From a virus (taxonomy: Duplodnaviria > Caudoviricetes): DNA of 64,000 nucleotides. Positions within the stretch are counted from its first letter, which is position 1. Every line of letters starts with the position of its first letter. This document shows, in pieces, positions 1 to 64,000 of the stretch. Under the pieces are notes generated by a model, which worked only from the letters and a program-made list of their open reading frames with translations, was not told the DNA's origin and did no database searches. The stretch spans positions 32,001-96,000 of IMG/VR virus record IMGVR_UViG_3300023174_000047; one strand, written 5' to 3'. The position numbers and the translations under genes are program-made.

Positions 1-1
1 C

Positions 2-700
2 CGTACAAATATCTTAACATCATTTAAAGCAACTCTCAACATCTCTCTCACAGGTGCCTTTAAGCAAACACAGCGCACCAATAATAAGCTTACTATACAA
101 GGTGAGTGTACCACTACAGCAGTAGAGCAATATAATAACATGTTTGATTATGATGTTATGGATTACCGCAAAGTAATGTCTGTTACAGATTTTGAGGAAG
201 GTAGTACCACAGGCATTAATACTTTATTTACCATTGAGCAAACTCTTGCTCAACAAACCTACTTTTCATATGCCATGGGCAATTATGGCTTTGATCTTGT
301 GTCTTGGTACACGCTGAAAAATTGGCTTGATGTGAGAGAAAAAATGCTCGCAACTAAGCGTGAGATGAAATTTGATGACCGCACTCAGTACATGGTAATG
401 TATCCTCAGCCGACTGCAAATAGCAGATTCTATGGTGTAATTTCAGCATATGTTGAAAGACCGCTGCGTGATTTAATCAAGGAGTTTTGGGTATACGAAT
501 ACGCACTTGCTCTTACTAAAATTTCAGTAGGATATGTAAGAGGTAAATATGGGCAGCTGCCGCTGTTTGGTGGTCAGGTCTTTTCATCTGATATGATGAC
601 ACAAGGCATTGAAGAAAAGAAACGCCTCGAAGAACAGCTGTTTAGCGGCTCGGCTCCAGGCATGGGTGCAGTAGAACCTGTCTGTTTTATGGTTGGGTAG
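2..700 (+). CDS. T4 gp13-like neck/head-completion protein, 5' partial
   Basis: Frame is open from base 2, upstream of the listed ATG at 140. C-terminal WVYEYALALTK..VG..RGKY..LPLFGG pattern resembles gp13; adjacent to head genes. Confidence 0.7.
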   Translation, partial: RTNILTSFKATLNISLTGAFKQTQRTNNKLTIQGECTTTAVEQYNNMFDYDVMDYRKVMSVTDFEEGSTTGINTLFTIEQTLAQQTYFSYAMGNYGFDLVSWYTLKNWLDVREKMLATKREMKFDDRTQYMVMYPQPTANSRFYGVISAYVERPLRDLIKEFWVYEYALALTKISVGYVRGKYGQLPLFGGQVFSSDMMTQGIEEKKRLEEQLFSGSAPGMGAVEPVCFMVG

Positions 701-762
701 TGCTAGTATGTTATGTTTCAAGCATAAAAAGTCTATGATGTATGATATAAAGCGTATAATTT

Positions 763-1452
763 ATGCTTACTAATATAAATACGAATATGGCGTTTAAATT
801 GCTAGTAGAAAAACCAGCTCCACAGGAAGAGTTTGAATACATTCTTGAAGAAAAGGATCGTAATGCACCTGCAACTCTTTTTATCAAAGGTCCATATATG
901 ATGGCAAATGGTGTAAATAGAAACAAGCGGCTATACCCATTGGAGGAGATGACTCGTGAAGTTACACGATATACATCTGAAATGATTAAAACGGGACGTG
1001 CAATGGGAGAGCTCAATCATCCAACTACCGCTGATGTAGATTTGGAACGTGCATGTCACATTGTTACTGATTTATGGCAGGAGGGCAATGTATTTTATGG
1101 CAAGAGCAAAGTTCTTTCAACACCATGTGGTCTAATTGTCAGAGCCCTCATCAATGATGGTGTGAAAGTTGGCATGAGCTCAAGAGCTCTTGGTCAATTG
1201 GTTTCTGAAAGCAATGGTACCTCCGTTGTTAAAGAAATGCGATTGGTGGCAATTGATTGCGTTGCTGATCCTTCATATCCAAAAGCGTTTGTTAATGGTA
1301 TACTCGAAAGCAAGCAGTGGGTAGTTGCAACTGATGGCAAGTATCAAGAATCCTATGATAGTTTTGAGCGAAACATCTCACGTTTACCGAAGAAAAATTT
1401 AGATGTATTTTTGCGTGAACACATCATTAAATTCATTAACCTGATTAAATAA
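763..1452 (+). CDS. gp21: Prohead core protease
   Basis: LFIKGPYM..N.VNRNKRLYP, AMGELNHP, GMSSRALG and DCVADPS motifs of the T4 gp21 family. Confidence 0.95.
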   Translation: MLTNINTNMAFKLLVEKPAPQEEFEYILEEKDRNAPATLFIKGPYMMANGVNRNKRLYPLEEMTREVTRYTSEMIKTGRAMGELNHPTTADVDLERACHIVTDLWQEGNVFYGKSKVLSTPCGLIVRALINDGVKVGMSSRALGQLVSESNGTSVVKEMRLVAIDCVADPSYPKAFVNGILESKQWVVATDGKYQESYDSFERNISRLPKKNLDVFLREHIIKFINLIK

Positions 1453-1462
1453 ATACATTCGT

Positions 1463-1609
1463 ATGCGTAATAAACAGCAAATAATTAAATTTATCAGTGC
1501 GGTAAATAATAAAAATTACCACAGCGCAACTAAATATATACAAGCAATCGTCGAAGCCAATGTTAAGCATAAGATTGCCTCTGCCGTAAAAACCACAACG
1601 CTTTTCTGA
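1463..1609 (+). CDS. Small 48 aa protein, possibly gp67-like prohead core protein
   Basis: Hand-translated MRNKQQIIKFISAVNNKNYHSATKYIQAIVEANVKHKIASAVKTTTLF. Fills the gp21-gp22 gap and is preceded by TAAATA. Not in the ORF track. Confidence 0.6.
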   Translation: MRNKQQIIKFISAVNNKNYHSATKYIQAIVEANVKHKIASAVKTTTLF

Positions 1610-1610
1610 T

Positions 1611-2498
1611 ATGGGAAATACCAACAACAACTTCGTAGACATAATTAAAGAAGCCACCGAAGGCATTCTTTCAGAGGAATCCTTAGTAGCAGTCCAAGAA
1701 GCTTTCGATAAGGCGGTAGACGAAAAGTCTACTCTAAATATTGAAGCAGCGCTTGTGAGTCAGGATGCAGAATATGCAGATAAGCTACAATCGCTTCTTG
1801 AGACAATTGATGGAAATCATACTGGCAAGCTTCTTAAACTTGCAGAAGCAATTGATACAAATAATGCTGTTAAGCTCAACAGAGTTGTTAAAAAGTACAA
1901 AACAGCCCTTGCAAATGAAGCAGCACAGTTCAAGAAAAGCCTCGTTAAATCAATGAGCAGATATCTTGAAGTATATTTGGAACAAGCAATTCCACAAGAA
2001 TTCATAAACAAAGCAGTGATTGAGCGTAAAGCTCAGCATGTTTTAGAAAATCTTCGCCAACATCTTGCCATTGATTCCGCTCTCATGGGCGAGTCGATAA
2101 GAACAGCAGTGATTGATGGCAAAAACCAAATTAATGAAGCTCATACAGAGCTTGAGAAAGTACAACGCCGCGCTCGGTTGTTGGAAGAAAAGCTTGTTAA
2201 ATCACAAGCAGATCTGATCCTTATGGAGAAGACATCTACTCTTCCAATTAAAAAGCGTGAATATGTCAAGCGTGTTCTTGATGGCAAGTCTGCAACTTTC
2301 ATTGCAGAAAACATCGATTACACCATCGGCCTGTTTGACAGGACCGAGCGTGACCAAGTTGACTTTCTCAGAGAACAGGCAATGCATGACATCGTCGCAA
2401 CAGATGATGCCCCTGCTGACAGTAGAATTGTTGAGGAGTCCTCACAATTCACATCACAGACATGCAGCCCGTATCTCCAAGAACTTTCCAAGTACTAA
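1611..2498 (+). CDS. gp22: Prohead core scaffold protein
   Basis: Long acidic helical/coiled-coil protein between protease and major capsid gene, as in the T4 gene order. Confidence 0.85.
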   Translation: MGNTNNNFVDIIKEATEGILSEESLVAVQEAFDKAVDEKSTLNIEAALVSQDAEYADKLQSLLETIDGNHTGKLLKLAEAIDTNNAVKLNRVVKKYKTALANEAAQFKKSLVKSMSRYLEVYLEQAIPQEFINKAVIERKAQHVLENLRQHLAIDSALMGESIRTAVIDGKNQINEAHTELEKVQRRARLLEEKLVKSQADLILMEKTSTLPIKKREYVKRVLDGKSATFIAENIDYTIGLFDRTERDQVDFLREQAMHDIVATDDAPADSRIVEESSQFTSQTCSPYLQELSKY

Positions 2499-2571
2499 TA
2501 TAGTACTAGTGGAATCACAAAAATGAGGTACAAAAATACCTGAGATCGAGAATAAGAAAAAAGGAATATCT

Positions 2572-4041
2572 ATGAATAGAATCAAACCTACACAGGCTTA
2601 TATCGATCAAAATCGCGCTAAGGTGCTTCTTGAAAAGTGGGGTCCAGTATTGGATTACACCTCCAAGAACGTCGCAGCCATCGAAAACGAACATACTCGT
2701 TTAAACACCGCAATGCTCTTGGAAAACCAAGAAGCATGGTGCTTAAGCGAAGCAAACGTTGGCGGTCAAGGCGGTTCTTTTGGTAGTGCAGCGGGTGGTC
2801 AATACTCCCCTCCTACCGGAATTTCCTCTTCCGACAGCTATGCTACAAATGATGCTCGTCTTCCAAAGATTTTGATTCCGATGATTCGTCGTACGTTCCC
2901 TGAACTTATCAGTAACGAGATATGCGGTGTGCAGCCAATGAGCGGCCCTGTCGGACTCGCCTTTGCTCTTCGCTACAAGTATGGTACAAACACACTTGGT
3001 AACGCAAACAGCATTGACGGATCTACACAAGGTACATCAGGCACGCATAGTCAGCAAGGAGTTAGTTACGGAACCGGCAACGGACAAAATGAAATGGGAT
3101 ACCAGTTCATTGACACCCGCTTCACCGGTACTTCCGCAACTGTACTCTCCGGTAATAGCTACTGGACTTTCGCTAACCAAGACCGTGGTGTCGCAGAGAT
3201 TTTGAAGAATTTCGAAATCAATAGCAACATCCCAACAGTCGAAGTTAGTTTTGAAAAGACAGCAGTTGAAGCCGGTACTCGCCGTCTGGGCGCTCGTTGG
3301 TCTGTTGAGTTGGAACAGGATCTGAAGAACATGAACGGTATCGATATTGATGCTGAGATTACAAATGCTATGGCATATGAAATCCAGGCTGAAATCGACC
3401 GTGAAATGATTATCCGAATGGTCCAAACCGCACTCAGTCAGCCATACGGCGTTGGCTATTCTGTCTGGAGCCCAGCTTCAGCAGATGGTCGCTGGATGGT
3501 AGAGCGCAACCGTGACTTCTACCAGAGACTCATCATCGAAGCAAATCGCATCGCAGTACGTAATCGTCGCGGTTCGGCTAATTTCATCGTTGCAACACCT
3601 CGTGTGTGTGCAATCCTTGAAATGCTTCCTGAGTTTCAGTGGGCACCTGTCCAAGGCAACGTTAACACCCAGGCAACTGGGGTTGCTAAGGTAGGAAACC
3701 TTGGTGGAAGATTCAATGTGTACCGCGACACTCGTACTGAAGTGCAAAACAGCAATGTCTATGGTGACAACGGTTATACCGGTCAAACCGCAGGCGTTGA
3801 GTATGCACTACTTGGTTACAAAGGCAGCGAATTTTATGACACTGGCATTATCTATTGTCCGTACATTCCTGTTATGATACAACGTACCATTGGTCCAAAC
3901 GACTTCGCTCCACGTGTAGGCTTGCTTACACGTTATGGCGTTGTTGATAACATCTTCGGTGCTAATCTGTACTATCACGTAATCATTGTTCAGGGTCTTG
4001 GTGTGGCATTCACACCTGCGACACAGACAGTCTACTTCTAA
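2572..4041 (+). CDS. gp23: Major capsid protein
   Basis: LLEKWGPVL, ICGVQPMSGPVGLAFALR, LGARWSVELEQDLK, EIQAEIDRE, YCPYIP and GLLTRYG hallmark motifs. Confidence 0.98.
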   Translation: MNRIKPTQAYIDQNRAKVLLEKWGPVLDYTSKNVAAIENEHTRLNTAMLLENQEAWCLSEANVGGQGGSFGSAAGGQYSPPTGISSSDSYATNDARLPKILIPMIRRTFPELISNEICGVQPMSGPVGLAFALRYKYGTNTLGNANSIDGSTQGTSGTHSQQGVSYGTGNGQNEMGYQFIDTRFTGTSATVLSGNSYWTFANQDRGVAEILKNFEINSNIPTVEVSFEKTAVEAGTRRLGARWSVELEQDLKNMNGIDIDAEITNAMAYEIQAEIDREMIIRMVQTALSQPYGVGYSVWSPASADGRWMVERNRDFYQRLIIEANRIAVRNRRGSANFIVATPRVCAILEMLPEFQWAPVQGNVNTQATGVAKVGNLGGRFNVYRDTRTEVQNSNVYGDNGYTGQTAGVEYALLGYKGSEFYDTGIIYCPYIPVMIQRTIGPNDFAPRVGLLTRYGVVDNIFGANLYYHVIIVQGLGVAFTPATQTVYF

Positions 4042-4091
4042 TTGAAGGAACAAAGCATTAATCGGCGCTGGAGGATTGCTACTCCAGCGCT
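4030..4091 (+). repeat. Direct repeat copy 1 (gp23 3' end plus terminator)
   Basis: About 60 nt similar to 5892-5951, with an identical 28-nt core ggcgctggaggattgctactccagcgct. Confidence 0.9.
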
Positions 4092-4098
4092 TTTTTTA
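4064..4098 (+). terminator. Rho-independent terminator after gp23
   Basis: ggcgctggag-gattgcta-ctccagcgct hairpin followed by a T run. Confidence 0.9.
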
Positions 4099-4142
4099 TA
4101 CATAAACGCCAAAAAAATTATCTTGCAAAAATAAGACTTTCA

Positions 4143-4150
4143 TATAAATA
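4143..4150 (+). promoter_or_regulatory. T4-type late promoter TATAAATA
   Basis: Exact gp55 consensus 5 nt upstream of the ATG at 4156; gp55 is encoded in the window. Confidence 0.75.
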
Positions 4151-4155
4151 AAAAC

Positions 4156-4956
4156 ATGTCGTTGCAATTTAGAAAGAACAAAACGTGGACCGAAGAGCAA
4201 AAGAAAGAAATAATTGAATATGCAAATATGCACGGTATATGGTCTGTAAAAGCAAAATTTAACGTGTGGCCTGAAACTGTAAAATATTGGATAAATCCAG
4301 AGCTACGCAACAAGATCAAAAAGATGTCCAATGAGAGTTACAAAAAAACAAAGCAGGATGTTGATGTCAATGATCGCAAAAGAGAGTATAGAAAAATGCG
4401 AGCTGAATCAGGCGATACAGCTAGATACTGGAAACAGTGGTATAAAAGTTTAAGCACAAATAAAAAAGAACAAAATAGTATTCGCATTAAGCAGCACCGG
4501 TTAGATAACAAGGAGCAATACAAACAAAGAGCACAAAAGCACTATGTTGAAAGTAAACCACATTTACGCGAAAAATACAACACCGATCCATTGCATAAAA
4601 TGAAATGCAACATTAGAGAACATATTAGACAGGCCATCAAATATGCTAATTGCTCCAAACATCATCCATCAATTGTATATTTAGGCTGTACAATTGAAGA
4701 GTTCAAACAACACATTGAAAAACAATTTAGACCAGGAATGACCTGGGACAATCATGGCAGAGGAGAGCAATGCTGGCATCTAGATCACATTAAACCGCTC
4801 TGTTGCTTGCAACAACTTACACCAGAACATCTCAAAGATATATGCCATTTCTCTAATTACCAGCCTCTATGGGAAATAGAAAATTTAACCAAAAACGCTA
4901 AATTTCAAGAAACAGATACAAAAATATCAAACACATTACATGATCAAATTAACTGA
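4156..4956 (+). CDS. HNH endonuclease with N-terminal HTH, probable homing endonuclease
   Basis: C-terminal WHLDHIKPL...HFSNYQPLWEIENLTK beta-beta-alpha-metal motif; basic helical linker; N-terminal HTH-like segment. Confidence 0.8.
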   Translation: MSLQFRKNKTWTEEQKKEIIEYANMHGIWSVKAKFNVWPETVKYWINPELRNKIKKMSNESYKKTKQDVDVNDRKREYRKMRAESGDTARYWKQWYKSLSTNKKEQNSIRIKQHRLDNKEQYKQRAQKHYVESKPHLREKYNTDPLHKMKCNIREHIRQAIKYANCSKHHPSIVYLGCTIEEFKQHIEKQFRPGMTWDNHGRGEQCWHLDHIKPLCCLQQLTPEHLKDICHFSNYQPLWEIENLTKNAKFQETDTKISNTLHDQIN

Positions 4957-5869
4957 ATTAAAGCAGCAAGTTATGCTCATGGCCAAAACAATGCCTAAGC
5001 AAGCAATCATTGATTTAATGCAGGGTATTATTTCTGCTGCTACTATATACAGGTGGATTTCAAATGATAGAAGCAATGATGATTGTCTGGCATTGTGTTA
5101 TACAGAACAGCAGCTTCAGCGGGAATTAAATATGTATAAAATATCTGATGGAACTTATGACGCAACTCCTCGTAACAATAAAATTGTTTTAAACTTTCAG
5201 CCACATTTTTATCATAATGAGCGCCGGCTATGGCAACATCTAGAAATTAGAGATAAATTAATTGCTAATAGAAAAAAATATTTAAACAAAAACGAATTTA
5301 CCAATGCTGAAATACTTCGAGGGTTTAAGATATCTGGTATTTGTAGCGGTTTTTCGCATTTCTCTCCATTATGGTTGCGTAAATTTATACAGCAATACAA
5401 TATAAAAGATGTTTATGATCCCTGTGGTGGGTGGGGTCACAGAATACTTGGTGCACTAAATATTAACTATCATTACAATGATGCATGGGAAGCATCATGT
5501 ATTGGTGCTGAAAAAATTATTAATTTTTGTAATGCGCATCACTCTGTTTCCAATAACGACTGCACAAAAATTTATACAAAAAATGACGCATGCTTCACAT
5601 GTCCGCCATACTATAATATTGAACAATATAGTAAAAAAAAGTTTAGGGATACAAATGATTATCAAGAATTTATTAACTGCATGATTGGTAATAGCGTTGC
5701 AAATATTTGGGGCGTAGTTATAAACAGCACCTACAAGCACCATGTGCAATCTGCATTTGAGCTGCAGGGATACAGATTAATTCAAACAACAAAATTAGGC
5801 AAGACATTTTCACACTTTACTAATAAAGCTAAGCAAAATGCTGAATGGCTATTTGTTTATGTTAGATAG
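4940..5869 (+). CDS. Putative amino (N6A/N4C) DNA methyltransferase
   Basis: SAM-binding VYDPCGGWG and catalytic-type FTCPPYY motifs; N-terminal HTH-like ISAATIYRWI. Confidence 0.8.
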   Translation: MIKLTELKQQVMLMAKTMPKQAIIDLMQGIISAATIYRWISNDRSNDDCLALCYTEQQLQRELNMYKISDGTYDATPRNNKIVLNFQPHFYHNERRLWQHLEIRDKLIANRKKYLNKNEFTNAEILRGFKISGICSGFSHFSPLWLRKFIQQYNIKDVYDPCGGWGHRILGALNINYHYNDAWEASCIGAEKIINFCNAHHSVSNNDCTKIYTKNDACFTCPPYYNIEQYSKKKFRDTNDYQEFINCMIGNSVANIWGVVINSTYKHHVQSAFELQGYRLIQTTKLGKTFSHFTNKAKQNAEWLFVYVR

Positions 5870-5891
5870 CTTTATACTTACGAAAAGGATC

Positions 5892-5951
5892 GTGTACTTC
5901 TGATTGAAGCAAAAAATCATATTGGCGCTGGAGGATTGCTACTCCAGCGCT
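5892..5951 (+). repeat. Direct repeat copy 2 (degenerate gp23 end plus terminator hairpin)
   Basis: gtgtacttctgattgaag...ggcgctggaggattgctactccagcgct matches 4030-4091. Confidence 0.9.
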
Positions 5952-5972
5952 CCTTTTTGTATAAATATAAAC

Positions 5973-6254
5973 ATGATTAGTCAGTTTAACATTATATTTG
6001 AACAGCTGTTACTCGAAGCGAAAAAAGGTGTACGCTGCACCAAGGTAACAGGGCAACAATCATCAACTAGAGATGATAAAAAATACATGCGCTGTGCGCG
6101 TGTTGGTGGTAAGCTTAAGCGCATTCATTATGGTGATCCCAATCTGAGAATCAAAAAATCTAATCCTAAGAAGCGTAAGTCATTTAGAGCGCGTCACAAA
6201 TGTTCAAGTGCTAAGCCAGGAACTGCAAGATATTTTTCATGTAAGAATTGGTAA
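5973..6254 (+). CDS. Small basic conserved phage protein (KSFRARHKC motif)
   Basis: ATG 5973 follows TATAAATA at 5960-5967. GDPNLRIKKSNPKKRKSFRARHKC...ARYFSCKNW is a pattern I recognise from large-phage hypothetical proteins. Confidence 0.75.
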   Translation: MISQFNIIFEQLLLEAKKGVRCTKVTGQQSSTRDDKKYMRCARVGGKLKRIHYGDPNLRIKKSNPKKRKSFRARHKCSSAKPGTARYFSCKNW

Positions 6255-6292
6255 AAAATAAACCCGCCTTATGGTGGGTTTATTTTTTTTTT
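6253..6292. terminator. Bidirectional intrinsic terminator
   Basis: aaaaaataaacccgcc-ttat-ggtgggtttattttttt with A/T tracts on both sides, between convergent genes. Confidence 0.85.
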
Positions 6293-6309
6293 GATTGACT
6301 ATTTGATGC

Positions 6310-6696
6310 TTAATGCATTTCAAGTGCCCACAATCTACGTGTGTTGGGGCTTATATTATCCGTATTTGCTGCTGATACATTCTGAACTTTGGATACTCCA
6401 AATGCAGTTGTTACAGTCACGAGGGAACTTGTACGATCAGGGAATTCGAGAGCAATGGTTTGACCTTGGAAACTCCTGTTTACAGTAATGCTCAAGCCAT
6501 ATGCTGCAGAAAGTGTCACCTTGGTGGTATCTGCATTGGTGAAATTACTATTGTATAAAACCGCTACAACTCGTTTACCATTAATGGTTCCAAAAGAATT
6601 TACGACAATGGTACCATTAGATGCAGAAAGGGTTGCATTAAGTGGCTGTGGATTATATGCAGTTGCATCGCGGAGTTCAAAATTAAAAGCTGGCAT
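6310..6696 (-). CDS. Hypothetical protein, beta-rich, likely virion-associated
   Basis: 128 aa ORF with ATAAATA upstream. Confidence 0.6.
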   Translation of the reverse strand: MPAFNFELRDATAYNPQPLNATLSASNGTIVVNSFGTINGKRVVAVLYNSNFTNADTTKVTLSAAYGLSITVNRSFQGQTIALEFPDRTSSLVTVTTAFGVSKVQNVSAANTDNISPNTRRLWALEMH

Positions 6697-6781
6697 ACAT
6701 TTATTTATTCGCTATGCAAGGCATTTATGCATTGTTGCTGTTGCAGGTTAATTCTTTTTAATATTATTTTCAGTGCACTCA

Positions 6782-7099
6782 TTAACGCATGAATGTCTTC
6801 ATGTTTTCTACAATCAAACCATCCATATACCGAAAAAACGATTCAGGTGTGAAGCTATGAGCTTGCTTTTTTAAATCAGCTATATATTTTAAGTGCTGCA
6901 CAAAATTCGCATCATTTTCTTTGTTGCGATTTTCTGCTGATTCATAAGCTTCAGATTCTTCGTCTGCATCAAATGTTGCAACTATATAATCTTTTTTTGT
7001 AGAATCATAGACAGCAAAGCGGCCATCATAGGTTCGCTTTACTTTATAATTCTTATCTCCTAGTCTATATGGTTCAATTCTTTTGTAAGATTTAATCAT
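6782..7099 (-). CDS. Hypothetical protein
   Basis: Likely start MIKSYKRIE at 7099, overlapping the stop of the upstream small ORF. Confidence 0.6.
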   Translation of the reverse strand: MIKSYKRIEPYRLGDKNYKVKRTYDGRFAVYDSTKKDYIVATFDADEESEAYESAENRNKENDANFVQHLKYIADLKKQAHSFTPESFFRYMDGLIVENMKTFMR

Positions 7100-7263
7100 T
7101 TTAATTTGCCTCCACGTTTGCGACATTTTGCAATGTATCCACTTGCATATGCACTTGGAAATACTTTGTATTTGCTCTTGGCTTTGCGATAACATGCATC
7201 ATGCTTGGGCTTTTTAACTTTTTCTTCAAGCACGTATGTAAATATTTCAGCAAAGATTTCCAT
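7096..7263 (-). CDS. Small basic conserved phage protein (DACY..K..Y.VFPSAYASG motif)
   Basis: Hand-translated MEIFAEIFTYVLEEKVKKPKHDACYRKAKSKYKVFPSAYASGYIAKCRKRGGKLK. Not in the ORF track. Confidence 0.75.
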   Translation of the reverse strand: MEIFAEIFTYVLEEKVKKPKHDACYRKAKSKYKVFPSAYASGYIAKCRKRGGKLK

Positions 7264-7265
7264 GA

Positions 7266-7721
7266 TTATTCACAGTCTTGATTTGCTTTGCATTCTTTAC
7301 ACTCACTGCAATCGCAGCCTTCTTCAGCATATTTGCAATGCATGTGCTCTTCTGCTTCTTCTTTTCCGTGAATAGCTTTGTTTATTTTTTTGCGACGATT
7401 TTTGAGAAATTCATCTGTTTTATCTTTTTTGCCATCATTATTGATATCATCATCCTCTTCACCAACATCATCAAGTTTTTCAAGATATAATGACATCACA
7501 TGTTGATATGCAAAATCAAAAACATTTCCTGGCTGTGCACGTTCAACTAAAGCATTTAATTCATTGGCAAATGCAGATTCTTTTTTTAGAAATTTCTTGA
7601 TTTCTTTTTTGGGCATTTTTTTAGCTACTTTGGCTGCAGCACCTTTTGCTTTGCCTTTGCTTTTTTTAGCACCCATAACGGCACCGAAGAATTTGCGTTG
7701 TTTTTCTGATTTTGCTGGCAT
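7266..7721 (-). CDS. Hypothetical late protein with basic MPAKSEKQRKFFG N-terminus and a DINNDG acidic loop
   Basis: 151 aa ORF; CATAAATA upstream; dockerin/EF-hand-like DINNDGKKDKTD; Cys-rich tail. Confidence 0.7.
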   Translation of the reverse strand: MPAKSEKQRKFFGAVMGAKKSKGKAKGAAAKVAKKMPKKEIKKFLKKESAFANELNALVERAQPGNVFDFAYQHVMSLYLEKLDDVGEEDDDINNDGKKDKTDEFLKNRRKKINKAIHGKEEAEEHMHCKYAEEGCDCSECKECKANQDCE

Positions 7722-7732
7722 AATGCTTTTAT

Positions 7733-8650
7733 TTATGCTGCTGCGCGCATTTTTAAAAGCATTTTTTCAATGGCTAAATCTTTCATTTTGAGTTCTACTT
7801 CGTAATCAACAGGCATACCGAAATCTTGAGGCAACAGATTAGCATAGTCTGCATGCTTGCGAGTACCATCAATTCCTTCACTGTAGTGAAATACAGGACG
7901 ACAAGGCCATGTGCTATATGCTACATCAAATGCTTCTTGATGACTCATGGCATCTCCGATCATTTCATGATGCAAGTTATCATATGTTACCGGAATTTGT
8001 TCAGTCTTGTACAATTGATTGTAAAGCTCTTGAATAGTCCATTGACCTTGCTTGTTGTCATTCACTTCAACAACTAACCGCTTGCGTACAGAGTCGGAAC
8101 ATTTGGATAGATTGCGACGAAACGTTTGCCCCAGTTTCTCCACGTCGCCTTGTTGTCGAATGTGAATATTAAGAGGAGACTCGTATCCCCGGGGCAACCC
8201 AAGGAGATCAAAGATCTCACCATGTTGCTCTAGGTCTCTAATAGAGTTTGCAACAACACCGTCATCTTCACTTGTTAGGGAGATGAATTCAGAAGGATGC
8301 GCACTGGTTCGAATGTTAGTATCAATAATGGCCTGCTTAGCTTCATCAATGGCATCGAAGATTTTATCTGCATCATCAAAGTCGAGTAGTGTCATGTTGA
8401 CAAGAGGGTGGTTGACAACTGGTACAAGATCTGAAGGTATGCGATATCGCTCAATGCCCATGTCCTTGCACATGTGTACAATTTTAGCAACAGCTTTAAA
8501 GTTGTTGATGATACGCAGTGCAAGAATTGATTCTGCTTGTTTGCGCGGCAGTTTAGCAAACCGCGTGTAGGTCATAGTTTGAAACTTAATGCCTTGCTCT
8601 TTACATTTAAGAGAAATGCAGCACAGACCGAGTGAATAATTATATTTCAT
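7733..8650 (-). CDS. uvsE: UV-damage endonuclease (UvsE/UVDE family)
   Basis: LGLCCIS, YRIPSDLVP, RTSAHPSEF, RLVVEVND, TYDNLHH, FHYSE, HADY and EVELKMKDLAI motifs. Confidence 0.93.
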   Translation of the reverse strand: MKYNYSLGLCCISLKCKEQGIKFQTMTYTRFAKLPRKQAESILALRIINNFKAVAKIVHMCKDMGIERYRIPSDLVPVVNHPLVNMTLLDFDDADKIFDAIDEAKQAIIDTNIRTSAHPSEFISLTSEDDGVVANSIRDLEQHGEIFDLLGLPRGYESPLNIHIRQQGDVEKLGQTFRRNLSKCSDSVRKRLVVEVNDNKQGQWTIQELYNQLYKTEQIPVTYDNLHHEMIGDAMSHQEAFDVAYSTWPCRPVFHYSEGIDGTRKHADYANLLPQDFGMPVDYEVELKMKDLAIEKMLLKMRAAA

Positions 8651-8690
8651 ATATAGACATGTTATATGCTTTTTGCAAAATAATCAACAT

Positions 8691-8722
8691 AAAAAACCCG
8701 AGCAGCTTTGTGCTGCTCGGGT
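8691..8722 (-). terminator. Intrinsic terminator downstream of queF
   Basis: acccgagcagc-N5-gctgctcgggt hairpin followed by a U tract on the minus strand. Confidence 0.85.
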
Positions 8723-8759
8723 AGGGGCGTCCACCATTGTTGCTGTTACAAGCAACAAA

Positions 8760-9692
8760 TTATTGTTTTGTTGTTTTAATATGGCAATATTCAATATTAC
8801 TCAACGAACCGTGCAGTAGTGTCTCACATGAAACACGTTCCGGATTGATATCAATGCCGCCGCGACGAGCATACAAACAAATGACTGACAATGCATCTGG
8901 CTGCAGCACATCATGCAAACGCTTGTAAATGGTCTCACAAATCTCCTCATGAAAGTGGCACTCATCACGGAAAGAAATGATGTAGCGCAGCAGTGATTCA
9001 GGAGTCACAGTCTTGCTACCGTTGTAATGAATCAAAATATCACCAAAATCTGGCTGCGAAGTTACACGACAATTACTTTTGAGTAATGCACTATGATACT
9101 TGTATGTGTTACGGTTGAAACCACGATGCTTTGCATGATCAATGACTTCAAGTAGGTCGGGTGTCTCTTGATACACAGTCACCTCACCATCATCATCATA
9201 AATATTTTCAAGAGTCTCATACTCTTCGAGCATGTACTCATCTATTACAGATGTTTGCTCACAAATTGCTTCATAATTGCTGAAAACCTTGACTTGAACG
9301 TCAGTCTCTAACAACTGACTCAAATCACGTGATGCATGTGCTGCAATGGCGTCGCGGACTTCATCTGCTGTTTCAGCCAATTTGGTCATGTTGAATGAAT
9401 TGAAATACAATTTGATGGATTTAGATTCAACAATATACTTACTAGAGCAAGGGTACACAATCTTTCCGATGCCTGTAACAGGCAATCCTTTGTGTGTGAG
9501 TGCAGATATCTCATAAGCATTCCATGTATCATTACCATAGAAAGGTATGTTATCATCTGAAATATCTAGATGCTTGCGGTTGTTGCTACGAGGCTCTCTT
9601 ACAAGAAGAGATGCATCATACTGAGACTTGTACTCCGAGGTCTTGCCGAGATGTACGCTAATGTTGCTGTTATCGAGTTGGGTTTGTGCCAT
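8760..9692 (-). CDS. queF: NADPH-dependent preQ0 (7-cyano-7-deazaguanine) reductase, bimodular type
   Basis: LGKTSEYKSQYDASLL, DTWNAYEIS, IVESKSIKLYFNSFN, LLKSNCRVTSQPD (catalytic Cys), FHEEICE and YARRGGIDINP. Likely start MAQTQ at 9692. Confidence 0.95.
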   Translation of the reverse strand: MAQTQLDNSNISVHLGKTSEYKSQYDASLLVREPRSNNRKHLDISDDNIPFYGNDTWNAYEISALTHKGLPVTGIGKIVYPCSSKYIVESKSIKLYFNSFNMTKLAETADEVRDAIAAHASRDLSQLLETDVQVKVFSNYEAICEQTSVIDEYMLEEYETLENIYDDDGEVTVYQETPDLLEVIDHAKHRGFNRNTYKYHSALLKSNCRVTSQPDFGDILIHYNGSKTVTPESLLRYIISFRDECHFHEEICETIYKRLHDVLQPDALSVICLYARRGGIDINPERVSCETLLHGSLSNIEYCHIKTTKQ

Positions 9693-10227
9693 ATTGTTTG
9701 AGTGTTTCTTTGATTGTGTGCATGCGCTGTTCAATGCTACCAGCTAATTTAACAATTTGTTCTGGTTTGCAATAATTATTTAAATAAGAATCAATCCGCT
9801 GTGCAATATCATTTCTAAAATCAATGCTGGTTGATCTTTCACCATCATCAACCAAGTCAAAATCTGCTGAACAATAGAAAAAGATATCCACTTTGTTAAT
9901 AAGCAAACTAACTAAATGCCATGCATACTCATGCACCCACGTGCTTACTTTTCCATGTTTATAAAGCCAGTGCGTATATATTAACCCATCAACGATGCAT
10001 CTATCCATAATAACATCACCTTTAATGAACGAATTGGCAAGATGTTGATTGAGTATTAGCAATTGAGTCATATCACCTGCCTGCTCGTTGATGGGTACAT
10101 TATACTGTCTCTTGACAAGACGAGTAACCTCTTCTACATATGTAAAATTATCACCAAATTCTTGCTTGCACAATTTAAGAAGAGATGATTTACCAGTGCT
10201 ACCTGCTCCTGTGAATGATATTACCAT
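9670..10227 (-). CDS. P-loop nucleotide-monophosphate-kinase-like protein (AAA_28/NadR-kinase-like)
   Basis: N-terminal ISFTGAGSTGKSS Walker A, MDRCIVD and DDGERS. Likely start 10227. Confidence 0.8.
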   Translation of the reverse strand: MVISFTGAGSTGKSSLLKLCKQEFGDNFTYVEEVTRLVKRQYNVPINEQAGDMTQLLILNQHLANSFIKGDVIMDRCIVDGLIYTHWLYKHGKVSTWVHEYAWHLVSLLINKVDIFFYCSADFDLVDDGERSTSIDFRNDIAQRIDSYLNNYCKPEQIVKLAGSIEQRMHTIKETLKQYGTNPTR

Positions 10228-10231
10228 GTTG

Positions 10232-10792
10232 TTACAATATTGTGTTAATGAATTTCTTCCACTGTTCAATAGAAGTTTTTTTGAGAGTATTAATCACTTC
10301 ATCAGCATTTTTGCAATGAGCAATTGTTACTTTGTCATATGATGCAATGGGACCACCATCAATTTCAGATGTGACTCTATGAATAACACATCCACTCATA
10401 GGCATCTTCAGATCATATGCTTTTTGCTGAGGATCTTTACCTTTGAGTTGAGGAAACTTTACAATATCTCCTGGGTGTCCATTGAAGATCTGGTGCTGTT
10501 CACAAACATCACCAGGTACAATTTTTAGCCACCCATGCAAAGTAACAACTGGATCTTCATACGGTGAAAAAGCATTGAATAACGATTTATATGTTTTGCT
10601 GTTGATAATATCTTTATAAGATAACCAAATTAAATTGGTATTACCCCACTTGCTTATATCCACTTCTTCAGCATTTGTAATGACTGCATCTGGCCAAATG
10701 CCAAGCTCTGAGCATACTGCATGCAGCTCACTACCCGTCTGCGAGAACATTGCTATCCAACAACGCTTTGTTTTTTGTTTATTTTCTTTCAT
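10232..10792 (-). CDS. PurN-like formyltransferase, candidate dPreQ1 formyltransferase (DpdN-like)
   Basis: AMFSQTGSEL, FNGHPG, GKDPQ and GCVIHRVTSEIDGGPI formyltransferase motifs; located between queF and the dpdA-like gene. Confidence 0.85.
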   Translation of the reverse strand: MKENKQKTKRCWIAMFSQTGSELHAVCSELGIWPDAVITNAEEVDISKWGNTNLIWLSYKDIINSKTYKSLFNAFSPYEDPVVTLHGWLKIVPGDVCEQHQIFNGHPGDIVKFPQLKGKDPQQKAYDLKMPMSGCVIHRVTSEIDGGPIASYDKVTIAHCKNADEVINTLKKTSIEQWKKFINTIL

Positions 10793-11586
10793 CCTGCAAT
10801 AATGTGTTTGAAGTTTTTAATGTTGTATTTGATCTTTCTCATTTGTTCATCTGTAACCTCTGCATCAATCATTTCAACAAGTTTCTGTGACGGTTTAATC
10901 TCTAAACCAAATTCTCCGTTGTATGCATATCCCTTGATACCACACACGACAGGATTGCTTGTGTCTACAGAGTAGATGTTGCCTACGCCTTTGCGGGTAT
11001 AATTAGAAAATTCACGAGCAAGCGAACACCCCAGCAAGTGATGTGGTTTGTTATGATTCCAGATACCATCGTGAATCAAATCATCAATGAGTGAAATTCT
11101 GCCATTGCATTGAAGTTCAAGTTTAGTATTACCCAGCCCAGTGAATTGATAATAAGACATATCAAAGCTAATGGCAATCATATTAGCATTATCCGACATA
11201 AACTTATAGCAATCAACAATCTCACCATAAGTTTTACCTTGAATTGTTCCAATTCTCATGCCCGGCAGATCATCATATGTAGATGCAAACTTAATGAAGT
11301 TCTCAATAGTTTTATAGCCATCTTCTAGTACATCAGGAAGAACATAATATGTTGGTTGTAGTTTTTTAATCCATTCAGCATATTTTTCCGATTCAAATGC
11401 TTCACCCAACTCAAAAATACTATTATCAAGCAGTACATCTCTGCCTTGCTGACGAGCATAAAAAAAGTATTCGTAATACTGCGGGTGTGTCTCAAATAAA
11501 TGAACTAACGCATATGAATAGTCTGTTAAATCATCAACTTCTTTCATGATGCTAATGGGTGCCTCGTGGGCTACTTTGATTTTCAT
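10789..11586 (-). CDS. dpdA: TGT-like DNA deazaguanine transglycosylase (DpdA family)
   Basis: TIM-barrel-like pattern LLDNSIFE, VLPDV, IGTIQG, HHLLG and SVDTSNP, comparable to TGT/DpdA; co-transcribed with queF and the formyltransferase. Confidence 0.75.
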   Translation of the reverse strand: MKIKVAHEAPISIMKEVDDLTDYSYALVHLFETHPQYYEYFFYARQQGRDVLLDNSIFELGEAFESEKYAEWIKKLQPTYYVLPDVLEDGYKTIENFIKFASTYDDLPGMRIGTIQGKTYGEIVDCYKFMSDNANMIAISFDMSYYQFTGLGNTKLELQCNGRISLIDDLIHDGIWNHNKPHHLLGCSLAREFSNYTRKGVGNIYSVDTSNPVVCGIKGYAYNGEFGLEIKPSQKLVEMIDAEVTDEQMRKIKYNIKNFKHIIAG

Positions 11587-11692
11587 GTGGTATGATAGTC
11601 TATATTAACAAGAAATCTACATAAAACGCATGCTAGATGTTGTAATTTTTCTTTTGTATTTGAACGCTATTACACAACTTAAATATATACAT

Positions 11693-12259
11693 ATGCTACC
11701 AAAAATAGGCAGTTTTCTTAACAATGCTACAAGTACTTTTGATCAACTTACCAAAGTTGCAAAAGGCATCATGTGTATACCATCATTGATTGGTTCTTTA
11801 TTTAAAGGTGGAGGTTTAAAATCTTTTGGTGCTGCTGTTTTAGGCGCTGCAGCAAATATTATTAATACCATTGTTCAGAATGAAATAGCACTCATCGGAA
11901 ATTTAATATCACAGACGCTTCAGCAATTATACAGAGATATTCTCAGCATAATTAATACTTTCAAAGCAATTTTTCTCACCGTTGCAGCACTGCGTAAAAA
12001 AGTAATTGACACAATAAGTTACATCAAAAATACTGAAAATTGTACTTTTGCAGGTGCAAATATGCTTTCCTGTATTCTTGTATCTGCAACTAATTTACAA
12101 AAAACGCTGCAAAAACCTGCACAGCAGCTGACACAATTTAACAATAGCTTATACGATGCTGTGGGTGGAAATTCAGGAACTCTTAATAACTATGTTAATA
12201 AAAATCTACAATTTTTTGACAAAGCAAAAATGCAGATGAATTTACAAAATTATCTATGA
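11693..12259 (+). CDS. Hypothetical protein, probably baseplate-associated
   Basis: Likely start MLPKIG at 11693; overlaps the start of the gp5-like gene. Confidence 0.6.
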   Translation: MLPKIGSFLNNATSTFDQLTKVAKGIMCIPSLIGSLFKGGGLKSFGAAVLGAAANIINTIVQNEIALIGNLISQTLQQLYRDILSIINTFKAIFLTVAALRKKVIDTISYIKNTENCTFAGANMLSCILVSATNLQKTLQKPAQQLTQFNNSLYDAVGGNSGTLNNYVNKNLQFFDKAKMQMNLQNYL

Positions 12260-14718
12260 ATACAAACGATCAGTTACTCCCAAGTGAGGAGTCAACAAAC
12301 ATTAAACAAATGGTGCTGGAGACAAATATATATGGAACAAAGCATCTTGGATTTTATCGAGGCATAGTTATTCAAAACAATGACCCGGAGCGTCGTGGAC
12401 GTGTCAAGGTATATATACCCGCACTTGCACCTCAGATTAAAGAGTGGTATGGTGAATCAAGTGATGTAGATAAGAGCTTTAGATTTCCCGCTGGCTCTAA
12501 CATTTATAAAGACAAGGCATCTCTCAGTTCAATTGAAAAATATGCAAAAAAAATTATTCCATGGGCTGAACAAGCTGCATCACTTGTGGGCAGCGGCTCT
12601 TCTGGAGTGTATTCAGCAAAAGATGATATCGCAACAATTAGTGACAGTAGCACCAATAAACTTCCTGGCGCGGGTGGATCTCTTAATGTGGATGGCATTG
12701 GTGAGAAGCCTGGGTTTTTATACGAAACCCCAACTGGACAACTCAAAGATGGCTTTGGTGCATTTACTGACGATATGATGCCTGAATCAAATCCATATGC
12801 ATTTCAATTCAAGCCATCAACATATAGCAACTGTACCAAAGGTTTATTTGCTGTGCCTGATGTAGGTGCAAGCGTGTGGATATTTTTTGAGAATGGTAGC
12901 ATTGAGACACCCATTTATTTTGCTTATAGTTATGATAAAAATGACTGGCAAAAAATCAATGAGATGGTCAATACTGATATCCCAAATGCAGGCATCAATT
13001 ACCCTGGAGCTTATGAAAACTCCGGAAGTAATGATCCACAGAAGTATAAAAAAGGCAAAATGGTACTCAATTCAAAAGGAGGCACCATTGAAGTAGTTGA
13101 TACAGATAATAATGAATCATTAAAATTAACTCATCCGAGCGGCTCATTTATACAAATGCATAAACTTGCTTATACAACTTTATGCACTGGCAACGATCAA
13201 AAATTAATACTTAAATCTCAATTTGAGACCGTTGAAAATTCAAAAAATGTTCATGTAAGAAAAGTATATAATATTGGTGTAGACGAAACTAGATGGTGCC
13301 GCATTGGTGACTGGAAAAATATTAATGCTTATCAACAATGGGTTGAACTCAATAGACCCATTGCAGATACAAGAGCGAGATTTGCTATCAAACGTAGCGC
13401 CGGTGCACCATTAGTATCGTCTCTGCTACCACCTGCAGGCAGCATCAGTCAGACCCAAGAAGGAACTTTTGCTGACAATCCAATTCTTGCTCAAACACCA
13501 GTTGCAGTTACATCGGCACCTATACCAAACGAAATATACGTTGAGATGCCCAAAGCAAGTGATTTAACTGGTAACCAAGCTAGTACACTCGAAACAGCAG
13601 TGAAGCAAGTATCAGAGCCTTCATCTTTTGCGCAACCAGCAACTATTCCTCCAGAAGAATTTTTAATTGCTGCAGGAGAAAGCGGTTCAAATAATTTTTC
13701 TGGTACAGATGCTGAACTTTCCTCTTCAACACAAGATGGGGAATGGGCACCGGATACTGAATATAATAACTTGAAAGATTTAGAAACAGCTCAATCAGAG
13801 CGAATGCTGCAGTATGAGAAAAAATTTGGCAACGGTGGTGATGATAATACACAAATCATACGTCATAAATATGAAATAGTAGGTGCTGCTTTTAATGATT
13901 CACCAAGTGTTCGTGTTGATCCTGTAGGTCGCATGGAATTTAATGAAATGCTTATTTGTTCTGAAACAGTATTTGCGTCTCAAAAGCCAAGCCCACTTGT
14001 GGAGCGTGTTGCTAATGACGGTAAATATCCGTGCGGCAATTATACTTTGACTATTTGCAATGGCTTTTACTGTACAGCTGGCAGTGGTGGCATCGGCCTC
14101 CGCACAACAGGAACTTTCGACATTGCTGGATCACAAGTGGTAGTATCTGGATCCAATGAAATTATCGTTAGTTCTTCTGGAGATGTTAAAATTACATCTG
14201 GTGGCAGGTTCAATGTTACTGCAGATGTAATTACGCTAAGTCAGACACAAAACAAGCAAGTAGGCATTGATTGCAGCCTTGGTGTTAAAAATAATGTAGT
14301 TATTGGCGGTGGCACGTATGTAGAAGGTGAACTGTATGTCAATCATGTGACTGCTCCTGCTGAAATTCAAGAGACAGAGTTAATTGAAGTGTATGGCAGA
14401 CCAGACAACATAATTCCAAAGGTAATTGGGTTTGTGTTTGTCGTTAATACATGGTTGCCGGTATATTCATGTGTACCTGCAGCGGGTTTGTTTAACGATC
14501 CGGATAGCATCATCACAGTTCCACATTCACACAATTTTAGAAATCTTCCGCTCAATCTAGTTGATAACAACATTAGTCTGAGAAGATCTGCGATGCAAAT
14601 GAACAAAGGGACAACGCCAGCTGTAGCTGGCGTTGTTACAAATGGTAAAAAAGAAATTACTGAAGTCGCAATGCCTGAATCAGAGAATTTCGTCGACCAA
14701 CCCATATTCCAAGCATAG
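12256..14718 (+). CDS. gp5/VgrG-like baseplate hub-spike protein
   Basis: OB-fold motifs YRGIVIQNNDPERRGRVKV and AVPDVGASVWIFFENG; THPSGSFI; Gly-rich C-terminal beta-helix. Confidence 0.85.
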   Translation: MNTNDQLLPSEESTNIKQMVLETNIYGTKHLGFYRGIVIQNNDPERRGRVKVYIPALAPQIKEWYGESSDVDKSFRFPAGSNIYKDKASLSSIEKYAKKIIPWAEQAASLVGSGSSGVYSAKDDIATISDSSTNKLPGAGGSLNVDGIGEKPGFLYETPTGQLKDGFGAFTDDMMPESNPYAFQFKPSTYSNCTKGLFAVPDVGASVWIFFENGSIETPIYFAYSYDKNDWQKINEMVNTDIPNAGINYPGAYENSGSNDPQKYKKGKMVLNSKGGTIEVVDTDNNESLKLTHPSGSFIQMHKLAYTTLCTGNDQKLILKSQFETVENSKNVHVRKVYNIGVDETRWCRIGDWKNINAYQQWVELNRPIADTRARFAIKRSAGAPLVSSLLPPAGSISQTQEGTFADNPILAQTPVAVTSAPIPNEIYVEMPKASDLTGNQASTLETAVKQVSEPSSFAQPATIPPEEFLIAAGESGSNNFSGTDAELSSSTQDGEWAPDTEYNNLKDLETAQSERMLQYEKKFGNGGDDNTQIIRHKYEIVGAAFNDSPSVRVDPVGRMEFNEMLICSETVFASQKPSPLVERVANDGKYPCGNYTLTICNGFYCTAGSGGIGLRTTGTFDIAGSQVVVSGSNEIIVSSSGDVKITSGGRFNVTADVITLSQTQNKQVGIDCSLGVKNNVVIGGGTYVEGELYVNHVTAPAEIQETELIEVYGRPDNIIPKVIGFVFVVNTWLPVYSCVPAAGLFNDPDSIITVPHSHNFRNLPLNLVDNNISLRRSAMQMNKGTTPAVAGVVTNGKKEITEVAMPESENFVDQPIFQA

Positions 14719-15213
14719 AGTAGAATCAATCCACAAATCAGATTTGAGAAGCTCTTCCATTCTTTTTGTTGTGAGTTTTGAATACTTTTTGTAAATTAAT
14801 TTGATGATTCCCATGAACTGTCTGGTATTCTTGATTTCGTCTTCCATTTCATCTAGCTTGCCACTGCTCTCACTTCTCACCTGATGAATAAGCATGCAAG
14901 AATATTTGCCTATGAATCGGCGGGTACCAACACATGAAATAAGAGTTGCAGCACTTGCTGCACCGCCGTCCACATATGTATATACTTTGCTTTTGAGTGT
15001 AAGAATTGTATCAATGGTCGCTAATGCAGCAACTACTGATCCACCAAAAGAATTAATGTGCAGGTGGATGATCGGATCAGATTGATTTGCAATTTCTTGA
15101 TCAATTTTTTTCAGTGTTGCATTTAAATGCAAACATGTTTCTGTATCAATATCAGCATAGAACCAGACAGTATTACCATGATGTACTAGAAATTCTTTAA
15201 TAAAGTCACTCAT
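14680..15213 (-). CDS. clpP: ClpP-like serine protease
   Basis: HINSFGGSV, AASAATLI (Ser), MLIHQ (His) and DLWI (Asp). Confidence 0.88.
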   Translation of the reverse strand: MSDFIKEFLVHHGNTVWFYADIDTETCLHLNATLKKIDQEIANQSDPIIHLHINSFGGSVVAALATIDTILTLKSKVYTYVDGGAASAATLISCVGTRRFIGKYSCMLIHQVRSESSGKLDEMEDEIKNTRQFMGIIKLIYKKYSKLTTKRMEELLKSDLWIDSTLCLEYGLVDEIL

Positions 15214-15373
15214 TTGTTTTTAAATCTATTATAAATTGTTTAATTATATTAACATTTGCATCCAAAATGCCTTCAAATATTACATCTGTTTCTTCCATAA
15301 TGGTGCTGTGTGTTTTCTGGTCCTTTAATTTCTCCAGATAGGCAGTCCATTTGCTAATGAGTTTTTGATTCAT
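15206..15373 (-). CDS. Small hypothetical protein (55 aa)
   Basis: Hand-translated MNQKLISKWTAYLEKLKDQ...; fills the nrdB-clpP gap and overlaps the clpP start. Confidence 0.5.
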   Translation of the reverse strand: MNQKLISKWTAYLEKLKDQKTHSTIMEETDVIFEGILDANVNIIKQFIIDLKTNE

Positions 15374-15379
15374 ATATAT

Positions 15380-16381
15380 TTAGAAATCATCGGCTAAAGC
15401 TCCTGCAGATTGATACTCAGTTACACGAGTTTCAAAGAAATTCTTTGCTTTAAGTAAATCTTGCACTTCGGATAAGAAGTCAAAAGGATTTTTATCGTTT
15501 TCAAATCTAAACTTCATGCCCACACTCTCAAGTCGGCGATTGCCAATGTATTGCATATAATCAATAAACATGGTGGGGCTGAGCCCTATAATTCCGGGAG
15601 GCAAGACATCTTGTGCATACTTTGTTTCAAGTATCACAGCTTCTGCCAGACATTCAGTCAGGTCTTTTTCAAATTCTTCATTCCATACATCTGGATATTG
15701 CTCTTTAATCTTAGTAATGAGCGATGCACCAAAAGCAATGTGTAATGATTCATCACGTAAGGTATATTCAATCTGCTCTCCAATGCCGGGAATTTTATTT
15801 TTAATGGCTAGCATCATGGCAAAACCGCTAAAAAAGAAAGTACCTTCACATACAACCCAGTATAAAAATGCAGCCTTGGTGATTGCTCGTCGCCCTTCAA
15901 CTGTACTTGCATCAATATCTTTGTTGATAGTCTTAGTTACGCGCATCAAAAAGTCATCTTTAGCTTTAATGCTAGGAATGTTGTTGTGTGCTTCATACAC
16001 TTCATTGAGGTCAAGTTTGAGCGAATCACAGATGTAAACAACAGTATCATTGTGCAAACATTCTTCCCAAATCTGCCGCGCCATGTATTGGCGACATTCA
16101 GGATCTGTAATGTGTTTGAACAAGGTGACTAGGTTATTACCAACTAGAGATTCAGATCCAGCAAAAAAGCCCAAGCAGCGCTTAATCACAGTCTTTTCTG
16201 CATCAGTAATAGTACCACTATTCCAATTGAGAATATCTCTAGTCATTGGAACATCTTCTGGATTCCAATGATTATTTTTACCTTTGCGATACAACTCCCA
16301 AGCCCATTTATTAACATGCGGCAAAATTTGATTGACGCCCTCTGTATTCTTACCAAAAATTTCGCCTGTTTTCTTATGCAT
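15380..16381 (-). CDS. nrdB: Ribonucleotide reductase class Ia beta subunit
   Basis: NHWNPEDV, QIWEECLH, Tyr radical position (VYEAH), CEGTFFFSGF, RDESLH and NFFETRVTEYQ. Confidence 0.97.
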   Translation of the reverse strand: MHKKTGEIFGKNTEGVNQILPHVNKWAWELYRKGKNNHWNPEDVPMTRDILNWNSGTITDAEKTVIKRCLGFFAGSESLVGNNLVTLFKHITDPECRQYMARQIWEECLHNDTVVYICDSLKLDLNEVYEAHNNIPSIKAKDDFLMRVTKTINKDIDASTVEGRRAITKAAFLYWVVCEGTFFFSGFAMMLAIKNKIPGIGEQIEYTLRDESLHIAFGASLITKIKEQYPDVWNEEFEKDLTECLAEAVILETKYAQDVLPPGIIGLSPTMFIDYMQYIGNRRLESVGMKFRFENDKNPFDFLSEVQDLLKAKNFFETRVTEYQSAGALADDF

Positions 16382-16401
16382 ATTGTTGTGTATTTATGTG
16401 T

Positions 16402-16644
16402 TTATAGTAATTGCAAATTTGTAAAGTCAAGAAGTTTTTTCCTCAAACTTTGATAAATTTCCTTACCTTCTTCATTTACCTGTGCTTCACATTGCTGCAG
16501 TTTTTTAATTAAACGAGGTAATCTGAAACCCTGCAAAATAACTATATCTACATTCATCTCACAATTTTGTTGTGCAATGTATATAAGCATGCTAAGTTCA
16601 TCTGATGTCAATTCAGTTTCAAGCCAATGTCTGTGTAGTAACAT
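16402..16644 (-). CDS. Hypothetical protein
   Basis: 80 aa ORF co-oriented with the nrd genes. Confidence 0.55.
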   Translation of the reverse strand: MLLHRHWLETELTSDELSMLIYIAQQNCEMNVDIVILQGFRLPRLIKKLQQCEAQVNEEGKEIYQSLRKKLLDFTNLQLL

Positions 16645-16656
16645 AAATATAAAAGG

Positions 16657-17490
16657 ATGCGAATGTTATTTGAAAATTATTATAATGATGCGTTAAAGTT
16701 CAGTGAACAACTGTATCGTAACCTTCTTAAAAATCCACCGGCTCCTTCAGATGAAGTTGCGGGTAATAGTTTAGTAACTATTGTGCATGGAACACCAGAT
16801 ATAATAGTTACCTTTTATAAAGCTGCATTATCTAGAAAAGATGATTCACAGGCTTACATGATAAATATGCATCAGGACAAGCGTACCACTGTAGTTACAC
16901 CGGCAGGTCACAAACGCCGCCGCAAATTAGTAGTCGATGGATCCATGGGCATAAATGTTGCAAATATTATTCAACTATATAAGCACCAAATAAGTGATTA
17001 TGATGTGTTAAAACCATACATCAAAAAAGTTGGAAAGAATGCTTATGCTTTTGATGACCGTATTACAATGAATATTTTCCTTAACATTGTAATGGATTTA
17101 ATTACAACCAACATCTTTGCAAAAATATTTACTCATGAAATACAGCACTTTTATAATCCTTTTGTGCATAAGCGTGCAGAGCAAATACGGAAACATGAGA
17201 CAGGAGAAAAACTTACTGCACAGCAACAGCGAGATATAAACTATACGTTTTCAGATCAAGAAATTAATAGCCGCATAACAGAAGCAGCTGCAAGCATTAT
17301 TGGCAACCCTATTTTTGCAAGGTACTTCTCATCACCTAAATTTCTCCCACGCTTCATCAATGCATGCATTGATGAATTGAGAGTTGAAAGGCTGTGGGAA
17401 GATTACCCTGAAGCAATCAAGCGAAAAATGGTCAAGCGCTGGACTCAAATATTTCACGAAAGAGTGAATAAAGATCCAGCGCTTGATTGA
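16657..17490 (+). CDS. Hypothetical protein with HExxH zincin motif
   Basis: IFTHEIQHFY plus downstream QEINSR; CATAAATA at 16642-16649. Confidence 0.6.
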   Translation: MRMLFENYYNDALKFSEQLYRNLLKNPPAPSDEVAGNSLVTIVHGTPDIIVTFYKAALSRKDDSQAYMINMHQDKRTTVVTPAGHKRRRKLVVDGSMGINVANIIQLYKHQISDYDVLKPYIKKVGKNAYAFDDRITMNIFLNIVMDLITTNIFAKIFTHEIQHFYNPFVHKRAEQIRKHETGEKLTAQQQRDINYTFSDQEINSRITEAAASIIGNPIFARYFSSPKFLPRFINACIDELRVERLWEDYPEAIKRKMVKRWTQIFHERVNKDPALD

Positions 17491-17496
17491 GTTCTA

Positions 17497-19977
17497 TTAC
17501 TGACAGCTACTGCAATCTGGGTTATCGATCATGCATGCCTTGATGGTGCCTGCGTCGTCTCCAATGGAGCTAACGATTGGCACAACAGCTTTAGAGGTTG
17601 TTACAGATGCCTTCTCAATGTCACTTGCACCACGGTTTCTCAAGTAATAAGTAGTCTTGAGCCCCAGCTCCCAAGCAAGCATATATACATCATTGAGGTA
17701 TTTGAGACTTGTTTTATCGTTGAACAAATTCACAGACATGGCCTGATCAATCCATTTGCCGCGAGCTGCTGCTGCTCTTAGCAACTGAAACTGATCAATC
17801 TGAAATGCTGTCTTGTATTTTGCTTGCAAGTATGCTTTGTGTTCTGCAGGAATATTAAGCTGCATAACATCACCATTCACACGTTTCACTTCATTGAGCA
17901 TGTTGTGATTCCACAGACCAAGCTGCTTGAGGTCATTGACAAACGGCTCACATATAACTGTAAAATCACCGCTGAGAGTAGAGTATACATAGATGTTATT
18001 GTATAGCGGTTCTGTGGTTGGACTGCACCCAACAATGCTGCTGATGGTTGCGGTTGGTGCAATTGCCATGGTGTTGCTATTACGCATACCGTTTTCCTTC
18101 ACAAGTTCTCTCACTTCCTTCCACTCTGCAAGATTCTCAGCTGCAACGTCAATGTGACCACGCTTGCTAGCAAGTTTGTTGTACGTATCAATGGGGAAGA
18201 TGCCTTGATCCCAGAGCGATCCTTTGTATGAAGAATATGCACCACGTTCTTTAGCAAGCAGTGCGCTTGCTTTGATGGTATGTAGTGAGATGAATTCATA
18301 AATTTCATCACCCAGCTTCACAGCTGCATCACTATCATAATTGACATCCATTGCGAATAGTAGATCATGCCATCCCATGCTGCCCATGCCAACGGGACGA
18401 TGCTTGGTGTTAGAGATTTTAGCCTCCTGAGTAGGATAGAAATTAATATCAATAACATTGTCAAGCATACGTGCTGCAGTTGTAATGGTATCTGCAAGCA
18501 GCGGCCAGTCAATTTCAACCTTGCCGTCAACAATTTTTGTATGTATACCGACATTTAGCGATCCAAGGTTACACACAGCTGTTTCACCGTATTCCTTAAT
18601 TTGCCGGTCATTATTGCGTTCAAAAGTAGTAGGAATATTATGCAAAATAACTTCGGTGCAAAGATTGCTGCTATGCACAACACCTACATGCTGATTTGAA
18701 TATCTAAGATTGCTTGGATCTTTGAATGTAACCCATGGGTGACCGGTTTCAAACAACATCTTGAGCATGAGCTTCCAAAGCTCTTTAGCAGATACCTCTT
18801 TAAACAGTCGCATTTCTCCACGCTTACCTTTTTCAACATACTCCCAATATTTTTGATCAAAAGCTTCACCCCACAATTCGTGCAGTTCTGGTGCTTCATC
18901 TGGACTCATGAGATACCATGCACCATCATTGCGGACCTGATTCATAAACAAGTCAGGAATCCAGTTGGCTGTATTCAAGTCGTGGCAGCGACGACGATCA
19001 TCTCCTGTATTCTTCTTGAGTTCCAGAAAATCATATATGTCATAGTGCCATGTTTCAAGATAGCCACACCCTGCGCCGCGTCGCTTGCCGCTCTGATTGA
19101 TGGCTACAAGCATATCATTGAACATCTTCCAGATGTATACAGATCCTTGTGTCTTGCCTCCAGTTGAAGAAATAGTAGCATTACCTGCACGGAACGGTGT
19201 GAAGTCCATGCCTAATCCACCAGCAAATTTACTCTTCTGAGCTTCTTGGTGCAACCCATCGAAAATACCTTCAAGTGAATCCTCAAAGGTGTTCAAGAAA
19301 CAGCTGCTCAATTGATTGCGAACACCTCCTGCATTAAACAACGTTGGTGTACTGGTCATGTAACGGAAAGTACTAAGCACTTCATAAAAACGAATTGCCC
19401 AGTCTGTACGAGCTTCTGGATGCTCTGCAAGCGCAAGCCCCATGGCGACTCGCATGAGCCATGACTGCGGTGCTTCAACAATCTCATCATTAATGCGGTA
19501 AAAATAGCGGTCATTGACAGTCTGCAAGCCAATGTATGGAAACAAATAATCTCTATCAAGCTTGAGCGCGTTGCTCAGGCGCTTCAAATCATACTTGAGA
19601 AGTTCTTTATTGACAATGCCTGCCTTGGAAAGCTTCTTGAGATTAGTAATGAACGATTTGCGATATTGCAAATCAAATGCATCGCTATCCACCCCCTCGC
19701 TAAACACTTGTTTATACAAAGCCTGCAACAACAAGCGCGCAGCAACAAACCGGTATTGCGGCTCCTGCTCAATTAAAGCGCGTGCTGATTTGATCAGAGA
19801 TTCATCAATGGCATCAGTAGGAATGCCATCGTATAACTTGAGCGTTGCATTATAAACAACTTGCTTATAATCAGTTGATTCAAGCCCTTTGCAGGCTCTT
19901 TTCGCACAGTTATGAATTTTCTTCTCATTAAACTCTTCTTCTTTACCGGAGCGTTTCTTAACTTTCATAGAACTCAT
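17497..19977 (-). CDS. nrdA: Ribonucleotide reductase class Ia alpha subunit with ATP cone
   Basis: N-terminal VKKRSG ATP cone, TPTLFNAG, LSSCF, SNLCTE, VCNLGS, MAIAPTATIS, GLKTTYYLR and C-terminal CxxC. Confidence 0.98.
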   Translation of the reverse strand: MSSMKVKKRSGKEEEFNEKKIHNCAKRACKGLESTDYKQVVYNATLKLYDGIPTDAIDESLIKSARALIEQEPQYRFVAARLLLQALYKQVFSEGVDSDAFDLQYRKSFITNLKKLSKAGIVNKELLKYDLKRLSNALKLDRDYLFPYIGLQTVNDRYFYRINDEIVEAPQSWLMRVAMGLALAEHPEARTDWAIRFYEVLSTFRYMTSTPTLFNAGGVRNQLSSCFLNTFEDSLEGIFDGLHQEAQKSKFAGGLGMDFTPFRAGNATISSTGGKTQGSVYIWKMFNDMLVAINQSGKRRGAGCGYLETWHYDIYDFLELKKNTGDDRRRCHDLNTANWIPDLFMNQVRNDGAWYLMSPDEAPELHELWGEAFDQKYWEYVEKGKRGEMRLFKEVSAKELWKLMLKMLFETGHPWVTFKDPSNLRYSNQHVGVVHSSNLCTEVILHNIPTTFERNNDRQIKEYGETAVCNLGSLNVGIHTKIVDGKVEIDWPLLADTITTAARMLDNVIDINFYPTQEAKISNTKHRPVGMGSMGWHDLLFAMDVNYDSDAAVKLGDEIYEFISLHTIKASALLAKERGAYSSYKGSLWDQGIFPIDTYNKLASKRGHIDVAAENLAEWKEVRELVKENGMRNSNTMAIAPTATISSIVGCSPTTEPLYNNIYVYSTLSGDFTVICEPFVNDLKQLGLWNHNMLNEVKRVNGDVMQLNIPAEHKAYLQAKYKTAFQIDQFQLLRAAAARGKWIDQAMSVNLFNDKTSLKYLNDVYMLAWELGLKTTYYLRNRGASDIEKASVTTSKAVVPIVSSIGDDAGTIKACMIDNPDCSSCQ

Positions 19978-20006
19978 ATATCAATATAACCTGCTAAATT
20001 GTAAAA

Positions 20007-20237
20007 TCAATTGTAAATTGGCATTGAATTCACCATTTCAAAATTAGGTAATTTATAAACTTTGAGGTATTTACCTGTAGCAGAAACTTTTACAATTAAT
20101 GTAAGTACATTACCAGCGCAGACACAAGATAGAATTTCATCACCCATTTCTCGTGATACAACCACCACACCCGTGAGTGCATTAAAAACTTTTACTATGC
20201 TGCCTTGTGAGAAGGCGGTGTATTGTGTATTATCCAT
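20007..20237 (-). CDS. Hypothetical protein
   Basis: 76 aa ORF overlapping the upstream gene stop. Confidence 0.55.
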   Translation of the reverse strand: MDNTQYTAFSQGSIVKVFNALTGVVVVSREMGDEILSCVCAGNVLTLIVKVSATGKYLKVYKLPNFEMVNSMPIYN

Positions 20238-20601
20238 TGTATTTTTTTAGTTTATCTATAAAGTCGCGTATATGCGGCTGTACTGCAATATTTACTGACT
20301 CTACAGGCTGGCTTATGTTGAAATTTTCTGAATCTTTCTCCTGAACAATGCTTTTGATTTGTTCATCAGTCATGTTCAATTTAATGTTTGATGCACCTAA
20401 TACGCCTTGTACTTCATGAATTGTATACCCTCGTTTGAGCATGCTCTTTGCCTGTTTGCAGATATATTTTTGATGCAGCATTTCTTCGCTACCATACTCA
20501 TTTACTTTTCTTTCGAGGTATTCTTTAGTGAATGGCGTCGTTTTTCCTGTGATGATGCACACAACTTGTGTGGTTTTTTTCTGTTTTTGAGTGTCGGCCA
20601 T
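20230..20601 (-). CDS. Hypothetical protein
   Basis: 123 aa ORF with CIITGK and YICKQAK. Confidence 0.6.
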   Translation of the reverse strand: MADTQKQKKTTQVVCIITGKTTPFTKEYLERKVNEYGSEEMLHQKYICKQAKSMLKRGYTIHEVQGVLGASNIKLNMTDEQIKSIVQEKDSENFNISQPVESVNIAVQPHIRDFIDKLKKYNG

Positions 20602-20777
20602 TTTAAAATATTTTCTTCTGGAGCACCATATCCCTCATTGCCCTTGAATCCCTGACGAGGTGCTCTAGTAATGGTACTTATTGAGTTAGCTTGATTAAAC
20701 AATGGTCCCTTGCCGGTTCTAGCATATTCTGAGTCATTCATGTAATATGTTTCAAAAAATGTAGCAAAATCGAGCAT
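20502..20777 (-). CDS. Hypothetical late protein
   Basis: Start MLDFATFFE after CATAAATA; 3' part overlaps the next ORF, so the end is uncertain. Confidence 0.45.
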   Translation of the reverse strand: MLDFATFFETYYMNDSEYARTGKGPLFNQANSISTITRAPRQGFKGNEGYGAPEENILKWPTLKNRKKPHKLCASSQEKRRHSLKNTSKEK

Positions 20778-20785
20778 ACATTTAT

Positions 20786-21253
20786 TTATGCTTCCCATGG
20801 ATATCTAACCCATTGTGAGTTTTCTACAGCAAATATATCAGGCACATAATATGAATCATGTGCCCGGTGCAGCGTTGCGAAAATATGATTGCTGCAGTTG
20901 CTGTTATTTTTGAGATACTCTTTGATGCAGGAAATTGTTCGACCTGTATCACAAATATCATCTACAATCAAAACATTTCTGCTATCTACAAAGTCAGCAA
21001 GTTCTTTACCTATGTCATTGTAGAATTCAATGGTATCTGTTTGCTTCATATTCTCATAAGTTTTTATACCAATGATTCTCATTGGTATATTTAAATTATG
21101 CGCTAGCCACACTGCAGGCACTACACCGCCTCGCAGCAATCCGATGATGCAGTTAAATGATAAATTATTATCTGCTTCATACTGTTTAATTTTGCTTTGT
21201 AGTGAGTTGCAGAGATCATCAAATTCATGCCAGCTAAGATAATGTTTATCCAT
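20786..21253 (-). CDS. Type I purine phosphoribosyltransferase (Gpt/Hpt-like)
   Basis: IIGLLRGGVVPA, PRPP loop VLIVDDICDTGRT and WVRYPWE. Likely start MDKHYLSW. Confidence 0.9.
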   Translation of the reverse strand: MDKHYLSWHEFDDLCNSLQSKIKQYEADNNLSFNCIIGLLRGGVVPAVWLAHNLNIPMRIIGIKTYENMKQTDTIEFYNDIGKELADFVDSRNVLIVDDICDTGRTISCIKEYLKNNSNCSNHIFATLHRAHDSYYVPDIFAVENSQWVRYPWEA

Positions 21254-21286
21254 GACTAAATATATACAACCACACCACTTCTCAAC

Positions 21287-21598
21287 ATGAATAATACTGA
21301 TTTTAGATGCATCCTTGAAAATTATTACCGTAACATAGAAACTATGCAGCCTGCAAGTCAGCGCTTCAAGGCAGAATATGACAGGCGCAACAGTACACCT
21401 GAGTGGAGTGGAATGACTGATCCCTCCAAGGGACCTCAAATGCTAACACCATCTGTAGATGAAGAGAATGTTGGTGGTCGAGATAAAATGAGCAAAATAA
21501 AAGCGCTCATTGAAATAGAAATTCAACGAGCGCCTAAAAAAATGACTTATGCTATTAGAGTTTTGAAGAAGTTGCTGAATCAGATGGAGAGTCTGTAG
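21287..21598 (+). CDS. Hypothetical protein
   Basis: 103 aa ORF divergent from the PRT gene. Confidence 0.55.
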   Translation: MNNTDFRCILENYYRNIETMQPASQRFKAEYDRRNSTPEWSGMTDPSKGPQMLTPSVDEENVGGRDKMSKIKALIEIEIQRAPKKMTYAIRVLKKLLNQMESL

Positions 21599-21905
21599 GT
21601 GTTTGCTTCTTGCTCATGAGATAAACATCAATTGCTTGAATCATCTGCACCAAACTATCAGCGGACCAGCATACTGCTGCGCTTATAAATGGTAAAGCAA
21701 GATATTTTATATGCAATGCCCATTCACTTAATGCAACAAAAGGAATGTGCAGCACACCAGCCCAGAAACCCAAACACAGGGAGCACTTGAATAAATCTTG
21801 CAAGAGCTCGTTATCTTCTGTGACACGAGCTCTATAATCCTTTAAAATACTACCGTATTTAAGAATAAAGGTAAAACCAATGCAACTAGCCAAGTAGTAA
21901 CTCAT
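21555..21905 (-). CDS. Small membrane protein (DUF1360-like)
   Basis: Hydrophobic segments and LFKCSLCLGFWAG. Confidence 0.65.
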   Translation of the reverse strand: MSYYLASCIGFTFILKYGSILKDYRARVTEDNELLQDLFKCSLCLGFWAGVLHIPFVALSEWALHIKYLALPFISAAVCWSADSLVQMIQAIDVYLMSKKQTPTDSPSDSATSSKL

Positions 21906-22098
21906 TATTTGTACCTTCTAAAACTTTTACTGCATCAGCAATGAGTTTTGCTTGTTCGAGTTTCATGACTACTTTATTGCCATCATCATCTACAATCTCA
22001 ACCTTGGTTTGATCTATTTTGGTTACAACCGGACAATTGTTGCCACCACAGCAGAGCTGCAAACCACCATCATTTGTTTTTTTAAGATAACTATTCAT
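21886..22098 (-). CDS. Hypothetical protein
   Basis: 70 aa with LCCGGNNCPVV; overlaps both neighbours. Confidence 0.6.
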   Translation of the reverse strand: MNSYLKKTNDGGLQLCCGGNNCPVVTKIDQTKVEIVDDDGNKVVMKLEQAKLIADAVKVLEGTNNELLLG

Positions 22099-23717
22099 AC
22101 AAATCGTTTCAAGAAGTATTTAGGCAGTTTATTAGCGTTATCAAGAATGCTCTGAACAATATTACCGTCTAAAATGTATGTAACGCAGTGATCATCTTTG
22201 CTGCGAACACCTCGCCCAGTAGCTTGTATCACAGTTGTAAGCATTTTATTAGCATACCACTGTGAATCCATGCTAAAAAGCTTCTTGATTCGTTTGCTGC
22301 TGAGCGGTAGAAATGGTGCTTTGACAATGATTTGAAATCTAGCCAAATCATCTTTTAAATCAACACCATGTGTCATGCTGGGACTCACAATCACGGTATC
22401 ATTATCACCCTGCAAATGCATTTGCAGAATTTGCTCATTATCAACACCGCTTTCACGCACTAGATATCTACTGCCACGAAGGTTTTCTTTCATGTAATTC
22501 GTGATGTTCATGTTGTGCGTATGAATAATGCCTTTTTCACCTTTGTGTTTGTTTACAATTTCATCAATGATTTTTCTGAAGACCGGCATTAGTTTTTCCC
22601 AGTTGCCATTATTCATCTTGTATTTGCTTGATACAATGATGGGCGCCTTTTGAGGATCAAAAGTGCTCGGCATCTCAACATATGCATAGTCTTCAATGCC
22701 CAGACTCTTAGCAAAATTTACTGGATCAATGATGGTTGCAGACATGAGAATAACTTTCTGCGCATTATCGAACAATTGATGTGATAGTTTATCCACCTTG
22801 AGCGGACTAATAACAATTCCTGTTTTTGTTTTTTCGGCAATGTACTCACACTTTCCCCAATTTTCTAGCACAGTTTTAATTTGACCGTGCATGTTTTTTG
22901 CTGCAAGCATTTTTGTAACTTCACTTTGAGCTGCTTTTTTCTTCTTGCTTGTAACTTTGCGCTCCAACTCACTGATAACATCTGTAAGATTTGTTACAAT
23001 GTTTGTAAGATGTACTCGTACTGAACTGAGATTTTCTACATCTACAACACCATCAAAACTAGGAAGCAAATATTGCAAGGATTTAGTCTTGATGTCCACG
23101 GAATAACTCTTGACAAGTTCATCTTCAAGCTCCGCAGCTTCATCACACACTAAAAATTGCTTTTGTTTTACATGATCCGGCAAGCACATGTACATTTTGT
23201 AGTTGTATACTCCAAATTTTGACAAAATGCTTTCATTACGCGCATTGTAATATAAGCACTTGTCACATGACCAGCAATCTTGTTTAATTTTATCAATGAT
23301 GATGCATGGTGCAGTATCTACACTATGATCTTCGTCAACTTTACATACATAATTGTTCTTACCTTTGAGAATCTTTGAATCGTCAAACAATCTCTCATAC
23401 TGGTCTTGTAAAGATTTTGTCACAGTTAAAACTGCACCACCAAATGCAGGCATACTAGTGCATTCATCTGCATGTGTATATTCTCCTGATTCTTTTGCAT
23501 ACACATCATAACTTTTTACTAATTGCTTGAACCGTTCCGATGCATCATTACTAGCATTGCAGACTGTTTTTGCAATCATACTCTTACCACTACCAGTCGG
23601 TGTACAGCAAATAACAAACTTATGTTTATTAAGTGCAACAGAAATTTCACCAAGCACTTTAGCCTGTGATTCTGTAGGTGTGAATGGTTTAGGGAAGTGT
23701 CTGTCAATATCAATCAT
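22095..23717 (-). CDS. DinG/YoaA-like SF2 DNA helicase
   Basis: PTGSGKS, LKGKNNYVC Fe-S region, VCDEAAELE, ILMSAT, SPSMTHGVD, QATGRGVRSKDD. Confidence 0.9.
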   Translation of the reverse strand: MIDIDRHFPKPFTPTESQAKVLGEISVALNKHKFVICCTPTGSGKSMIAKTVCNASNDASERFKQLVKSYDVYAKESGEYTHADECTSMPAFGGAVLTVTKSLQDQYERLFDDSKILKGKNNYVCKVDEDHSVDTAPCIIIDKIKQDCWSCDKCLYYNARNESILSKFGVYNYKMYMCLPDHVKQKQFLVCDEAAELEDELVKSYSVDIKTKSLQYLLPSFDGVVDVENLSSVRVHLTNIVTNLTDVISELERKVTSKKKKAAQSEVTKMLAAKNMHGQIKTVLENWGKCEYIAEKTKTGIVISPLKVDKLSHQLFDNAQKVILMSATIIDPVNFAKSLGIEDYAYVEMPSTFDPQKAPIIVSSKYKMNNGNWEKLMPVFRKIIDEIVNKHKGEKGIIHTHNMNITNYMKENLRGSRYLVRESGVDNEQILQMHLQGDNDTVIVSPSMTHGVDLKDDLARFQIIVKAPFLPLSSKRIKKLFSMDSQWYANKMLTTVIQATGRGVRSKDDHCVTYILDGNIVQSILDNANKLPKYFLKRFV

Positions 23718-23732
23718 TTTTCAATTATACAA

Positions 23733-24077
23733 TCAGTTTATCTTTTTGCAATGCATAATTATATTAAAAAATCTAGTATTTTTCTTCTTTGAAACAGTTC
23801 TGAGCTTTAAGAGAATGTCTTTGTTGCCGCGGCACAAAGTATTGTGGGTATAGTCTAATGTAATTGTATCAGCAGTGTTTTTTGAAATACCAAACGGCAT
23901 GGGTATTATAAATTGTTTATTGTCGCCGCTGTCAGTCTGCAAAATAAAGAATACATGAAAATCTTTGATGGCAATGAGAATTAATTTGCCTTTTTTAATT
24001 GACTTGCCGTTTATGTCAAAGCTTATTTTACTCTGCAAAAACGAACCAAAAGTTTTTTCAATATATTCTGTAATCAT
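23733..24077 (-). CDS. Hypothetical protein
   Basis: 114 aa co-oriented ORF. Confidence 0.6.
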   Translation of the reverse strand: MITEYIEKTFGSFLQSKISFDINGKSIKKGKLILIAIKDFHVFFILQTDSGDNKQFIIPMPFGISKNTADTITLDYTHNTLCRGNKDILLKLRTVSKKKNTRFFNIIMHCKKIN

Positions 24078-24451
24078 GCTGTCATATATGCTATTTTTTG
24101 TTGAGTTGACATTATAAATATCTCTTCATTAAAAAAATTCCAGAATTCATCCGCAGGTGGAAAAGTTCTAATAATATCACAGTCATCCAAACTTATGATT
24201 CTAAAATCCTGCATAATTATATCCCATGTGATGATGAGATTTTTTGCTGCAGCGTTAAATGCAGGAGCTTTAGATGGCGTTCTATAATTTAAAACAATGC
24301 GCCCATTCGGTGATGTAAGTAATGCACTGTTGTTAGTGCATAGCATTCTGCGCACCGGCCCAACTCCAGGAATTTGTCTGCGACGTAAGAAGCGAACATC
24401 AACAACGTTGTTGAGTAAACTTTGATATAGATTAGCATACGTCGCAGGCAT
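24074..24451 (-). CDS. SH3/WYL-like beta-barrel protein (DUF2693-like)
   Basis: VVDVRF...RRMLCT...ITWDIIMQDFR pattern. Confidence 0.55.
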   Translation of the reverse strand: MPATYANLYQSLLNNVVDVRFLRRRQIPGVGPVRRMLCTNNSALLTSPNGRIVLNYRTPSKAPAFNAAAKNLIITWDIIMQDFRIISLDDCDIIRTFPPADEFWNFFNEEIFIMSTQQKIAYMTA

Positions 24452-24453
24452 AA

Positions 24454-24861
24454 TTAAACTTCTGTCTTAGGCTCACATTTGCCAAACAAGCGCTGCTCAT
24501 TTAAAAACATACCACTTTTAACTGTGCCATATCCTTTAATATCAATGCCAGATATAGTTACACCTTTGTCATTTGGAAACATAACAATGTCACCAGGTTT
24601 TGTATTTTTTACTTCTGTGCCTACTAGTACAACTCTAGCTTTGCGCCATGCTTTTGTAACTGCATTGGTCTGAATAAAAATGGAACCACGTTTAATAAAT
24701 TCACCATCTTCTGATAAATCTGTAAATTCAACCAAAATAATGTCACCATAGACTTGCGACAAAACAAAGTCATCCAACCCGAAGTTTCCTTCTGAGTGGG
24801 ATGACATGTCGATGAGGCTGCGTGTAGGTGTTAACTGATTAATGTCTGCTGGCATATGCAC
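24454..24861 (-). CDS. groES: GroES-like co-chaperonin (functional analogue of T4 gp31)
   Basis: DIILVEF, GSIFI mobile loop, ARVVLVG and KPGDIVMF. Confidence 0.75.
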   Translation of the reverse strand: MHMPADINQLTPTRSLIDMSSHSEGNFGLDDFVLSQVYGDIILVEFTDLSEDGEFIKRGSIFIQTNAVTKAWRKARVVLVGTEVKNTKPGDIVMFPNDKGVTISGIDIKGYGTVKSGMFLNEQRLFGKCEPKTEV

Positions 24862-24864
24862 TAT

Positions 24865-25239
24865 TTACATAATAGCATCATTTTGCAACTCTCTAAGTTG
24901 TTTGATGCTCATGAAATTTGCATGTGCAAGCATTTTTTCCTGTTCTAATTCTTCTGTTTTAGTTGGCTTTTTATTCTTTGCAGCTTTTTTAATATAGTTA
25001 ATTTTCTTGAATTTACTTTTACTAATTAAATGAAATAGAAAATCATACTGCTGTTGCTTTGTATCGAAGATATCCCACCACTGATTTGTGGTGGAGTTAA
25101 TGAGCGCAGCAACGTCGGGTGAATACATGCTTAGCCATCTATTTACCATGTATAAATTGAATTCTTTCTCACTCTCTGTATCAAGTTCAATCCTCTGCTT
25201 GGTTGTTAATATGGAAGAGAGTATATTAAAGATGGTCAT
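24865..25239 (-). CDS. gp62: Clamp loader small subunit
   Basis: FNLYMVNRWLSMY...QYDFLFHLI..K..KINYIKK pattern. Confidence 0.75.
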   Translation of the reverse strand: MTIFNILSSILTTKQRIELDTESEKEFNLYMVNRWLSMYSPDVAALINSTTNQWWDIFDTKQQQYDFLFHLISKSKFKKINYIKKAAKNKKPTKTEELEQEKMLAHANFMSIKQLRELQNDAIM

Positions 25240-25838
25240 GCAATTACCTTTGTAGTAGCAACAAAGATGCTATTGGTCATTGAATGAAAGGCTTCAATTC
25301 CTTTAGCCATAAACATGTTGCACTGCTCCGGTGTCATGTTAGTAGAATACGCAAAGCCAGGTGCCTTGGGACCCGCATCCACATTGATTCCTGTATGACC
25401 GAGAGCCGCACCATTCTTTGTATATGTAATACTCACAGAACACTTTCCCTTGCTGTGCATCTCTCCATCACTACCTTTAAATTCATTATGAACAAGCAAA
25501 TCATCACCACTTACTTCAATGGGCTTCTGAATGATGTTAAATAGAATGTTAGCAAGTTGTGTATTAAACAGACGCTGGAAAGCTACTGCACCAAATGCTT
25601 CAAGATTAGGAATTTCCCAACAGAAATTAATTGCATCTTTGCTATAGATGAAGTCATTGCTGAGTACGTCTTCTAAATCAATCATGCCAGATGCTTCAAC
25701 ATGCATGGGAGCACGAAAAGCTACAATGTTGCCTTGAGGTAGTACATTATCACGCAATAGCTTATATGCAAATCTTGAATGAATGAGATGCCCATCATAT
25801 ACATGCTGATCATCGCGAATGAGAAGGTTATAATTCAT
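25236..25838 (-). CDS. DUF366-like protein (biotin/lipoate-ligase fold)
   Basis: YDGHLIHSRFAY, GNIVAFRAPM, MIDLEDV, INFCWEIP, FQRLF, GDDLLV, KCSVSI and GHTGINV. Confidence 0.7.
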   Translation of the reverse strand: MNYNLLIRDDQHVYDGHLIHSRFAYKLLRDNVLPQGNIVAFRAPMHVEASGMIDLEDVLSNDFIYSKDAINFCWEIPNLEAFGAVAFQRLFNTQLANILFNIIQKPIEVSGDDLLVHNEFKGSDGEMHSKGKCSVSITYTKNGAALGHTGINVDAGPKAPGFAYSTNMTPEQCNMFMAKGIEAFHSMTNSIFVATTKVIA

Positions 25839-25857
25839 CTGTTAAGATAAAGTATTG

Positions 25858-26853
25858 TTATTGTTTTTCAACTTGTTCTTTAATCCAATTATATGTCTTT
25901 TCCAGGCCTTTAGCAAGTGGGTAGTCTGGCCTCCATTGAAGTTTTTCATTAATGAGGCTGTTGTCAGAGGTTCTACCTCTCACACCAGTAGGCCCCTCAA
26001 TGTGACATTTTTTGAGCTGCTTTCCTTCAACTGCACATGCATAGTCAGCCAATTGATTGATAGTAACCATTTCTTCTGAACCAATATTCACAGGACCGGA
26101 GAATTCTGATTGCATCAAGCGACGAATACCTTCAATGCATTCGTCAATATAAAGGAAGGAGCGGGTTTGATTGCCATCACCCCAAATTTCAATTTCATCA
26201 GTTGCATTAATAACTTTGCGACAAATAGCAGCAGGTGCTTTTTCTTTGCCGCCTTGCCATGTTCCAAGTGGGCCAAAAATGTTGTGAAAGCGTGCAATGC
26301 GAACATTCAATCCATAATTGCGTTGATATGCAAGATACAGTCTCTCACTAAACAATTTTTCCCAACCATATTCAGAGTCTGGAGCTGCAGGATAAGCACT
26401 TGCTTCAGTGCAGTTAGGATTAGTAGGATCTTCTTGATTGTATGCAGGATACATGCATGCAGAGGAAGAATAGAAAACCTTCTGTGCACCCTTTTTAACA
26501 CACTCTTCTGCTACATTGAGGTTAATGGTTGCAGAATTATGCATTACATTTGCATCATTTTCTCCTGTAAAAATATATCCTGCTCCACCCATGTCTGCAG
26601 CAAGTTGATATACTTCATTAAAGCCTCCATCTCTAGCTGTTGTTTGATTAGGTGACCACATTGCAAGAGATACAAACATGGTATCTCTGAGATCCCCAAT
26701 CATGAATTCATCTGCATTGCTTTTGTCTTGATATTCAGGGTATTTGAGATCAACGCCCCTTACCCAATAACCTTCTGATTTCAGTTTATTGACAAGATGA
26801 TTACCAATAAAACCACCTGCTCCCAATACTAGTGCTGTTTTTTTAAAACTCAT
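25858..26853 (-). CDS. GDP-mannose 3,5-epimerase-like extended SDR
   Basis: GAGGFIG, QLAADMGGAG, YSSSACMYP, YGWEKLFSE and GGKEKAPAAICRK. Confidence 0.9.
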   Translation of the reverse strand: MSFKKTALVLGAGGFIGNHLVNKLKSEGYWVRGVDLKYPEYQDKSNADEFMIGDLRDTMFVSLAMWSPNQTTARDGGFNEVYQLAADMGGAGYIFTGENDANVMHNSATINLNVAEECVKKGAQKVFYSSSACMYPAYNQEDPTNPNCTEASAYPAAPDSEYGWEKLFSERLYLAYQRNYGLNVRIARFHNIFGPLGTWQGGKEKAPAAICRKVINATDEIEIWGDGNQTRSFLYIDECIEGIRRLMQSEFSGPVNIGSEEMVTINQLADYACAVEGKQLKKCHIEGPTGVRGRTSDNSLINEKLQWRPDYPLAKGLEKTYNWIKEQVEKQ

Positions 26854-26903
26854 ACTGTATGTATAGTATTAATTTTGTTTTTCAACACTGTATGTAAGAG
26901 GTA

Positions 26904-27443
26904 TTATTTTATAGCTCTAATATTGAGGCTCATAAGTTTACCATTTTGCTTGTCGAGATGTGGAATATATGATTGGCTAAAATCATCAATGTGTGCATGA
27001 TCTGTTTGCTTCCAATCATATAGCTGCACATCCTTAAAACCGATTTCGTTTAAATCTCTTCTCATATGTGAGAAATCCCAGCACCAGTGGTGAAAATTTT
27101 CATTATAATCTTGCCCACCATATAACATGCCACGTATAGCATCTAAACTACCTGTTGTGCGGTAATAATCAACAATGGATTCAAAATCAGGTACTGCAAT
27201 TCTCAAAATACCACCCGGTTTTAAAATATCATACCATCTTGCAAGAACAGTTTTGTATTCCCATCTAGAAAAATGTTCTAATACATGAGATGCATAAATT
27301 ACATCAACTGTTGCAGGCTTGTAACTCCGTAAAAATTTAATGTTATCAACTACGTCAACACCTGGTAAATATCTAACATCGATATTTATATACCCGTCAA
27401 TATGCTTGTTGCCACATCCAAGGTGTAATTTTACTTTATTCAT
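26904..27443 (-). CDS. SAM-dependent methyltransferase (type 11-like)
   Basis: KLHLGCG, HVLEHF and LKPGGILRIAVPD. Confidence 0.88.
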   Translation of the reverse strand: MNKVKLHLGCGNKHIDGYINIDVRYLPGVDVVDNIKFLRSYKPATVDVIYASHVLEHFSRWEYKTVLARWYDILKPGGILRIAVPDFESIVDYYRTTGSLDAIRGMLYGGQDYNENFHHWCWDFSHMRRDLNEIGFKDVQLYDWKQTDHAHIDDFSQSYIPHLDKQNGKLMSLNIRAIK

Positions 27444-28278
27444 TTGTCAAAAAGTGTTGATTTGTAATTGACATTGCAATATCACGAGGTGACCATTCTT
27501 GTCTATTTTTGTGATAATTAAACCAATACATAGGCGAAATGATCGTAGGATTGTTAATATTTAACCAAGCACCCCACCACGAAAAACTTGAAGCTGCAGT
27601 TATACAATGATTAGCATTTTTCATAATGCTCAAATCATATAGCTTTTCCTCTACATTGAAAGGAGAGCGGTGTATATCAAATCCTTCTCTTATCAGCAAA
27701 TCCATTTTATCACTCTTTTTATTATCTGACACCAACACAATACACACATCGTCCTTGGTAATGTTATTAAGATCTAAAATTTTATTAACAGCTTTTAAGA
27801 AGTATTCCTGCTTAACAATTGGAAAGCCATCTCCACAATTATAATCACCTTCGCGACTATGTGCGCTTATAATAACTGCCTTGTTAAGTGTCTTAAAGAA
27901 CTCAAGAACTTTTTCATCAATTGCTCTATCTTTGAATGTAAAATGCTTTATAATGTCATCACGATATTTGATAAAATACTTATCTGTCTGAAAGTATCCT
28001 TCGATAACTGTATCTGGTTGCACATTAAAAATGTCCGGGTTGAAGGCTTGCTCTGCACAGCTAGAATCTCTAAAGCAGTGCTGCTTTGTGCATATGCTCT
28101 CGGTTCGAGGTGGTAAATTAAAAAATTCAAGACCATTGCCGCTTGGTGTGTGATCATTACTTGCTCCATGCCAATCGCTATTATATAGAGGAATATTTGT
28201 TTCCCTGCTTACAGCATATGCAACAGCCCATTGAAACATATTATTCCCTAAATTTGACATCCAGTTAATACTTATCAT
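27436..28278 (-). CDS. Alpha-1,2-fucosyltransferase-like (GT11)
   Basis: NLGNNMFQ, EGYFQ, HSREGDY and SSFSWWGAWL. Start 28278 after TATAAATA. Confidence 0.88.
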   Translation of the reverse strand: MISINWMSNLGNNMFQWAVAYAVSRETNIPLYNSDWHGASNDHTPSGNGLEFFNLPPRTESICTKQHCFRDSSCAEQAFNPDIFNVQPDTVIEGYFQTDKYFIKYRDDIIKHFTFKDRAIDEKVLEFFKTLNKAVIISAHSREGDYNCGDGFPIVKQEYFLKAVNKILDLNNITKDDVCIVLVSDNKKSDKMDLLIREGFDIHRSPFNVEEKLYDLSIMKNANHCITAASSFSWWGAWLNINNPTIISPMYWFNYHKNRQEWSPRDIAMSITNQHFLTNE

Positions 28279-28306
28279 AAATTTGTATTTATAAATACAT
28301 GTGATA

Positions 28307-29536
28307 TTACGCAACCTGTAAAGTAGGCATCGGTATCACAAATTTACCGCAAAATTGTGTATTTTTACTCATTATACTATCTGCCATATTCCACACTGAA
28401 ACAATGCAATAGTCAGTTGGATTATTTATAAAATAATCCCTACTTACAATTTTTATATTGCTACCGGGTGAGTAGCGCTCTTGCTTGAGCGGAGAATCAT
28501 CAACTACATATTTAATATTAGTATTATTTAAATTGAAAAATTTACTAAACAATGCAAATTTCGCAGGGCACCCATAGCAGCAAATAGTTTTATTTTGCGC
28601 TGCAGCATTATTAAGAAAATTATGCATCTGCATCTGCAAATCTTTTAATTTACTGACAAAATTTTCATATGTCGTTTTATTATATAGCTCAAAATTTTCC
28701 TCTGCTAAAATAGTCTGATTGACTGTTGGTGTTATAGAAAACTTTCCAGTTTGTTTTTTCTGCGCAAAAATTCTAAAAGACCCACCTTGTGTTGAAACAA
28801 GCTTAATATGAAATATTTCCAAACCATATTTATCAAGATATCTTACTAGCGGTTTGATTCCATAGTACTGCAGATGCTCATGATATATTTGATCAAAATA
28901 AAGACCTTGGATAGTATTAAGCAGATACGCATTCTCAAAGACTATTACACCTTGTGCATCTAGACAATTCACAATACCATTCATGATGCTATCAAGCTCT
29001 GCAACATGAGCTAATACATTGTTTGCGCAGACTATATTTACACTACCACACTCTTTTACTATCTGCTTTGCAATATCACTATTAAAAAAATTGTTATAAA
29101 GTGTTGCGTTTGTTTTTTCTTTAGCTCTTTTTATAATATTTTCTGCTGGATCAACGCCAATCAGTTTAGTACATCCTAATTGTTCAAAAGCAGTGAGTAG
29201 AATACCATCATTACACCCTACTTCAAGAATATTTTTGTGTGCTACATCTTTAATCACTTCATCTATACAATCTGCATATTCTTTAAAATGTGTGAGCAAT
29301 GATGGTGAATCTGAACTTGAATACAAATAGTTCTTAAATAAATGCGACGGATCAACAGTTTCACGAAGTTGCACATGCCCGCAATCCAAGCACCTGACTA
29401 CAGAAAGTGGATATTTCTCTTCATTTACATCTAAGCTGAGTGGATATGAATTTGCTAAGGCGCAATCACCGAACGCAATTATCTCATCTAAAAGCTGGCT
29501 TTTGCAAAGTCTACACTCTTTAATTAAATTAACCAT
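28307..29536 (-). CDS. NDP-hexose C-methyltransferase
   Basis: N-terminal CRLC...CLDCGHVQL Zn site, LEVGCNDG, QIYHEHLQYY, STQGGSFR, YGCPAK and DDSPLKQ. Confidence 0.9.
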   Translation of the reverse strand: MVNLIKECRLCKSQLLDEIIAFGDCALANSYPLSLDVNEEKYPLSVVRCLDCGHVQLRETVDPSHLFKNYLYSSSDSPSLLTHFKEYADCIDEVIKDVAHKNILEVGCNDGILLTAFEQLGCTKLIGVDPAENIIKRAKEKTNATLYNNFFNSDIAKQIVKECGSVNIVCANNVLAHVAELDSIMNGIVNCLDAQGVIVFENAYLLNTIQGLYFDQIYHEHLQYYGIKPLVRYLDKYGLEIFHIKLVSTQGGSFRIFAQKKQTGKFSITPTVNQTILAEENFELYNKTTYENFVSKLKDLQMQMHNFLNNAAAQNKTICCYGCPAKFALFSKFFNLNNTNIKYVVDDSPLKQERYSPGSNIKIVSRDYFINNPTDYCIVSVWNMADSIMSKNTQFCGKFVIPMPTLQVA

Positions 29537-30449
29537 ATTGTTTTTTTATGTTTCTATTTGTAAACATGTATTCGCCTTGCACATTTTTCAAGCTATTTAA
29601 TATGCTATTACATGTGCCTGTAAATTTAAAATTAAAAGCTTTTACAAACTTTTCGTTAGAGGCTGAAAAACTGTATGTTGGTGCTCCGTTGCTATCAATG
29701 ATGAGTTTACACTGCATTATCTCTGCAGCATTAGTTGCAATGCATTCTATTGTCTCATTAAAAGACACAAGATTATAAATTCCACGCTTTTCAAAACTAC
29801 CTTGCTCAATGATTGCTTGAATAGCTCCTGAAAGATCAGCAATGTCTAAAATAGGACGGTAATTTGCTTTATTAAAGCATTTCATCTCACCTGTTTGAAT
29901 GGCAGATTTAAACATTGCATTTAGCATTATATCATCCCTTAAATTGGGTGACCACCCATTAACAGTTCCAAATCTCAAGCCATAAAATTCAACATTTTTT
30001 GATATCTTTGCATAATAGTCAATTTCCTGTTTAGAGAGATCATAAAAATTGTGAGGTGAAAAATATTCATCCAATTCTTGAGAAATTTTATTATGACAAC
30101 TTCCATAAACACTAGAGCTGCCAGCATACACAAATTTAATTGATTTCTTGTTGCTAACATTACTTATCTTATGCAGCAATTCGCAAAAATTAACTACATT
30201 ATTTTTTAGCGTGGGTAACATATTATCAATACACATGCCAACACTAGAATGACCAGCTAGTAAAATTATTACATCATATTGTTCAATATCGTTTTCTGAT
30301 AAATCGTTAAAATCTATAACGATATTTTGTTTATTAATTTTATTACCAAACCACTCAAGATCTATTGAATCAACTAAATGTCTTTCTTTTAAATCAAAAA
30401 AGATTCTACTGCCAATATACCCTGTACCACCAATCAAGAGAATTTTCAT
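29529..30449 (-). CDS. NAD-dependent epimerase/dehydratase (SDR)
   Basis: GGTGYIG, YAGSSSVYG, YDLSK and LRFGTVNGWSP. Confidence 0.9.
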   Translation of the reverse strand: MKILLIGGTGYIGSRIFFDLKERHLVDSIDLEWFGNKINKQNIVIDFNDLSENDIEQYDVIILLAGHSSVGMCIDNMLPTLKNNVVNFCELLHKISNVSNKKSIKFVYAGSSSVYGSCHNKISQELDEYFSPHNFYDLSKQEIDYYAKISKNVEFYGLRFGTVNGWSPNLRDDIMLNAMFKSAIQTGEMKCFNKANYRPILDIADLSGAIQAIIEQGSFEKRGIYNLVSFNETIECIATNAAEIMQCKLIIDSNGAPTYSFSASNEKFVKAFNFKFTGTCNSILNSLKNVQGEYMFTNRNIKKQYG

Positions 30450-31228
30450 AACTTCAAATAATCACGATATTTATCAACATTGTTTTGAACTACTAGCGGT
30501 AAATTTTCAAGAGGATCAACCCCAAAAAATTTTAGCTGGCACCCTCTTTCGATTGGATCAAGCATATTTTCAAATCTATGTTTTATATCATCCTTTGTCA
30601 TATGAACCCATTCTGTATGTGCAAAACTCTGCAATTTGGTATATATGCTCTCTACACCACCAGAATAGGAAAAATGCCATCCACCGTTTTCAATATATAC
30701 TGTATTATTTCTTGTTCTTATAGTTGCATTGTATATACCTTCAGCACCGTTAATGTATTTCCAAGGTGATATACACGTACCAGGCCAGTCTGTATTGTTT
30801 TCGCCAAACTTAGTATTAAGAAAGAGATAATACATTTGCTGCATTAAATGTTTTGTGTCTGTTATTTCAACTCGTGCATTTTCAATGCTTTGTTTGCGGG
30901 GAATTTCATCAACTGCACTTACCATTATAATATCATCATCACTTGCTCCTGTTAGTCCCAACTTTATGCAATTGAAAGAATGCTCCTCATTGGCCCATGA
31001 ATCGCTTACAAATTCAGGAGAATCTACAACAATGTGTATAATTTTGTGCAAAAACGGTTCAAACAAATGTTTATTTTCATTAAAAAATAATGGTTTATCT
31101 TTATTTTGCCATGTCTTTTGCCCTTCAACCAAAACAAAATGATCTACTATATCATTAAGTTCATGCAATCTTATTTCAAGAAGGTGTAATTCATTAAAGA
31201 ATGTGAAGCAATCGTATATCTTTTTCAT
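30446..31228 (-). CDS. GT17-like N-acetylglucosaminyltransferase
   Basis: YDCFTFFNELHLLEIRL, DEIP, GGWHFSY and KLQSFAH. Confidence 0.85.
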   Translation of the reverse strand: MKKIYDCFTFFNELHLLEIRLHELNDIVDHFVLVEGQKTWQNKDKPLFFNENKHLFEPFLHKIIHIVVDSPEFVSDSWANEEHSFNCIKLGLTGASDDDIIMVSAVDEIPRKQSIENARVEITDTKHLMQQMYYLFLNTKFGENNTDWPGTCISPWKYINGAEGIYNATIRTRNNTVYIENGGWHFSYSGGVESIYTKLQSFAHTEWVHMTKDDIKHRFENMLDPIERGCQLKFFGVDPLENLPLVVQNNVDKYRDYLKL

Positions 31229-31836
31229 TTTTTAAGTATGCATGTTATACTTGTTGCATTTGTATAAAGAAGATTTATAAATTGACATTCAAAACTTGCA
31301 TCACTATGCATAATTTTGTTAATATTTTCTAGTGTTGAGCTATTTGCATTTTTATCGCAGTGAATATCTTCAATGATATAATATGCACCTTTGTGAAGCT
31401 TAGGCCAAATATGCTCAAAGCTTGCGCGCTGGTGTTCATTTGCATGGCTACCATCATCAATCACTATGTTAAAGTTATCAAATGTTTCAAAAATATTATC
31501 TAAGACTATTACATCAGTTTGACTACCTTGTATTAAATGAATTGTATCTGGTTGAGGCCAACCACCACCTTCAACTCCAATGTGTCTAGTTTTATCAACA
31601 TGCTCCAAGGTAATATCTAAACCTACAATGGTTGCATGCTTAAAATACTCTTGCCACATGCATAGTGATGCTCCTTTTGCAATACCAATTTCAAGTAATT
31701 TTATAGGCGCATCTTTTAAGTATGAAAAGAACAAATCATATACAGGAGCATACATGTGCCCTGCTCCTGGTATCTTATCAAAGAAATTTGTACCCTTGTC
31801 GGTGAGGTATTTGTCAGCTAATTCTAGTAGGCTCAT
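31225..31836 (-). CDS. Class I SAM methyltransferase (sugar O-methyltransferase-like)
   Basis: TDKG..HMY, LLEIGIAKGASL, GLDI, IDDGSH and YIIEDI. Confidence 0.85.
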   Translation of the reverse strand: MSLLELADKYLTDKGTNFFDKIPGAGHMYAPVYDLFFSYLKDAPIKLLEIGIAKGASLCMWQEYFKHATIVGLDITLEHVDKTRHIGVEGGGWPQPDTIHLIQGSQTDVIVLDNIFETFDNFNIVIDDGSHANEHQRASFEHIWPKLHKGAYYIIEDIHCDKNANSSTLENINKIMHSDASFECQFINLLYTNATSITCILKK

Positions 31837-32434
31837 AAATTATTATAATGTTGCGACCCAACCCTGTATCTTCAAATACATAGTTTGGATTTATTGCTTT
31901 GATTGCATTTTCAAATTCTCTATGAGTCGGCCAACCAAGCCCACCAATATCAACACAATCATCAACAATGATTACATGGTCATTTCTTTTTGAGCATTCT
32001 CGAATTGCGTTAAATTCACTAATTACGGGCGAGTAATTAGGTGTATGTGCATCAAGTAGCATAACAAACTGTTCATCACTATTTTTTGTTAAAAAATCTC
32101 TGAGAAACATTGTTGAACTAGCATTATAAAAATCAATGTTGCTGAATTGCTGTTTTATGCTCTTATATTTTTCAAGTAGATTAATAGAGGTGTAGCTGTT
32201 GCCTGTAATGTATTGCTCAACTGTTGATACTCTATTAAAATGTTCAGCAAAGATTATTGCTGTATCACCTTCAAAAGTACCAAGCTCAATTGCACTTGCA
32301 ATATTTTCTAATGCAATTTTATTTCTATAATTGTATAGAACCTGCGTAAACACATTAGGTACATCTGTTACACCTGGCTTGCCAGCTACATTTGACCATC
32401 TTACATCATTTTGTTCGTATTGTTTGAATTTCAT
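31814..32434 (-). CDS. Class I SAM methyltransferase-like protein
   Basis: IELGTFEGDT, LLDAH and IIVDD. Confidence 0.75.
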   Translation of the reverse strand: MKFKQYEQNDVRWSNVAGKPGVTDVPNVFTQVLYNYRNKIALENIASAIELGTFEGDTAIIFAEHFNRVSTVEQYITGNSYTSINLLEKYKSIKQQFSNIDFYNASSTMFLRDFLTKNSDEQFVMLLDAHTPNYSPVISEFNAIRECSKRNDHVIIVDDCVDIGGLGWPTHREFENAIKAINPNYVFEDTGLGRNIIIIYEPTRIS

Positions 32435-33414
32435 TTCCAGAAAGAGTAGATATTTTTATCAACTTCGTAATTCATATGCTTTACCTGCCTGTCAGGTTGT
32501 GTCATGGCCCACTCAAACACATCTTGAATGAGCTGTTTTAAATCTGTAGTATCTTCAAAATTAAGCAGCTGTTTTGCTTTTTTATGATCACAATATGCAT
32601 TTTTCACTTCATGACGTCCTTCAACGTGCTTGATTTCAACTTTGATGTTATATTTTGCTGCAACTGCTTGCACAATTTTAGCTGCCTCATTCAATGTATA
32701 CTCTCTATCTGCACCAATGTTAAAAGTTTCATTATCAAAACCATTACAAAGTTTTTCAAGTGGTTTGAGATAGCAGGCAATGTCAGAAAATGCTCTTTTT
32801 TGTTCACCATCACCATATACCAAAATTGGCTCACCTTTCAATGCGCGTCTGATCCAAATGCCAATTACGTTTCTGTATTTGTCCCAAATGTTTTGATTCC
32901 TACCCAGCACGTTGTGTGGTCTGACAATATTATATCTTAAACCAAATTGATTGTTGGCTTGCTTGATGTCTTGTTCTACTGTATATTTTGCGATGCCGTA
33001 TGGATCCACAGGAGTAGGTGTCATGGACTCAATGAATGGAGGATACTGCTCACCATAAACAGCCATTGATGAAGTAAAAATGAGTTTTGCATCTGTTTTG
33101 ATGCATTCATTGATTATATTAATTGATGCAATAACATTATTTTCATAATTAAATTTGCGTATAAACGGAGAAAGACCTTCTGCAGCATACGCTGCAAAGT
33201 GATACACTACTGTTGGTCTATATGCTGCAAAAATATCTGCAACAACTTTAGCGTCTGTAAGTTCAATTTTATCCCAAGGCACACCTAATGGAATAAAATC
33301 CTCATAGCCACCAAAAAAGTTGTCAATGCCTACAATATCATAGCCTAACTTTTGCAGATAACCTGCAAAGTTTGATCCAATTAAACCACCTACACCCGTA
33401 ATTAAAATTCTCAT
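32431..33414 (-). CDS. NAD-dependent epimerase/dehydratase (SDR)
   Basis: GVGGLIG, HFAAYAAE, FTSSMAVYG, YGIAK and RPHNV. Confidence 0.92.
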   Translation of the reverse strand: MRILITGVGGLIGSNFAGYLQKLGYDIVGIDNFFGGYEDFIPLGVPWDKIELTDAKVVADIFAAYRPTVVYHFAAYAAEGLSPFIRKFNYENNVIASINIINECIKTDAKLIFTSSMAVYGEQYPPFIESMTPTPVDPYGIAKYTVEQDIKQANNQFGLRYNIVRPHNVLGRNQNIWDKYRNVIGIWIRRALKGEPILVYGDGEQKRAFSDIACYLKPLEKLCNGFDNETFNIGADREYTLNEAAKIVQAVAAKYNIKVEIKHVEGRHEVKNAYCDHKKAKQLLNFEDTTDLKQLIQDVFEWAMTQPDRQVKHMNYEVDKNIYSFWK

Positions 33415-34112
33415 AATGAATTGTTAAAAGTTTGCCAGTCAGTAAATGGTGAAAGTTGATAAGCGTTCATGTGCGTAGTACATCCTGGCATGGGTGTATA
33501 TAATCTTATTTCTGAATTTATCAAGTGCCGAAAAAACGCTCTATCTTCAAGCAAATATTGTTTAGCAATCTTTACCAACCTTTCACCCCACTCCCCACCT
33601 TTTGTTGCCCATGTGCATGTTGTACTCTCTGCAGTTCTCCAATGACATGTAGATCCTAATGCAATCGACTCTCGCTGAAATGATGCATCATCTGTGCGCA
33701 TATATCTATCTGTATGATCATAACCAGTAACAAGATTAAAGCGCTCAATACCTTCTTGAATCATGCGCAAGCTATGTGGCATATGCAAATAATCATCTTC
33801 TACAAAGTAAACATCTTTACCTTTGAATTCATTTAGATAGATATCATAAACTTGCAATAGACTAGCTGCATTGCCATTTGCATTTATCTGTCTTACATTT
33901 GCATGCTTAAATGATTCAATATATTCTGAAAGTTTTCCACGCGGACCATCTAAAACTACATGTAATTCATATTGACCACCAAGTCTATAAGATGCATGAA
34001 AAGCATCCATTATGCTCTTGAAGCATTTCTGTTTGCTAAACCAAGGGGGTCTGTTGGATTTGAATGTTCCTCCCTCCAACTCATAGTTTGATGCTCTATA
34101 GAGAATAATCAT
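33411..34112 (-). CDS. GT-A (GT2-like) glycosyltransferase
   Basis: VYFVEDDYLH DxD-type motif, YDHTDRY and WRTAESTTCT. Confidence 0.7.
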   Translation of the reverse strand: MIILYRASNYELEGGTFKSNRPPWFSKQKCFKSIMDAFHASYRLGGQYELHVVLDGPRGKLSEYIESFKHANVRQINANGNAASLLQVYDIYLNEFKGKDVYFVEDDYLHMPHSLRMIQEGIERFNLVTGYDHTDRYMRTDDASFQRESIALGSTCHWRTAESTTCTWATKGGEWGERLVKIAKQYLLEDRAFFRHLINSEIRLYTPMPGCTTHMNAYQLSPFTDWQTFNNSL

Positions 34113-34749
34113 GTATTAATCCTTTGTTGCCGTGAAAACCAAAAGTTGCTGATTTATCTATTAATGGATCTTGAGAGAATATATCCGCAATGTATTCGGG
34201 TGCATACTTTATACCAAATGATTCAAAATACTCTCTGTTGTTGTTGCATACATATGCATCTTCAGGCCCTGTAAATTGTTGCGGTGCAGAAGCACATAAA
34301 TCTAACAATTTTTTGCTTCTCATGCTAAATCCACCATTACCTACAGGATTAATTTTTTCTATGCCTTGCTGCTTAATGTGTGAATATATCCACTGACAAT
34401 GATGAACTAACCTACCTCTGTCCCACTTTGCACCAATATAATCATAATTAAAAAATTCATCATTCCATTTGTTTGCATTAATTACAAAGCCGTCTGTCTG
34501 CACAATTAAACAAAAATCTGTATCAACTACATCTGCAAGACTTCTCACAACAAACTGGTTATATTCTTCATAATTAAACTGTGGGATTTGAAATAGTTGA
34601 TGAATACATGGTCTTGATGGTTTTGATGCAGTAAAAATTTTGCTCGAACCGAACTTAATATTTTGGCAGCAAATATCAAGAGTTTTTACTGCATCATCTG
34701 GCTTAGCCGGCTCAATAATTATTAAAGTGACATTGTTTAAATCAAGCAT
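34096..34749 (-). CDS. DUF5672-like GT-A fold protein
   Basis: LIVQTDGFV, YDYIGAKW, GNGGFSMRSKK, ED and FGFHG. Confidence 0.8.
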   Translation of the reverse strand: MLDLNNVTLIIIEPAKPDDAVKTLDICCQNIKFGSSKIFTASKPSRPCIHQLFQIPQFNYEEYNQFVVRSLADVVDTDFCLIVQTDGFVINANKWNDEFFNYDYIGAKWDRGRLVHHCQWIYSHIKQQGIEKINPVGNGGFSMRSKKLLDLCASAPQQFTGPEDAYVCNNNREYFESFGIKYAPEYIADIFSQDPLIDKSATFGFHGNKGLIHDYSL

Positions 34750-35410
34750 GATATGTCCAAGGTTTCTTAAAAAGATTTTTTATATGAAAAAAGTTTGCTG
34801 GTTTCCACTTAGAGTACATGTGTAAATCGTTAGTTGCATTGACTTTTTCAATGATGTAGTTGATTGATGTTTCAACAGTGTGAATTGTTTGAGCCCGTTC
34901 AATAACCTTTGCCCAGTCTAGCAATGTAAATCCAACAATGCTGGACATGCATATTTCTTGCAATCCATTTGCATTTGCTTGTTTTGCTGCTTCACAAATT
35001 TGTTCATGCGGAGGGGATGCAAAGTAGAAATTTTTCAAAACATAATTTGAATCATCAGTCAACTTTAAAACATCATAAAACAAAGCATCTTCTCTTCCAT
35101 CAACATTACGGTTAAACTCAAGGTGATCACACCAGTTATCCCAGCGAAGGTCAACCAATTTGTATTTAGCTTCCATTACAGACATACCCGGAAAATGTTG
35201 ATCAGCATTATGTAATGGTATTATTACATCTGCATTTACAGTTTCATTTGCATCACAAAACGTAATGTTGTTGATGTAATCTTTAACCCATGCAAATTGT
35301 TCAATTACTGGCCATATAACATCATAGCCAGCATTGCGGAGCTTGTTTGCAATTTTCTGGCAAAAGAAGATGTCTCCGATGCCTGCAGGCTGTTTGATAA
35401 GAGCAATCAT
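34742..35410 (-). CDS. Putative glycosyltransferase
   Basis: QPAGIGDIFF GT-B-like N-terminus and IHTVETS; lies inside the glycan cluster. Confidence 0.55.
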   Translation of the reverse strand: MIALIKQPAGIGDIFFCQKIANKLRNAGYDVIWPVIEQFAWVKDYINNITFCDANETVNADVIIPLHNADQHFPGMSVMEAKYKLVDLRWDNWCDHLEFNRNVDGREDALFYDVLKLTDDSNYVLKNFYFASPPHEQICEAAKQANANGLQEICMSSIVGFTLLDWAKVIERAQTIHTVETSINYIIEKVNATNDLHMYSKWKPANFFHIKNLFKKPWTYHA

Positions 35411-36231
35411 TAGTTGAAAAGAAACGGATAGTTCAGATACATCCAGTCTTCTGGAATGCGATATTCATCAACTTTATCAAAGTTTTCAATAACTGCAAAC
35501 TTTCGTGAGTTATAAATCTCATCACCGCTTTCACGAATCTCATTCATGATGTTTTCTAACTCATGCATGGTGTTGAAAAACAAGATGCCATCTTCATGAA
35601 AGTGGTCGCAGATGGATTTATCACCCCAAAAGATTGGAATGGTTCTTGTTGCAAAGCAGTCAACAATCTTTTCTGTCCAATATCCAGGTTGAATAGAATT
35701 CTCGATGGTAATAGAAAACTTATATGCATCAAGTGATTCACGCTTGCTTTCTACTGGCTTATATCCATATCCAAAAACATCAATGTCATTATATTTTGAT
35801 TGAATAATTTTGTGACGCAGCTGGTGACCTGTTGTAAAGTTCTTGCTGGATGCAATGATGGAGCAAAGCTTATTCTTTTCTGTTGTAGTTGGATTACCAT
35901 TGATCCAGCATCTGCCGTGTGGATAATACAAGAAGTTTTCACCACGATTTACCAAGTCTGTATCAAAAGTGAGCACATAATCGAACAATCGATTATTCTG
36001 CTCAATCCATTCATACACCTGTGGGTGAATAGCGCGTGGTTCAAGAATCCATGCAATTTTGCGTTTGACATTCTTAGCTTTGTAAACATCTGGCAAACAT
36101 AAATCGGTAATGAAGCAGCTCTTGCTTGCTAATGTATTACCAAATTCCCATTCAACATACTTGTTGATGCCTTTGTGGCATGAAGAAGGCTCACCGCCAA
36201 AGTTTTTGTCTCGAATATTTACCTTTACCAT
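35410..36231 (-). CDS. GT10-like alpha-1,3-fucosyltransferase
   Basis: YKFSITIENS, GYWTEKIVD and TIPIFWG. Confidence 0.85.
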   Translation of the reverse strand: MVKVNIRDKNFGGEPSSCHKGINKYVEWEFGNTLASKSCFITDLCLPDVYKAKNVKRKIAWILEPRAIHPQVYEWIEQNNRLFDYVLTFDTDLVNRGENFLYYPHGRCWINGNPTTTEKNKLCSIIASSKNFTTGHQLRHKIIQSKYNDIDVFGYGYKPVESKRESLDAYKFSITIENSIQPGYWTEKIVDCFATRTIPIFWGDKSICDHFHEDGILFFNTMHELENIMNEIRESGDEIYNSRKFAVIENFDKVDEYRIPEDWMYLNYPFLFN

Positions 36232-37028
36232 TGTTTGATGTATCGTTGGAGTTGTTCTTTGTTGAGGCTCTCTACAAACTGCACAATTGCTTCATTTTGT
36301 TTGTAGTGATTGTGTTGTGCTTTATTTACAGATGTATCACAATGTGGCAAATGATACAGGTAGTGATTTGCAATGTTGCTTTTGGTTACATTCAATCCAA
36401 GTCTGTGAGCACGGGAAATGATTTCATTATCCTCATATCCCCATCCAATAAAAAATGGATTAAAACCATTGATTTGGTTGAATGACTTCTTGGTCATAAT
36501 CAGACAGCCTCCAACTGCTTTGGTATTGCCAAGCAGAGCAAATTCATTCGCATTGTTGGTAATTAAATGAAGGTCCTTTATTTTAGAGTGCAAATCCTCA
36601 ACGTCTAGTGTATTGAGAAATTGATTCTCCCCCTGTTGTGTCATGTAGAAGGCACATCCATTGTATCCAATGAGACATTCAGGAGAACCGTTGCACTGCG
36701 CTTCATTGATACATTCTAGCAGTTTGCTACAGTCTATAATTACATCGACATCCAAGAAAATCAGAATATCTGTATTGGTGTACTCTGCACCATGATTGTA
36801 CCCAGTACACTTCTTGATTGTATCTTGGTTTATTATAAGCACATGCTCATCACCTGCATCAAGTGTAATATCCAGCAAATTTGATTGCGCATCATCTTCA
36901 ACAAAAACAAACTTGCAGCCAGGCAAATGCTTTTTGTAGTATTTGTAAATGGTTTTTACGTTTTTGAGACGTGCTTCATTATCAATTCTAATGTGACAGA
37001 TGAATGTAATGTCTTTGCTGGTGATCAT
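36225..37028 (-). CDS. GT2/GT7-like glycosyltransferase
   Basis: IFLDVD, GGCLIM, INGFNPFFIGWGYEDNE and HLPH. Confidence 0.85.
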   Translation of the reverse strand: MITSKDITFICHIRIDNEARLKNVKTIYKYYKKHLPGCKFVFVEDDAQSNLLDITLDAGDEHVLIINQDTIKKCTGYNHGAEYTNTDILIFLDVDVIIDCSKLLECINEAQCNGSPECLIGYNGCAFYMTQQGENQFLNTLDVEDLHSKIKDLHLITNNANEFALLGNTKAVGGCLIMTKKSFNQINGFNPFFIGWGYEDNEIISRAHRLGLNVTKSNIANHYLYHLPHCDTSVNKAQHNHYKQNEAIVQFVESLNKEQLQRYIKQW

Positions 37029-37819
37029 TGTTTAATGAGTTGTTTGAGTTTTGTCTTGACTTGCTCAAAAGAAGCATCTGCAATCTGCACCGGGCTTTTA
37101 CCCTCAAGCCTCATAAAGTGTTCAAAGCCTTTTCTAATGTTTTCTTGCCAATCTTTGCGTGGTCTAATGGTGCTATTATGCTCAGAGCACGCCTGCTCTT
37201 CAATGAAGTCAAGGCTATTTGCAATGTCTGGCCACCACCAGTATTCAGTGCAGAAGTTATTTTTGCACAGCAAATACGAATGATGCACATGCTCAAAAGC
37301 ATTATGAAATTGTGTATCAAATAAGCCAACTTTTTGTAGACTCTCTTTGGTATACATGCAAAATGCACCCACGCAGTGCTGATTGAGTGCTATCTTTAAT
37401 TCAGAAGGATATTCTAAAACCACACGCGGACAAGGCGGTCCGCCAGATATATTATTTTTATTTGCAGGACCGTGATATGCAAACATCATATGATGCAGAC
37501 CTGTTGCTTTACTGGCTTTGATGTATTCTTCAAAGATATCCTCTCTCTTGATGAGCATATCATCTTCAATGAGAAAAATGTAATCACATTCTCTATCGAT
37601 CAAATATTTTAATGCTGCATTTTTTGCAACACCCACACCCCCACCACCCGTATTAATTATACTCGCATGCATATTATGCGCATGTACAAAACTATCAACA
37701 GATTGCTCACCGTCATTTATAATGATGAGTTCATCAACTTTATGTGATGGAATGCTTTTGAAGCATTTTTCAAACATTATTTGCCTGTTGCATGTAATTA
37801 TTCCTGCGCCAATTTTCAT
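37025..37819 (-). CDS. GT2 glycosyltransferase
   Basis: GIITCNR, IINDG, AKNAAL, FLIEDD and GLFD..F..AFEH. Likely start MKIGAG. Confidence 0.85.
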   Translation of the reverse strand: MKIGAGIITCNRQIMFEKCFKSIPSHKVDELIIINDGEQSVDSFVHAHNMHASIINTGGGGVGVAKNAALKYLIDRECDYIFLIEDDMLIKREDIFEEYIKASKATGLHHMMFAYHGPANKNNISGGPPCPRVVLEYPSELKIALNQHCVGAFCMYTKESLQKVGLFDTQFHNAFEHVHHSYLLCKNNFCTEYWWWPDIANSLDFIEEQACSEHNSTIRPRKDWQENIRKGFEHFMRLEGKSPVQIADASFEQVKTKLKQLIKQ

Positions 37820-37848
37820 TATAGATAATATAGCATAAATACATACAA

Positions 37849-38697
37849 ATGGCAACTGACCCTATTGGAATTAATATCAAGCAACTACCGCAAATAAATT
37901 TTGCGCAGAGTGGTGATTTTTTTATCATTGAGACACCTGATGGTACCGGAATCATTGACTTTAACGACATCGTCATTGATCTCGATCAAACAAATTTTAG
38001 ACCCACAATTGAAGCACTTGTCACATCAACTATTGGGCTGTGTGCGCAATATACAGCATTGAGTAGCAATGTTTATAATGAATTGGCTCAGATTCTAAAA
38101 ACTTCTGTTGCTGTATTCAAAAACATCTCCCCACTCTCGGGCGGTCAGTATTTTTCCGGTGCAGGCATTGATTTGCCTCTCAATTTTATTGAAGTTAATC
38201 AGCTTTCATTGCAGCAATCAGCAACTGATTTGAATAACATCAACATATGTACTGATTTGACTCTATCAACAGCAGCAAGCGCATTGCTGTTGCCTGCAGG
38301 TGTATACAAGACATCCATTGATGCCAGCATCACATCAGCAACATCTGGTACAACATGGATGCAAATTTATCTATATCAAAATTCTCCCCCTGCGCGAGTT
38401 TTGTTGCTCGGATCTCCATTTATATCAACCGGTGAAAATCAGCAAAAGAATCTCAACATCGACGGATACTTCACTCTTTGTAAAGATGCAGAAGTTGCAA
38501 TCAAAGCAACAACATATGGTAAATTTAAGATAGGTAGTACTCAGTTTAAAACTCTTTATAGCACTGCTTCTGCATCTCCACTGAGTGCCAGCTTGTTTAA
38601 GATGCTACAGACAAGTGCATGCAACATCAGCATGTATCTTGAAAAGATTGCTGATGTTGCAGCCCCAGCTATTAATATACAGTCTACGGTACTATAA
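37849..38697 (+). CDS. Putative virion structural protein (tail fibre/decoration-like)
   Basis: Late promoter CATAAATA at 37834-37841; N-terminal IKQLP...DFFIIETPDGT fibre-attachment-like pattern; beta-rich C-terminus. Confidence 0.5.
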   Translation: MATDPIGINIKQLPQINFAQSGDFFIIETPDGTGIIDFNDIVIDLDQTNFRPTIEALVTSTIGLCAQYTALSSNVYNELAQILKTSVAVFKNISPLSGGQYFSGAGIDLPLNFIEVNQLSLQQSATDLNNINICTDLTLSTAASALLLPAGVYKTSIDASITSATSGTTWMQIYLYQNSPPARVLLLGSPFISTGENQQKNLNIDGYFTLCKDAEVAIKATTYGKFKIGSTQFKTLYSTASASPLSASLFKMLQTSACNISMYLEKIADVAAPAINIQSTVL

Positions 38698-39418
38698 TTC
38701 CTGTATCTTTGAGCAATTGCTGCTTTTGCTGTTTAATTAAATCTTCAACAGCATGCTGTGCATCTTCTGGTTTAGTTGCATTTTGCAGTTCTTCAACCCA
38801 TGAGTCATCTGGTACAACCATGCTACCATTTTCATGTATATAGTTTGCGATTTCTTTGATTCGCATAAATCTATTAGAAGAATGAATAGGAATTATTGCA
38901 GGCCTATCCTCGTTGTCAAACAGGAAAAACTTATCATTGCATATGTATTGATTATAAATTACTTCAAAGAGATTATCAATCTCCTTGATATAAACACTGT
39001 CTGTTTCTCTCATATTATCTTGTGCAATTGTAATGCGCTCAGTATAAGGAATCCAAAAAATAATGTCTAGATTCTTTAGAGATTCTCTTACCCTTTTAGC
39101 ACATTTTTCAATAAAAGCGTCATCAATATCTGATGACGCTTTTTCATTCGCCCAGAGAGAATATATAACGTTATCCAGTGGGCATCTATCATATGCAATG
39201 TGATCATCTGCGGTTTTACCCTGCATACTATCAACCATAAAATCAAGAATTGCTTCCTGACCTTGCTTGTTTACATTCTTGCTATGTGTAATACTACTTT
39301 CAGCAATGATGTCTCTATATGTTTTTGACGGTGTAGAATACATGGGCCATACTGTCAAAAAATCTTTGATTAGTGTGGTTTTTCCGGTATTCGCAGTACC
39401 GCTAAATGCAATTCTCAT
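38684..39418 (-). CDS. P-loop kinase-like protein (AAA_28), paralog of 9670-10227
   Basis: IAFSGTANTGKTT, YDRCPLD, DIIFW and QDNMRE. Confidence 0.8.
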   Translation of the reverse strand: MRIAFSGTANTGKTTLIKDFLTVWPMYSTPSKTYRDIIAESSITHSKNVNKQGQEAILDFMVDSMQGKTADDHIAYDRCPLDNVIYSLWANEKASSDIDDAFIEKCAKRVRESLKNLDIIFWIPYTERITIAQDNMRETDSVYIKEIDNLFEVIYNQYICNDKFFLFDNEDRPAIIPIHSSNRFMRIKEIANYIHENGSMVVPDDSWVEELQNATKPEDAQHAVEDLIKQQKQQLLKDTGIIVP

Positions 39419-39642
39419 TTATTGATAAGCTGCTTAAGATTTTCGCTGGTCTTTGCGTAGATCTGATCAGTTAGTGTTTTCATGCTTTTGTTAGCAGCTT
39501 CTGCGCCCTTATTTTTTACAATTTGAGCAAGCTCCTCTACGTTGAATCTAATGACTGATTGAAGCTTTTCGCCTTGATATTCAACTGTTGTGTTTATTTC
39601 AACTACGGAATGTGGGACTGTACTGGGTTGTTCTTTTGCCAT
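39415..39642 (-). CDS. Hypothetical protein
   Basis: 75 aa co-oriented ORF. Confidence 0.55.
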   Translation of the reverse strand: MAKEQPSTVPHSVVEINTTVEYQGEKLQSVIRFNVEELAQIVKNKGAEAANKSMKTLTDQIYAKTSENLKQLINK

Positions 39643-39646
39643 AATT

Positions 39647-40153
39647 TCATTTATTTTCCTCTTCCTCTAAATCAACATCTTGTTGTTGTTTTTTCTTTGT
39701 TATTTTCTGTTTTTGTGCAGGCAGTACAATTAATTGTTTGTTGATTGCTTCAGTGAGATCTCTTTCAGTTTCTTTTGTGATATACATTTTATGTAGTGCT
39801 TCATTGGGTGTGACCCATTTGTAAGATCTGTGCTCACTGCTTAGTTTAACATTATTTGTACTGGTTTTGCACAAAAATAATTCAAAATTATGCAATCTAT
39901 ATACACTTGTGAATGATGTAGTTAATAGTTGTGTCTCCTCTTTCACTTCCCTTCTCGCACCTTCTTGTGGCGTCTCACCACGTTTAATGTGTCCGCCGGG
40001 CAAATGCCACTTTTGTTTGTTCATCGGCAGCAAAAGCAACAGCTTATCATTATAAACAATTATTACTTTGCTTACATGCTTTGTATCTTCATTATTCATA
40101 TGTTCGTCGGAAAAACATTGATCGGGTATTCCCTCGCTCGTTATACAGAGCAT
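39647..40153 (-). CDS. Nudix hydrolase
   Basis: Nudix box LPGGHIKRGETPQEGARREVKEET; start at 40153 or 40099. Confidence 0.92.
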   Translation of the reverse strand: MLCITSEGIPDQCFSDEHMNNEDTKHVSKVIIVYNDKLLLLLPMNKQKWHLPGGHIKRGETPQEGARREVKEETQLLTTSFTSVYRLHNFELFLCKTSTNNVKLSSEHRSYKWVTPNEALHKMYITKETERDLTEAINKQLIVLPAQKQKITKKKQQQDVDLEEEENK

Positions 40154-41013
40154 GTTTTATCCCATGCACTCACGTGCAGGCGAGACAGTCCGGTAAATCC
40201 ATATTTCTTTGCCATTTCTAGCACGAAAGCAGTGCGTTCATGAAAATTCTCCCGACTATCCATTCCAGGCATGCACACAACTTGAGTCATGGGGATGTTA
40301 AACGGTACAAGATAATCAGTAATAATTTCTTTAATGTCTTCTTCTGTTGAAATTACAAACTTGAATCGTGAATTCCAGTGGTTTTTAATGCGCTCTATGG
40401 CTTCAGGTACAATGCGATCTTCTTTATCAAGGCCAGAGTTACTTAACTTCGCACTGCAGTTGATTTGATGAAGTTCATCATACAGCATATCATCAATGTA
40501 TTGTGTGCCATTGGTCTCAATCTCATTATATACACCATAATCAATGGCAGAGTCTTCTGCTTGATAAACATCAGCAAGATGATAAATAAAATTTGCAATG
40601 CATTCCTGATGCTTAGGCAAGGTTGGTTCACCGCCGGTCCAGATCAGATGAGTCTGGCCACTCAAAATCCAATCTAACATTGTAGAGCCGTCATAATTTT
40701 TATGTTCTCTCCAGCGATTGATGAGATATTCAAACGGCTTTTTTTCACCGAAAAGCCACACAGGTAGAGAGTCGCATGTCCAGGTTGCTTTGCCTGCTGC
40801 ATGTAAGTCTCCTTTAAAAGACCCTGGATCTGTGTTGCCTAAGCCTGCACCCTTCACTTGTTTTGCAACAGCTCGAGTTGCGCCGCATGTAAGGTTGCAG
40901 TCTTTAAGACGAATAAAATAAGAGGGGCAGCCTGTTGTGATGCCTTCTCCCTGTACAGAATAGAAATCTTCAGAAATTACCAAATGGTTGTAGTTGTTAA
41001 CAATATCACTCAT
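40141..41013 (-). CDS. queE: 7-carboxy-7-deazaguanine synthase (radical SAM)
   Basis: EDFYSVQGEG, FIRLKDCNLTC...CDS, WTGGEP, EIETNGT, CSAKL and RLHV. Confidence 0.93.
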   Translation of the reverse strand: MSDIVNNYNHLVISEDFYSVQGEGITTGCPSYFIRLKDCNLTCGATRAVAKQVKGAGLGNTDPGSFKGDLHAAGKATWTCDSLPVWLFGEKKPFEYLINRWREHKNYDGSTMLDWILSGQTHLIWTGGEPTLPKHQECIANFIYHLADVYQAEDSAIDYGVYNEIETNGTQYIDDMLYDELHQINCSAKLSNSGLDKEDRIVPEAIERIKNHWNSRFKFVISTEEDIKEIITDYLVPFNIPMTQVVCMPGMDSRENFHERTAFVLEMAKKYGFTGLSRLHVSAWDKTCSV

Positions 41014-41054
41014 ATATAAAAATAATAGCTAGAACTAATATTTCAACATAAATA

Positions 41055-41813
41055 ATGTATATGAGCAAAAAACCCCGCTTGCGCAAAGCGCTGGCAGATT
41101 TAGAGTTCGGTGATGGCGACATTGAATTACACACATCTACGACAAGCAATTCACTTGGAATTAGAAACAAATATCAGCTCAATGATGTGCATAAATCGTT
41201 TTTAGATACCTGCTTATATGAAAAAACAAAAATGGTGTTTGTAGATGGACCTGCAGGCACTGCAAAGACATTTTTAGCAGTTTATGCTGGTCTTTTGCTG
41301 CTTCAAGAAAAGAAAATAAAAAATATTATATATATCCGCAGCATTGTTGAATCAGCAACCAAGAGCATTGGAGCTCTTCCAGGCGAGTTGGATGAAAAGT
41401 TCAAGCCATGGAGTTTACCATTGCTAGACAAGTTGAATGAACTTCTCTCTCCACACACTTCAAGTGAACTAATCGATTCCGGCATCATCAAATGCATTCC
41501 TGTTAACTTCGTGAGAGGTTTGACCTTTCATGATTCACTCGTCATAATTGATGAGTTTCAAAACCTCACTTTTGAAGAAGGTGTCACTATTTTGACACGT
41601 TTTGGTCACAACTCAAAATACATTGCCATTGGAGATGCCCGTCAAGCAGACATTGGATCAAAGTCAGGATTCAAAGACTTATTTAATGCTTTTGATGATA
41701 CAGAAAGCGCAGAAAATCACATTCACACATATCGGTTTGGTGAGAACGAAATTGTGCGAAGCAAAATTCTGCGCTTCATTGTTGGTAAGATTGAGCGGAT
41801 CAAAAAGCATTAA
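41055..41813 (+). CDS. phoH: PhoH-like ATPase
   Basis: GPAGTAKT, GALPGEL, VRGLTF, IIDEFQN, LTRFG, GDARQAD and IVRS. Confidence 0.95.
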   Translation: MYMSKKPRLRKALADLEFGDGDIELHTSTTSNSLGIRNKYQLNDVHKSFLDTCLYEKTKMVFVDGPAGTAKTFLAVYAGLLLLQEKKIKNIIYIRSIVESATKSIGALPGELDEKFKPWSLPLLDKLNELLSPHTSSELIDSGIIKCIPVNFVRGLTFHDSLVIIDEFQNLTFEEGVTILTRFGHNSKYIAIGDARQADIGSKSGFKDLFNAFDDTESAENHIHTYRFGENEIVRSKILRFIVGKIERIKKH

Positions 41814-42436
41814 CCCCAAGAGGTGCCCTTGAACCAATCACTTTTACCGGTTGATACATGTGAGCCAACGTTTGCTGGTCTGCCTCCATTGCGTGTAGTT
41901 TCAGTCTGAGGCAGCGGAGTTATTTCATGAATTGTAATTACATCTGCTGCCTCTGAATATCCACCATCTTCAGGAATTTCCCTATCCTTGCAGCCAAAGC
42001 AATTACTATAAATTGCAGAATTATCTTCGTGCTCAAACACCTCAACTTGATTGACGCTGCAGCGTTCACCATATTTCTCTTTAAGAAACTGTGATGCAAT
42101 TTCGAAGCATTTCTCAGCAGCTCTTTCTACTCCAACACCTTTTTCAAAAACACGAAGCTGAATGATGCCTGCTGCATCTAATGCTCTAAATTGATCAATT
42201 GCCGGATCATCAGCAGCTACACAATATGTGTGATCAAAAATGTATTGTAGTTGTTTTTTGAGCTCTTTAAGGCTGCCAAAATCAACCGCCCAATTTTTAT
42301 CATCCAACTCTTCACATCTGAACCAAAACTTTGCTTTAAGCTGGTAGCCATGAATGAATTGGCAGTGTGAATGTTTTGCTTTCCACTGACGAAAAGCACA
42401 TGATCCCAACTCTATTACTTTAGTACTTGTAAACAT
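41810..42436 (-). CDS. queD: 6-carboxytetrahydropterin synthase
   Basis: CAFRQW, HCQFIHGY, WAVDFG, FDH, GVE and EVFEHEDNSA. Confidence 0.92.
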   Translation of the reverse strand: MFTSTKVIELGSCAFRQWKAKHSHCQFIHGYQLKAKFWFRCEELDDKNWAVDFGSLKELKKQLQYIFDHTYCVAADDPAIDQFRALDAAGIIQLRVFEKGVGVERAAEKCFEIASQFLKEKYGERCSVNQVEVFEHEDNSAIYSNCFGCKDREIPEDGGYSEAADVITIHEITPLPQTETTRNGGRPANVGSHVSTGKSDWFKGTSWG

Positions 42437-42465
42437 ATCACAATATACTACTAAAATTTATAAAA

Positions 42466-43359
42466 TCAAGATTGCTGGGCCGAAAAGTTTATAACAAAAT
42501 CGTTTGAATTAGGAACTCTTGCAAGAAGACCGTATCCTTGAACTAGTGAGTTGTCTTTTATATTCATACATGTAAAAAGAGCATTTTCGTTTAAAAATTC
42601 TGGCTTTGATGTGATATCTGTAAATTTAATGCCTGCTTTTTGCGGTGGCTGATTAGTAGGTGGTATGGGTGGTGGATTAGTAGGTGGTATGGGTGGTGGA
42701 TTAGTAGGTGGTATGGGTGGTGGATTAGTAGGTGGTATGGGTGGTGGATTAGTATTTTCAAAAAGATATGTATAAAAATTAGCTATATCTCTAAAGCTTT
42801 TATTCTCAAGTACATTTCTAGTTTTATTTAGAAGCTGTATTTTTAATATATAAAAGGTCTTATTACTCGACCCGGTAAAGGAAGCTGTACCTTTGCTGTC
42901 TACAACTCTAAAGGATTTACCCAACATATCTTGCGAAATCATTGTTATTCTGTCTTTGCTTGTTGTTGGTGTTTTTTGCGTTGAATTATTTGTATCTGAA
43001 CCAGGCACCGCTGATGTTCCTGTAACTTGAGGTCCAAATACTGCCCTCGCAGCTGTACCTGCTACGCCGCGTGTAATGCTGCCTAATGCACCCAATGCAC
43101 CAACTGGCTTCTGGCCTGCAGCACCTTGTAGGTAATTAGCTACCATATTTTCAATTACAACTGCTTTTTTAGGAATATTTAGAGTACTATTGTTATAAAA
43201 AAATTTGATTTCATTTTCTGTTTCTGCAAGAATATATCCAACATATCCATCATATTGACCATAATCTTCAGCATATTTGTTAAGTGGATCAACTTTGAGT
43301 CGCACTTTTTGGAGATTTTTTTCAAGCACTGCATTATATTGTTCAAAAAATTTTGACAT
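42466..43359 (-). CDS. Hypothetical late protein with Pro-rich repeat
   Basis: N-terminal VRLKVDP...YVGYILAE; (TNPPPIPP)x4; TAAATA upstream. Confidence 0.7.
   Translation of the reverse strand: MSKFFEQYNAVLEKNLQKVRLKVDPLNKYAEDYGQYDGYVGYILAETENEIKFFYNNSTLNIPKKAVVIENMVANYLQGAAGQKPVGALGALGSITRGVAGTAARAVFGPQVTGTSAVPGSDTNNSTQKTPTTSKDRITMISQDMLGKSFRVVDSKGTASFTGSSNKTFYILKIQLLNKTRNVLENKSFRDIANFYTYLFENTNPPPIPPTNPPPIPPTNPPPIPPTNPPPIPPTNQPPQKAGIKFTDITSKPEFLNENALFTCMNIKDNSLVQGYGLLARVPNSNDFVINFSAQQS
42651..42754. repeat. 24-bp tandem repeat, 4 full copies plus a partial
   Basis: Unit gattagtaggtggtatgggtggtg, in frame, encoding TNPPPIPP on the minus strand. Confidence 0.95.
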
Positions 43360-43404
43360 GCAGTTATTTAGTAGACTTTTATGGTTTTTACACTATATTA
43401 AAAA

Positions 43405-44046
43405 ATGGAATTGCTCAAATACGCCAACGGTAACCTACCGCAATCAGAAGAAGAACGTCAAAAAATGATTGATGAAGCATCAAAACATTATGCAGAGTTT
43501 ATGACTGCATTGAAGTTTGACTTCAAACAAGATCCTAATAGTGCAGATACACCTCGTCGTGTTGCTAAAGCCTGGGTAAATGATCTTATTGCAGGATGTT
43601 ATTCATCGCCGCCAAATATTACATCGTTTGATAATATTGATGGATATGATGGAATGGTGTGCCAGAATAATATAAAAGTTGTATCCATGTGTTCTCATCA
43701 TCATTTGCAGTTCACTGGGCGTGCACATGTAGCATATATTCCATCAAAAGAAGGTAAAGTCATAGGTCTCAGCAAGCTCAATCGCATTGTTGACTGGTTT
43801 GCTCGTCGGCCACAGGTACAAGAAGCATTAACATCTCAAATTTTTGATTATGTTGATAAGGTTTGCGTAAAAAACAAAGGTGTAGCAGTGATGATTGAAT
43901 GCAATCATACATGTTGCAGCAACCGCGGAATTAAGCATGACTCAACAATGAGAACAGCTCGTGTAAGTGGTGCATTTCATGATGAAAGCGGTGCAAGTAG
44001 AGCTGAATTTTATAAATTCATTGAATTTGCGCAGACTCGTTATTAA
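43405..44046 (+). CDS. folE: GTP cyclohydrolase I
   Basis: DTPRRVAK, SMCSHHH, VIGLSKLNRIV, RRPQVQE and HTCCSNRG. Confidence 0.97.
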   Translation: MELLKYANGNLPQSEEERQKMIDEASKHYAEFMTALKFDFKQDPNSADTPRRVAKAWVNDLIAGCYSSPPNITSFDNIDGYDGMVCQNNIKVVSMCSHHHLQFTGRAHVAYIPSKEGKVIGLSKLNRIVDWFARRPQVQEALTSQIFDYVDKVCVKNKGVAVMIECNHTCCSNRGIKHDSTMRTARVSGAFHDESGASRAEFYKFIEFAQTRY

Positions 44047-44060
44047 GCAAGTTAAATTTA

Positions 44061-44462
44061 CTATGTAAGTGCAGGATCCACTACACTATTCATTTGAGCA
44101 ATAAAGTTCTTGCTCAGAAGTACAGGCTCAGTCATGCCGGTGCGATCAGAAATAGTAAAAGGCTGATTTTTGTAAGTCATCCCGCCAACCGTCACGTCGA
44201 GTTTAATCACGTGACGGTTTTCTTGTAATTGTGGACCCTTGTTAATCGTCATTGTGCCACAGGAATTTGCTCTGTGCTGCTTGTTGTTGCATACAAATGT
44301 CACTATACTCCCATCATCTTTGATGTTGGTTGCATGTAAAACGTTATGACCGTCATTGCCTGTATCAGCTTTAGCTTCAAAATTACCAATGCCGTGAACT
44401 GTAACTCTAATTGTAGGTGGAATTGCTTTCTTTTCGTAAAAAAACTGTATGAACGTCTGCAC
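44061..44462 (-). CDS. Retropepsin-like protease (RimK-associated type)
   Basis: AKADTGN, RHVIKLDV, FTISDRTGM and VLLS. Confidence 0.8.
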   Translation of the reverse strand: MQTFIQFFYEKKAIPPTIRVTVHGIGNFEAKADTGNDGHNVLHATNIKDDGSIVTFVCNNKQHRANSCGTMTINKGPQLQENRHVIKLDVTVGGMTYKNQPFTISDRTGMTEPVLLSKNFIAQMNSVVDPALT

Positions 44463-44470
44463 TTGTTTAT

Positions 44471-45520
44471 TTATTTTGCAAATTTGATTTTGTACCCACC
44501 TGAATCATAACACGGCGAGAAAGTTACATTGCACATGCGCAGAATTTTGCAAAGATTTAAACAATTTTGCATATCATACTTGATGCTAGCTGACTCTAAA
44601 ACAAAAGCAGTGCCAAATGGCACTGTCTTTTTGCCAGGATGTTTAAAGAGAACAAACCAGTCATCATGTTTGTGGGTGATGTATTCTAACAATTGTATAG
44701 CGCCTAGAACAAACATCGCATCTTCTTTGCATTTAATTAAATTATCGGCATATGCTGCACGTGCTAAATGAGATATACTGCATGGTAGCATAGAGAAGTC
44801 ATAATTTAACCGAACAATTGAAGCATTATTATCAAATGTAAATTCAGTTTGCAATTCATTTGTTTCAATTCCTTCTTTTGCAAACTGATTAATAAACTTA
44901 TCAATTTTTACTTTGTTACTTATCCACTTGCTTGTCTCACCAATTCGCCCGCCTTCGCCTTTTATTTCAATCAAGTTGTTGCACACAACTATGTCACCTT
45001 TGCAAGCTTTGTATCCTCCTGTTAGCAGCAGCAATGGCAATTCTGATGGACCTGAATAGCCGCGTGTTTTTCCTTCATCTGAAATGGGTCTCATTTTTGT
45101 CCACACCTCTGCTGTATATTCACTGGCAGTAAAATCAGCTTTATAGAAGTTGTTTAAAAATTCAACAACGTTGCATTTTTTAAATGCATTTTGCTTTAAA
45201 AATTCTAAAAATAATGGTGCAGCTTCATCTTTTGTGATGGTTTCTAACATTTGCATTACACATTCTTTGGCAACATCACAAAAATAACCAAATAGTTTGT
45301 TTAGCTCTGTAAGTCTATCAATTACCCTACCGGTCAATGCAACATTGCTGCTACGTTTGTGTAAATTTTCATTAATTATTTTAAAGCATTTGCCAATTTG
45401 CTTGTGATTTTGCTGCAAATTTATGTAATGAATAATTACTTCACTCCATAGACAGTCATCAATCTGAAAATCTTGCACTACATCACCACCACATTCACTT
45501 GTTACAGCTAGTTTTAGCAT
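44471..45520 (-). CDS. Putative PD-(D/E)xK nuclease
   Basis: GPSELPLLLL...KGDIVV...LIEIKGEGGR resembles an E...GD...ExK active site. Confidence 0.5.
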   Translation of the reverse strand: MLKLAVTSECGGDVVQDFQIDDCLWSEVIIHYINLQQNHKQIGKCFKIINENLHKRSSNVALTGRVIDRLTELNKLFGYFCDVAKECVMQMLETITKDEAAPLFLEFLKQNAFKKCNVVEFLNNFYKADFTASEYTAEVWTKMRPISDEGKTRGYSGPSELPLLLLTGGYKACKGDIVVCNNLIEIKGEGGRIGETSKWISNKVKIDKFINQFAKEGIETNELQTEFTFDNNASIVRLNYDFSMLPCSISHLARAAYADNLIKCKEDAMFVLGAIQLLEYITHKHDDWFVLFKHPGKKTVPFGTAFVLESASIKYDMQNCLNLCKILRMCNVTFSPCYDSGGYKIKFAK

Positions 45521-45523
45521 GCA

Positions 45524-45928
45524 TTAAGCAGATGTAGACATATTCTTGATAATAGCACTAACGTTTTGCTCAACTTGAGCTGGCTCAGCTGTAGTTAGTT
45601 GCTGAATAGCAATTTGAATTTGCTTTTCAATGTCTTTTGGTATGCTTGATTTGACTGCTTGCAACCTTTCACTATCACCGCTTTCAACTGCGCCTGCTGT
45701 TTGACCAATAATGCGTAGTAAATTAATAACAATGGTACGGAATATATCATACCCACCCTGAATCTGTTCAACGGTTTTACCATTCTGTGGTGGTGCAGCA
45801 GCTGCGGGCTGTTGGGGCATTGCTGCATCAGGCTGCTGGCCTTGTTGCAGCACTTCACCACCTTCATCCTGTTCTGTGAGGTATGTAATGCGGGCTTCTC
45901 TAATTACTCTATCAAAAATGCTATCCAT
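45524..45928 (-). CDS. Hypothetical late protein
   Basis: 134 aa; TAAATA upstream; Gln/Pro/Ala linker. Confidence 0.65.
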   Translation of the reverse strand: MDSIFDRVIREARITYLTEQDEGGEVLQQGQQPDAAMPQQPAAAAPPQNGKTVEQIQGGYDIFRTIVINLLRIIGQTAGAVESGDSERLQAVKSSIPKDIEKQIQIAIQQLTTAEPAQVEQNVSAIIKNMSTSA

Positions 45929-45929
45929 T

Positions 45930-46448
45930 TTAAGTATTTAGTAACATGCATCTTGTTTTCAAACAATTGAAGTAATTATCGTTGAGAAAATACAATTGAT
46001 ATTTATTAATGAACTTTTTTGATTTTTCAAATTTATAGTTTTGCTTGTCATCATTACTAATTTGCATCAAAAAAGACATTCCATGATGATTGGTTATTAA
46101 CTCTTGATAGTATGTGATGGGTTTGCTGCTGCAATACCATGTAAGAGGCAACTTCTTTGTAGTTTCTTTAATGAGCTTGTGTATGAACACTTTAATTTTA
46201 CCATCTTCATCACCTTGCACCTGCATACACTTGTCACTGTAATAGAAGACTACTTTGCCATGTGTTATACCCATCACAACATCACAACAGTGTTTGATTA
46301 TGCAATGGGTGAGAACACGCTTAGCATTGGTGTCAAACTTGTCAATGTGATATTCATATGTTATTTTGCTGTATTCCACTAAAGCATGTTGCAGTAGTGT
46401 GCAAAAATCGCATAATGTTACATTGAACAGTGGATACTCATGAATCAT
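45930..46448 (-). CDS. Hypothetical protein
   Basis: 172 aa ORF overlapping the upstream stop. Confidence 0.6.
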   Translation of the reverse strand: MIHEYPLFNVTLCDFCTLLQHALVEYSKITYEYHIDKFDTNAKRVLTHCIIKHCCDVVMGITHGKVVFYYSDKCMQVQGDEDGKIKVFIHKLIKETTKKLPLTWYCSSKPITYYQELITNHHGMSFLMQISNDDKQNYKFEKSKKFINKYQLYFLNDNYFNCLKTRCMLLNT

Positions 46449-46861
46449 CTATACTCTTTTAATTTACCGAGCCTGCAGTTGATAATCCCGTTATAATATT
46501 CTTTTTTTAACAATACTTGTCTGTTAATTTGTTCTTCAATTTCAAAGTACCCAAGCTCCCATTTGCTATTGCAGAACTTAATAATTACAAATGAAAAATT
46601 ATCTTTGCCGTGTGTTGTAATATCAGCATTTAAATCATTACAGCTTCCTGTATATGTCTTCCAGTCTGACTGCTTTGTTACAATTTCTCTCTTTTTTTTA
46701 TTTTTTCTGAGTGGCTTTTTGCGTTTAATTATACACTGTTTTTTTCCAATGTATTGTCTTTTCGATATATTATTAGTTATACAATAGATAAATCCGTAAA
46801 AATCAGCAGGAATCTGTATATTACATACCCAATGTCCTAGATCCTCACTCTCTTCTATCAT
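46445..46861 (-). CDS. GIY-YIG-family nuclease-like protein
   Basis: YGFIYCITN..SKRQYIGKK, WKTYTGS, E and YYN. Confidence 0.85.
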   Translation of the reverse strand: MIEESEDLGHWVCNIQIPADFYGFIYCITNNISKRQYIGKKQCIIKRKKPLRKNKKKREIVTKQSDWKTYTGSCNDLNADITTHGKDNFSFVIIKFCNSKWELGYFEIEEQINRQVLLKKEYYNGIINCRLGKLKEYR

Positions 46862-46900
46862 CTATGCAATTAGTTAGTCGTTAGCATAAAATAATGCAAC

Positions 46901-47146
46901 TCACTTCTTTTTGCTTTTAGCACTTTTAGTTATTTTACCTGTTAAAAACACCGTTTCTGGTGCAGTTCGTCGATTAATTTTTTTCTTTGCACCTAAAATT
47001 TTTGGCATGCGTGCATCATTTGGCTGCGGATGATCAGCATTTGACATACCCATGTTATCATAATACTGTGAGTCAGCACCAAAGGCACCAGACGTCATAT
47101 CTTCTGCTAAAATGCGGTCAAAGACTTGTTTAAATATAGTTGACAT
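46901..47146 (-). CDS. Hypothetical late protein
   Basis: 81 aa; MSTIFKQVFDRILAE N-terminus and basic tail. Confidence 0.65.
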   Translation of the reverse strand: MSTIFKQVFDRILAEDMTSGAFGADSQYYDNMGMSNADHPQPNDARMPKILGAKKKINRRTAPETVFLTGKITKSAKSKKK

Positions 47147-47174
47147 TTGTAAGTAATATTATATATTTACTCCA

Positions 47175-47573
47175 ATGAACGAGCTGCTCTCAAGATACAT
47201 TGAGCAAATCAAAGCTGATTTAGAGATAAATCAAATTAATATTGCTGATGTGGCAAGAAAGCTACCTGTACGCAGGCATTTCTGGGCTGCGCGACTCATT
47301 GAACATAAAATCAAAATAACTTCTCTTGAGAAACAAAAGCAGCAGATATTAAAAGAGGTATCCCAAAAGATAATCAGTGAAGCTCCAGTAAAAATTGAAG
47401 CAAAAAACATTAATAAAGCTGCAGAGCAAAGCGAATCCATTCAAAAAATCAATGAAGACATTACTGACAATAAAAATATTGTAGAATTTCTTGAACAGGT
47501 GCAGAGAAATTTCTTCTCTGCAACCTATGACGTTAAAAACGTCATTGACATACTTAAACTCGAGCAGACATGA
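47175..47573 (+). CDS. uvsY: Recombination mediator
   Basis: IKADLEIN...KLP...FWAARL coiled coil directly upstream of uvsW. Confidence 0.7.
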   Translation: MNELLSRYIEQIKADLEINQINIADVARKLPVRRHFWAARLIEHKIKITSLEKQKQQILKEVSQKIISEAPVKIEAKNINKAAEQSESIQKINEDITDNKNIVEFLEQVQRNFFSATYDVKNVIDILKLEQT

Positions 47574-47596
47574 GTTTAAGTATGTAATTTTTTTGA

Positions 47597-49039
47597 ATGA
47601 ACATCAAGTTTGATATTGTCAATGATGATGCTTATATCATTGCAACAGATGAAGTGCTAGAACAAATAAGATTTGAATTTAGCATTGAAAATGCTGCAAA
47701 AAACTTTGTTAAGGGCAGGAAAAAAAATTTTATACCTAGCCGCATATATGCAATTGCACCTACTGGTAAATTTGAAATAGGGCTTGCCGGTGAAATCTTG
47801 CGCATTATAGCCTGCAAGCAGCTTGCATCTAAAGTCGAAATGACAGATGCATTCAAAAAGCTTTATAAACCTACCATTGATGCACAGGTATATAATTCAC
47901 TAGCATTTGAACTGAGAAGCTACCAACACGAAGGCATCTCAAAAGCACTTAAACAGGGCAGAGGCATCTGTCTACTTGCAACAGGAGCAGGTAAAACGCT
48001 CATCATGGCATGTTTAGCAGCAAGTATAAAAACACCATGCAAGCCCTTCAAGTGTTTAATCGTTGTACCGGATCCTGGTCTTGCAATGCAGACATACAAT
48101 GATTTTCAAAAATATCAGGTGCCGTTTAAAGTAAGCTTGTGGACAGGTGAGCACGACTTAGATGAAACTGCAGATGTAATTATTGCAAGTCAGCGTATTC
48201 TGCTTACCCGTGCTGATAATAATAAATGGCTTTACAAAGTAGATGTACTCATTGTAGATGAAGTTCATACCATCAAGAAGGATAATAAGATTAATAAAAT
48301 TATCAGCAAGATTAAAACAAGCAATCGCTTTGGAATGACTGGTACTATGCCAGCAGCCGCAACTGACAAATGGAATGTCTTGGGACTGTTTGGTGAAATA
48401 TTGATTATTAAATCAAGTGCAGAGTTGCGCGCAGGTGGATATCTTGCAGAAGTTGAGGTAAAAATACTAAACATCACATACAAAAGTACACCCCAGCAGA
48501 TAGATAAGCGTGATAAAAACCTATCTACAGCAAAATATAGAGCGGAATTGGAATTTTTGCATCATAATGAATATAGAAACAGCATAATTAAACAGTTATG
48601 CTGTAACTTTAACAATAATGTATTAATTCTCATTAATCATCTGGATCATGGCGCTGTGTTATTCGAAAAGCTACAACAATGCCCCAACAAGCAAGTCAAA
48701 TACATTCATGGTGGTGTAGATATGGATGATAGAGAGCAAGTTAAAGATCTCATGGAACAACACAATGATATGATTGTGATAGCCATGAGCAAGATTTTTT
48801 CCACAGGCATTAGTATTAACAATATTCATATGATTTTATTTGCTGCTGGTGGTAAAAGTTTTGTACGCGTGGTGCAGAGCATAGGCCGTGGCTTAAGATT
48901 ACACGAAACAAAAAATAAACTCATCATTATTGATGTTCAAGACAATTTAAAATATGGTTCTAATCATGCTGCTGTGAGAACACAAATATATAAATCAGAA
49001 AAAATTGACTTATCAGTCAATTGCTTTGTAGAGAAATAA
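47597..49039 (+). CDS. uvsW: SF2 DNA helicase
   Basis: LRSYQ, ATGAGKT, IVDEVH, GMTGT, FSTGISI and VQSIGRGLR. Confidence 0.95.
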   Translation: MNIKFDIVNDDAYIIATDEVLEQIRFEFSIENAAKNFVKGRKKNFIPSRIYAIAPTGKFEIGLAGEILRIIACKQLASKVEMTDAFKKLYKPTIDAQVYNSLAFELRSYQHEGISKALKQGRGICLLATGAGKTLIMACLAASIKTPCKPFKCLIVVPDPGLAMQTYNDFQKYQVPFKVSLWTGEHDLDETADVIIASQRILLTRADNNKWLYKVDVLIVDEVHTIKKDNKINKIISKIKTSNRFGMTGTMPAAATDKWNVLGLFGEILIIKSSAELRAGGYLAEVEVKILNITYKSTPQQIDKRDKNLSTAKYRAELEFLHHNEYRNSIIKQLCCNFNNNVLILINHLDHGAVLFEKLQQCPNKQVKYIHGGVDMDDREQVKDLMEQHNDMIVIAMSKIFSTGISINNIHMILFAAGGKSFVRVVQSIGRGLRLHETKNKLIIIDVQDNLKYGSNHAAVRTQIYKSEKIDLSVNCFVEK

Positions 49040-49063
49040 CAACCCCAATATAGAATAAAAATT

Positions 49064-49546
49064 ATGTCAGTGCAAGTAAAAAAACCAACAACCAAGTTCA
49101 GCAAAGAACAATTTTACGTTAATCCTGAAGTGTTTAAGCAGCAAATCATAGAGTTTTACAAAACAGAATTTTGTGTTGCTGAATTAGGAGATAATTTAAA
49201 TAAAATTGCTCATGGGCTAAGCTTTTCACCCAGCTTCATCAATTATACATATAGAGATGAAATGATTGGAGATGCATTGGTAAAAATGTATGGTGCCCTC
49301 AAGCACAAAAAATACAATACTAATACAGAAACAAATCCGTTCTCGTATTTTACAACCATTGCTTTTCATGCATTCATTAACCGCATTAAAAAGGAAAAAA
49401 AGCACCACGAAGCACTTGAACAATACAAAGCAAATGAATATGAGAAGTTGCTAACCACAGGCATGGTTCACGACGAAAAATATCATATATACACCAAGCC
49501 ATCTTCAGATGATTCAGACTACGAACAAGATAGCGATTTTCAGTGA
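49064..49546 (+). CDS. gp55: Late transcription sigma factor
   Basis: YVN, KIAHGLS, F.NYTYRDEMIGDA and NPFSYFT.IAFHAF.NRIKKEKK. Confidence 0.93.
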   Translation: MSVQVKKPTTKFSKEQFYVNPEVFKQQIIEFYKTEFCVAELGDNLNKIAHGLSFSPSFINYTYRDEMIGDALVKMYGALKHKKYNTNTETNPFSYFTTIAFHAFINRIKKEKKHHEALEQYKANEYEKLLTTGMVHDEKYHIYTKPSSDDSDYEQDSDFQ

Positions 49547-50558
49547 CCTGCATGTTGGTGTACATTGCAATGGTGCTGCATGGCATGATATATCACTTGA
49601 ATGGGTGCAGTGGTTTGCGAATGATCTTAAAAATAGGTGCATAACAGATATAATATTTTGTGGAGATTTTTTCCATGAAAGAGATGCTGTTGCAGTCAAT
49701 ACTATTCATGTAGCTTGTAGAATTTTAAGTGCATTATCAGACTTTAACTTGCATATGTTTCCAGGCAATCATGATTGCTTCTATAAGGAAAAGAGTGATA
49801 TAAATTCTTTGAGCATTATGCAAGGTCGCAGCAATGTGTTCGTATATGACAAGCCGACACATGCAAGGATTGGAGACAACTGTGAAGCATTTTTATGCCC
49901 ATGGGGCACAGACATTGAGCAAATTGCAGCATGCGATGTTGTGTTTGGTCATTTTGAAATTCAAACGTTCAAAATGAATACATTTAAATTGTGTGACCAC
50001 GGCATAAGCATCAGACAGTTGCTCGAAAAATCGCCGCTCGTTTTTTCAGGTCATTTTCACTTTAGAGATGAGAGAGTTTTTGAAATTGGTAAAATAGTAT
50101 ATGTGGGTAATCCATTTCAAATGGATCTTAATGATGCTGACAATGACAAAGGATATTATATTTTTGATGGAGATACCAAGGAGTATGAATTCATCAACAA
50201 CACCATTTCACCCAAAATATACAAAGTGAAACTTTCCAGCATTGCATTGCAAGACATATGCATTGAAGAACTGCATAGCAAGATAAAAAATAACATCATT
50301 ACATTCATCATTGATGAATTGTTAAGCAGTGATGACATTGAAATTATTAAGAGCAAGATGCATAGTTTTAAGCCACTACAAATCACCTTTGAGACTGAAT
50401 CAAACAAGAATGATAGCAGCAACATTAATGGCATAGATTATTCCTTTGAAGGCATTGATACTGAACAAGCAATCATTGAATTCATTGAATTGATGAATTA
50501 TCCTAACAAAGTCGATTTGCAAAAATATGCAATTGATCTCTACCGCAAATTACAATGA
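49509..50558 (+). CDS. gp47: Recombination nuclease subunit (Mre11/SbcD-like)
   Basis: FSDLHVG, CGDFFH, PGNHD, GHFE, SGHFH and YVGNPFQ. Confidence 0.95.
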   Translation: MIQTTNKIAIFSDLHVGVHCNGAAWHDISLEWVQWFANDLKNRCITDIIFCGDFFHERDAVAVNTIHVACRILSALSDFNLHMFPGNHDCFYKEKSDINSLSIMQGRSNVFVYDKPTHARIGDNCEAFLCPWGTDIEQIAACDVVFGHFEIQTFKMNTFKLCDHGISIRQLLEKSPLVFSGHFHFRDERVFEIGKIVYVGNPFQMDLNDADNDKGYYIFDGDTKEYEFINNTISPKIYKVKLSSIALQDICIEELHSKIKNNIITFIIDELLSSDDIEIIKSKMHSFKPLQITFETESNKNDSSNINGIDYSFEGIDTEQAIIEFIELMNYPNKVDLQKYAIDLYRKLQ

Positions 50559-52348
50559 AACATATTGATTTTAAAAAGCTCTCCATAAGTAACTTTCTAT
50601 CAGTAGGTAGAGAGCCAGTTGTTATTAATTTTAATGAAGGAATTAATATCATTACTGGTATTAATAAAGACATGGATGATAGGCGCAATGGAGTTGGTAA
50701 ATCAACCATTGCTGATGCTCTATATTTTGCTATCTTTGGAACAACCATGAGGGAGATCAAAAAGGATTTCATTGGCAACAGCATCACAAATGGAATGTGT
50801 GCTGTGGAATTAGAGTTTAGTATAAACACGCCAAATGCAAACAGTGATTATAGGATAGTGAGAACTTTAAATCCAAGCAAATGTTTTTTATTTAAAGACG
50901 GTGATGATGTTACACGAGACTCAATGGCAAATACCACTCAATATATTAATGAGCTGATTGAAGCTACGCCAAGTATTTTTCAAAACTGTGTAATTATGAC
51001 ACTCAACGGAACAATTCCGTTCATGGCACAAAACAAGGTAGATAAGAGAAAATTCATTGAAAGCATTTTTAATTTACAGGTCTTTAGTAAGATGCTTACA
51101 CATGCAAGAGACGAATATAATGACTGTAAAAAGCTTTATGACATGGAGTTGTTTAAACTCAATGAAACACAAACCAATCTTATAAAATTTAAAAATCAAA
51201 AACAGTCCATCTTATCTGACAGAATAGCAAGACTCACTGAAATTGAAACTACGATTAATAACAAGAATACAGAGAGAGATTTTATACAAAAGCAAATCAA
51301 TTTGATTGAAGTTGTAGACATCAACAAGGTAAATAATACAATTAATAGCCTCAATACAGGTGTAGATAAATGCCAAGAAATCATTGACGGATTGATTCAA
51401 CAAATTGCTGTCAATGAAATGCAAATTAAAAATATTAGCATCAAAAAGAATTCAATAGGAACAAGCGATGATGTTTGTTCAAAATGCTTAAAACCCATTG
51501 ATGCAAATGATATAAATCACCTGGAGCAGGAAAAGGCAAAATTACAAAATCAAATTGATGATCTATGCAGTACTCTTGCAAAAGATAAGCAGCAGATCGC
51601 CAATGTGCGTGACAAAAAGGATGAAATTAAAAAGCTCATTGCTAAAAATAAACAAAAATTGCAGGCATATGAACAGAATGAGAGAAATAAAAATTTATTA
51701 GTTAGCAAGGTAAATGTAATTGATGAATATTTTAACACTGTTGGTACATACGTTGAGTCATTAAAAAGTACAGTTACAGGTGTAGATGATGTTATAGTTG
51801 ACAATCAAGATAAAATTTTAAAAATAGAAAAGAAGGTTAAGGAGCAACTTGATGTTGTAAATCTCCTAAACACCCTGAGAGTTATTGTCTCAGAAGAAGG
51901 TGTCAAATCTTATATCATCAAAAAGATTTTATCCATCTTAAATGCAAAGCTTCAACTTTATCTTAATCGCATTGGCTTCAAATGCACATGCAGATTCAAT
52001 GAATTTTTTGAGGAAGAAATCTTCAACGACAAGGGTAAATTATGCAGCTATTTTAATTTCTCTGGTGCAGAGCGTAAAAGCATTGACCTTGCTTGTTTGT
52101 TTGCATTTATCGATATCCGCAGAATGCAGGGAAGTGTAGCATATAATGTTGTGTTTTATGATGAATTGCTTGATACGAGTCTTGACGATAAAGGCGTAGA
52201 ACTGGTTTATAACATCATTGTTGAGCGTGCAAATACATACAATGAATGCGCATACATCATTACACACCGCAAAGAGAGTACTTTTTTTGCGACAAGCAAA
52301 ATAATTTTACTTGAAAAAGAAAATGGTATCACGAGACGAGTTGATTGA
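50555..52348 (+). CDS. gp46: Recombination ATPase subunit (Rad50/SbcC-like)
   Basis: NGVGKST, zinc-hook CSKC, FSGAE signature, YDELLD and ITH. Confidence 0.96.
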   Translation: MKHIDFKKLSISNFLSVGREPVVINFNEGINIITGINKDMDDRRNGVGKSTIADALYFAIFGTTMREIKKDFIGNSITNGMCAVELEFSINTPNANSDYRIVRTLNPSKCFLFKDGDDVTRDSMANTTQYINELIEATPSIFQNCVIMTLNGTIPFMAQNKVDKRKFIESIFNLQVFSKMLTHARDEYNDCKKLYDMELFKLNETQTNLIKFKNQKQSILSDRIARLTEIETTINNKNTERDFIQKQINLIEVVDINKVNNTINSLNTGVDKCQEIIDGLIQQIAVNEMQIKNISIKKNSIGTSDDVCSKCLKPIDANDINHLEQEKAKLQNQIDDLCSTLAKDKQQIANVRDKKDEIKKLIAKNKQKLQAYEQNERNKNLLVSKVNVIDEYFNTVGTYVESLKSTVTGVDDVIVDNQDKILKIEKKVKEQLDVVNLLNTLRVIVSEEGVKSYIIKKILSILNAKLQLYLNRIGFKCTCRFNEFFEEEIFNDKGKLCSYFNFSGAERKSIDLACLFAFIDIRRMQGSVAYNVVFYDELLDTSLDDKGVELVYNIIVERANTYNECAYIITHRKESTFFATSKIILLEKENGITRRVD

Positions 52349-52373
52349 TGATTGACTATGAATACATAAGAAT

Positions 52374-53591
52374 ATGATTAATGCATCGCCGTTTAGGCAG
52401 CCTTTTAAATCGCCTTTTGCACAGCCAAAGCAGCCAATGCAGCCCGTGCAGCAAGCCGCACCACAGCCACATTCACCAGAAGAAGATTTGCCGCGTGTGT
52501 TGCAATATGCAGCGGATGCTTCTGGGTGCGGGTTTTGGCGTTTGTTTTGGCCAGAGCATATTTTGAATGCAAATCAAAAAGCCATGGTTACTACAACAAC
52601 GGTGATGAATCCAAGCGAGCAATTTTATGCACCACTCAAAGCTATAAGAGTACAGCGTCAAGCAACAAAGGCACAGTTAGATTTTATGCAATATCTAACA
52701 CAGCTAAGACAGAAATACGGATTTCGCATTATTTATGAAATTGATGATGTTGTGTTTCATGAAGATATTCCAGACTACAACAAATTTAAGTTTGCGTTTG
52801 AATCAGAAGAAATTCGCAACAACATCATTACTATGATAAACATGTGTGATGAAGTGACTGTTACAAATGAATATATGCGTGACTACTTTAGACAGAAGAC
52901 AGGCAAAAAAGAAATTTCTGTAATTCCAAACTTCCCACCTGATTGGTGGATAGGTAGGTATAGTGATCCTAAGCGCAGTTATGATTTGCTGTTAAAGCAC
53001 AAGAAAAAGCCGCGTATTTTGTATGCAGGATCGGGTGCACATTTTGATGTTGACAATAAAGTCAATCAGCAAGATGATTTTGAAGATGTTATTAAACACA
53101 TCATTGATTCCCGTCACAAATATACGTGGATATTCATTGGTGCAGCACCAATGCAGCTTATTCCATACATTAAATCTGGTGAGATTGAATATCATCCATG
53201 GCAAAAATTGTATGATTACCCCAAAAAAATATATGAATTGGAAGTGCAGATGCTTATAGCACCGCTGCAGGATAATAACTTTAACAGATGCAAAAGTGAC
53301 ATCAAGTTTATTGAAGCATGCTGCATGGGGTTACCTGTTGCATGCCAGGATATGGTTACATATAAAAATGCACTCATTAAGTTTGAAACAGGTGAAGAGA
53401 TGATGTTTAAAATTGAAGATACCCTCAGACGTACCAATAGATATCTTGAAAATTCATATGATTATCGCAAGATTGGCGAAAATAGATTCCTTGAAAAGGA
53501 TGAAAATCATGACTGCTATGTTGAATTATTTACAACACCATACGGTAGCGCTGATCGCAAATGTCTCAACAAATTTAATAATAGCATTTGA
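52374..53591 (+). CDS. GT-B (GT4-like) glycosyltransferase
   Basis: GCGFWRL, YEIDD, VTVTNEY, IPN, APLQDNNFNRCKSDIKFIE. Confidence 0.85.
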   Translation: MINASPFRQPFKSPFAQPKQPMQPVQQAAPQPHSPEEDLPRVLQYAADASGCGFWRLFWPEHILNANQKAMVTTTTVMNPSEQFYAPLKAIRVQRQATKAQLDFMQYLTQLRQKYGFRIIYEIDDVVFHEDIPDYNKFKFAFESEEIRNNIITMINMCDEVTVTNEYMRDYFRQKTGKKEISVIPNFPPDWWIGRYSDPKRSYDLLLKHKKKPRILYAGSGAHFDVDNKVNQQDDFEDVIKHIIDSRHKYTWIFIGAAPMQLIPYIKSGEIEYHPWQKLYDYPKKIYELEVQMLIAPLQDNNFNRCKSDIKFIEACCMGLPVACQDMVTYKNALIKFETGEEMMFKIEDTLRRTNRYLENSYDYRKIGENRFLEKDENHDCYVELFTTPYGSADRKCLNKFNNSI

Positions 53592-53616
53592 TATTAAGTC
53601 TGTAGTTGCTATAATT
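53587..53616 (+). promoter_or_regulatory. Sigma70-like promoter for the polymerase N-terminal gene
   Basis: TTGATA ... TATAAT a few nt upstream of the ATG at 53622. Confidence 0.6.
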
Positions 53617-53621
53617 GTGGA

Positions 53622-55118
53622 ATGATTGGCTATAGAAATGCAGTTTATATTCCACAAGAAGAGTGTGTGCGGGTGTATTCATGGGATGAAAATGGTGAGC
53701 GTGTATCTTATGATTCACATTATACTCCCTACGTAATGATTGAAGATGCTAACGGAAAAGATATTAGCATCTTCAATACCAAGCTACGCACGCGTAAATT
53801 TAAATCACAGTTTGATCGCAATAAATTTATTAAAGACTGTGGCACCAAGAGGCTATTTGAAAACCTCAATCCTGTTCAACAGTTTCTTGTTGATGCATTT
53901 TGGAAACATAATAACGATAGCGATTTTGGAAAATTTCCTGTGCGTGTTGCATTCATAGACATTGAAGTATTTTCACCACTTTCGTTTCCCACAGCAGAAC
54001 AAGCAGGACATCCCATCAACATAATTACAATTCATGATTCATTAACGAATAAACTTTATTCATGGGGCACTAAAGAATATAAGCACAACAGAGATGATTT
54101 AGTGTATAATTTTTGTAAAACAGAAAGACAGCTGCTACTCGAGTTTCTTGAGTTTTTTGAAACAATGCAAGCAGATTTACTGACAGGATGGAACAGTGCT
54201 GGCTTTGACGTTCCATACATCATCAATAGAATTAACAACACCATTGGTGAAGAGCATTCACAACGACTGTCTCCTGTGCGAAGAGTTTATAACAGAGTTC
54301 TCAACTCTGGTATGTTTGGTAGACAGCAGATAAGATGGTACATTGACGGACTATCCTGTGTAGATTACATTGATATTTACAAGCGATTTAGCTTTGTGAA
54401 TAGAGAGAGTTATAAGCTGGATCACATTGCTGAACTGGAGTTAGGTGAGAAAAAGATTGATTATGGCAATACAAATCTTGCTAGTCTTTCAATTGAAGAT
54501 TGGCAGTTGTTTGTTGACTACAACTTACAAGACGTAATGCTTCTTGTTAAAATGGATTTGAAACTGCAGTACATTGCTTTGCTTCGAATGCTTGCATACA
54601 TGGGACTAACCACCATAGAGAATGCAATGAGTACGCTATCAACAATCTCCGGTACAGCTGCTATTAGAGCTCGTCAAAAAGGTAAATATCTACCAACGTT
54701 TATTCGCGGAGATGATGATAGTAAAAATCCTGGAGCTTTTGTTGCAGAGCCGCTTGAGGGATTTCAGGCTAGTGTTGTTTCGTTTGATGCTAACTCTCTA
54801 TATCCTAATATTATGATTAGCCTCAATATGTCACCGGAAACAAAAGTAGGCCGAATCATAGAGAGTGAAGATAGTGACATTACAATTCAGCACATTAATG
54901 GATCAATACATAAGCTTGATGCAGTTAAGTTTGCTAAATTTGTTAAAGATGAAAAAATTGCAATATCAAAAGCCAAAGTGCTTTTCAGCCAAAAGAGCAA
55001 AGGTATTCTACCTGAGATCGTTGACGAATACTACAATGAGCGTGTAGCTGTTCGAAAAGAGATGATGAATCTTAAGAAGGAGTTAAGTCGAATAGAGGAG
55101 CAATTAAAGAATACTTAA
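53622..55118 (+). CDS. gp43: Family B DNA polymerase, N-terminal subunit (exonuclease, motif A, first fingers helix)
   Basis: FIDIEV, TGWNSAGFDVPY, YKLDHIAELELG, YNLQDV, GAFV and SFDANSLYP. Stops after ERVAVRKEMM, before motif B. Confidence 0.95.
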   Translation: MIGYRNAVYIPQEECVRVYSWDENGERVSYDSHYTPYVMIEDANGKDISIFNTKLRTRKFKSQFDRNKFIKDCGTKRLFENLNPVQQFLVDAFWKHNNDSDFGKFPVRVAFIDIEVFSPLSFPTAEQAGHPINIITIHDSLTNKLYSWGTKEYKHNRDDLVYNFCKTERQLLLEFLEFFETMQADLLTGWNSAGFDVPYIINRINNTIGEEHSQRLSPVRRVYNRVLNSGMFGRQQIRWYIDGLSCVDYIDIYKRFSFVNRESYKLDHIAELELGEKKIDYGNTNLASLSIEDWQLFVDYNLQDVMLLVKMDLKLQYIALLRMLAYMGLTTIENAMSTLSTISGTAAIRARQKGKYLPTFIRGDDDSKNPGAFVAEPLEGFQASVVSFDANSLYPNIMISLNMSPETKVGRIIESEDSDITIQHINGSIHKLDAVKFAKFVKDEKIAISKAKVLFSQKSKGILPEIVDEYYNERVAVRKEMMNLKKELSRIEEQLKNT

Positions 55119-55985
55119 AATGTTTTGATATTCTTGCAGTGTAGGTTTGCGCTTTTCAGCACCTCGTATAATAATTTGTTTTTTTACTTTACGCATATTT
55201 ATAGGTGATGTAAAGTCGTTAGATCTTATTCTATCCATAATACCATCTCTTGAAAATCCATTACCTATAGTCCATTCAATTAAAAATTTTGACTGTTCAC
55301 TACCTAGCAGGCAGTCATATATTTTGACAAAATATTGCGGTTTTTTATATGAAGCCTTTGAACATTTTGATTGTGTTAATAATAATTGCTCACTAGAACG
55401 GTTATAGTATGTTTTACACCAAGCATTATAACGTTTATTTTCTTTATTTTGTTTCGCTTCAGGTGATAAATTGTCCCAATATTGTCGAAATTTAGCTTTT
55501 TTAATATACTCACCTTCAACTGTTCTGCCGTGCTTGCTTTTCACACCATGTTTTTTTCGTTGCTCTTGCGTCATATTTGCAAAATATGCTGATAACGTAT
55601 CACTTCTTTTTTGTCTTTGCTCATCTGACAGTTTTATTCCTAATACACCGCCACCGCCATCACAAAAATTATATAGTGGTCCCTGATTTAAATCAGCGCG
55701 CCCAATCAAATTAATTAGCATCATTTCTAATTTAACTGATTCTTCAAATGTTAAATTTTCATATAATGTTAGTATTACAGGTTCTAATTGTTGTTGCTTT
55801 AATTTATTAATTAAGTGAGATAAATGTATATTTGAAGATTTTTTTAAATGTGTATATTTGCGCTTGTGCTGTACACATCCTCTCCCTATATAAACAGGCT
55901 TAAAGTCGAAAGATACATCTCCGTATATAAAATTATCTGAACAGCGTGGATCTAAATATGCATAAACCTCAAATGTTTTGACCAT
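55104..55985 (-). CDS. Free-standing GIY-YIG (LEM3-like) homing endonuclease, antisense to the polymerase
   Basis: VYAYLDPR..VYIGRG, R..H, LE..LI..IGR.D..GPLYN..DGG, NUMOD3-like KLSDEQRQKRS; CATAAATA at 55992-55999. Confidence 0.85.
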   Translation of the reverse strand: MVKTFEVYAYLDPRCSDNFIYGDVSFDFKPVYIGRGCVQHKRKYTHLKKSSNIHLSHLINKLKQQQLEPVILTLYENLTFEESVKLEMMLINLIGRADLNQGPLYNFCDGGGGVLGIKLSDEQRQKRSDTLSAYFANMTQEQRKKHGVKSKHGRTVEGEYIKKAKFRQYWDNLSPEAKQNKENKRYNAWCKTYYNRSSEQLLLTQSKCSKASYKKPQYFVKIYDCLLGSEQSKFLIEWTIGNGFSRDGIMDRIRSNDFTSPINMRKVKKQIIIRGAEKRKPTLQEYQNILSIL

Positions 55986-56045
55986 ATACTCTATTTATGG
56001 TTAAAGGGTTGATAAACCAAATGCATTCACTATATTGTATTATCT

Positions 56046-56157
56046 ATGAAAGATAATAAACAACTATTAGAACGAGCTAATTATTTGCGCGATAAAATAG
56101 CGCAATTAAATGCAAAACAATTGTGTATAAAAATTTTTATTAATTCCGTGTACGGGT
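56046..56157 (+). CDS. gp43: DNA polymerase second subunit, exon 1 (motif B)
   Basis: Hand-translated MKDNKQLLERANYLRDKIAQLNAKQLCIKIFINSVYG. Not in the ORF track; TTGATA...TATATT upstream. Confidence 0.9.
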
Positions 56158-56398
56158 TAGCCTTTAGCCCCTTGCTTTAGTGGCAAGAAAATGCCTCTAA
56201 TTGCTGGGAAGTCTCAATGAGATAATCAGCAGCGAAGCGCTAATAATAGCGAACGTTCAACGACTACTGCACAGCAGGTAGGTATAAGCATACCGAAACG
56301 GGGCACACAATTTGTGATGATATAGTCTCATCTATACAGCGATGTATAGCAGCTCAAAAGAGCGCAACAAACGTAGCGATTTTGTTGGAAGAAAAATG
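56158..56398 (+). ncRNA. Group I intron, 241 nt, no internal ORF
   Basis: 5' exon ends in U and intron ends in G; P1 GGGU pairs with GCCC; cores AATTGCTGGGAA (56199), AATCAGCAGC (56224), GTTCAACGACTA (56255) and GATATAGTCT (56319). Removal restores NSVYGYMGNK in frame. Confidence 0.92.
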
Positions 56399-56931
56399 AC
56401 ATGGGCAATAAAAATGCACCGCTAGGTGATGATGACATTGCATCCTCTATTACACTTACAGGGCAATTCATCAACAAATCTTCTCGATCACTTGCAAGGG
56501 AATATGTTGCTAATGTTTTAGGTCATGACAAGTTTGAAGACATTGCTGTTGCCGGGGATACAGACAGTGTGGTTGCAGATGCTGTTATACGCACATCCTG
56601 CGGCAATTTTACAATGGAAGAGTTATATGAATTATGTGAAGAAAGGGGCGGAACTACAAGTATTTCTAAAACCGGTCATGAGTTTCTAACCCCTTCATTT
56701 GACATTACAACCAATTGCGTCGATATGGATGACTGTACTATGCAGAATGCTAAGATTAGCAAGATAAGTAAAAGAAAGGTAAAGAAAGAGATATACAGAT
56801 TGAGAGCTGATAACGGCAAATACATTGATGTAACTAAAGATCATAGTTGTATTGTCATGAGGAACGGTAAACTTATAAGTGTCAAGCCTGTAGACATCAT
56901 TAAAACTGATATGCTGGTGATACAAAAATAA
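56399..56931 (+). CDS. gp43: DNA polymerase second subunit, exon 2: motif C GDTD followed by the N-half of a split intein
   Basis: SITLTGQ...AGDTD, then SVVADAVIRT (block A, from 56566) and VTKDHSCIV (block B TxxH); ends at TAA after 121 intein residues. Confidence 0.92.
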
Positions 56932-56955
56932 GTATCACCAGCATAAATAGTACAT

Positions 56956-64000: not shown

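Follow-up and report, generated by a model that had tools for sequence, protein, structure and literature searches.

A diverged fdPreQ1 cassette in an uncultured phage and a kinase next to DpdA3 that suggests two readings of the stage at which guanine is replaced

The locus at positions 8760–11586 of the analysed stretch of phage DNA (64,000 nucleotides, referred to as the window) raises the question of which base takes the place of guanine in this phage, and whether the swap occurs in finished DNA or on the free nucleotide. The carrier was an uncultured phage with a 204-kb genome. When 25 kb of the window were compared with 50,697 phage records by megablast, no match was obtained, so the phage has no close cultured relative among them. 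The operon of queF, kinase, formyltransferase and dpdA proposed in the initial annotation was real: four co-directional minus-strand ORFs filled the locus as a single operon in the order dpdA3–dpdN–kinase–queF. The ATG of dpdN overlapped the stop of dpdA3, and a strong terminator, which started 38 nt past the queF stop, closed the operon (Table 1). The pathway genes had been assigned to at least four loci over 50 kb. The extent was borne out (52.7 kb in total), and the number of loci was slightly generous because only three clusters were present (8.7–11.6 kb, 40.1–44.0 kb and 60.8–61.5 kb). In the middle cluster, the genes of QueE, QueD and FolE were interleaved with PhoH and an ORF of no assigned function on both strands. 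The gene set is a complete but diverged copy of the fdPreQ1 cassette described in 2023 (PMC10516641).

Table 1. Coordinates of the operon, the preQ0 synthesis genes and the accessory genes in the window.
Feature	Position	Strand	Description
Intrinsic terminator	8696..8722	-	11-bp stem (8 G-C pairs), 5-nt loop, T run
queF	8760..9692	-	Bimodular NADPH-dependent preQ0 reductase; likely ATG at 9692, TTG ORF to 9734
AAA_28 P-loop kinase	9670..10227	-	185 aa from likely ATG at 10227; TTG ORF up to 10269
dpdN	10232..10792	-	PurN-like formyltransferase, predicted preQ1 formylase; PF00551 at 1.6e-8 (above cut-off)
dpdA3	10789..11586	-	265-aa zinc-less TGT-fold base-exchange enzyme (predicted), DpdA3 subfamily
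6-Oxopurine phosphoribosyltransferase	20786..21439	-	PF00156 at 2e-16; purine PRTase 1vdm at 4e-18
Second AAA_28 kinase	38684..39418	-	PF13521 at 6.8e-10; phrog_2107 at 6e-11
NUDIX hydrolase	39647..40153	-	PF00293 at 1.1e-16; candidate purine-NTP pyrophosphatase
queE	40141..41013	-	Divergent radical-SAM CDG synthase; phrog_2076 'QueE-like radical SAM' at 2e-35
queD	41810..42436	-	CPH4 synthase, phage clade with CxxxHGY motif; PTPS at 1.7e-15
folE	43405..44046	+	GTP cyclohydrolase I; PF01227 at 1.5e-48; 56% identity to FolE of immuto
queC	60759..61499	+	preQ0 synthase; PF06508 at 6e-50, TIGR00364 above cut-off

The supply of the base was evaluated gene by gene. The four genes earlier placed between GTP and preQ0 (folE, queD, queE and queC) were found where they had been annotated, with the family matches given in Table 1. 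QueD had 42–46% identity to the QueD proteins of immuto, phiST and L020, and its residues C25, H29 and G30 were invariant. QueE had no Pfam match; five NCBIfam QueE models matched its residues 13–44, and its identity to the QueE of MA9V-3 was 32% (E 1e-32). Both Pfam domains of QueF were above their cut-offs (QueF_N 2e-34, QueF 2.5e-24). The protein matched Vibrio cholerae QueF (3bp1) at 6e-51, with ESKSIKLY, SNCRVTSQPD (which holds the catalytic Cys) and FHE on the corresponding motifs, and was 45% identical to the QueF of immuto. Its score against TIGR03138 was 257.7 bits, under the cut-off of 293. The earlier view of a true nitrile reductase was thus sustained by the domains, the 3bp1 match and the aligned catalytic motifs. 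GTP would be converted to preQ0 via FolE, QueD, QueE and QueC, and preQ0 to preQ1 via QueF.

The base-exchange enzyme had been called DpdA on weak motifs, and this call is now firm. The protein falls within the DpdA3 subfamily by homology to the members of immuto (51% identity over 265 aa, E 3e-87) and of Campylobacter phages (39% identity to gp056 of CP220, with 13 other Campylobacter phage records at E about 1e-47), and it matched phrog_19058 at 6e-51. No Pfam family was found for it. The DpdA3 of phiST was linked solely through MA9V-3, whose protein had 25% identity to that of the window and 43% to that of phiST. The AlphaFold model (pLDDT 96.7, pTM 0.92) had a TGT fold, and the best 50 Foldseek matches in the PDB were without exception TGTs, from bacteria, archaea or eukaryotes (E 7e-9 to 4e-7, TM 0.53–0.69 by query). 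The residues D54 (LDNSxFE), D85 (PD), H183-L-L-G186 and D208 (DTSNP) were invariant across 70 relatives. The DpdA3 profile placed HLLG...D208 on HLLG...SIDS of the bacterial DpdA 7ui4 in a weak match (E 0.33), in which the aligned Asp was chain residue 276; with a 20-residue tag on the chain, a presumed offset, this residue would correspond to the nucleophile Asp256. In the hhalign comparison with Escherichia coli TGT, QG and YLMG were the motifs that aligned, with a probability of 15%. For the putative catalytic Asp pair, the spacing of the motifs fits and the alignment statistics are weak. The length was 265 aa compared with about 375 for canonical TGT, and neither a zinc subdomain nor a conserved Cys/His cluster was found in the protein. 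A search of the 204-kb genome with the Pfam TGT model PF01702, at E values up to 1, gave no match in DpdA3 or in any other part. The isoelectric points of DpdA3 (5.3) and E. coli TGT (6.0) were both acidic and gave no discrimination. DpdA3 relatives were frequent, with more than 3,600 proteins in a metagenome protein collection and more than 550 IMG/VR stretches.

The PurN-like formyltransferase was identified as DpdN. It matched PF00551, was 43% identical to gp067 of immuto (KNV73_gp067, E 2e-48) and lay between dpdA3 and the kinase gene, the same position as in immuto. The triad N104/H106/D145 aligned with N106, H108 and D144 of PurN, and both the triad and the N-terminal S17..G20 loop were invariant in 15 orthologues and E. 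coli PurN. This SxxG loop presumably binds the 5'-phosphate of GAR in PurN. Roughly one in three of the loci examined carried DpdN, which was formerly known from four proteins. The order dpdA3–dpdN–kinase–queF recurred in 14 of 15 IMG/VR loci and in 23 of the 71 loci of a wider set, and DpdA3::DpdN fusion proteins, with the kinase adjoining in both, occurred on two independent contigs.

From the orthology, synteny, folds, conserved catalytic residues and gene associations reported here, we infer every enzymatic step in this phage, its product and, above all, the substrate of DpdA3. Whichever the stage of the swap, the DNA of this phage very probably carries fdPreQ1, 7-(formylamino)methyl-7-deazaguanine, instead of guanine. 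DpdA3, as a bare TGT-fold barrel with two putative catalytic aspartates, would swap guanine for the deazaguanine base, whose synthesis genes are encoded in the same genome, and DpdN would transfer the formyl group of 10-formyl-tetrahydrofolate onto the aminomethyl group. The DNA of immuto_2-6A contained 345,000 fdPreQ1 per 10^6 nt, with no dG and no dPreQ1 (PMC10516641). The operon and the immuto_2-6A cluster are orthologous and share synteny, and on this ground fdPreQ1-substituted, restriction-resistant DNA, the outcome named in the initial annotation, is upheld as a prediction. It is improbable that the pathway ends at dPreQ1 or another N-acyl product, with the PurN-like protein acting in folate or purine metabolism or in a non-formyl transfer. 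DpdA3, kinase and QueF occurred without DpdN in 37 of the 71 related loci, which makes the formylase dispensable to the core system. Formyl transfer to the preQ1 aminomethyl group is a prediction in the literature too, where DpdN has no demonstrated activity in vitro, and other groups of phage PurN-like proteins have no tie to deazaguanine (PMC10516641). Against such an end point stand the identity and operon position shared with the protein of a phage whose DNA holds fdPreQ1 and no dPreQ1, the intact N-H-D triad and the natural fusions to DpdA3. That the TGT-like protein acts on tRNA of host or phage, with preQ1 or queuosine-type bases, rather than on DNA is very unlikely. Its fold is indeed that of tRNA-guanine transglycosylases, but the Pfam TGT model was unmatched in the genome, the zinc subdomain was missing, and no tRNA gene lay within the window. 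Moreover, its close orthologues come from three phage groups in which DNA, not tRNA, is fully substituted (PMC10516641). In the whole genome, 4-mer palindromes containing G/C were mildly under-represented (observed/expected 0.74 for CATG and 0.81 for GATC) and those of A/T only were not; the pattern falls between the strong avoidance expected of an unprotected phage and no avoidance at all, and is uninformative.

The operon kinase matched PF13521 at 1.3e-11 (45 bits, cut-off 27) and was 35% identical to gp057 of CP220 and 30% to gp68 of immuto. Its model had a pLDDT of 89, and the best PDB matches were the ribosylnicotinamide kinase domain of NadR, dAK, dCK and TMPK; all the fold matches were small-molecule nucleoside or nucleotide kinases. 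The profile matched NadR at 5e-5 and TMPK at 5e-4, and the residues G7, G12, K13, D75-R76, R131 and R138 (Walker A, DR motif and LID arginines) were invariant or nearly so. A small P-loop kinase abutted DpdA3 in six phage lineages (this phage, immuto, CP220, phiST, MA9V-3 and BSTP12) and in 63 of 71 IMG/VR loci; the other eight had none within 6 kb of DpdA3. In CP220, the kinase abutted DpdA3 despite the absence of QueF and DpdN. A tblastn search with E. coli TGT retrieved true tgt genes only and not DpdA1 or DpdA2, whose loci were reached via phage 9g by accession. In the six DpdA1/DpdA2 loci (9g, JG054, K251 g3, Me-ZS1, Cracklewink and RHph_X3_2), there was no match to the kinase profile, and none of the ORFs had a Walker A motif at its N-terminus. 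The hhalign comparison of the kinase profile with gp041 of phiST aligned the P-loop alone; the kinases of phiST and MA9V-3 are AAA_18-type neighbours analogous to the operon kinase, with no demonstrable orthology to it. The second kinase of the genome is a distant paralogue, which shares phrog_2107 with the operon kinase (BLASTP between them 3e-5). The predicted complex of DpdA3 and the operon kinase scored 0.01, below the mark, which is evidence neither way. No other neighbour of DpdA3 is as constant as the kinase, which is not incidental. The word 'kinase' is absent from the searchable text of the defining DpdA3 paper (PMC10516641) and of an earlier survey. A full-text literature search for CP220, 7-deazaguanine and kinase together returned a biocontrol paper only.

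Genes of the NTP-pyrophosphatase type were found in or beside the clusters: NUDIX in this phage, a PRA-PH/MazG-like protein in immuto, MazG in phiST, and HD and AAA_33 in CP220. No HD domain was found in a search across this genome. The NUDIX gene overlapped the 3' end of queE by 13 nt. Its best NCBIfam matches (NudB-like 5e-9, MutT 5e-8) were both under their cut-offs, and a NudB-like role in folate synthesis is just as plausible for it. The purine PRTase was homologous to gp60 of immuto (E 5e-21); such an enzyme was present in the phiST and immuto records and absent from CP220, MA9V-3 and BSTP12. A PRTase that turns preQ1 directly into the ribonucleotide, for which ToyH of toyocamycin synthesis is a precedent, was set aside as the main route because it was missing from three of the six DpdA3 lineages and because DpdA3 would be left without a role. 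The PRTase is possibly an accessory that recycles the released guanine.

The kinase next to DpdA3, the NTP pyrophosphatase genes nearby and the PurN-like DpdN give a pre-replicative swap at the nucleotide level roughly the same likelihood as the post-replicative swap proposed in the literature. An fdPreQ1 cassette with a pre-replicative swap on the free nucleotide or nucleoside, taken as a whole with product and stage, has close to an even chance of being correct. The kinase would be an obligatory partner of DpdA3, and the swap and the formylation would occur on a deoxyguanosine nucleotide or nucleoside, with DpdN formylating a mononucleotide as PurN does GAR. Following the order of the genes, the kinase would then phosphorylate the modified product toward the triphosphate, a polymerase would incorporate it to give a G-free genome, and a NUDIX, MazG or HD enzyme would remove dGTP. 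Whether DpdA3 is the first TGT-fold enzyme to exchange guanine on a free deoxyguanosine nucleotide or nucleoside, rather than a DNA transglycosylase, is nearly a toss-up. To our knowledge, all characterised members of the TGT/DpdA superfamily act on polynucleotides, and action on a mononucleotide is not known for any of them. This precedent counts against the pre-replicative stage, as do the eight kinase-free loci and the NudB alternative. In favour of this stage were counted the distribution of the kinase (six lineages and most IMG/VR loci, and none of the six DpdA1/DpdA2 loci), its fold, the NTP-pyrophosphatase-type neighbours, the zinc-less DpdA3 and the SxxG loop of DpdN. Modification before replication is known from the hydroxymethyl-dC of T4. 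The support from gene neighbourhoods is circumstantial. Three published observations were also counted in favour: all three DpdA3 phages measured were 100% modified, compared with at most 30% in the remaining DpdA classes; attempts to make DpdA3 work alone in E. coli failed; and cells infected with CP220 contained free ADG nucleoside (PMC10516641).

The same product could also be made after replication, a reading whose probability is considerable and falls short of even. The genome would be replicated with normal dGTP, and DpdA3 would then swap every guanine in finished DNA for preQ1 or formyl-preQ1; DpdN would formylate the base in its free form or within DNA, and the kinase would be an ATP-using helper analogous to DpdB or would serve nucleotide salvage. 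The characterised homologues of DpdA3 all act on polynucleotides and their catalytic aspartates appear to be kept in it, and the loci that lack a nearby kinase are consistent with this order of events. In the study that defined DpdA3, insertion after replication is proposed for every DpdA class (PMC10516641). Bacterial DpdA requires the ATPase partner DpdB (PMC10164549), and an actinophage DpdA adjoins a ParB-like protein; both are precedents for an ATP-using partner of a DNA transglycosylase. However, the fold and motifs of the kinase are those of nucleoside and nucleotide kinases and not of ParB-type or DNA-dependent ATPases, and the kinase is missing from the six DpdA1/DpdA2 loci, for which insertion after replication is established. 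A 204-kb genome copy contains about 76,000 G on both strands; their full replacement would probably demand a very high turnover from a TGT-type enzyme, and TGT kinetics are slow. The missing zinc subdomain also argues against the exchange in finished DNA. Furthermore, co-expression of DpdA3 and DpdL in E. coli, with no kinase, gave no modification (PMC10516641).

The gene set itself is a further example of the system described in 2023, and it indicates that the fdPreQ1 cassette is common and not confined to one Flavobacterium phage. With the fdPreQ1 system already published, the link to the kinase suggests two readings of the stage, finished DNA, as the initial annotation and the literature assume, or free nucleotide. 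The wider value lies in the kinase, which is the most constant partner of DpdA3, is absent from the DpdA classes of partial modification and offers a concrete reason for the failed reconstitution of DpdA3. If the pre-replicative reading is true, G-free phage genomes would be written by the polymerase rather than repainted afterwards.

The closest known system is that of the Flavobacterium phage immuto_2-6A (PMC10516641), with which the present phage shares the seven enzymes and the local order DpdA3–DpdN–kinase–QueF, with 30–56% identity gene by gene, and also a purine PRTase. The genes of immuto lie within about 8 kb, whereas those studied here form three clusters over 53 kb in another, larger (204 kb) uncultured virus; the NTP pyrophosphatase is NUDIX beside queE instead of MazG-like beside dpdA3, and a second paralogous kinase is encoded in the genome. 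CP220 (dADG) and the Cellulophaga phage phiST (dDG), in both of which G is completely replaced (PMC10516641), likewise have DpdA3, an abutting small P-loop kinase and a gene of the NTP-hydrolase type close by. They differ in that they stop at CDG-derived bases and are without QueC, QueF and DpdN; in phiST, moreover, the kinase is of AAA_18 type and DpdA3 is related only through MA9V-3. The DpdA1/DpdA2 phages (Enterobacteria phage 9g, the Pseudomonas phage JG054/iggy group and actinophages) and bacterial DpdA/DpdB share the guanine exchange of the TGT superfamily and the FolE/QueD/QueE/QueC base. The DpdA1/DpdA2 enzymes are about 300–360 aa long (317 aa in 9g, 357 aa in Cracklewink) and give partial modification (30% or less; PMC10516641), and bacterial DpdA differs in its need for the ParB-like ATPase DpdB (PMC10164549). 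No kinase adjoins DpdA1 or DpdA2 in the six loci.

Pre-replicative pathways are represented by T4, with dCTPase, dCMP hydroxymethylase and the dNMP kinase gp1, and by S-2L, with PurZ, DatZ and MazZ. The enzymes of these pathways have no known homology to those of the present phage, in which the base would be installed by transglycosylation instead of being modified or built on the nucleotide. If the pre-replicative reading holds, the scheme would nevertheless be the same: an odd dNMP is made, a dedicated kinase acts on it, a pyrophosphatase clears the canonical dNTP, and the replacement is 100%.

Four closely packed minus-strand genes were located at positions 8760-11586 of the window, which covers bases 32001-96000 of the parent IMG/VR record (203,774 bp, completeness rating 96%). 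Their products were a DpdA3 transglycosylase-class protein, the formyltransferase DpdN (both names come from PMC10516641), a P-loop kinase and QueF. At the nucleotide level, the operon matched only Flavobacterium phages of the immuto group (vB_FspM_immuto_2-6A, hereafter immuto) among the 50,697 phage records searched.

Features of the 7-deazaguanine pathway and their neighbours (window positions)
Feature	Position	Strand	Remark
151-aa lysine-rich protein, Cys-rich C-terminus (CKYAEEGCDCSECKECK)	7266-7721	-	several PHROGs without assigned function
UvdE-type UV damage endonuclease	7733-8650	-	next gene downstream, past operon terminator
Hairpin, 11 bp, G+C-rich, with T run	8696-8722	-	ends operon
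Bimodular QueF	8760-9692	-	
AAA_28 P-loop kinase	9670-10227	-	ATG start backed by MxISFTG consensus of 47 relatives
PurN-like formyltransferase (DpdN)	10232-10792	-	ATG overlaps stop of preceding gene
265-aa protein (DpdA3)	10789-11586	-	phrog_19058 at 6e-51
6-oxopurine phosphoribosyltransferase	20786-21439	-	common to immuto and phiST
Second AAA_28 kinase	38684-39418	-	just downstream of NUDIX gene
NUDIX gene	39647-40153	-	overlaps queE 3' end
QueE	40141-41013	-	divergent yet recognisable; phrog_2076 at 2e-35
PhoH-like ATPase	41055-41813	+	between queE and queD
QueD	41810-42436	-	phage clade with CxxxHGY replacing canonical CxxxHGH
297-aa ORF	42466-43359	-	between QueD and FolE; PPIPPTN repeated five times in tandem
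FolE	43405-44046	+	clear assignment
QueC	60759-61499	+	clear assignment

The 265-aa protein had no Pfam family match, and its call as a DpdA candidate was described as weak in the initial annotation. The call is now backed by structure: the model built from 70 diverse relatives reached a pLDDT of 96.7, and its best 50 matches among solved structures were all tRNA-guanine transglycosylases (TGTs). D54, D85, H183, G186 and D208 were invariant among the 70 relatives, and the HLLG...D208 stretch aligned with the nucleophile-Asp stretch of bacterial DpdA, the match being weak (E 0.33). A canonical TGT identity was ruled out because neither a PF01702 match nor a zinc motif was found in the protein, which was 110 residues shorter than canonical TGT. 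The Asn-His-Asp triad of PurN was retained in DpdN, and the QueF motif, catalytic cysteine and His-Glu pair were all retained in QueF.

The dispersal of the pathway genes over some 50 kb was borne out (53 kb), although they formed three clusters rather than the at least four loci first proposed. The CxxxHGY motif of QueD was common to QueD of immuto, phiST and locus L020, and both immuto and phiST have modified DNA; the C-terminal extension of approximately 60 aa carried by window QueD was absent from all three. QueE had no radical-SAM match in Pfam, and its cysteine spacing was odd compared with the C-x3-C-x7-C of immuto QueE, with an insertion of approximately 30 residues between CNLTC and the third cysteine (WTCDS). 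The 297-aa ORF had no Pfam, NCBIfam or PHROGs family. A PhoH-like ATPase also lay within approximately 3 kb of DpdA3 in CP220 (L003:10292-11743) and in IMG/VR locus L013 (L013:200-919). NTP-pyrophosphatase-type genes occurred in or next to the DpdA3/Que clusters of this phage (NUDIX), immuto (PRA-PH/MazG-like, two genes away from dpdA3), phiST (MazG) and CP220 (an HD and AAA_33 protein). The phosphoribosyltransferase, which had no counterpart in CP220, MA9V-3 or BSTP12, could recycle guanine released by the exchange to GMP and thus back into the pathway.

The word 'kinase' is absent from the defining paper (PMC10516641) and from the 2019 survey. A small P-loop kinase abutted DpdA3 in six separate lineages, namely this clade, immuto, Campylobacter CP220, phiST (gp041), Chryseobacterium MA9V-3 and Bacillus BSTP12. 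The CP220 kinase was 35% identical to that of the window (E 1e-27); CP220 makes dADG and lacks QueF and DpdN, yet its kinase abuts DpdA3. Six DpdA1/DpdA2 loci served as the control (9g, JG054, Vibrio K251 g3, Microcystis Me-ZS1, Mycobacterium Cracklewink and Rhizobium RHph_X3_2); the kinase profile matched nothing in them, and none of their ORFs carried a Walker A motif at the N-terminal end. Their gene order was Que genes, DpdA, clamp and polymerase, or a ParB-like protein stood next to DpdA. The ParB-like nuclease-domain protein of Cracklewink (L112:202-861), two genes before DpdA, recalls DpdB, the ParB-like ATPase of the bacterial system. The window kinase model (pLDDT 89) matched only nucleoside and nucleotide kinases among solved structures: the NadR ribosylnicotinamide kinase domain and deoxyadenosine, deoxycytidine and thymidylate kinases. 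EExxR and DDGxR motifs of the kinase profile were common to NadR, and a DR motif to thymidylate kinase. The second AAA_28 kinase belonged to the same PHROG, and two paralogous kinases could perform two successive phosphorylations.

An exchange of the base on free nucleotides before polymerisation was judged to have close to an even chance of being correct. dGMP or dGuo would react with preQ1 to give a dPreQ1 nucleotide, which would be formylated by DpdN, then phosphorylated by the kinase and incorporated by the polymerase; the order of these steps is that of the operon genes. Four observations agree with this nucleotide-level route at least as well as with the published one: a kinase of small-molecule fold is specifically tied to the sole DpdA class with 100% replacement, genes of pyrophosphatase type are found nearby, the zinc subdomain is missing from DpdA3, which leaves a bare barrel, and DpdN retains the loop with which PurN binds the substrate 5'-phosphate. 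No action of a TGT-family enzyme on a mononucleotide is known, which counts against such a route. The failure of DpdA3 without the kinase in E. coli and the free ADG nucleoside found in CP220-infected cells point towards the nucleotide-level route (PMC10516641).

The published route, with exchange in finished DNA, was regarded as possible but somewhat doubtful. Bacterial DpdA requires an ATPase partner (PMC10164549), which counts against exchange on nucleotides; by this precedent, the kinase could assist an exchange made in DNA.

DpdA3 relatives comprised 3,674 proteins (E <= 0.001, 90%-clustered collection) in 1,629 clusters at 50% identity, and at least 551 IMG/VR stretches encoded one. Gene order was counted in 71 IMG/VR loci, namely those whose sequence ran on for 2.5 kb or more past DpdA3. 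DpdN-kinase-QueF followed in 23 of these, kinase-QueF without DpdN in 37 (among L027-L071) and the kinase only in three, whereas all three genes were absent within 6 kb in the remaining eight. The 37 loci without DpdN predict many uncultured phages with plain dPreQ1 in place of G, a state so far unreported at 100% replacement. DpdA3 and DpdN were fused into a single 447-aa protein on two independent contigs (L105:554-1897; L106:2262-3605), and the AAA_28 kinase adjoined the fusion on both.

The UvdE-type endonuclease also followed queF in relatives L005, L006 and L026 (63-99% identity). CATG was the most under-represented 4-mer palindrome in the whole genome (1025 observed vs 1384 expected, z -12.9), and A/T-only 4-mer palindromes were not avoided there.

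The annotated order in immuto (QueF, 'thymidylate kinase', formyltransferase, a 50-aa ORF and 'DNA guanine transglycosylase DpdA') was like that of the window operon. Identities between the two were 51% for DpdA, 43% for the formyltransferase, 30% for the kinase and 45% for QueF; window DpdA3 was 39% identical to CP220-group proteins. In immuto DNA, dG is absent and fdPreQ1, 7-(formylamino)methyl-7-deazaguanine, amounts to 345,000 per 10^6 nucleotides; complete replacement has been noted only in the DpdA3 phages CP220, phiST and immuto (PMC10516641). From orthology to this measured system, the pathway is very probably one that replaces G in the phage DNA with fdPreQ1, and the outcome proposed initially is thus upheld as a prediction. 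The operon is a further member of an already published system.

Follow-up and report, generated by a model that had tools for sequence, protein, structure and literature searches.

The DNA polymerase locus of this freshwater, T4-like phage raises two questions: how a working PolB polymerase is obtained from a gene that is interrupted inside motif B, and how the interruption came to be there. The window, that is, the whole stretch of DNA that was analysed, is 64,000 nt long and covers positions 32,001 to 96,000 of the IMG/VR virus record IMGVR_UViG_3300023174_000047, a 203.8-kb virus genome estimated to be 96% complete. One PolB locus was found in the record at this estimated completeness, and its product is only ~30% identical to the polymerases of cultured T4-like phages. 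The best explanation of the locus as a whole, to which a probability of about 85% is given, is that motif B is interrupted by an ORF-less, IA2-type self-splicing group I intron, which is inherited and probably gained and lost together with the GIY-YIG endonuclease gene just upstream of it.

The features of the locus and of the intron are collected in Table 1. The polymerase is encoded in several pieces. Two related IMG/VR loci, L003 and L020, encode uninterrupted polymerases of 852 aa, and the 43A product is 82% identical to the N-terminal part of these proteins. The split between 43A and 43B is filled by an antisense gene, and the distance from the start of this gene to the insertion site of the intron is 172 nt, with the nuclease upstream. 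The antisense protein matches the Pfam family LEM-3_GIY-YIG weakly (E 0.0085, below the cut-off), and its sequence search against solved structures returned spurious S100 matches only. The GIY-YIG assignment therefore rests on the phage proteins recovered with tblastn, which are annotated as Seg-like or intron endonucleases, and on the look-alikes found with the Atlas language model, which place the protein with LEM-3-like GIY-YIG/NUMOD3 clusters (0.95).

Table 1. Features of the interrupted polymerase locus and helices of its intron, with positions in the window.
Feature	Position	Strand	Basis
Gene 43A, 498 aa; N-terminal polymerase subunit with the exonuclease domain, motif A and the first helix of the fingers	53622-55118	+	Pfam DNA_pol_B_exo1 (2.5e-18), DNA_pol_B (5.9e-13)
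GIY-YIG/NUMOD3-type free-standing homing endonuclease gene, 293 aa, antisense, filling the 43A/43B split	55104-55985	-	Pfam (weak), annotated relatives, Atlas
43B exon 1, 37 codons and the first base of a Tyr codon, with KIFINSVYG of motif B	56046-56157	+	Pfam DNA_pol_B (4.8e-4); collinear with contiguous polymerases
ORF-less group I intron, 241 nt, IA2-type architecture	56158-56398	+	RF00028 (84.9 bits); MFE fold; covariation
P1, exon GGGU and intron UA with the internal guide UAGCCC (56165-70); wobble U56157.G56167 at the 5' splice site	56154-56170	+	Written-out pairs
P3 (56192-56197 with 56300-56305), enclosing P4, P5, P6/P6a, the 5' strand of P7, P7.1 and P7.2	56192-56305	+	Structure model
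P7 pseudoknot, GACUA (56262-56266) with UAGUC (56323-56327), expected guanosine-binding helix	56262-56327	+	Sequence only
P7.1	56267-56277	+	Covaries in the 27-sequence alignment
P7.2	56281-56294	+	Covaries in the 27-sequence alignment
P8, between the P7 strands	56306-56316	+	One two-sided change in orthologs
P9	56332-56349	+	27-sequence alignment
P9.1	56352-56363	+	Covaries in the 27-sequence alignment
P9.2, conserved loop UAGCGA	56365-56387	+	Covaries; terminal G56398 downstream
43B exon 2, encoding the remainder of motif B (Y-MGN) and palm motif C as far as DTD, followed by the N-terminal half of a split intein	56399-56931	+	Spliced translation; Pfam Intein_splicing (6.4e-9)
Vsr/REase-like free-standing nuclease gene, 332 aa, between the intein halves	56956-57954	+	Pfam MTES_1575 (2e-5); phrog_22677 (9e-66)
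C-terminal half of the split intein, joined to the C-terminal part of the polymerase	57947-58909	+	Pfam Intein_splicing (6.8e-5); polC collinear with relatives

The group I family RF00028 of Rfam matches positions 56081-56349 at E 3.5e-20, with a score of 84.9 bits where the gathering threshold is 50. This single match is the only one to any Rfam family in the whole 64-kb window, and this intron is also the only group I match in the 203.8-kb record. The RF00028 alignment places P1 on a hairpin of the upstream exon and ends at P9, and thus it does not provide the intron boundaries. The true 3' end of the intron lies after two more hairpins, P9.1 and P9.2. When T56157 is joined to A56399, the spliced translation reads KQLCIKIFINSVYG-Y-MGNKNAPLGDDDIA. 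This peptide is identical, at 29 of 29 residues and with no gap, to the uninterrupted polymerases of L003 and L020, and it is collinear with the polymerases of all 18 related IMG/VR loci, every one of which is continuous at the insertion point. The intron splits the Tyr codon next to NSVYG, directly behind its first base (TAC GGG T^AC ATG GGC). Within the final 22 nt of the intron, no G other than G56398 restores the frame, and in the open stretch reaching back to the in-frame stop at 56374 it is the sole candidate G in front of a phase-matched 3' exon. The position of P1, the phase and the exact match to the relatives therefore define the intron as 56158-56398, 241 nt in length. No ORF of at least 30 aa is present inside the intron on its coding strand, and the unspliced frame runs into a stop 8 codons into the intron. 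Very probably, 56158-56398 is a working group I intron whose exons are joined at 56157/56399.

The first-pass annotation, made from the letters of the window, had placed an ORF-less group I intron without its own endonuclease at motif B of the polymerase and had claimed that its removal restores NSVYG-Y-MGNK. The Rfam score, the rebuilt peptide and the lack of an internal ORF agree with this description, and the group I covariance-model search that it had suggested gave a score above the gathering threshold. The U-G pair of P1, the GACTA/TAGTC pairing of P7, the terminal G and the 37-codon first exon (37 codons plus 1 nt) were likewise read correctly. The junction written there is exact, but the interval listed for the intron, 56151-56403, is 5-7 nt too wide.

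The presence of P7.1/P7.2 together with P9.1/P9.2 is the IA2 architecture, of the type seen in T4 td and Twort; the subgroup is assigned by architecture only. MFE folding alone (z -2.9) recovers P1, P2, P3, P5, P6a, P7.1, P7.2, P8, P9, P9.1, and P9.2. Inspection of the sequence and of the pair list revealed no convincing P10 between the 3' exon and the guide, and a search for base pairs between P6a and the conserved loop of P9.2 found none.

Orthologous introns are carried by the IMG/VR contigs L220, L221, and L223, at the identical site and with the same junction, and RF00028 scores of 79.6 and 81.6 bits were obtained for them. In the alignment of the orthologs, 99% of the cells are paired, and two-sided changes are seen at 7 pairs, of which P9.2 accounts for 6. 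Between the window and L220/L221, 6 of the 7 pairs of P9.2 show a two-sided change with the pairing kept, and the strands are wholly different yet complementary. P1 is kept in all orthologs. P7 is invariant among them, and covariation therefore speaks neither for nor against P7. Several other core helices are also invariant in the orthologs, and their support comes entirely from the wider, model-fitted alignment.

For this wider alignment, a covariance model designated R1 was built from four intron sequences, those of the window and the three orthologs. It was searched against ~1.7 Mb of IMG/VR loci sharing the intron core, and the 27 best matches were aligned. The core scan of the collection used a spacing of 46-62 nt, the spacing in the window itself being 52 nt. 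In the resulting alignment, 98.1% of the cells are paired, compared with 36-44% when the partners are slid by 1-3 columns; the pairing is somewhat inflated by the fit to R1, and the contrast to the slid controls is still large. Two-sided changes are found at 55 of the 64 pairs, which supports the helices from P1 to P9.2. P3, P4, P5, P6, P7.1, P7.2, and P8 are each 98-100% paired and include two-sided changes. All pairs covary in P1 (6/6) and in P9.2 (7/7), and the pair at the splice site is U.G in 17 of 24 family members.

The guide UAGCCC pairs with the exon GGGU to form P1, with the U.G wobble at the cleavage site. It is proposed that an exogenous guanosine bound in P7 would attack after U56157, and the freed exon would then attack after the terminal G56398, by which T is joined to AC. 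The unspliced product would be a polymerase without a continuous motif B. The intron presumably splices itself in vivo. Since the sole PolB of the phage is interrupted, splicing would be needed for replication, and the reaction is probably essential.

The arrangement is already known from Aeromonas phages, and the window is an independent member of it, with another insertion site and an unrelated nuclease. In the Aeromonas salmonicida phage 25, the order is 43A, the GIY-YIG gene seg43(25), also called helc25, and 43B with an ORF-less IA2 intron (Petrov, Ratnayaka and Karam, J Mol Biol 2010, as reported in passages of PMC2993671 and PMC2988022). A passage of PMC2988022 places seg43(25) in the 43A/43B split, and a passage of PMC2993671 states that the 43B intron has no nuclease gene of its own and is predicted to use a free-standing one. 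The record NC_008208 (also AY303350) contains a 43A of 498 aa, a GIY-YIG gene on the same strand, and a 43B labelled by the depositors as 'split by group IA2 intron'. This intron was located at positions 20440-20094 of the phage 25 locus (L224), with a length of 347 nt and an RF00028 score of 64.2 bits. As in the window, gp43 is split at the fingers tip behind a 498-aa 43A, a GIY-YIG gene sits in the split, and the motif B intron of 43B is ORF-less and has P7.1/P7.2 and P9.1/P9.2. In contrast to the window, the intron interrupts the Leu codon of NSLYGA-L-GN (GCG T^TG GGT), 3 nt downstream of the window's site, it is 347 nt long instead of 241 nt and scores 27.9 bits with R1, and the nuclease gene lies on the polymerase strand and shows no detectable similarity to the nuclease of the window. 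Orthology with the phage 25 intron, 25.g43B, was rejected on the 3-nt offset of the site and the low R1 score.

The Aeromonas phage AS-gz (MF479730) shares with the window a 43A of 498 aa, a short exon 1 and an ORF-less motif B intron, here of 271 nt. The likeness extends downstream, to an exon 2 with an N-intein between D and S of DTD-S, a Vsr-like ORF, and a C-intein joined to polC. AS-gz differs in that its 43A/43B split contains no nuclease gene and in that its intron is placed as in phage 25, 3 nt downstream of the window's site. The polymerases of the two phages are ~28% identical. In the AS-gz record, the intron is unannotated and the polymerase pieces are called as separate CDSs. Its relatives Aes144, Aes151, and UP87 are grouped with AS-gz for this arrangement of the gp43 locus. 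Measured with R1, the intron of AS-gz reaches 78.2 bits, above that of phage 25, whereas introns of other genes and of other PolB lineages reach 104-163 bits. This ranking indicates that the Aeromonas phage introns are not the closest relatives in sequence or structure.

The best R1 matches within polymerase genes are found at three other IMG/VR loci, L140 (3300021138_000204) and the pair L159/L170 (3300022851_000011 and 3300023235_000008), with 154-161 bits. Their introns are ORF-less, 247-251 nt long, composed of the same helices and located in motif B, and that of L159/L170 is ~72% identical to the intron of the window over 222 nt. The polymerases of L140 and L159/L170 are also split just upstream, at the fingers, with an inserted ORF. 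These introns have a different junction, AAT TCG T^TR TAY GG, which lies 6 nt upstream of the window's site and falls within the Leu codon of NS-L-YG. The guide sequence and the inserted ORFs are different as well, and the polymerases are ~27% identical to that of the window. The split of L140 holds a 406-aa HNH-type homing endonuclease (phrog_655, 1e-25), and that of L170 holds an unassigned ORF of 118 aa; L170 also has a split intein, again between D and S of DTD-S.

Three motif B intron sites are therefore recognized within 9 nt; all of them follow a U, and the guide sequence is particular to each. The motif B intron accompanies a fingers-tip split in four lineages, with a different ORF in each. 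An inserted nuclease gene, intact or remnant, is always found with a motif B intron, in the window, L220, L221/L223, L140, phage 25, and Aes002. Motif B introns with no nuclease gene are found in AS-gz, Aes144, Aes151, and UP87. The nuclease gene is thus nested within the intron carriers, and on this ground the intron can be read as an immunity element that lets the nuclease gene persist. It is conceivable, if rather doubtful, that motif B of T4-like and other phage PolB genes is a hot spot at which ORF-less IA2 introns are paired with differing nuclease genes, with the intron as the immunity element and at least four convergent origins.

The 18 related polymerase loci from IMG/VR were found by a search with the polymerase (43A), and L220, L221, and L223 are not among them. 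L220 was found with the 293-aa nuclease protein, and L221 and L223 with a 21-nt word from the P7.2-P3' region; a metagenome scan with the same word gave no match. L220 contains 43A, an intact antisense nuclease ORF at the same position (59% aa identity), a 37-codon exon 1, an RF00028 match, and exon 2. In L221 and L223, the nuclease gene is reduced to its last 83 codons and the first few, and the intron is intact. The start codon and the length of exon 1 are kept in all three contigs. No group I intron was detected in the 18 related loci. Within this clade, the nuclease gene or its remnant is present in 4 of 4 intron-bearing contigs and in 0 of 18 intron-less relatives, counts that should be read with the four contigs taken as only two or three lineages, which are few and not independent.

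The maximum-likelihood tree of 43A joins the window to L003 and L020, the loci free of both elements (97/97), and places L220, L221, and L223 as their sister group. The nesting of the window with the element-free loci requires at least two gain or loss events, each of which hit the nuclease gene and the intron together. At a distance of 172 nt, the two elements would be expected to co-segregate even if they were functionally unrelated. The nucleotide identity between the window and L220 is 65% in the nuclease gene, 72% in 43A, 74.5% in exon 1, and 83% in the intron. The nuclease gene is more diverged than 43A or the intron, and therefore the identity along the module, compared between the window and L220, does not point to a nuclease gene and an intron that were recently transferred together.

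The distribution of derived sites was also compared. Around the insertion site, 20 derived sites are common to the window and L220 and 10 to the window and L003. In 43A, the balance is reversed, with 134 sites shared with L220 and 178 with L003 (Fisher p 0.02, a weak difference that is partly due to the P1-constrained exon bases, GGGT vs GGAT). A local excess of sites shared with L220 is the pattern expected of a co-conversion tract, and the signal is weak.

The first-pass annotation had suggested that the intron, flanked by two free-standing nucleases, could spread by collaborative homing while protecting the locus from self-cleavage. For the GIY-YIG gene, the co-occurrence described above is circumstantial evidence of such mobility. 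The downstream Vsr-like nuclease was considered as the partner of the intron and rejected. The intron-bearing contigs L220, L221, and L223 lack the Vsr-like gene along with the two halves of the intein, and the Vsr-like protein is 39% identical to the ORF between the split-intein halves of AS-gz. The absence from these contigs and the counterpart inside the AS-gz intein indicate that the Vsr-like gene belongs to the intein.

Without a nuclease of its own, the intron would not home unaided. It would instead be inherited, and most likely gained and lost, as one unit with the antisense GIY-YIG gene. A break made by the GIY-YIG enzyme in an uninterrupted polymerase allele would be repaired from the window allele, by which the nuclease gene, exon 1 and the intron would be copied. 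On the co-occurrence and the tree, it is on balance probable that gene conversion moves or removes the intron and the GIY-YIG gene as a pair. The more specific idea that the putative cleavage takes place nearby, and not at the insertion site, is rather unlikely; it would correspond to trans homing, as described for the T4 nrdB intron and MobE (Wilson and Edgell 2009, PMC2790892). Collaborative homing is a related process (Zeng, Bonocora and Shub 2009; Bonocora and Shub 2009; both as outlined in passages of PMC2988022 and PMC2790892). The window resembles these systems in that a group I intron with no nuclease, or a defective one, lies within recombination distance of a free-standing homing endonuclease gene. 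The difference is that cleavage sites and inheritance were measured in those systems, whereas the window is known from co-occurrence, patchy distribution and a weak co-conversion signal.

In strict collaborative homing, the GIY-YIG enzyme would cut at or beside the insertion site in an intron-less motif B, and the intron, by splitting this site, would confer immunity. The pathway is defined in the literature (PMC2790892), and a conserved catalytic-motif sequence is a typical target of homing endonucleases, as stated in a passage of PMC2988022. The immunity version also predicts the observed pattern, in which the nuclease gene never occurs without a motif B intron but introns occur without the nuclease gene. 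In addition, this split and this motif have received four unrelated nuclease-intron combinations. However, the nested pattern amounts to about four independent cases, and the insertion of the nuclease gene at the fingers tip could itself disrupt the target. Seg-type GIY-YIG enzymes, such as SegF and SegG of T4, cut hundreds of bp away from their genes, and thus a site elsewhere is equally possible. Strict collaborative homing is regarded as a tentative, rather unlikely candidate for the mechanism.

The intron could also be a passive relic, old, immobile and vertically inherited, which persists because its imprecise loss would be lethal to the polymerase; the proximity of the nuclease gene would then be a coincidence between two elements that both favour a conserved gene. 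The persistence of intact introns beside a decayed nuclease gene in L221 and L223, and in Aeromonas phages with no nuclease gene, fits this view, as does the divergence of the module between the window and L220, which is comparable to that of the host gene. One gain and one loss would be enough to explain the tree. But L003 and L020 lack both elements and their gene is cleanly continuous, which would take one conversion over both elements or two precise deletions. The similarity shifts locally towards L220 around the insertion site, and the pairing of nuclease and intron recurs in unrelated lineages. A passive relic is thus considered unlikely.

A third proposal concerns the source of the intron. 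A related intron nearby in motif B could have been the donor, and reverse splicing, with reverse transcription or recombination, could have brought it to the present site instead of nuclease-driven homing. The related introns at the three sites (AAT TCG T^TR TAY GG; TAC GGG T^AC ATG; GCG T^TG GGT) speak for this, and the guide of each intron matches its own exon behind the common U. However, the guides are completely different, and hence a simple shift is insufficient; an RNA-mediated route in phages has no evidence in these data. Such an origin is improbable, and as it addresses the origin only, it is compatible with the preferred reading of an intron inherited, and probably gained and lost, with the GIY-YIG gene. 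Finally, it is hardly credible that splicing does not occur, with 56046-56180 as a separate small ORF and a polymerase piece starting at the ATG at 56401, because, although this ATG lies 2 nt into exon 2 and the AS-gz annotators called the analogous pieces separate CDSs, KxxxNSxYG and xGN would fall on two polypeptides, the intervening 241 nt form a complete group I intron by score and with covariation, and the junction exactly rebuilds the sequence of the relatives.

The knowledge of group I introns themselves is unchanged by this locus, and the intron is real but fairly ordinary. For annotation, exon 1 and exon 2 of 43B need to be joined across the intron; otherwise, the polymerase is called as fragments without motif B. 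At least one relative in GenBank, AS-gz, has been mis-annotated in this way. The locus shows one essential gene with four selfish insertions: a split filled by a nuclease gene, an intron, a split intein, and the nuclease of the intein. It provides a second, independent test case for the cooperation of free-standing nucleases with nuclease-less introns. Together with its relatives, it constitutes a natural series for the gain and loss cycle of homing elements, which includes loci with both elements, loci with the intron and a decayed nuclease gene, and loci with neither.

A covariance model (R1) built from the intron in motif B of the window's polymerase gene 43B and its orthologs in the IMG/VR contigs L220, L221, and L223 recognized a group I intron in Aeromonas phage AS-gz that is absent from the GenBank annotation. 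The GenBank record (L228 3509-3948) has a 59-aa "DNA polymerase" CDS and a next CDS starting at GTG at 3948, and the intron lies between them. Its removal restores NSLYGA-L-GN.

In P9.2, a hairpin of the 3' domain of the intron, the loop motif UARCGA (UAGCGA or UAACGA) is found at window 56372-56380 and at the equivalent positions in L220, AS-gz, and three further loci with related introns (L140, L170, and L143). The stem sequence is replaced completely among distant members while the loop is kept, and this pattern in the compared sequences suggests that the loop forms a conserved tertiary contact. P6a was examined as the pairing partner of the loop, and no pairing was found.

Close relatives of the window intron break up further catalytic motifs. 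Exon ligation gives ...SLNADFDGD... at L192 4103-4368, a metal site like that of RNA polymerase beta', and ...GPTGVGKT... at L195 4359-4679, which is a Walker A motif.

Features of the loci related to the window polymerase or its intron
Locus	Feature	Position	Remarks
AS-gz (L228, MF479730)	Group I intron, 271 nt	3678-3948	R1, 78 bits
L140	Polymerase locus	4337-8740	43A (570 aa) / HNH-type homing endonuclease / 43B with intron
L140	HNH-type homing endonuclease, 406 aa	6057-7274	
L170	PolB locus	1-3804	Several insertions; L159 alike
L221	HNH-type homing endonuclease ORF, 283 aa	2844-3692 (within 2808-3833)	phrog_655, 8.7e-33
L221	GIY-YIG gene remnant	4955-5203	Between 43A and 43B
L223	GIY-YIG gene remnant	10449-10697	Between 43A and 43B

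Split polymerases with motif B introns were also found in other PolB lineages. In L140, 43B contains a 251-nt ORF-less intron at NS-L-YG; the arrangement follows the same logic as in the window, but the nuclease differs in family and orientation. The L170 PolB is unrelated (~27% identity to the window polymerase). Its fingers-tip split holds an unassigned 118-aa ORF (1440-1793), its motif B contains a 247-nt intron 6 nt upstream of the window insertion site, and a split intein at DTD|S has its halves ~100 nt apart, with no nuclease gene between them. In the 55%-identical relative L011 (7001-8835), the 43A-like ORF stops at 514 aa, ~220 nt short of where polymerase similarity resumes, and no nuclease match was found in this gap. 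This polymerase may be split without an inserted gene, which would resemble 44RR, whose polymerase is described as such in PMC2988022.

The L221 43A is interrupted between residues 116 and 122, directly past the Exo I DIE motif, by the HNH-type ORF. Since no group I intron signature was found around this ORF, the L221 polymerase appears to be encoded by three or more cistrons.

In the window, 43A and the antisense GIY-YIG gene converge and share 15 nt at their 3' ends (55104-55118), and the overlap is retained in L220 (4868-4882). In L221 and L223, only the last 83 codons and the first few of the GIY-YIG gene are left, next to an intact intron. These remnants look like a natural decay stage in the homing-endonuclease cycle.
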